Part shown: positions 1-13,433 of the stretch, piece by piece
How positions within the stretch are numbered: position 1 is the first letter of the stretch
Layout of the letters: each line of letters begins with the position of its first letter
Source: Candidatus Altiarchaeota archaeon
GTDB taxonomy: Archaea > Altiarchaeota > Altiarchaeia > IMC4 > SCGC-AAA252-I15
NCBI GenBank assembly: GCA_043813075.1
Contig: JBDRLL010000030.1
Location: 1-13,433, forward strand
Direction of reading: 5' to 3'
DNA length: 13,433 bases
Position numbers and translations under genes: made by a program
The notes under the pieces: model-generated
Database searches by the model: none
Told to the model about the DNA's origin: nothing
What the model saw: the letters and a program-made list of their open reading frames with translations, nothing else

Positions 1-2
1 TT

Positions 3-83
3 GGAAAGGACACCAGAGGCGGTAGGCTGCAGTATGTTTACTCGCTTTCAGACCCAGTTAGGCGTTTTCTGGCTGAAAAATAG
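3..83 (+). CDS. 3' end of a gene truncated by the window edge; possibly a winged-HTH transcriptional regulator
   Basis: Frame 3 reads GKDTRGGRLQYVYSLSDPVRRFLAEK* (TAG 81-83). GR-x-x-YVYSLS resembles the wing hairpin of archaeal wHTH proteins. Only 26 codons are visible. Confidence 0.4.
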   Translation, partial: GKDTRGGRLQYVYSLSDPVRRFLAEK

Positions 84-223
84 GTTTTTAACATCATTTA
101 GACTAATGAGTATGTGAGAAGACCATCAGATGATTAGTGACCCCCAACCCCCAATATTAATGGGTTTAAAGCACCCAGGAGAACCACACAGAAATATTAC
201 CAAAAAATAACCAAAAAGACATA

Positions 224-231
224 TTTAAATA
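224..231 (+). promoter_or_regulatory. TATA box of the RHH gene
   Basis: TTTAAATA preceded by an A-rich tract (AAAAAGACATA), ending 26 nt before ATG 258. Confidence 0.6.
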
Positions 232-257
232 ATAATAGACTAATATATGAGATAGAT

Positions 258-419
258 ATGAGTAAGAAGATTATGGTGACTTTAACGGACGAGCAGTATG
301 AAAAACTAAGGAAGTCATCAGCATTGGGAGAGACTGATGCGGAAAGACTCAGAAACTCATTCCTCATATACGACTCTCTTAAAGACCTCCTAGAGGTGAT
401 AAACAAGCTCAAGGAGTAG
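258..419 (+). CDS. Ribbon-helix-helix (CopG-like) DNA-binding protein, 53 aa (not in ORF track)
   Basis: Manual translation: MSKKIMVTLTDEQYEKLRKSSALGETDAERLRNSFLIYDSLKDLLEVINKLKE*. An alternating beta strand (KIMVTL), helix, G-x-T turn and second helix are typical of RHH proteins; a TATA box lies upstream. Confidence 0.8.
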   Translation: MSKKIMVTLTDEQYEKLRKSSALGETDAERLRNSFLIYDSLKDLLEVINKLKE

Positions 420-425
420 TGAAAA

Positions 426-1727
426 CTAGATTTCAACAAATTTATCGAAAGGAACCGTCCGATCAGTTATCTCACCAGCAATATTCTGCAACATCAACGC
501 CTTAGACTCCTCAACATCCTTAGAACGACCTAAAACCCACATCATCTTGACGTAAGCGGTCTCAGGGAGCATATCCTCACAATATACGACGCCACGAGAG
601 GACACCTCCCTTAGGTTACTGTATACATGAGGGTTAACCCGCCCATAAAGGCATTGCGTAGTCATTGCCACTAGAACCCCTGAATCCACCATTTTCTCGA
701 TTTTTGGTATTAAAGAGCGTTCCTTGATGGTCGTGGGGACATGACCCAGAGCAGTGCCTTCAATAACAACACCCTTGACGCCATTATCGAGGAGATAATC
801 GAATATTCCAGGTTCCACACCAGGATATGCCTTCACAAGGGCGACATTCTCTTCAATCCTGGAATCTACGGTAACCCTCGAAGAGCCACGGAGAGGAGTG
901 TTTTTAGATAAGAACTCCACCCGCCCGTCAGAGTGTATCCTGGCCAAGGGGCTTGAATTTATGGACTGGAAGGCGTCTCGGCGGGTAGTGTGCATTTTAC
1001 GGACTTTAGTGCCCAAATGAGCCAGACAATGGGTGTCAGACATGCTGCCATGCATTACAAGATATACGCCAGAAACGTTAGACGTGGCGTAGGATACCGA
1101 ACACAACAGATTCAGGAAAGAATCCGCGGAACCCCTGTCAGTCGACCTCTGGGCGCCAGTGAAGACAACAGGCTTCGAAAGGCCTCGCAGTAGGAATGAG
1201 AGGGCGGCTGTGGAATAATGCATTGTGTCCGTTCCGTGCGTCACAACAACACCTTCAGCGCCGGAATTAAGCTCTTCAGCCACACTCACCGCCAAATCGA
1301 CCCACAAAGTAGGGTTCATGTCCTCACTCATGACATTCATCACAGATTTGGCCCGGATATTGGCGATATTTGATATTTCAGGCATTGCCTCAAGAAGCTC
1401 TTCAGCAGTAAAAGAAGCGTTAACACCCCCTGTCTGGTAATCCACTTTGGAGGCTATCGTACCCCCAGTGGACAAGATAGATATCACAGGCTTTGACGCG
1501 TCATGTTTTAAACCGGGCTTAGCAGTCGATTTCGGCTTTTTAACGGCCTCCAAGACCTTTAAGCTAGTTATTTCACTTGTTTTTATGCCGATGTTGTAGC
1601 CGTTGTCTAATTTCAACGTCAAGTATCCGGGGTCTGCGAGGTCAGGACGCTGCATCACAATACCAGTATATGCCCTGCCAGCAAGCCTTAGCTCAACCCT
1701 ATCCCCAGACCCGTATTCAACAGTCAT
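426..1727 (-). CDS. gatD: Glu-tRNA(Gln) amidotransferase subunit D
   Basis: N-terminal GatD domain (LKLDNGYNIGI), asparaginase motifs STGGTIAS and THGTDTM, plus GAQRSTDR and KVRKMHTTRRDAF. Confidence 0.96.
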   Translation of the reverse strand: MTVEYGSGDRVELRLAGRAYTGIVMQRPDLADPGYLTLKLDNGYNIGIKTSEITSLKVLEAVKKPKSTAKPGLKHDASKPVISILSTGGTIASKVDYQTGGVNASFTAEELLEAMPEISNIANIRAKSVMNVMSEDMNPTLWVDLAVSVAEELNSGAEGVVVTHGTDTMHYSTAALSFLLRGLSKPVVFTGAQRSTDRGSADSFLNLLCSVSYATSNVSGVYLVMHGSMSDTHCLAHLGTKVRKMHTTRRDAFQSINSSPLARIHSDGRVEFLSKNTPLRGSSRVTVDSRIEENVALVKAYPGVEPGIFDYLLDNGVKGVVIEGTALGHVPTTIKERSLIPKIEKMVDSGVLVAMTTQCLYGRVNPHVYSNLREVSSRGVVYCEDMLPETAYVKMMWVLGRSKDVEESKALMLQNIAGEITDRTVPFDKFVEI

Positions 1728-1757
1728 TTTAGGTTAGTTTAATCATCGGTGATGTGG

Positions 1758-1773
1758 GTTATATACTTAAATA
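1758..1773. promoter_or_regulatory. Back-to-back divergent TATA boxes for gatD and the DUF1610 gene
   Basis: TATATAAC on the minus strand (1758-1765) and CTTAAATA on the plus strand (1766-1773) lie in the 69-bp divergent gap, flanked by the inverted repeat AATCAT (1741-1746) / ATGATT (1774-1779). Confidence 0.5.
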
Positions 1774-1796
1774 ATGATTGTGCATATATTTAGACC

Positions 1797-1970
1797 ATGT
1801 CTAGTAAAAAGTCCGTTAAGAAGTGCAGTTCATGTGGCACGGAAGTCTTGAAAAACTACAGTGAATTCAAGTGCCCTAAATGCGGGGAGAAGGAGATCAT
1901 CAGATGCGACCCCTGCCGGAAACTTGGGATAGCATACAAGTGCGATAAATGCGGTTTGGAAGGACCTTAG
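1797..1970 (+). CDS. DUF1610 / HVO_2753-like Zn-ribbon protein, 57 aa (not in ORF track)
   Basis: Manual translation: MSSKKSVKKCSSCGTEVLKNYSEFKCPKCGEKEIIRCDPCRKLGIAYKCDKCGLEGP*. Four CxxC pairs with the family pattern F-x-CP-x-CG...I-x-RC-x-x-CRK...Y-x-C-x-x-CG-x-EGP. Confidence 0.92.
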   Translation: MSSKKSVKKCSSCGTEVLKNYSEFKCPKCGEKEIIRCDPCRKLGIAYKCDKCGLEGP

Positions 1971-1978
1971 TCGTGCAG

Positions 1979-2557
1979 ATGAAACTGATGGTATTAGACC
2001 CTGAAAAGCCGAGCGATACCAGCATATCTGAGGTAGTTGATGTTCTTTCCATGGAGGGTGTCATAGTATACCCAACAGACACTGTTTATGGGTTAGGATG
2101 TGTTTTAGAGAAGAATCCTGTAGCGAGAGTGTATGAGATGAAAGGCCGTCCTGAAGGCATGCCATTATCCATAGCCTTCAGCGACATGAAGATGGTTAGG
2201 CACTACACGGTGTTGGGGGAGGGAGAGGAACAATTCATTGATGAACACTACAGAGACCCGCACACATTCATCGTGCATAAGAACAGTAGAATACCCGACT
2301 TCGTGACCGCTGGTGGGAATACTGTTGGAGTGAGGATACCGGACAATGAAGTGTGCAGGAGGATAATCAGACGGCTGGGGGAACCGATAACCACCACCAG
2401 CGCAAACATTTCAGGCAGGATGCCGCCAGCAAGCATGGGGGATTTGAGCAGGGAAATAGCTGACGCGGTGGACCTGGTTGTCGACTCCGGCGCATGTGGT
2501 AGCGGCACCCCATCAAGGATAATCGACCTCACAGAAAGAGGGAGAGTAGTGAGATAG
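1979..2557 (+). CDS. tsaC: L-threonylcarbamoyladenylate synthase (short TsaC/YrdC type, no SUA5 C-domain)
   Basis: Motifs YPTDTVYGLG, K-G-R-P, VGVRIPD, TTTSANISG and PSRIIDLT. Start moved from 1949 to ATG 1979, just after the DUF1610 stop. Confidence 0.93.
   Translation: MKLMVLDPEKPSDTSISEVVDVLSMEGVIVYPTDTVYGLGCVLEKNPVARVYEMKGRPEGMPLSIAFSDMKMVRHYTVLGEGEEQFIDEHYRDPHTFIVHKNSRIPDFVTAGGNTVGVRIPDNEVCRRIIRRLGEPITTTSANISGRMPPASMGDLSREIADAVDLVVDSGACGSGTPSRIIDLTERGRVVR
2195..2208 (+). repeat. Dispersed 14-bp motif, copy 1 (GTTAGGCACTACAC), inside tsaC
   Basis: Read directly; 13/14 identical to copy 2. Confidence 0.65.
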
Positions 2558-2588
2558 ATTTAACGCCACATACAGATATTATAGCAGG

Positions 2589-3110
2589 ATGAAGTGGAGT
2601 GCATGCGCCATAGGAACCATCATTTTTCTCCTCACAACAACAGTAAACGCCGATGACCTGCTAAACATCTCGGTTAACATAAACGGGGATGACGCGTCAA
2701 CAAAGATACCAAAAGCGTATACTGGGGAAAGTGCTAGCGTGAGAATAGTCCTCGAAACCCCTGAAGAAGGGGTGAGGATAAACGACATTTCATTCGCATC
2801 ATACCCCGGGGCGGTGGGCATAGTACTGAACAATGCTGTAAGGAAGAGCATTGAATTCCCATACACGACCGGGCCAGACACCATAAAAAACGATGTGTAC
2901 CTGCCATGGTACCTGCCAGAGGGATTATATGAGATAACCATAAACACCCACTACACACACGACTATTCCAGGGGCAGGAACACATACCGCATGCGGATCA
3001 TGGTCATGTCCGGCGGATGGACTTCAAGGATACTCGGATGGATAGCCTGGTTTCTCCCAGACCTAGTGACAAAAAAGATTATCGAGGTACTACTCCTTAT
3101 TTTTGGTTGA
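2589..3110 (+). CDS. Hypothetical exported protein with signal peptide and hydrophobic C-terminus
   Basis: N-terminus MKWSACAIGTIIFLLTTTVNA-D looks like a signal peptide. The core appears beta-rich (LPEGLYEITIN) and the C-terminus is hydrophobic. Overlaps cutA convergently by 21 bp. Confidence 0.7.
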   Translation: MKWSACAIGTIIFLLTTTVNADDLLNISVNINGDDASTKIPKAYTGESASVRIVLETPEEGVRINDISFASYPGAVGIVLNNAVRKSIEFPYTTGPDTIKNDVYLPWYLPEGLYEITINTHYTHDYSRGRNTYRMRIMVMSGGWTSRILGWIAWFLPDLVTKKIIEVLLLIFG

Positions 3111-3413
3111 GTATGATATCCAGTCGAGATAGCTCGGATGGCCGTGGGAGATTTCAACAGAGATTATCTCAGGGCATTCATAGGAGTGCTCCTCCAGTAT
3201 CCTAGAGAAAGCAGCGTCAATGCGTTGGCGTGTCGTCTTACACAACAGCAAGTATTCCTCTGAATGCTCTAACCTACCATCCCACACATATGTCGAATAC
3301 ACTGGGAAATAGTTCACACACGCCACAAAACCACCTTTAACCAGAATGTCAGAAATCCTCACTGCCTCGTCTCGCCCAGACACCGTAGTGTGGATAAGAT
3401 AGTAATCTCCCAT
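3090..3413 (-). CDS. cutA: Divalent-cation tolerance protein CutA
   Basis: ACVN...S-x-Y-x-W-x-G, E-x-LLLCKT, HSYECPEI and YLDWI motifs. Confidence 0.95.
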   Translation of the reverse strand: MGDYYLIHTTVSGRDEAVRISDILVKGGFVACVNYFPVYSTYVWDGRLEHSEEYLLLCKTTRQRIDAAFSRILEEHSYECPEIISVEISHGHPSYLDWISYSTKNKE

Positions 3414-3414
3414 G

Positions 3415-4257
3415 CTAACCAGTGAAGTCCATGCTGAAATCCAACGCCACCGCAGAGTGTGTGAGACGGCCTATTGAAATCCAGTCCACATCAAGACGAC
3501 CGTAATTCCGTATATTACGCAGTCTTATGCCGCCAGAGACCTCTATGAGAACCTTCCTCCTAAGCCCCCTCACCTCCAAGTCGGAGAGTATTTTACGTAT
3601 CTCCCTAGGACGCATGTTGTCCAGCATTATAACATCGGCACCGGACTCAGCAGCCTTCAACGCATCCGCACGATTAGACACCTCAACCTCCACCTTAGCC
3701 TTCAACCTGGCGTTAGAGGCAGCAGACAATGCCCTTTCAACATCATTATCAAACAGTATCAGGTGGTTGTCTTTGATCAGCACCATGTCGTAGAGGCCCA
3801 TCCTATGGGTGAGCCCTCCACCGACAACAACCGCCTTCTTCTCCAAACAGCGTATGAGGGGGGTTGTCTTCCGGGTCGCAGTCACCCGCGCCCTGGATTT
3901 CACAGAATTTAGGGCGTCAACGTATTTCCTCGTAAGTGTTGTGATCCCACTCATCCGGGAGAGTATGTTCAACGCAGTCCGTTCTATGAGGAGTATGTCA
4001 TGAGCATTCCCGTATAAACGGAAGACCACCATATCCTTTGAGACACGGTCGCCGTCAGACACCATTGGATTCGATTTTACATTGTATTGTTTGAAGAGCG
4101 CCTGGAGTTCATCAATACCTGAGACGTAGCCAGAATCCTTAGAACGTATTACTGCCCGAACCTTCGGGTTCGGGGTGAAAGAGGAGGTTAAGTCCCCAAG
4201 ACCCACATCCTCGCCGATCATGTCTTTCAGAAGCGTCCCTATGCTTCTGTCATTCAT
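3415..4257 (-). CDS. nadC: Nicotinate-nucleotide diphosphorylase (quinolinate phosphoribosyltransferase)
   Basis: ED-x-G-x-GDLTS, ERTALN, TRKTTP, HRMGLYD-x-x-LIKDNH, EVEV, IMLDNM and EVSGGI motifs. Confidence 0.96.
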   Translation of the reverse strand: MNDRSIGTLLKDMIGEDVGLGDLTSSFTPNPKVRAVIRSKDSGYVSGIDELQALFKQYNVKSNPMVSDGDRVSKDMVVFRLYGNAHDILLIERTALNILSRMSGITTLTRKYVDALNSVKSRARVTATRKTTPLIRCLEKKAVVVGGGLTHRMGLYDMVLIKDNHLILFDNDVERALSAASNARLKAKVEVEVSNRADALKAAESGADVIMLDNMRPREIRKILSDLEVRGLRRKVLIEVSGGIRLRNIRNYGRLDVDWISIGRLTHSAVALDFSMDFTG

Positions 4258-4532
4258 TCTGCTATTTCCTTGCGCCCCCTCGACGGGGAGGGAATCTTGT
4301 GCACGAGGATTATGTCACCAACTTCCGCAACCTCCTCATAGGGGATGCTCTCATCCCGGAGTATCCTCCTGACCTCCTCACCAGAGGGCGAGGACCCCTT
4401 GAAAGACTGCAGACTCAAACGCATAATCTCCCCCTTCTCAAGGTTTAATATGACATCCTGCACCCTCCCGACAAACTGTCCCTTGGTAGTGTAGATGTCC
4501 ATCCCATACAACTCAGATAATCGCTTACTCAT
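4254..4532 (-). CDS. PRC-barrel domain protein (resembles archaeal cell-division CdpB family)
   Basis: LSELYGMDIYTTKGQFVGRVQDVILN...IPYEEVAEVGDIILV is a PRC-barrel pattern. Start at ATG 4532 (GGTG upstream) or 4544; overlaps the nadC start (ATGA). Confidence 0.88.
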   Translation of the reverse strand: MSKRLSELYGMDIYTTKGQFVGRVQDVILNLEKGEIMRLSLQSFKGSSPSGEEVRRILRDESIPYEEVAEVGDIILVHKIPSPSRGRKEIAE

Positions 4533-4566
4533 GTGAAACACCATTTAATGTTAAGTATTTCATTCA

Positions 4567-4580
4567 GCTTATTTATAAGC
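4567..4580 (-). promoter_or_regulatory. Palindrome overlapping the TATA box of the PRC-barrel-nadC-cutA unit
   Basis: GCTTAT-TT-ATAAGC is a perfect 6-bp inverted repeat; the minus strand reads TTATAAATA, about 25 nt upstream of ATG 4544. Confidence 0.45.
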
Positions 4581-4693
4581 AAATTAGTTAAAAAAACAGG
4601 TTTAAACAATAGGGGAGGGGGGTGAGTTCCAGTATTAACCGGGGTTTGGGAGCGTATTTAATCTTTAAGAGAGTATAATCTATAGGGAGGAAG

Positions 4694-5674
4694 ATGCCGG
4701 AAACAAGTATAGTAGCATTTGCGCTGGGATTTCTGGTGGTGGTGGTGACCGCCTTCAAGTCCATAGTCGTGGTAAGACCCTACGAGAAGGGGGTTGTAGA
4801 ACGCATGGGGAAATACAATAGGACCCTTGGTTCTGGCCTAAACATAATACTGCCGTTCATGGAGTCGGTCTATAAGGTGGATATGAGGGAGGCGTTGATA
4901 GATGTTCCATCCCAGGAAGTGATAACCAAGGACAACGTAAACATAAGCGTTGACGCAGTAATCTACTTCAAAGTCACAGACCCCTTCAGAGTCATGTACA
5001 ACGTAGCTATGTTCGAGGACGCTGTCAGCAAGCTCGCTCAGACAAACTTGAGGAACATAATCGGAGAGCTCGGGCTTGACGAAACGCTCGCCTCAAGAGA
5101 CAAGATAAACATAGAATTGAGGAAGATACTTGACGAGATAACAGACAAGTGGGGCGTCCGCGTAACCCGCGTGGAGATACAGGATGTGGAACCACCAAAG
5201 GACATTGTTGACGCCATGAGCAGGCAGATGAAGGCGGAGCGTACGAAGAGGGCTTCCATACTCGAGGCAGAGGGAACAAAACTGTCGGAGATACTGAGGG
5301 CTGAAGGCAAGAAGCAGTCAGAGATACTCGATGCAGAGGGGAAAGCCATCGCAATAGAGCGTGTTGCAGAGGCTGAGAAGAAGAAGAAGTCCCTGCTAGC
5401 CCAGGGAGAAGCAGATGCTATAGGCAGGGTATTCACTGCCATACACGACGGGAAGGCGACCAAAGACATACTCACCATAAAGTATCTGGAGGCCTTGGAG
5501 AAGATGGCTGACGGGCAGGCCACAAAGATATTCATGCCCTTCGAGACCAGCGGCCTTTTAAGCGGAGCCGCGGTAATGGGTGAGATGTTCAGGGAGGGGG
5601 GGATGCCCAAGCAGATAGAGGCCATTAAGAAGCCCAAGAAAGACGTGCCTGCGGGAGCAGAAGACAAAAGATAG
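4694..5674 (+). CDS. SPFH/band 7 (stomatin/QmcA-like) membrane protein
   Basis: N-terminal TM helix; motifs VVERMGKY, QEVITKDN, AQTNLRNIIG, WGVRVTRVEI and QMKAER; AEG coiled-coil repeats; GGGAGG ribosome-binding site. Confidence 0.95.
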   Translation: MPETSIVAFALGFLVVVVTAFKSIVVVRPYEKGVVERMGKYNRTLGSGLNIILPFMESVYKVDMREALIDVPSQEVITKDNVNISVDAVIYFKVTDPFRVMYNVAMFEDAVSKLAQTNLRNIIGELGLDETLASRDKINIELRKILDEITDKWGVRVTRVEIQDVEPPKDIVDAMSRQMKAERTKRASILEAEGTKLSEILRAEGKKQSEILDAEGKAIAIERVAEAEKKKKSLLAQGEADAIGRVFTAIHDGKATKDILTIKYLEALEKMADGQATKIFMPFETSGLLSGAAVMGEMFREGGMPKQIEAIKKPKKDVPAGAEDKR

Positions 5675-5687
5675 TTAGGCACTACAT
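5674..5687 (+). repeat. Dispersed 14-bp motif, copy 2 (GTTAGGCACTACAT), between the SPFH stop and the KaiC-like start
   Basis: Read directly; begins at the last base of the SPFH TAG. Confidence 0.8.
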
Positions 5688-5697
5688 TGGTGGTATT

Positions 5698-6414
5698 TTG
5701 GTTAAGGAAAAACTCAACACAGGAATCAGGGAGCTGGATGAGCTGCTTGGGGGAGGGATCCCAAGAGGGCATGTTGTTCTCCTATCAGGCTCATGTGGGA
5801 CAGGCAAGACAATACTCTCACACCAATTCCTGTTTGAAGGCGCTAAAAAGGGGGAATCAGGACTATACATATCGCTTACTGAACCCTCAGGCATGATAGA
5901 GGAGAACCTGGAGGAATTCAGCTTCTATGATAAGAAATACGTTGACGAAGGCCTTGTGAACATAATAGACGTTGAAGAGGAATGCATCCTAGGCAATCTG
6001 AGCGAGAGAACCCCAGAATACCTGGTAAAGACCATAAGCGACGTGATAAACAACAAAAACAGGAGGAGGATAGTCTTAGACTCTGTGACAGCCCTGGCAG
6101 ACGACATAGAGGATGAAGCCATGCTGAGAGACTTCCTGCTATCCTTAAGGAGGAAGCTGATGAAGGAGAGGTCCACGCTAATACTGATTTCAGAGATTAA
6201 GCCAATGACATTTGAATACAGTAAGTATGGTGTTGAAGAGTTCGTTTCAGACGGGGTGATAATGCTGTCTGAGCTGGAGAGGAAGGGAGACCTGATACGG
6301 ACCCTCCAGGTCATAAAAATGAGGGGGATAGATCACAGCCGGAACAAGCAGGTGATGAAGATAATGAAGGAGGGTATTGTCCTAAACCCCATATTCAAGT
6401 CAGACTTAGACTGA
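5698..6414 (+). CDS. Single-domain KaiC/RAD55-like RecA-superfamily ATPase
   Basis: TGIRELDELLGGGIP, Walker A GSCGTGKT, Walker B RIVLDS, YGVEEFVSDGVIML and IKMRG. TTG start with GGTGGT upstream. Confidence 0.92.
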   Translation: MVKEKLNTGIRELDELLGGGIPRGHVVLLSGSCGTGKTILSHQFLFEGAKKGESGLYISLTEPSGMIEENLEEFSFYDKKYVDEGLVNIIDVEEECILGNLSERTPEYLVKTISDVINNKNRRRIVLDSVTALADDIEDEAMLRDFLLSLRRKLMKERSTLILISEIKPMTFEYSKYGVEEFVSDGVIMLSELERKGDLIRTLQVIKMRGIDHSRNKQVMKIMKEGIVLNPIFKSDLD

Positions 6415-6455
6415 CCTTAGACATAGCATGAACAAAAATAATAGAAAGTATATAA

Positions 6456-6488
6456 GAAAAAATTATAATATATAAGCTAATCTTATAT
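6456..6488 (-). terminator. Putative terminator of the ferredoxin gene
   Basis: Inverted repeat ATATAAG/CTTATAT (6470-6488) directly after the stop, followed on the minus strand by a T6 run. Confidence 0.35.
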
Positions 6489-6489
6489 C

Positions 6490-6693
6490 TTATTTGGATT
6501 GTCCTAGCTTTATGGCCTCTACAGGACATGAAGCAACGCACGCACCGCATTCAATACATGCTTCTGGATGCTTTACCACAGACTTTTTCCCTTCTTCCTT
6601 GTCGACAAGCTCGAAGACTGTCGGGGAAGCAGGGCAGACTGACACGCAGGCCCCACATCCAGTGCATTTCTTTTCATCAACAATTGGTGGCAT
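6490..6693 (-). CDS. 2[4Fe-4S] ferredoxin
   Basis: Two CxxCxxCxxxCP motifs (CTGCGACVSVCP, CIECGACVASCP); strong AGGAGGT ribosome-binding site at 6701-6707. Confidence 0.95.
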   Translation of the reverse strand: MPPIVDEKKCTGCGACVSVCPASPTVFELVDKEEGKKSVVKHPEACIECGACVASCPVEAIKLGQSK

Positions 6694-6759
6694 TCTAGTA
6701 ACCTCCTTAGTTAAAAAGTAGAAGTAAATAATAGAATACTCCTATAAAAAAGAGAAGAA

Positions 6760-7908
6760 ATGGATGTGTACTTGGATCACGCGGCAACCACGCCAGTAGA
6801 TGGTTCTGTTGTAAAAGCAATGCTGCCGTATATGACGGAGAGATACGGGAATGCTTCAAGCCTCCATAAAAAGGGGAGGGAAGCTAGGGATGCGTTAGAG
6901 GCGGCGAGGAAGACTATTGCAGGCAGGATAAACGCCTCCCCTGAGGAGGTAATATTCACGTCAGGCGGGAGCGAGTCAGACAACCTGGCGCTAAAGGGGG
7001 TGGCTTACAAGAGAAAGGAGGGGGGAGGGCATTTGATAACCAGCAGGATAGAACATCCAGCAGTTTTAGAAACATGCCGGCGTCTGGAGGTAAAAGGGTT
7101 TAATGTAACCTACCTTGACGTCGACGGGGAGGGTTTTATCAGCCTGGCCGATCTGGAAGACAGCATAACAGAAAAGACGGTTATGGTGTCAGTAATGCAT
7201 GCAAACAATGAGGTGGGGACCATAAACGACATAAAGGCTATAGGTGGGTTGTGCCATGAGCGTGGGGTGCTTTTCCACACCGACGCAGTGCAAAGCTTCA
7301 CTAAGACAGAGATAGATGTGAAGAAGCAGAATATAGACCTCGCTTCCTTCTCATCCCATAAGATACATGGACCCAAAGGAGTGGGAGCCCTATACGTCAG
7401 GGAGGATCTAAAGAACAGGATTGAACGCCAGATTGATGGAGGGGGCCATGAATACCGGCTTAGGGCGGGAACAGAGAATGTTGCAGGAGCAGTGGGTTTC
7501 TCGCATGCAACCAACCTGATAACGAAAGAGGATGTGAGGGGAATGAGCGGACTCAGAGACAAGATAATACGAGAGTTAACAAAGCTCCCGGAATCGCATT
7601 TAAACGGGCCTGAGGGGGATAAACGGTTGTGCAACAACGCGAACATAAGCTTCTACAACATTGAGGGGGAGTCCCTGCTATTGATGCTTGACTCTCTGGG
7701 AGTGCAGGTATCAACAGGTTCGGCGTGCTCAAGCGCAAGCCTTGAGCCAAGCCATGTGTTGACTGCGATGGGCAGACGACCAGAGCAGTCTCATGGTTCC
7801 ATACGCATAAGCTTGGGTAGGGAAAACACTGAGGAAGAAGTAGATTACGCCATAGACGCGATAGGGGGGGTGGTTCTTAAACTAAGGGCGCTAAGCCCAC
7901 TAGTCTAA
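6760..7908 (+). CDS. iscS: Group I cysteine desulfurase (IscS/NifS)
   Basis: YLDHAATTP, FTSGGSESDN, HTDAVQ, PLP-lysine motif SSHKIHGPKG and catalytic STGSACSS. Confidence 0.95.
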   Translation: MDVYLDHAATTPVDGSVVKAMLPYMTERYGNASSLHKKGREARDALEAARKTIAGRINASPEEVIFTSGGSESDNLALKGVAYKRKEGGGHLITSRIEHPAVLETCRRLEVKGFNVTYLDVDGEGFISLADLEDSITEKTVMVSVMHANNEVGTINDIKAIGGLCHERGVLFHTDAVQSFTKTEIDVKKQNIDLASFSSHKIHGPKGVGALYVREDLKNRIERQIDGGGHEYRLRAGTENVAGAVGFSHATNLITKEDVRGMSGLRDKIIRELTKLPESHLNGPEGDKRLCNNANISFYNIEGESLLLMLDSLGVQVSTGSACSSASLEPSHVLTAMGRRPEQSHGSIRISLGRENTEEEVDYAIDAIGGVVLKLRALSPLV

Positions 7909-7914
7909 TCCACA

Positions 7915-8724
7915 TCACCAACCCCTTTTCTCACTCTTTTCCTTAGCAACACTCAGCTGTATGTCAGAGGGATGTGTTGAATCCCATAGCTGGGATATGC
8001 TTTCAGCAAGGCCGAACAATTCAGGGTCATTGTTTATGGAATATTTCTTACCAAGACTCTTGTGTGCTCTTATCTTCCCCATGAGTTCGATTACGTTGAC
8101 TCGCGTGTCAACGCATCCGTCACGCTCTAGGATCACGGCCTGGACGGGGAGCCCCGCATCCGCCATTAGACTGGAACCTTCGTACACTTCAAGGACGCAC
8201 CCCACACCTAAAACCGCCTTAGGCTTGTACTTCTTGACCATCCTTTTCACGAGCATGGATCCGGGTGCTATGAAAAAACGGTATCCTAGCTGTTCAGAGT
8301 ACTCCTTTATCTTGAATATGCCGCAACGACCGCATGAAATGCATTTTATACCCTCAGAACCAAGGGGGGCGGGGCATTTGGGGTTTCTCATGCATTGGGG
8401 CAGGAATATCACCCGCTCAGGATAGTTGGTGGACGCGTAAGCCTTAGCGTATAGTATGTTCCTCAACTCCACGACCATCGTGTCTATGAATATTCCATCG
8501 ATACCGAACAGCCATGACATCTGCTTTACAGGAGCCTCCAGGAATCCGAGTATGAACAAGGTTATGTTAGGGAGCATAATCCGGTTGTTCCTACGGTAGA
8601 CTAATGCGAGAAAAACCCCCAACAGGGATAAGGACACCACACTCACGAAGAGCGTTCCTGCCAGGATAATGGTCGCTAACCCTATCTTATGTAGGGTGGT
8701 AAGCTCAAAAACAGGCAAATCCAT
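7915..8724 (-). CDS. DUF116-family Cys-rich membrane-anchored protein
   Basis: N-terminal TM segments, then FLPQCMR-x-x-x-CPA, C-x-x-CG-x-C, IAPGS, VLGVGC and GCVDT, the DUF116 pattern. Confidence 0.85.
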   Translation of the reverse strand: MDLPVFELTTLHKIGLATIILAGTLFVSVVSLSLLGVFLALVYRRNNRIMLPNITLFILGFLEAPVKQMSWLFGIDGIFIDTMVVELRNILYAKAYASTNYPERVIFLPQCMRNPKCPAPLGSEGIKCISCGRCGIFKIKEYSEQLGYRFFIAPGSMLVKRMVKKYKPKAVLGVGCVLEVYEGSSLMADAGLPVQAVILERDGCVDTRVNVIELMGKIRAHKSLGKKYSINNDPELFGLAESISQLWDSTHPSDIQLSVAKEKSEKRGW

Positions 8725-8758
8725 GGTATATACTACATGGCAGCAGGCTATAAAAGCG

Positions 8759-9340
8759 TCAGTAGTCTATCCCACGCCTAACCCTAATACCCCTGTTAAA
8801 CGGGTGTTTTACGTCCTTTAGCTCAGTAACATAGTCAGCGGCTTCGATAATCCTCTTGGGGGCGTTACGCCCAGTCAACACGAGTTCCGTGTGGCTTTTC
8901 TTGGATTTAATCAGCTTAAGCACACGGTCAACTGACGTTAGCTTGCGGTGCAGCGCATTATTCACTTCATCTATTATCACCAGGTCGTATTTCCCTGACT
9001 TAAGTATCTTCTCAGCGTGGTTCAAAGCCTCCTCAACGTATTCCCTCTCTTCATTTCGCGATATGAAGCAGTCCCTACAGTTCCCACAATCTATGTCCCC
9101 CTTCTTCATCTCATCAGAGTAAGGGCACTTCTTCCCGTATTGTTTTATGGTCATCCTGGGGAGGATTTCAATGGAGGATATCACCTCACCCATATGACTA
9201 CCACCCTTCAGTAACTGTATCATGTACACGGAGAATCCATGCCCCATAGACCTTAAAGCAAGCCCTAATGAGATGCTCGTCTTCCCCTTACCCGCTCCAG
9301 TGTAAACATGGATAAGACCCTTCCTCTTATTAGCTGGCAT
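8759..9340 (-). CDS. cobA: ATP:cob(I)alamin adenosyltransferase, CobA/BtuR/CobO type, with a 4-Cys insertion
   Basis: GLIHVYTGAGKGKT short P-loop, IQLLKG, YDLVIIDE, ELVLTGR-x-AP, ADYVTE, KHPF and GIDY. Start at ATG 9340; the 9439 start would overlap nrdJ. Confidence 0.93.
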   Translation of the reverse strand: MPANKRKGLIHVYTGAGKGKTSISLGLALRSMGHGFSVYMIQLLKGGSHMGEVISSIEILPRMTIKQYGKKCPYSDEMKKGDIDCGNCRDCFISRNEEREYVEEALNHAEKILKSGKYDLVIIDEVNNALHRKLTSVDRVLKLIKSKKSHTELVLTGRNAPKRIIEAADYVTELKDVKHPFNRGIRVRRGIDY

Positions 9341-9344
9341 ATTA

Positions 9345-11492
9345 TCACGCGATGCTACACGCAGAGTACCCACATGAATGGCATTTACTGCATCCTTCCT
9401 CAAACACGAGTTTACTGCCGCACTCAGGGCAAGAATCATCCTTGCCTGCCTTCCTCTCAGACTTTGGCTTGTTAACAGCCTCTATATTCAATACCTGCCC
9501 GCTCCTACTCCCATCCCTGTATATGGTCACCCCCTTACACCCCAGTTTGTAGGCTAGGAGGTATACTTTCTCAACATCATCTGTTGTAGCGTAGTTCGGG
9601 AAGTTGACTGTCTTTGAGACTGCGTTATCGGTGTGCTTCTGGAATGCCGCCTGCATTCGCACATGCCATTCAGGCGTTACTTCATGGGCGGTGATGAACA
9701 CACCCTTAACGTCCTCAGGTATCTCGTCTATACCTTGTATGGTGCCCCTCCGAGCTATCTTCCGCATCAATTCCTCGCTGTAGAACCCTTTTTCACGCGC
9801 CATCCTCTCGAATAGGGGGTTCACCTCAACCATCTCCGTCCCATCAAGGATATTTCGTATGAAAGATACTGCAAACAACGGTTCTATCCCCCCAGAGCAG
9901 TTGGCTATGATGCTTATAGTCCCCGTGGGGGCTATGGTGGTTGTGGTCGCATTCCTCAGCTTCGCATACCCTTGCCCTGGCCATATGCTCTTCTTGAAGT
10001 TTGGGAACACCCCCCTCTTTTCCGCCAGCTCCGCAGACGCCTTCTTAGACTCCTCGTTAATGAAGGACATTACCTTTTCAGCCACACTAATGGCATCTTC
10101 ACTGTTGTACGGCACCCCTAATTGTATCAGCATGTCCGCAAACCCCATTATACCAAGACCTATCTTCCGGTTGCTCCTAACCATCTTAGCTATCTCATCA
10201 AGGGGGAAGTTACTCATGTCTATCACATTATCAAGGAAGTGAACCGCAACATGCACGATCCGCTTTAGCCTGCGCCAATTAACCTCACCCTCATCAACCA
10301 TCTTAGACAGGTTTATGGACCCTAGGTTGCACGCCTCGTAGGGCAGTAGCGGCTGTTCGCCGCACGGGTTCGTGGATTCTATCTCCCCTATCGCAGGAGT
10401 GGGGTTGTCCCTGTTGAGCCTGTCGAGGAATATTATCCCAGGTTCCCCGTTCTTCCAGGCCATGGTGATGATCAAGTCGAATACATGCTTCGAGTTTATG
10501 CGGTTCATCACGCTCTTGTCATGTGGGTTAATGAGGTCATAGTCCTCTCCCTTCTCCACAGCATCCATGAAACTTTCAGTGACCCCCACAGATATGTTGA
10601 AGTTGTTCAAAACATTCTCCTGCTCTTTAGCGGTTATGAAATCTATTATGTCCGGATGGTCTACGCGGAGTATGGCCATGTTAGCCCCCCTCCTCGTGCC
10701 CCCCTGCTTGATGACCTCCGTCGCAGCGTTGAATACGTTCATGAATGATAATGGACCTGATGCTACGCCACTGGTTGATCTCACATGATTGCCTTTGGGC
10801 CTCAGCCTGCTGAATGAGAATCCAGTGCCGCCGCCACTCTTGTGTATTAGTGCCGTGTTCTTTATGGCCTCGAATATGCTTTCCATGCTGTCCTCAACGG
10901 GGAGTACAAAGCATGCTGAGAGCTGTTGGAGTTCCCTGCCCGCGTTCATGAGGGTTGGTGAGTTTGGCATGAAATACTTGTTTGACATGATATCATAGAA
11001 ATCCCTCTCTGTTTTTTTGACATCCGCTTTTTTGTTGTATAACGCGTCCGCCTCAGCTATGTTCCTAGCCACCCTCTGGAAGAGTTGCTTTGGGGTTTCA
11101 GTGATTGCCCCGTCTGGTGACTTCATCAAGTACCTCTTTTCAAGGACTTTAACCGCGTTTAGGGATAGTTTTATGTCGTCGTCGACTCCCATAAGGGATT
11201 TTGTCTCACGAAGTTTCTTGCGTTCCTGCCTGTATATTATGTATGCTTTCGCCACGTCTGGCTTGCTGTCTTTTATCAGAACGTCTTCAACTATGTCCTG
11301 AACGTCCTCCACGCTAGGGGTTTTGTTCTTGAATCTGGAATTCAGTTTCCTTACGACATTTCCTGCCAGCCGGTCAGCTTCCTTACCGTCCTTCTCGTTG
11401 ACTGCCGTTATGGCCTTGTGTATTGCGTCAACAATCTTCTGCTTGTTGAATTTGACTGTTCTCCCGTCTCTCTTCCGTATCTTAGAAACCAT
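9345..11492 (-). CDS. nrdJ: Class II (adenosylcobalamin-dependent) ribonucleotide reductase with N-terminal ATP-cone and C-terminal Cys cluster
   Basis: ATP-cone (IRKRDGR...VEDVQDIVE...AKAYIIYR), [16 protein letters not shown], thiyl motif [25 protein letters not shown] and [11 protein letters not shown]; no intein evident. Start ATG 11492 with GGGGTGG upstream. Confidence 0.95.
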
Positions 11493-11556
11493 TATCCACC
11501 CCAACCCAATAGGTGCTTTACAGATTAGATTGGGGGAATATATATCTTCAGCATCC

Positions 11557-11796
11557 TCACCCCTGGTCGACTGACTCAACCCGCTCAACACCTGGGACTT
11601 CCTTCTTCAGGGTCTGCTCTATCCCGTGTTGGAGGGTCATCTGCGACATCGGGCATCCGTGGCATGCTCCCTTTAGCCTTACCTTTACCACACCCCCTTC
11701 AACGTCCACCAGCTCCACATCTCCCCCATCCATCTGGAGTAGGGGGCGTATCTTCTCCAGGCTCTTGGATACCTGTCCTTTAAGATCGTCTGTCAT
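11557..11796 (-). CDS. NifU C-terminal (Nfu)-domain Fe-S carrier protein
   Basis: IRP[12 protein letters not shown] and L[19 protein letters not shown]; single Nfu domain with CxxC. Confidence 0.93.
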
Positions 11797-11829
11797 ATTC
11801 CATAACTTATCCGTTATCCTTTATAACTG

Positions 11830-12714
11830 TTATAGTATCCCCTCTAATATCAGTGGGAGTGCTATTGTCGCATCGGAATATACTGTTACAGACCCCCCAT
11901 TCTCCCTTATCTTACCCCAGGATTTAGCCTCCCTCGGCATCGCTCCGGACAGGGAGCCATCGTATTCCAATGCTGTTGTCACATATACCGCGTAGTCGAG
12001 ACCCCCTCGAAGTAGGTTCACACCCAGCGTATGGTGTTTTGATATGCCTCCCCCCAGGATTATGCCCCCTGTTTTTTCAGCATCATACGCTAGGTCTATC
12101 ATCGCTTGCATGTCTCCAAGGGGGTCCAGCATGAAGTCCCTATGCTTCTGGCGGAAGAAGAACATCTGTAGCCCCAGGGCAGAGTCAGTTATCCCTGGGG
12201 TAAACACGGGTATGTTGTTCTTCAGGCAGGTTCCTATGAACGTCTTCTTCTTTATGTTTCTGGCAAAGTGTTCAGTAAGCTCTCTTGGTGTCACCGTGCT
12301 CTTTTCCCCGTAAATCTTCTTCAAAAGGGGTTGAGTCTTCCTCTCCAATAGCTCGTATCTGTCGTTTGGCACCAGTATGTTCCCTATCCTGTTTACCCCC
12401 TTCTTGTGCAGTCTTACGTCGTCTTCATTGAACCCCCCAATCCTATATGGTTTGAAGGCCCTTATTATGTCGTGGTCTATGCTGCCTCCAGTGGTTATGA
12501 CAGCATCCACCATCCTTTTCTCAGCCATCTCTATGAACACTCCTCTCAGCCCGCTGGCCATCATGTTGGCTGTGAACGAGAGGAATATGGTGCATCCATC
12601 CTGCTTCATCCTCTCTATCATCTCCCTGGCCTCACCTATCCTCGTGGCCTGGAAGCCAGTGTTCCTGAAATCCATGCCCCCTCCTGTGGGGGTGATATCC
12701 TCTACATACTCCAT
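11830..12714 (-). CDS. dys: Deoxyhypusine synthase
   Basis: GFQAT, SGLRG, NRIGNILVP, ILGGGISKHH and DGSLSGA-x-x-x-EAKSWGK with the catalytic Lys retained. Confidence 0.94.
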   Translation of the reverse strand: MEYVEDITPTGGGMDFRNTGFQATRIGEAREMIERMKQDGCTIFLSFTANMMASGLRGVFIEMAEKRMVDAVITTGGSIDHDIIRAFKPYRIGGFNEDDVRLHKKGVNRIGNILVPNDRYELLERKTQPLLKKIYGEKSTVTPRELTEHFARNIKKKTFIGTCLKNNIPVFTPGITDSALGLQMFFFRQKHRDFMLDPLGDMQAMIDLAYDAEKTGGIILGGGISKHHTLGVNLLRGGLDYAVYVTTALEYDGSLSGAMPREAKSWGKIRENGGSVTVYSDATIALPLILEGIL

Positions 12715-12728
12715 ACGCAGTGCCTAAC
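12715..12728 (-). repeat. Dispersed 14-bp motif, copy 3 (GTTAGGCACTGCGT), directly before the dys ATG
   Basis: Plus strand reads ACGCAGTGCCTAAC. Confidence 0.8.
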
Positions 12729-12745
12729 TATTTTTTTGTTTATAT

Positions 12746-13030
12746 CTACCTGGTGTCCAGGCACTTTATTATGTGCCATCCGAATTCCGTCCGCACCGGC
12801 CTGGAGATCTCCCCCTTATTTAGCTCGAAAGCAGCCTTCTCGAATTCCTTGACCATCCTCCCCCTACCAAACCAGCCCAAGTCGCCTCCCCTCCTTCCTG
12901 AAGGGCATTCCGAGGATTCTTCAGCAATCTTGGCGAAGCTCTTCTTACCTAGCTTCAAGTCGTCGTATATGCCCTGTGCCTTGTCCATGGTCTTGACGAG
13001 GATATGTGATGCGTGCACTTCTTTAACCAT
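12746..13030 (-). CDS. ppiC: Single-domain parvulin-type peptidyl-prolyl cis-trans isomerase
   Basis: ASHILVK, S-x-CPS-x-x-x-GGDLGWF, MVKEFEKAAF and PVRTEFGWHII; 94 aa. Confidence 0.95.
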   Translation of the reverse strand: MVKEVHASHILVKTMDKAQGIYDDLKLGKKSFAKIAEESSECPSGRRGGDLGWFGRGRMVKEFEKAAFELNKGEISRPVRTEFGWHIIKCLDTR

Positions 13031-13072
13031 ACAAAACCATATGTATCGGTTTCTTAAAAACAGAAAAACAAC

Positions 13073-13086
13073 ACGTAGTGCCTAAC
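13073..13086 (-). repeat. Dispersed 14-bp motif, copy 4 (GTTAGGCACTACGT), 3 nt after the nadX stop
   Basis: Plus strand reads ACGTAGTGCCTAAC. Confidence 0.8.
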
Positions 13087-13089
13087 TTC

Positions 13090-13433
13090 TCATGTTCCTA
13101 TCTCTAACCGCCCGCATATCCTCCTGAGGGTCTGTACTGCTGAAAGGCATGCCATGTACGATGTTCCCGGGTTCTCCGGGGAGGGTACGTTGTCTGCCCT
13201 GGATTCGAATGCCCCGAATGCCCCGCTGGCCTTTATCTCGTGAGTGTTGCTGCTCGCAGTCGGGTCGCACACTATGACGACCCTAGTCTTGTCAGGGCCT
13301 ACCCCCGCAAGGCTTAGTATTGCAGACACGTTGACGTTCTTTGGGAATAGCTTCACCGCTTCCCTGGCCGGGCCGTCGTAGAGTGTAGTGGCCTTTGTTA
13401 TCTTATCCACGTCTATGCCCCTATCTTCAAGGT
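13090..13433 (-). CDS. nadX: L-aspartate dehydrogenase, C-terminal part (truncated by window edge)
   Basis: Frame is open to the window end (..LEDRGIDVDKIT..). G-x-AREAVKLFPKNVNVSA, NTHEI and PSPENPGTS match the DUF108 domain. Confidence 0.9.
   Translation of the reverse strand, partial: LEDRGIDVDKITKATTLYDGPAREAVKLFPKNVNVSAILSLAGVGPDKTRVVIVCDPTASSNTHEIKASGAFGAFESRADNVPSPENPGTSYMACLSAVQTLRRICGRLEIGT

Follow-up and report, generated by a model that had tools for sequence, protein, structure and literature searches.

Four copies of a short word in the window

The window, which is the whole stretch of 13,433 nt analyzed here, belongs to contig JBDRLL010000030.1 of a Candidatus Altiarchaeota archaeon (assembly GCA_043813075.1; genome G000). 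A short DNA word is repeated in it within or directly next to genes. The relevant features are as follows.

1949..2557, plus strand: tsaC (Sua5/YciO/YrdC; Pfam PF01300, E 5.6e-46), host of the intragenic copy
2195..2207, plus strand: motif copy GTTAGGCACTACA in the tsaC (Sua5/YrdC) coding sequence, frame V-R-H-Y-T
4694..5674, plus strand: Band7/SPFH gene (Pfam PF01145; synteny), with a motif copy at its 3′ end in several genera
5674..5686, plus strand: motif copy GTTAGGCACTACA at the Band7 / KaiC-like junction
11830..12714, minus strand: deoxyhypusine synthase (DHS; Pfam PF01916, E 6.4e-104), with a motif copy adjoining the start codon
12716..12728, minus strand: variant copy GTTAGGCACTGCG at the parvulin / DHS junction
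13074..13086, minus strand: variant copy GTTAGGCACTACG at the aspartate dehydrogenase / parvulin junction
13090..13431, minus strand: aspartate dehydrogenase, 3′ part (Pfam PF01958)

The 10-mer GTTAGGCACT is present in four exact copies, at 2195(+), 5674(+), 12719-12728(-) and 13077-13086(-), as the sequence-only reading had reported. None of 200 dinucleotide shuffles of the window reached this number (shuffle mean 0.56), and a scan of the window at up to one mismatch revealed no fifth copy. Three of the four copies match the 12-mer GTTAGGCACTAC perfectly, also as reported; the remaining copy reads GTTAGGCACTGCG. Gene positions and Pfam matches agree with the earlier placement of three copies in tight junctions and of one inside tsaC, where it encodes V-R-H-Y. 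The copy at 5674..5686 shares its first base with the end of the Band7 stop codon (TAG, 5672-5674); 11 nt separate the end of the copy from the TTG start codon of the KaiC-like gene at 5698. The copy at 12716..12728 lies 17 nt past the parvulin stop codon and ends 1 nt short of the DHS ATG (12714); the A/T-rich sequence ATATAAAC is located 17 nt upstream. The copy at 13074..13086 begins 3 nt past the stop codon of aspartate dehydrogenase (TGA, 13092-13090), and the parvulin ATG (13030) follows 43 nt further on. The 5′ part of the aspartate dehydrogenase gene is found on contig C34 (ORF 9707-10149), with an additional V-R-H-Y copy of the motif at 9929.

The consensus of the word is RRA-GTTAGGCACTACA, with the 11-base core TTAGGCACTAC. 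The purine-rich 5′ flanks noticed in the window are a general property: among 132 copies, 73% have A at position -1, and about 80% have a purine at positions -2 and -3. The word is not self-complementary, as can be read directly from its sequence, and no inverted half-site was seen in the flanks of the 132 copies.

Genome-wide excess and distribution

In the 1.80 Mb of G000, 15 copies of GTTAGGCACT were counted, with 1.5-2.1 expected under Markov models of orders 2-6. For the 13-mer GTTAGGCACTACA the count is 12, with 0.02-0.04 expected under the same models, and the 11-mer core occurs 16 times. Given 15 copies per genome, the probability of finding at least four in the 13.4 kb window is 6e-6. 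The word is also sharply defined: the 13-mer has 12 exact, 5 one-mismatch and 29 two-mismatch occurrences in G000, compared with 0, 0-1 and 18-31, respectively, for seven control words.

The exact 13-mer was found in 38 of 61 Altiarchaeota genomes, whereas the reversed control word occurs 0-1 times per genome. At least five copies of the 11-mer core are present in 35 of the 61, and the highest core count is 73 in the 1.4 Mb of genome G052 (about one per 19 kb). Within family f1 the word is present in five genera and absent or rare in six. A T-first variant occurs in G003 and G010, which also encode the small protein described below. Three genomes outside the Altiarchaeota set, with a GC content ranging from 38% to 60%, contain 20, 27 (genome G065) and 7 copies of the 13-mer. 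The word is spelt identically throughout an order and also occurs in other archaeal lineages. The earlier suggestion of a genome-wide, non-palindromic signal is thereby supported, since the word is over-represented in the whole genome and is kept between genomes. A literature search for such a word returned no paper, in line with the earlier remark that no archaeal equivalent is established. To our knowledge, no genome-wide, exact, protein-constraining DNA word has been described for archaea.

Copies inside and between genes

Within genes, copies occur in each of the three stop-free frames, a property that had been suggested as a check: L-G-T-T, V-R-H-Y and, on the antisense strand, V-V-P-N. 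L-G-T-T is spelt TTA GGC ACT ACA in 4 of 13 cases, although TTA accounts for only 7% of Leu codons, and the antisense word spells 3 of the 7 occurrences of V-V-P-N. An exact copy also occupies the tsaC site in G012, whose orthologous protein is 49% identical. TsaC orthologues lacking the motif carry VCEY, AKTY or VEEY at this site with no indel; the G023 tsaC has an antisense copy elsewhere in the gene, and at locus L028 three copies lie just 3′ of tsaC. Judged by these sequences, intragenic copies arise through rare codons and amino-acid-changing substitutions and not through insertions. Between G000 and the congeneric G001, only the sites in aspartate dehydrogenase and in the C35 protein match, a comparison that covers 8 intragenic copies among the 10 fetched of the 17 copies of G001.

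The copies had been described as always lying in sense orientation. This is true only of the four copies in the window. Three of the nine copies inside G000 genes are antisense (HypD, C35 and C37). Over all loci examined, 29 intragenic copies are sense and 9 antisense, which does not differ from a 2:1 ratio (p = 0.23). That ratio is expected, since two sense frames of the word but only one antisense frame lack stop codons.

Between genes, the copies are arrayed in a common orientation at 3′ ends and in tight junctions, and often begin 0-20 nt after a stop codon. Within an array the copies are at least 21 bp apart and uniform in orientation. Inverted pairs had been proposed as something to look for; none of 48 intergenic regions holds both orientations. 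Divergent intergenic regions, where promoters are expected, are avoided (at most 3 of the 48), and a crude count of co-directional regions gave 16 sense and 5 antisense (p = 0.03). In G065 and G033, composite repeats of about 100-250 bp contain 2-4 copies of the word together with hairpin modules, often at contig ends. One composite repeat lies in frame inside a Dph2-like ORF.

The copies are concentrated in a conserved gene block that includes the window. The genes flanking them are indeed functionally unrelated, as had been stated, but the same ones bear the motif in many genomes, namely those for aspartate dehydrogenase, Band7, TsaC, DHS and Lon. Downstream of the Band7 orthologue, one to three copies are present in G012, G001 and G023, and in G023 the small candidate reader gene lies between Band7 and the copies. 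The GCG variant seen in the window in GTTAGGCACTGCG is also found at the 5′ end of the DHS orthologue of G002 (L022), and in G012 a copy is located 44 nt upstream of DHS. The aspartate dehydrogenase orthologue is followed by one to four same-strand copies in at least eight other loci.

A small basic protein as candidate reader

The candidate reader of the word is a basic protein of 53-65 aa, encoded in G000 at C20:3983-4141. Its signature is M-x-F-V-R-x-K-x-I-K-G-x-x-Y-Y-Y-L-V-x-S-x-R-x-x-x-x-V-x-Q-x-x-L-x-Y-L-G. In 14 of 28 evaluable genomes the 130 nt preceding the small gene contain the reverse complement of the core, and in one more genome the core is there in the other orientation. These copies mostly abut TTTTATA-type boxes, roughly 10-85 nt before the start codon, and sit directly upstream of the TATA box, at the BRE position. 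Genome G062 contains just two exact copies in 1.6 Mb, and both are upstream of the small gene. Among 200 distinct copies, only 12 adjoin a TATA-like box. In G000 and 12 other genomes no motif lies upstream of the small gene; in G000, G001, G002, G004, G012, G018 and G003 it closely follows another gene.

A strong match to the small protein was obtained in 30 of 35 motif-rich and in 4 of 26 motif-poor genomes (Fisher p 4e-8, a value confounded by kinship). The motif-rich genomes without a strong match are G016, G020, G006, G046 and G048, which are 70-89% complete, and G065 with its 27 copies has only a weak one. The 40-residue domain of the small protein has 553 near-length relatives. It is N-terminal in DDE and rve transposases and in Fic proteins. 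In a CarH-like protein of 280 aa it is likewise N-terminal, with B12-binding_2 and B12-binding domains after it (hhalign probability 97.4%). In CarH-type regulators this N-terminal place is occupied by the DNA-binding domain. The family has no name in Pfam, PHROG or NCBIfam, and its profile matched no solved structure. At the level of sequence, the small protein belongs to no described DNA-binding family.

Proposed function of the word

The observations speak for a site that a DNA-binding protein occupies, such as a regulator operator or the site of a nucleoid protein. Both had been among the options listed by the sequence-only reading; its RNA-element option has lost its basis, and its uptake-sequence option is weakened. 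That the word is specifically the DNA-level binding site of the 53-65 aa candidate reader has, in our estimate, about an even chance of being correct. We propose that the word is recognized as DNA by a sequence-specific, probably monomeric protein. The most likely reader is the small basic protein, whose binding to the word we infer. At its own promoter the bound protein would compete with TFB/TBP, and therefore would regulate its own expression. Between 10 and about 70 further sites per genome would be available to it in junctions, 3′ flanks and gene interiors. Selection would hold the sites at aspartate dehydrogenase, Band7, TsaC, DHS and Lon, strongly enough to alter amino acids. Our guess is that the dispersed sites are anchoring or architectural, or roadblock-type marks of the conserved chromosomal block, and that some, for example at DHS, could be operators.

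An autoregulated archaeal transcription factor offers a parallel, since in 14 genomes the promoter of the candidate reader has the word overlapping its BRE position, and the window copy next to DHS is placed between an A/T-rich box and the ATG. The word differs from such a case in that most of its sites are outside promoters, that sites are written into coding sequence and that the candidate reader stands outside the described DNA-binding families. Sites of a regulator should lie in promoters. The copies, however, avoid divergent regions and are located at gene 3′ ends and in gene interiors, which the regulator model alone does not explain.

The word might instead be a set of polar chromosome-level sites (a Ter-like fork barrier, or KOPS- or matS-like sites) marking the replication terminus or another landmark. 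This is compatible with a protein reader, and we consider it unlikely. The parS/ParB, matS/MatP and Tus-Ter systems each comprise tens of near-exact sites of 13-23 bp per genome, which lie in and between genes, cluster within a single chromosomal region and require a reader protein specific to the lineage. Ter sites lack symmetry and form opposed groups that flank the terminus; parS and matS are palindromes to which a dimer binds. The word is like all three in having tens of near-exact regional sites inside and between genes, and like Ter in its asymmetry, but it differs from parS and matS in not being palindromic. Its hot-spot copies are opposed in four genomes: in the window, G012, G002 and G001, plus copies lie on the left and minus copies on the right, 8-10 kb apart. 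An exact asymmetric site, arrays of uniform orientation and a copy number of 10-30 would also fit, as would the position of the word on the G-rich strand at 8 of 10 G000 loci outside the window. The cumulative GC-skew maximum is no more than about 10 kb from the hot spot on G023:C1, G002:C1 and G012:C3, and on G023:C1 eight positive skew bins are followed by five negative ones. However, these three skew-associated hot spots are one syntenic region and therefore not independent, and GC skew largely tracks gene strand in the genomes examined. There is no single polarity outside the hot spot (the copies at G012:C3 166926 and 479653 are both minus, on the left side). In the closed, motif-free G026 the Band7 orthologue is 52 kb from cdc6, without synteny, and origin and terminus were not located in any motif-bearing genome. 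Origin recognition boxes for Orc1/Cdc6 were considered separately and rejected: the G000 contig with cdc6 has neither a copy of the word nor a repeated 11-mer, and in G012 cdc6 and the hot spot are on different contigs. A more specific proposal, which we regard as rather unlikely, is that a small protein with a new DNA-binding fold and its exact 13-bp site form an archaeal chromosome-marking system. Its sites would be selected even in essential genes and would have opposed polarity at a conserved GC-skew-switch landmark. Such a system, an analogue of Tus-Ter or matS/MatP or a fork/transcription roadblock, would be common to Altiarchaeota and to genomes labelled Micrarchaeota and Iainarchaeota.

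Spread by molecular drive, in which motif-bearing DNA is preferentially taken up or recombined and accumulates where tolerated, is improbable in our view. Like the Neisseria DUS and the Pasteurellaceae USS, the word is short, exact, non-palindromic and lineage-specific, occurs in genes and between them, constrains codons and residues, and favours gene 3′ ends among its intergenic copies. Its use of every stop-free frame on both strands, its patchiness within family f1 combined with its sharing with other phyla, and the turnover of intragenic copies between G000 and G001 would suit such drive. This reading is weakened because density is low, inverted pairs are missing, ComEC was not detected and the regional hot spot is conserved. 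DUS and USS have a density of roughly one per kb; the word is one to two orders of magnitude less dense, with 12-16 copies per 1.8 Mb in G000 (about one per 120 kb) and at most the density of G052. Its arrays are direct, unlike the frequent inverted pairs of DUS and USS, which form terminator hairpins. ComEC (PF03772) is above cut-off in none of the 61 genomes, although archaeal uptake, whose machinery is poorly characterized, may not need it. Retention of the word at particular loci and its placement on the TATA box of one specific gene are unexpected under drive. We find it distinctly improbable that the word is the core of a MITE- or REP-like selfish repeat, with sites that are remnants of element ends and a small protein that is a domesticated transposase DNA-binding domain. 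A short conserved core, 3′ intergenic arrays, avoidance of divergent promoter regions and the composite repeats are shared with REP/BIME and MITE elements, and the small-protein domain is present in transposases, including an IS with 8 copies in G021. The archaeal core, however, contains neither a palindrome nor a hairpin, isolated copies in conserved genes were made by substitution, and the flanks of all 15 G000 copies have nothing in common beyond the word itself. The end of the G021 IS and its direct repeat are unlike the word. The Y1 (RAYT-type, IS200/IS605-like) transposase PF01797, above cut-off in 20 of the 61 genomes, does not track the motif, being absent from G000, G012, G002, G016 and G033 and present in the motif-free G026, G022, G027 and G019. 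A search of viral contigs for tandem word pairs gave no matches. An element acting in RNA, either a 3′-UTR or terminator signal or a binding site for a protein or sRNA in mRNA, is very unlikely. It had been suggested by the strict sense orientation, and the window copies, the co-directional counts and the positions shortly past stop codons agree with it. The orientation rule fails genome-wide, and antisense V-V-P-N copies are as enriched as sense L-G-T-T copies. At the 14 small-gene promoters the word is upstream of the TATA box and therefore outside the transcript of that gene. T-runs downstream are not clearly enriched (20 versus 13 of 132), close relatives express the same genes without the word, and Rfam 15 gave no match at gathering score, either for the window or for 10 array loci.

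If the small protein reads the word, a widespread, uncharacterized 40-residue domain would gain a function. The two would then provide a simple, testable protein-DNA pair in the uncultivated Altiarchaeota and a handle on chromosome organization or global regulation in the motif-bearing lineages. Arrays of the word break assemblies, and the word tags a conserved chromosomal block, for which it is a practical marker.

Distribution of the motif in the window and in the genome

The four exact copies of the 10-mer GTTAGGCACT described in the sequence-only reading were all recovered in the window, and no extra copy was found there at one mismatch. Their number is above chance, as had been estimated, since none of 200 dinucleotide-preserving shuffles of the window reaches four. 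The copies were placed by combining a reading of the sequence with the ORF list and Pfam:

2195, + strand: copy in the Sua5/YrdC (tsaC) ORF, where it reads V-R-H-Y
5674, + strand: copy sharing one base with the Band7 stop codon; the start of a KaiC-like gene follows 11 nt further
12719-12728, - strand: variant copy (...GCG), ending one base short of the deoxyhypusine synthase ATG
13077-13086, - strand: variant copy (...ACG), 3 nt past the aspartate dehydrogenase stop

The ORFs of a corrinoid adenosyltransferase (8759-9439) and a ribonucleotide reductase (9345-11591) in the window lie on the same strand and have 95 bases in common; one of the two starts has probably been called too far upstream.

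Contig C30 of the G000 assembly (1.80 Mb, 41 contigs) contains the window. The 10-mer, proposed earlier as a candidate genome-wide signal, occurs 15 times in G000, against 1.5-2.1 expected under Markov models of orders 2-6. The excess is far larger for the exact 13-mer GTTAGGCACTACA, with 12 copies against 0.02-0.04 expected under the same orders. The 13-mer, here called the word, is the commonest in G000 once low-complexity coding repeats, judged by eye, are set aside. Its mismatch spectrum is very sharp, with 12 exact, 5 one-mismatch and 29 two-mismatch occurrences; for seven control words the corresponding counts were 0, 0-1 and 18-31. The A-rich upstream sequence is all that the flanks of the G000 copies share. 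Given 15 copies per genome, the probability of four copies in a 13.4 kb window is P = 6e-6. G000 also holds 8-12 copies of another family of non-repetitive 13-mers, made up of GCGACAACTGCCC and words that overlap it.

Conservation across archaea

The word recurs in related genomes: of 41 relatives, 28 contain the exact 13-mer, as do 38 of the 61 genomes of the phylum set, with a maximum of 58 copies, and the reversed control word occurs 0-1 times per genome in the same 61. The 11-base core, TTAGGCACTAC, has at least 5 copies in 35 of the 61 genomes, which are referred to as motif-rich. In two genomes that seemed motif-free the first base is T, not G. The consensus derived from 132 copies is RRA-GTTAGGCACTACA. 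The word is a real, conserved, DNA-level signal. A sequencing-adapter or assembly artefact was rejected, because copies run in frame through conserved proteins.

Beyond the 61-genome set, a tandem-pair scan also matched MAGs with the labels Micrarchaeota, Iainarchaeum, Woesearchaeota and Methanosarcinales; copy numbers in three of these are 20, 27 and 7, at GC contents of 38-60%. Two bacterial matches were also obtained. In a Cytophagales MAG (L018), the 13-mer lies inside a small palindrome of a 52-bp tandem repeat. In a high-coverage Leptolyngbyaceae contig (L035), a pair of copies has the same AAA prefix, and the contig has no similarity to G000. Both matches are probably due to chance, though the second looks motif-like. 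Literature searches, at the level of titles and the opening lines of abstracts, yielded nothing relevant on the word, Altiarchaeota motifs, archaeal uptake sequences or DUF6788.

Copies inside genes

The copies were initially described as always sense-oriented. This is true of the window only, as the genes of G000 hold three antisense copies, read V-V-P-N, beside four L-G-T-T and two V-R-H-Y copies. These readings are exactly the three stop-free frames of the word. Over all loci, 29 copies within genes are sense and 9 antisense, with no departure from 2:1. TTA makes up 7% of leucine codons, yet the word spells 4 of 13 L-G-T-T tetrapeptides; it also spells 3 of 7 V-V-P-N. TsaC orthologues align without gaps and have VRHY where the word is present and VCEY, AKTY or VEEY where it is not. 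In these sequences the word is imposed on the proteins.

The tsaC locus is also informative about the position of the site. TsaC of another genome, G023, contains an antisense copy at a different position (VVPN, where others have IPD), and in another lineage three copies lie immediately 3' of the gene. The copies shift between lineages, and therefore the site is retained at the locus while its exact place moves. This favours selection acting on DNA at particular loci over insertion.

Intergenic copies and arrays

Inverted pairs, suggested by analogy with uptake sequences, were not found: none of the 48 copy-bearing intergenic regions holds copies in mixed orientations. With genes called crudely from ORFs, 21 of these regions are co-directional (16 sense, 5 antisense), 16 convergent and at most 3 divergent, and 8 are without one flank; thus, the copies favour regions at gene 3' ends and avoid promoter-only regions. 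An association with transcription terminators was rejected, as T5 runs lie downstream of 20 and upstream of 13 of 132 copies, without clear enrichment. A general promoter or transcription start element was rejected as well, since no TATA box at a fixed upstream distance was seen by eye and 12 of 200 distinct copies adjoin a TATA-like box.

Start-to-start spacings within arrays, read by eye, form a continuum from 21 to about 60 bp with no strict helical phase. Composite repeats, in which several copies are combined with covarying hairpins, are present in some genomes and frequently lie at contig ends. A Dph2-like ORF of the Iainarchaeum-labelled genome G065 (L058:1595-2722) includes an in-frame stretch, some 40-50 residues long, in which the word occurs three times and is read L-G-T-T each time; the stretch belongs to a composite repeat that is also present at loci L061 and L063. 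The intergenic arrays of G033 and its relatives (L001-L003, L030, L036, L011) contain repeated modules, one with a 5-bp stem and an 11-nt loop followed by ACCAAAA, another a TTCG-loop hairpin whose stem covaries among copies. Such modules point to a structured RNA or to a hairpin bound by protein. In G000, a gene that by eye is tRNA-like (C26:14770-14930), with a long internal insertion, a probable intron, adjoins two copies of the motif.

A candidate protein reading the motif

Clustering of ORFs near copies across lineages revealed a basic protein of 53-65 aa, whose gene adjoins copies in three lineages, among them an Altiarchaeales genome and a genome labelled Micrarchaeota. In its promoter the reverse-complement word immediately adjoins a TTTTATA-type box and precedes the start by roughly 10-85 nt. 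The core is found within 130 nt upstream of the gene in 14 of 28 evaluable genomes, in the other orientation in 1 and not at all in 13; one further locus was too short to evaluate. One genome of 1.6 Mb has only two exact copies, both at this promoter. Among motif-rich genomes, 30 of 35 have a strong match to the protein, against 4 of 26 among motif-poor ones, a contrast inflated by kinship. The G000 gene (C20:3983-4141) comes after proC and a hypothetical gene, with no copy upstream of it.

The protein has no match in Pfam, PDB, PHROG or NCBIfam. Its 553 relatives of near length are unnamed or hypothetical, bar a few evidently stray labels, and a language model gave a lead to DUF6788. Its 40-residue domain also occurs at the N-terminus of Fic proteins and of DDE and rve transposases, and in a Nitrosopumilus protein it precedes two B12-binding domains. 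In CarH-type regulators, this position is that of the DNA-binding domain. The fold of the small protein may resemble an AP2- or integrase-arm-like one. The genome G021 has at least 8 identical copies of an IS-like element (L158, L178-L182), every one of them located at the end of a contig. The product of the element, 340 aa long when counted from the first Met (open frame 343 aa), has an N-terminus related to the small protein, and the DNA upstream of the ORF holds two occurrences of a 12-base direct repeat. An origin of the word from IS ends was rejected, because the end of this element is unlike the word.

The best-supported reading, for which we consider the chances about even, is that the word is the binding site of the small protein. 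The protein would bind the copy at its own BRE/TATA and so autoregulate, and further sites at gene junctions, in 3' flanks and inside genes would be maintained by selection. Candidate roles for the dispersed sites are operators, as at deoxyhypusine synthase, anchoring or architectural sites, and polar roadblocks.

Three other explanations would each account for part of the observations, and for each there is at least one contradicting result. Spread of the word by an uptake-sequence-type drive is at odds with the lack of ComEC, which was found above the cut-off in none of the 61 genomes. As for a purely selfish repeat, no tandem pairs were present in viral contigs, and Y1 transposase does not track the motif, so that the RAYT reading was rejected. 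As for an RNA element, the word precedes the TATA box at the small-gene promoters and must therefore act there as DNA; moreover, the window and 10 array loci gave no Rfam match. The same loci gave no tRNA match, and derivation from tRNA or rRNA was rejected.

A conserved hot spot

The window is part of a syntenic block that comprises the genes for Lon, an SSB-like OB-fold protein, ACT-HAD phosphatase, aspartate dehydrogenase, TraB, a PRC-barrel protein, NadC, CutA, TsaC, GatD, Band7, deoxyhypusine synthase and ribonucleotide reductase. In many genera, copies within the block follow aspartate dehydrogenase, Band7, Lon or TsaC. In G000 the aspartate dehydrogenase gene is split over two contig ends, with the N-terminal 147 aa on C34 (9707-10149) and the C-terminal 113 aa in the window (13090-13431); therefore, C30 and C34 are probably adjacent. 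C34 terminates in the 5' part of this gene and carries one further copy there, so about five of the 15 copies fall within about 14 kb.

In four genomes the + and the - copies lie on opposite sides of the block, and in three the cumulative GC skew reaches its maximum near it. A link between the hot spot and the replication terminus is put forward only as a hypothesis, because the skew follows gene strand, the three genomes represent one syntenic region and distal copies are without uniform polarity. A role as origin boxes was rejected, as cdc6 is located elsewhere and has no copy beside it.

Motif-free relatives have these genes too; their junctions are compact, and no other motif was found in place of the word. 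A variant motif downstream of Band7 was rejected for these relatives, the junction in G011 and G008 being compact with the SSB-like gene. At these loci (L077, L078, L082) the SSB-like OB-fold gene stands immediately after Band7; in the motif-bearing family f5 it stands after aspartate dehydrogenase or Lon, with motif arrays between.

What the first reader, a model, noticed from the sequence alone, without database searches (positions are those of the whole stretch)
9068..9127. CobA/BtuR adenosyltransferase with an inserted C-x12-C-x2-C-x2-C motif, a candidate Fe-S-containing adenosyltransferase
Seen: QYGKKC72PYSDEMKKGDIDC85GNC88RDC91FISR sits where canonical CobA has a short G-x-G-F-T-W corrin-contacting loop. 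Known: Salmonella-type CobA has no Fe-S cluster and needs an external reductant (flavodoxin/ferredoxin) to make Co(I); CxxCxxC plus a distal Cys is a common [4Fe-4S] ligand set. Inference: this variant may carry its own cluster near the corrin site to deliver the Co(II)->Co(I) electron, or it may bind structural Zn. Similar insertions may exist in other anaerobes; I cannot check whether any has been characterised.
Basis: partly seen in the sequence, partly recalled or inferred. Interest (0 to 1): 0.75.

Follow-up and report, generated by a model that had tools for sequence, protein, structure and literature searches.

The report
B12-activating enzyme with four-cysteine metal loop
This archaeal gene encodes the enzyme that turns vitamin B12 into its active coenzyme for the neighbouring DNA-precursor enzyme, and it belongs to an undescribed branch of that family carrying a conserved four-cysteine metal-binding loop beside the B12 pocket; which metal it holds is still unknown.

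Summary
The gene (8759-9340, minus strand, 193 aa) is a CobA/BtuR-type ATP:corrinoid adenosyltransferase (PF02572, E 6e-54) with Cys72, Cys85, Cys88 and Cys91 at 9068-9127.

The motif is not chance. 117 of 119 nearest homologues keep C...CxxCxxC, and across 336 family rows the pattern is nearly all-or-none (145 with four Cys, 158 with none).

The loop is a 19-residue insertion placed immediately before a conserved Phe (F92). F92 is the likely counterpart of Salmonella CobA Phe91, so that Phe is kept, not replaced.

The gene starts 4 nt after an adenosylcobalamin-dependent class II ribonucleotide reductase. This pairing held in all 15 related genomes that have the Cys4 form and in 6 DPANN loci. 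Bacterial Cys4 forms sit in cob/cbi operons, so the enzyme function is secure.

The metal cannot be settled here. The triple reads C-G-x-C-R-x-C, as in the structural-zinc lobe of alcohol/threonine dehydrogenases. Five 3-Cys variants all carry a nearby His, and one nested lineage lost all four Cys but kept the loop. These points favour a structural mononuclear site (about 0.5) over a [4Fe-4S] electron relay (about 0.35).

I rate it a new variant of a known kind. Six searches of the open-access paper library found no description of it.

The parts
8759..9340 (-). CobA/BtuR-type ATP:corrinoid adenosyltransferase CDS, 193 aa plus stop (P0002). The longer 226-aa ORF from 9439 is an upstream extension that overlaps the RNR gene.
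   Evidence: PF02572 E 6.1e-54. Homologues are 189-213 aa and start at the equivalent Met. AF2 model pLDDT 95. Best structural match 4hut_A, Z 23.2, rmsd 2.3 A over 170 residues.
9068..9127 (-). Cys4 segment C72-x12-C85-x2-C88-x2-C91, the putative metal-binding loop. It contains a 19-residue insertion relative to canonical short CobA.
   Evidence: About 23 model residues are left unaligned to Salmonella CobA (170 of 193 aligned). Model secondary structure: strand 63-68, helix 75-80, coil 81-94, helix 95-115.
9125..9127 (-). Cys72 codon (TGC), followed by Pro73-Tyr74.
   Evidence: Read. The upstream Cys is followed by Pro in 86 of 141 Cys4 rows (PY 68, PW 7, PH 5, PF 4, PR 2).
9077..9088 (-). 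Cys85-Gly-Asn-Cys88 codons, the first two Cys of the triple.
   Evidence: Consensus C-G(114/141)-x-C-R/K(124/141)-x-C.
9068..9070 (-). Cys91 codon (TGC).
   Evidence: Read; conservation.
9065..9067 (-). Phe92, the conserved aromatic residue right after the loop. It is the likely counterpart of Salmonella/E. coli Phe91, which packs on the lower face of the corrin.
   Evidence: F in 136 of 141 Cys4 rows. Canonical rows have F or W at the matching offset in 74 of 125 matched rows. E. coli BtuR has F91/W93 in GFTW.
9278..9298 (-). P-loop G15-A-G-K-G-K-T21.
   Evidence: Read; these columns are invariant or nearly invariant in A1/A2.
9341..9344 (-). 4-nt spacer between the RNR stop codon and the CobA start codon, suggesting a translationally coupled pair.
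   Evidence: Read with the ORF ends.
9345..11591 (-). Class II (adenosylcobalamin-dependent) ribonucleotide reductase, 748 aa, with an ATP-cone and a Cys-rich C-terminal tail. It is the likely client of the adenosyltransferase.
   Evidence: NF006417 at 1071 bits (cut-off 961) and TIGR02504 at 765 bits (cut-off 400); Pfam domains.
7915..8724 (-). DUF116 protein, 269 aa, 35 nt downstream. The model has long N-terminal helices (4-46, 53-72), read as membrane-spanning but not tested with a TM predictor, and there are 7 invariant Cys, including C-x2-C-x2-C. It is conserved downstream of CobA in the same family of genomes. Its link to CobA is unproven.
   Evidence: PF01976 E 9e-43. Present downstream in 10 relatives' loci. 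Invariant Cys from alignment A4.

Best explanation
The gene encodes a working CobA-type ATP:corrinoid adenosyltransferase. It converts salvaged cobalamin into adenosylcobalamin for the class II ribonucleotide reductase encoded 4 nt upstream, in an anaerobic archaeon of the Altiarchaeota kind that appears unable to make B12.

The enzyme belongs to a minor, undescribed CobA subfamily. In this subfamily a 19-residue excursion, closed at its base by C72 and C91 and carrying C85 and C88, is inserted immediately before the conserved Phe (F92, roughly Salmonella Phe91) that packs under the corrin ring.

I read the four Cys as one tetrahedral metal site. The most likely occupant is a mononuclear Zn(II) (or Fe(II)) that staples the enlarged loop and holds F92 and the helix 75-80 lid in place at the dimer interface. 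That would shape the pocket in which four-coordinate Co(II) forms. The electron for Co(II)->Co(I) would then still come from an external low-potential donor such as ferredoxin.

Shown here: family, fold, conserved catalytic motifs, conservation and all-or-none pattern of the Cys, position of the loop, and gene context. Inferred: metal binding, the identity of the metal, and the structural role.
For: Enzyme identity:
- PF02572 at E 6e-54.
- P-loop, DE, TGR and KH...GIDY columns are invariant or nearly so.
- AF2 model pLDDT 95; 4hut_A Z 23.2, rmsd 2.3 A, 170 residues aligned.

Gene context:
- The RNR scores above the cut-offs for AdoCbl-dependent class II.
- RNR lies directly upstream of CobA in 15 of 15 relatives' loci with a full Cys4 CobA, in 3 of 5 full-length Cys-less CobA loci of a sister family, and in 9 of 80 species-representative loci.
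- The three bacterial Cys4 CobAs lie in CbiB-CbiA/CobQ-like-CobA-CobS, CbiG-CbiJ-CbiC-CobA-CobS and BtuC-BtuD-CobA clusters.
- The own genome (89% complete) has one CobA and no PduO/EutT, CbiB, CobS or FecCD hit. It has 16 B12-binding-domain hits; the one checked is a B12/radical-SAM protein.

Metal site:
- 117 of 119 nearest homologues keep the four Cys.
- The pattern is 145 CCCC against 158 with no Cys in 336 rows.
- The Cys label is strongly clustered on the tree: 17-19 changes against about 110 in shuffles.

Mononuclear or structural site:
- The triple consensus C-G-x-C-R/K-x-C has the same residue pattern as C93-G-H-C-R-N-C99 of E. coli threonine dehydrogenase. That these Cys bind the structural Zn of MDR dehydrogenases is recalled knowledge.
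- All five 3-Cys variants lack C85 and have a His 3-6 residues after the first Cys, giving Cys3His.
- P0102 and L014 have no Cys but keep the loop, and they nest among Cys4 forms (FastTree support 98; IQ-TREE SH-aLRT 93). So the site is dispensable, as a structural staple would be.
- The loop segment matches no Pfam family, Fer4 included, at E <= 10.

Dimer:
- Two copies score ipSAE 0.85 against 0.00 for the best of 3 controls. That mark was reached by 20 of 30 proteins solved as pairs of one chain and by 1 of 23 solved as single chains. The runs agree in at least 92% of contacts, and the partner's pLDDT is at least 88.
- The interface includes loop residues 79 and 81.
- The Salmonella CobA dimer has been solved, so this pass may reflect likeness to it.
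Against: - CxxCxxC plus a distant Cys-Pro is also the classic [4Fe-4S] ligand set. Pro follows the first Cys in 86 of 141 rows.
- Every named holder of the Cys4 form is an anaerobe or a DPANN/Altiarchaeota archaeon. The own genome has an oxygen-sensitive class III RNR. It has no stand-alone PF00258 flavodoxin; the only hit is a domain of a flavodiiron-type protein. All of this would suit an oxygen-labile built-in redox centre.
- In MDR dehydrogenases the fourth Cys lies 7 residues after the triple. Here it lies 12-33 residues before it, so the resemblance is local only.
- Cys3His ligation and spacing variants (C-x3-C-x2-C, C-x2-C-x3-C) also occur in Fe-S proteins.
- No coordinates of the model could be read, so S-S distances, which would separate Zn from a cubane, were not measured.
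- The complex job did not report where the 4Fe-4S ligand was placed.
Confidence: 0.5

Rival explanations
1. The four Cys hold a [4Fe-4S] cluster immediately beside F92, under the corrin ring. The cluster would take an electron from ferredoxin or another low-potential donor and pass it to four-coordinate Co(II), making Co(I) inside the same polypeptide. This would be an adenosyltransferase with its own redox relay.
For: - The motif is C-x12-33-C-x2-C-x2-C, with Pro after the first Cys in 86 of 141 rows.
- The loop directly abuts the conserved Phe of the corrin-face loop.
- All named holders are anaerobes or DPANN/Altiarchaeota.
- The own genome has a class III RNR, no stand-alone PF00258 flavodoxin, and a NifS-like cysteine desulfurase about 0.85 kb away.
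- The enzyme chemistry needs a low-potential electron (established knowledge of CobA; passages of PMC7242693).
Against: - The residues between the Cys (Gly at +1, Arg/Lys at +4) match the dehydrogenase structural-Zn lobe rather than the ferredoxin pattern as I recall it.
- No Pfam family, Fer4 included, matches the loop segment at E <= 10.
- All five 3-Cys variants have a His close to the first Cys.
- A nested lineage lost all four Cys and kept the loop, and a sister family in the same order pairs a Cys-less CobA with the same RNR. So the function does not need the site.
- A 20-residue surface loop gives little shielding for a cubane.
- By recall, the Cys motif of the EutT adenosyltransferase turned out to bind a single Fe(II)/Zn(II) ion, not a cluster.
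Confidence: 0.35
2. The Cys bind no metal. They form disulfides or act as a thiol redox switch that opens or closes the lid over the corrin site.
For: Four Cys close together could pair up. The all-or-none conservation would also fit two disulfides.
Against: - The hosts are anaerobes with a reducing cytoplasm (class III RNR).
- C-x2-C-x2-C spacing with an invariant Gly is typical of metal ligation, not of structural disulfides.
- The Cys3His variants make no sense for disulfides.
Confidence: 0.07
3. The protein is a CobA-like P-loop NTPase that no longer adenosylates corrinoids and serves another role for the RNR.
For: It scores below the NCBIfam equivalog cut-offs: TIGR00708 157 against 167.75, and NF004637 166.9 against 185.
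Against: - All family-invariant motifs are kept.
- The fold matches CobA at Z 23.
- Bacterial members of the same Cys4 group sit inside cobalamin biosynthesis and uptake operons.
- It is the only adenosyltransferase candidate found in a genome that has an AdoCbl-dependent RNR.
- The insertion alone can explain the lower scores.
Confidence: 0.03

Closest known systems
Salmonella enterica CobA / E. coli BtuR (PF02572; PDB 1G5R, 1G64, 4HUT)
   Same: Same family, fold (Z 23.2) and P-loop and C-terminal motifs. A homodimer is predicted. An aromatic Phe follows the strand that ends at G69.
   Different: About 30% identity. This protein has a 19-residue four-Cys insertion before the Phe and no Trp93 counterpart. 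It has a 7-residue N-terminus where E. coli has about 27 residues before the first strand. No metal site is known in the enteric enzyme (recalled), and no solved structure has the insertion.
EutT adenosyltransferase of Salmonella (metal-containing ACAT)
   Same: It is an adenosyltransferase whose activity depends on a Cys-rich metal motif. The title 'oxygen-labile, metal-containing' was seen in the reference list of PMC7242693. That the metal is a single Fe(II)/Zn(II) ion is recalled.
   Different: It is an unrelated fold and family. P0002 matched PF02572, plus ResIII and IstB_IS21 below their cut-offs, and not PF01923. The motif differs (H-x11-C-C-x2-C, recalled).
Structural-zinc lobe of medium-chain dehydrogenases (horse liver ADH, E. 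coli Tdh)
   Same: The triple has an identical residue pattern, C-G-x-C-R-x-C (E. coli Tdh C93-C99). It is a surface loop closed by four Cys.
   Different: The host fold is unrelated. The fourth Cys lies 7 residues after the triple there, but 12-33 residues before it here. The zinc ligation there is recalled, not tested.
Adenylate kinase lid domain (Cys4-Zn in some lineages, metal-free in others)
   Same: It is a P-loop enzyme with an inserted lid whose four Cys are present or absent together across lineages. The comparison is recalled.
   Different: The family, substrate and Cys spacing all differ.
Corrinoid reductases and activators with Fe-S clusters (PduS with PduO; RACo/RamA)
   Same: They are what the Fe-S reading would work like: Fe-S centres feeding the Co(II)->Co(I) electron to a corrinoid. 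PduS appeared only in the search listing (PMC2982820).
   Different: Those are separate proteins or domains with ferredoxin-like or NuoF-like modules. Here any cluster would sit in a 20-residue loop of the transferase itself, and the loop segment matched no Pfam family at all.

Membership tests
CobA/BtuR/CobO ATP:corrinoid adenosyltransferase (PF02572) | Profile match above the curated Pfam cut-off over the whole domain | tested here: met
   183.2 bits against 25.7; profile positions 2-172 of 172.
CobA/BtuR/CobO ATP:corrinoid adenosyltransferase (PF02572) | NCBIfam equivalog/subfamily trusted cut-off (TIGR00708 cobA; NF004637) | tested here: not met
   157 against 167.75, and 166.9 against 185. 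The shortfall is small and fits the 19-residue insertion.
CobA/BtuR/CobO ATP:corrinoid adenosyltransferase (PF02572) | P-loop GxGKGKT and the conserved K45, GE, DE, TGR, AD, KH and G-I-D/E-Y motifs | tested here: met
   These columns are invariant or nearly invariant and are shared with E. coli BtuR.
CobA/BtuR/CobO ATP:corrinoid adenosyltransferase (PF02572) | RecA-like CobA fold | tested here: met
   4hut_A Z 23.2, rmsd 2.3 A, 170 residues; 1g64_B Z 22.9. The next family scores Z 12.5.
CobA/BtuR/CobO ATP:corrinoid adenosyltransferase (PF02572) | Aromatic residues of the corrin lower-face loop (Salmonella Phe91 and Trp93) | tested here: inconclusive
   A Phe counterpart is kept as F92 (136 of 141 rows). 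MAFFT instead aligned C72/Y74 with F91/W93. A Trp93 counterpart is not evident.
CobA/BtuR/CobO ATP:corrinoid adenosyltransferase (PF02572) | Homodimer | tested here: inconclusive
   Prediction only: ipSAE 0.85 against 0.00 for the best of 3 controls. The mark was reached by 20 of 30 proteins solved as pairs of one chain and 1 of 23 solved as single chains. The pass may reflect the solved Salmonella dimer.
CobA/BtuR/CobO ATP:corrinoid adenosyltransferase (PF02572) | Genomic link to cobalamin metabolism or an AdoCbl-dependent enzyme | tested here: met
   A class II RNR lies 4 nt upstream. The pairing is conserved. Bacterial Cys4 members sit in cob/cbi/btu clusters.
CobA/BtuR/CobO ATP:corrinoid adenosyltransferase (PF02572) | Adenosylation of Co(I)rrinoid with ATP | not testable with these tools
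   Needs an enzyme assay or complementation.
Ferredoxin-type [4Fe-4S] site | C-x2-C-x2-C plus a distant Cys (often Cys-Pro) | tested here: met
   The motif is present and conserved. It is not specific to Fe-S sites.
Ferredoxin-type [4Fe-4S] site | Match to a Pfam Fe-S binding profile (Fer4 families) | tested here: not met
   Residues 64-100 matched 0 Pfam families at E <= 10. The whole protein matched PF02572, plus ResIII and IstB_IS21 below their cut-offs, and no Fe-S family.
Ferredoxin-type [4Fe-4S] site | Fe and acid-labile sulfide content, 400-nm absorbance, EPR signal | not testable with these tools
   Needs anaerobic purification.
Structural Cys4 zinc site (MDR-dehydrogenase type) | C-G-x-C-R-x-C triple | tested here: met
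   The consensus has G in 114 of 141 rows at +1 and R/K in 124 of 141 at +4. E. coli Tdh reads CGHCRNC.
Structural Cys4 zinc site (MDR-dehydrogenase type) | Fourth Cys 7 residues after the triple | tested here: not met
   Here the fourth Cys lies 12 residues (91 rows) or 27-33 residues (about 37 rows) before the triple.
Structural Cys4 zinc site (MDR-dehydrogenase type) | Zn content; S-S distances near 3.6-3.9 A | not testable with these tools

The most novel reading that the evidence does not exclude
The loop holds a [4Fe-4S] cluster wedged next to the Phe under the corrin. That would make this the first CobA-type adenosyltransferase with its own redox centre. It would take an electron from ferredoxin, reduce four-coordinate Co(II) to Co(I) in cis and adenosylate it. 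This would explain how small-genome anaerobes without a flavodoxin (Altiarchaeota, DPANN, some Clostridia) keep their class II ribonucleotide reductase supplied with coenzyme B12.
Probability: 0.33. Interest if true: 0.75.

Novelty: new variant of a known kind. Interest (0 to 1): 0.48.

Why it matters
How cob(II)alamin receives the very low-potential electron needed for adenosylation is the least settled step of coenzyme B12 formation, and it has been worked out only for flavodoxin-dependent enteric CobA. This CobA subfamily has a conserved metal-binding loop placed right against the corrin-face Phe, so it offers a direct test.

If the site is an Fe-S cluster, the enzyme is a self-contained reductase-transferase. 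If it is Zn or Fe(II), it is a second case after EutT of a metal shaping the four-coordinate Co(II) pocket, this time in the best-studied ACAT fold.

The subfamily is the adenosyltransferase of many uncultured archaea (Altiarchaeota, Woesearchaeota, Nanoarchaeota) that pair it with their B12-dependent ribonucleotide reductase. It therefore also bears on how these B12 scavengers make DNA precursors.

Tried and rejected
- **Loop segment alone (residues 64-100).** It matched no Pfam family at E <= 10. Against PDB sequences it gave only chance-level hits (best E 0.61: multihaem cytochromes, the SMYD2 MYND finger).
- **Solved structures.** Only Salmonella CobA matched, by sequence and by fold. None has the insertion.
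- **Model coordinates.** They are not available in the script box, so Cys S-S distances and the distance to the corrin could not be measured.
- **Complex job.** Two copies plus two 4Fe-4S clusters were folded. The job reports only the protein-protein interface, not where the clusters sit, so it says nothing on Fe-S binding.
- **Other window scans.**
  - Rfam found no family in the window, so no B12 riboswitch.
  - No tRNA was found.
  - Promoter-like and terminator-like sites were no more frequent than in shuffles.
- **Phage records.** There were 6 hits at 28-32% identity. By match length they look like the short canonical type; their sequences were not inspected for Cys.
- **DUF116 neighbour.** The AF2 model has pLDDT 76. 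Foldseek gave nothing at E <= 0.001, and its weak rows included B12-binding domains at E 0.03-0.07 with TM about 0.2. The wide VIA search gave best Z 7.5, a generic Rossmann-like arrangement. No function could be assigned.
- **Single origin of the Cys4 form.** The tree backbone is too poorly resolved to show or exclude it.
- **Literature.**
  - Six full-text searches found no paper describing a Cys motif, Fe-S cluster or Zn site in a CobA-type enzyme.
  - The library holds open-access papers and preprints only.
  - The key primary papers were not held: M. mazei CobA, PMC1482872, and the Phe91/Trp93 study, PMC3567240.
  - Whether the characterised M. mazei CobA carries the motif was not checked.
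  - The DUF116 search mostly returned DUF1162 papers.
Full report
**What is there.** Homologues are 189-213 aa and begin at the Met encoded at 9340, so the gene is 8759-9340 and encodes 193 aa (P0002). The reported span 9068-9127 is exactly C72 to C91.

The protein is a CobA/BtuR/CobO adenosyltransferase. It matches PF02572 at E 6.1e-54 over the full profile. It falls slightly below the NCBIfam equivalog cut-offs (TIGR00708 157 against 167.75). By sequence, its only solved relatives are the Salmonella CobA entries.

An AF2 model built on 139 homologues has mean pLDDT 95, and 86-93 over residues 71-90. It superposes on 4hut_A with Z 23.2 and rmsd 2.3 A over 170 of 193 residues. The next unrelated fold reaches Z 12.5 (Foldseek). 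The roughly 23 unaligned residues correspond to the insertion.

**Is the motif more than chance?**
- Of the 119 best homologues in the 5.8-billion-protein collection, 117 keep CxxCxxC with an upstream Cys. The other two (P0097, P0102) have no Cys at all.
- Among the 150 best 50%-identity cluster representatives, 20 carry C-x(2,3)-C-x2-C, two carry C-x2-C-x3-C, and five are three-Cys forms. The remaining 123 lack the motif. That search found 2765 clusters at E <= 1e-10, so the Cys form is a minor branch of the family, very roughly 1% of clusters. That figure is my extrapolation.
- I aligned 336 rows, after dropping proteins shorter than 150 or longer than 265 aa, the 226-aa ORF, and two loci without a recognisable P-loop. 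The four positions read CCCC in 145 rows, ---- in 158, a single Cys in 25, C-CC in 5, and other three-Cys patterns in 3.
- On a FastTree built without the insert columns, the Cys label needs 17-19 changes against about 110 for shuffled labels (0 of 500 shuffles as low).

The sample is enriched for near relatives of the query, so these proportions do not describe the whole family.

**Where the loop sits.** The model has strand 63-68, helix 75-80, coil 81-94 (which holds CGNCRDC) and helix 95-115. The insertion therefore lies in the strand-to-helix loop that carries G-F91-T-W93 in E. coli BtuR.

MAFFT put C72-P-Y74 opposite F91-T-W93. The family-wide pattern suggests a different register:
- Canonical short CobAs read Q-[FY]-G-x-x-x-[FW]. 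The +4 residue is F in 61 and W in 13 of the 125 rows that could be matched, out of 183 Cys-less rows. An example is QFGREEFVD, from the sister family of the window's own order.
- Nineteen canonical rows read QYGRDCF.
- The Cys4 forms read Q-[FY]-G-K-x-C-(19 residues)-C-F, with F after the last Cys in 136 of 141 rows.

So the loop is a 19-residue excursion closed at its base by C72 and C91 and inserted directly before the conserved Phe. That Phe (F92) is most likely the counterpart of Salmonella Phe91. The role of Phe91 and Trp93 in forming four-coordinate cob(II)alamin I know only from the title of Moore et al. 2012, seen in a reference list, and from recall; the paper itself was not held. 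Any metal bound by the four Cys would therefore sit within a few residues of the corrin's lower face. I could not measure a distance, because model coordinates are not exposed.

**What the enzyme does here.** The gene starts 4 nt after the stop codon of a 748-aa ribonucleotide reductase. That reductase scores above the cut-offs of the AdoCbl-dependent class II models: NF006417 1071 bits against 961, and TIGR02504 765 bits against 400.

The pairing is conserved.
- I searched 41 genomes of the same order, the window's own included, and 24 have a CobA match.
- All 15 loci with a full-length Cys4 CobA have the RNR directly upstream.
- A sister family has a short Cys-less CobA, with the RNR upstream in 3 of 5 full-length loci.
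- Among the 80 best species-representative loci, 9 have the RNR directly upstream. All 9 are archaeal, mostly DPANN. Six have the Cys4 form (L002, L004-L007, L015) and three have no Cys (L008, L014, L018).

The RNR pairing is therefore older and wider than the Cys loop.

The three bacterial Cys4 genes lie in cobalamin gene clusters:
- L003 (Halobacteroidaceae): CbiB, a CbiA/CobQ-like amidase, CobA, CobS, a GHMP-kinase-domain protein, an aminotransferase, a phosphatase.
- L025 (Bacillota): CbiG, CbiJ, CbiC, CobA, CobS.
- L011 (Clostridia): BtuC-like, BtuD-like, CobA.

That fixes the subfamily's function as a housekeeping adenosyltransferase.

The window's genome is 89% complete.
- It has one CobA.
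- It has no PduO/EutT family hit, no CbiB, CobS or FecCD hit, and no second class I/II RNR.
- It has a class III RNR and 16 B12-binding-domain hits. The one I checked is a B12/radical-SAM protein.

It therefore looks like an anaerobic B12 scavenger. Absences in an incomplete genome are not proof.

**Which metal?** The arguments run both ways.

For a [4Fe-4S] cluster:
- CxxCxxC with a distant Cys, followed by Pro in 86 of 141 rows.
- All named holders are anaerobes or DPANN/Altiarchaeota.
- The genome's only PF00258 flavodoxin hit is a domain of a flavodiiron-type protein.
- The reaction needs a low-potential electron.

For a mononuclear structural site:
- The triple's consensus is C-G(114/141)-x-C-R/K(124/141)-x-C. 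This is the same residue pattern as C93-G-H-C-R-N-C99 of E. coli threonine dehydrogenase. By recall this is the structural-zinc lobe of medium-chain dehydrogenases. The fourth Cys there follows the triple by 7 residues, whereas here it precedes it by 12 (91 rows) or 27-33 (about 37 rows).
- The five three-Cys variants all lack C85 and all have a His 3-6 residues after the first Cys. Three of them share one motif, so this represents about three independent cases.
- P0102 and L014 (Aenigmatarchaeota) have no Cys. They keep a loop two residues shorter, with CGKCRAC replaced by PSREI. They nest among Cys4 sequences: FastTree support 98 for a 9-row clade holding 6 Cys4 rows, and IQ-TREE SH-aLRT 93 on 48 chosen rows. 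A second Cys-less group (P0097, L018, L008) also keeps a long loop. The site is thus dispensable, as in lid domains that carry Zn in some lineages only (recalled: adenylate kinase).
- The loop segment matches no Pfam family, Fer4 included, even at E <= 10.
- By recall, the Cys motif of EutT, the other metal-containing adenosyltransferase, binds a single Fe(II)/Zn(II) ion.

I put a mononuclear staple at about 0.5, an Fe-S relay at about 0.35, and no metal at under 0.1.

**Quaternary structure.** Two copies, with two 4Fe-4S ligands riding along, gave ipSAE 0.85 in three runs against 0.00 for the best of three controls. That mark was reached by 20 of 30 proteins solved as pairs of one chain and by 1 of 23 solved as single chains. 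The runs agree in at least 92% of their contacts, and the partner's pLDDT is at least 88. A Salmonella CobA dimer has been solved, so the pass may reflect that likeness. The confident interface includes loop residues 79 and 81, so the helix of the insertion touches the other subunit. The job does not report where the clusters were placed.

**Comparison with what is known.** The protein is a member of the CobA family by profile, motifs, fold and context. It differs from every solved or, to my knowledge, characterised member by the Cys4 insertion and a short N-terminus: 7 residues before the first strand against about 27 in E. coli. If the Fe-S reading holds, it would work like PduS/PduO or the RACo-type activators. 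If the structural reading holds, it would work like EutT.

Six full-text searches found no description of such a CobA. Passages of two reviews list only the three known ACAT types (PMC7242693; PMC5282855). The library lacks most subscription journals. The M. mazei CobA paper was not held, and I did not determine whether that enzyme has the motif. The six phage records I found are about 30% identical and, by match length, of the short type.

**Verdict.** It is placed against the corrin-face Phe, in an enzyme that serves a co-transcribed B12-dependent ribonucleotide reductase. The Fe-S interpretation remains open but is not the favoured one. I class it as a new variant of a known kind, of moderate interest, with a cheap and decisive experiment available.

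Noticed in passing
window 9341-11591 with 8759-9340; loci L093-L107, L109, L110, L113, L002, L004-L008, L014, L015, L018: The class II (AdoCbl) RNR and CobA form a tightly spaced gene pair (4 nt apart here). The pair is conserved across the window's order and in DPANN archaea, with or without the Cys loop.
   Followed up: yes
window 7915-8724 (-): A DUF116 protein lies 35 nt downstream of CobA. The model shows long N-terminal helices (read as membrane-spanning, not tested) and a Rossmann-like domain, with seven invariant Cys (C-x5-C-x10-C-x2-C-x2-C, GVGC, DGC). It is conserved downstream of CobA in 10 relatives' loci but in none of the 80 distant loci. No specific fold match was found (best Z 7.5), and the function is unknown.
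   Followed up: partly
window 9348-9434 (-): The C-terminal tail of the RNR is Cys-rich (CPEC...CSKCHSC...C), like the zinc-finger tails described for class II RNRs (recalled). The false 5' extension of the 226-aa CobA ORF overlaps it.
   Followed up: no
window 6760-7908 (+): A NifS/IscS-like cysteine desulfurase (TIGR03402 488 bits, below its cut-off of 531) converges on the DUF116 gene. It also lies near CobA in several relatives (L093, L094, L100, L101, L103, L105).
   Followed up: partly
G000, e.g. C31:23722-24054, C10:117187-117525 (L083-L090): The genome has 16 B12-binding-domain hits in ORFs of about 460-620 aa; the one checked is a B12/radical-SAM protein. No CbiB, CobS or FecCD-type transporter was found. 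The organism seems to depend heavily on scavenged B12, and its uptake route is unknown.
   Followed up: partly
window 2589-3110 (+): A 173-aa ORF with a hydrophobic N-terminus and C-terminus has no Pfam match.
   Followed up: no
window 3415-4257 (-) and 13090-13431 (-): NAD biosynthesis genes (quinolinate phosphoribosyltransferase; the C-terminal domain of aspartate dehydrogenase at the window edge) lie in the same window. It also holds GatD, a Sua5/YrdC-family protein, deoxyhypusine synthase, a KaiC-like ATPase and an SPFH protein. These are ordinary archaeal housekeeping genes.
   Followed up: no
L008, L014, L018; P0097, P0102: Some DPANN CobAs keep the enlarged loop but have lost every Cys. 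They are natural controls for any biochemical test of the metal site.
   Followed up: partly
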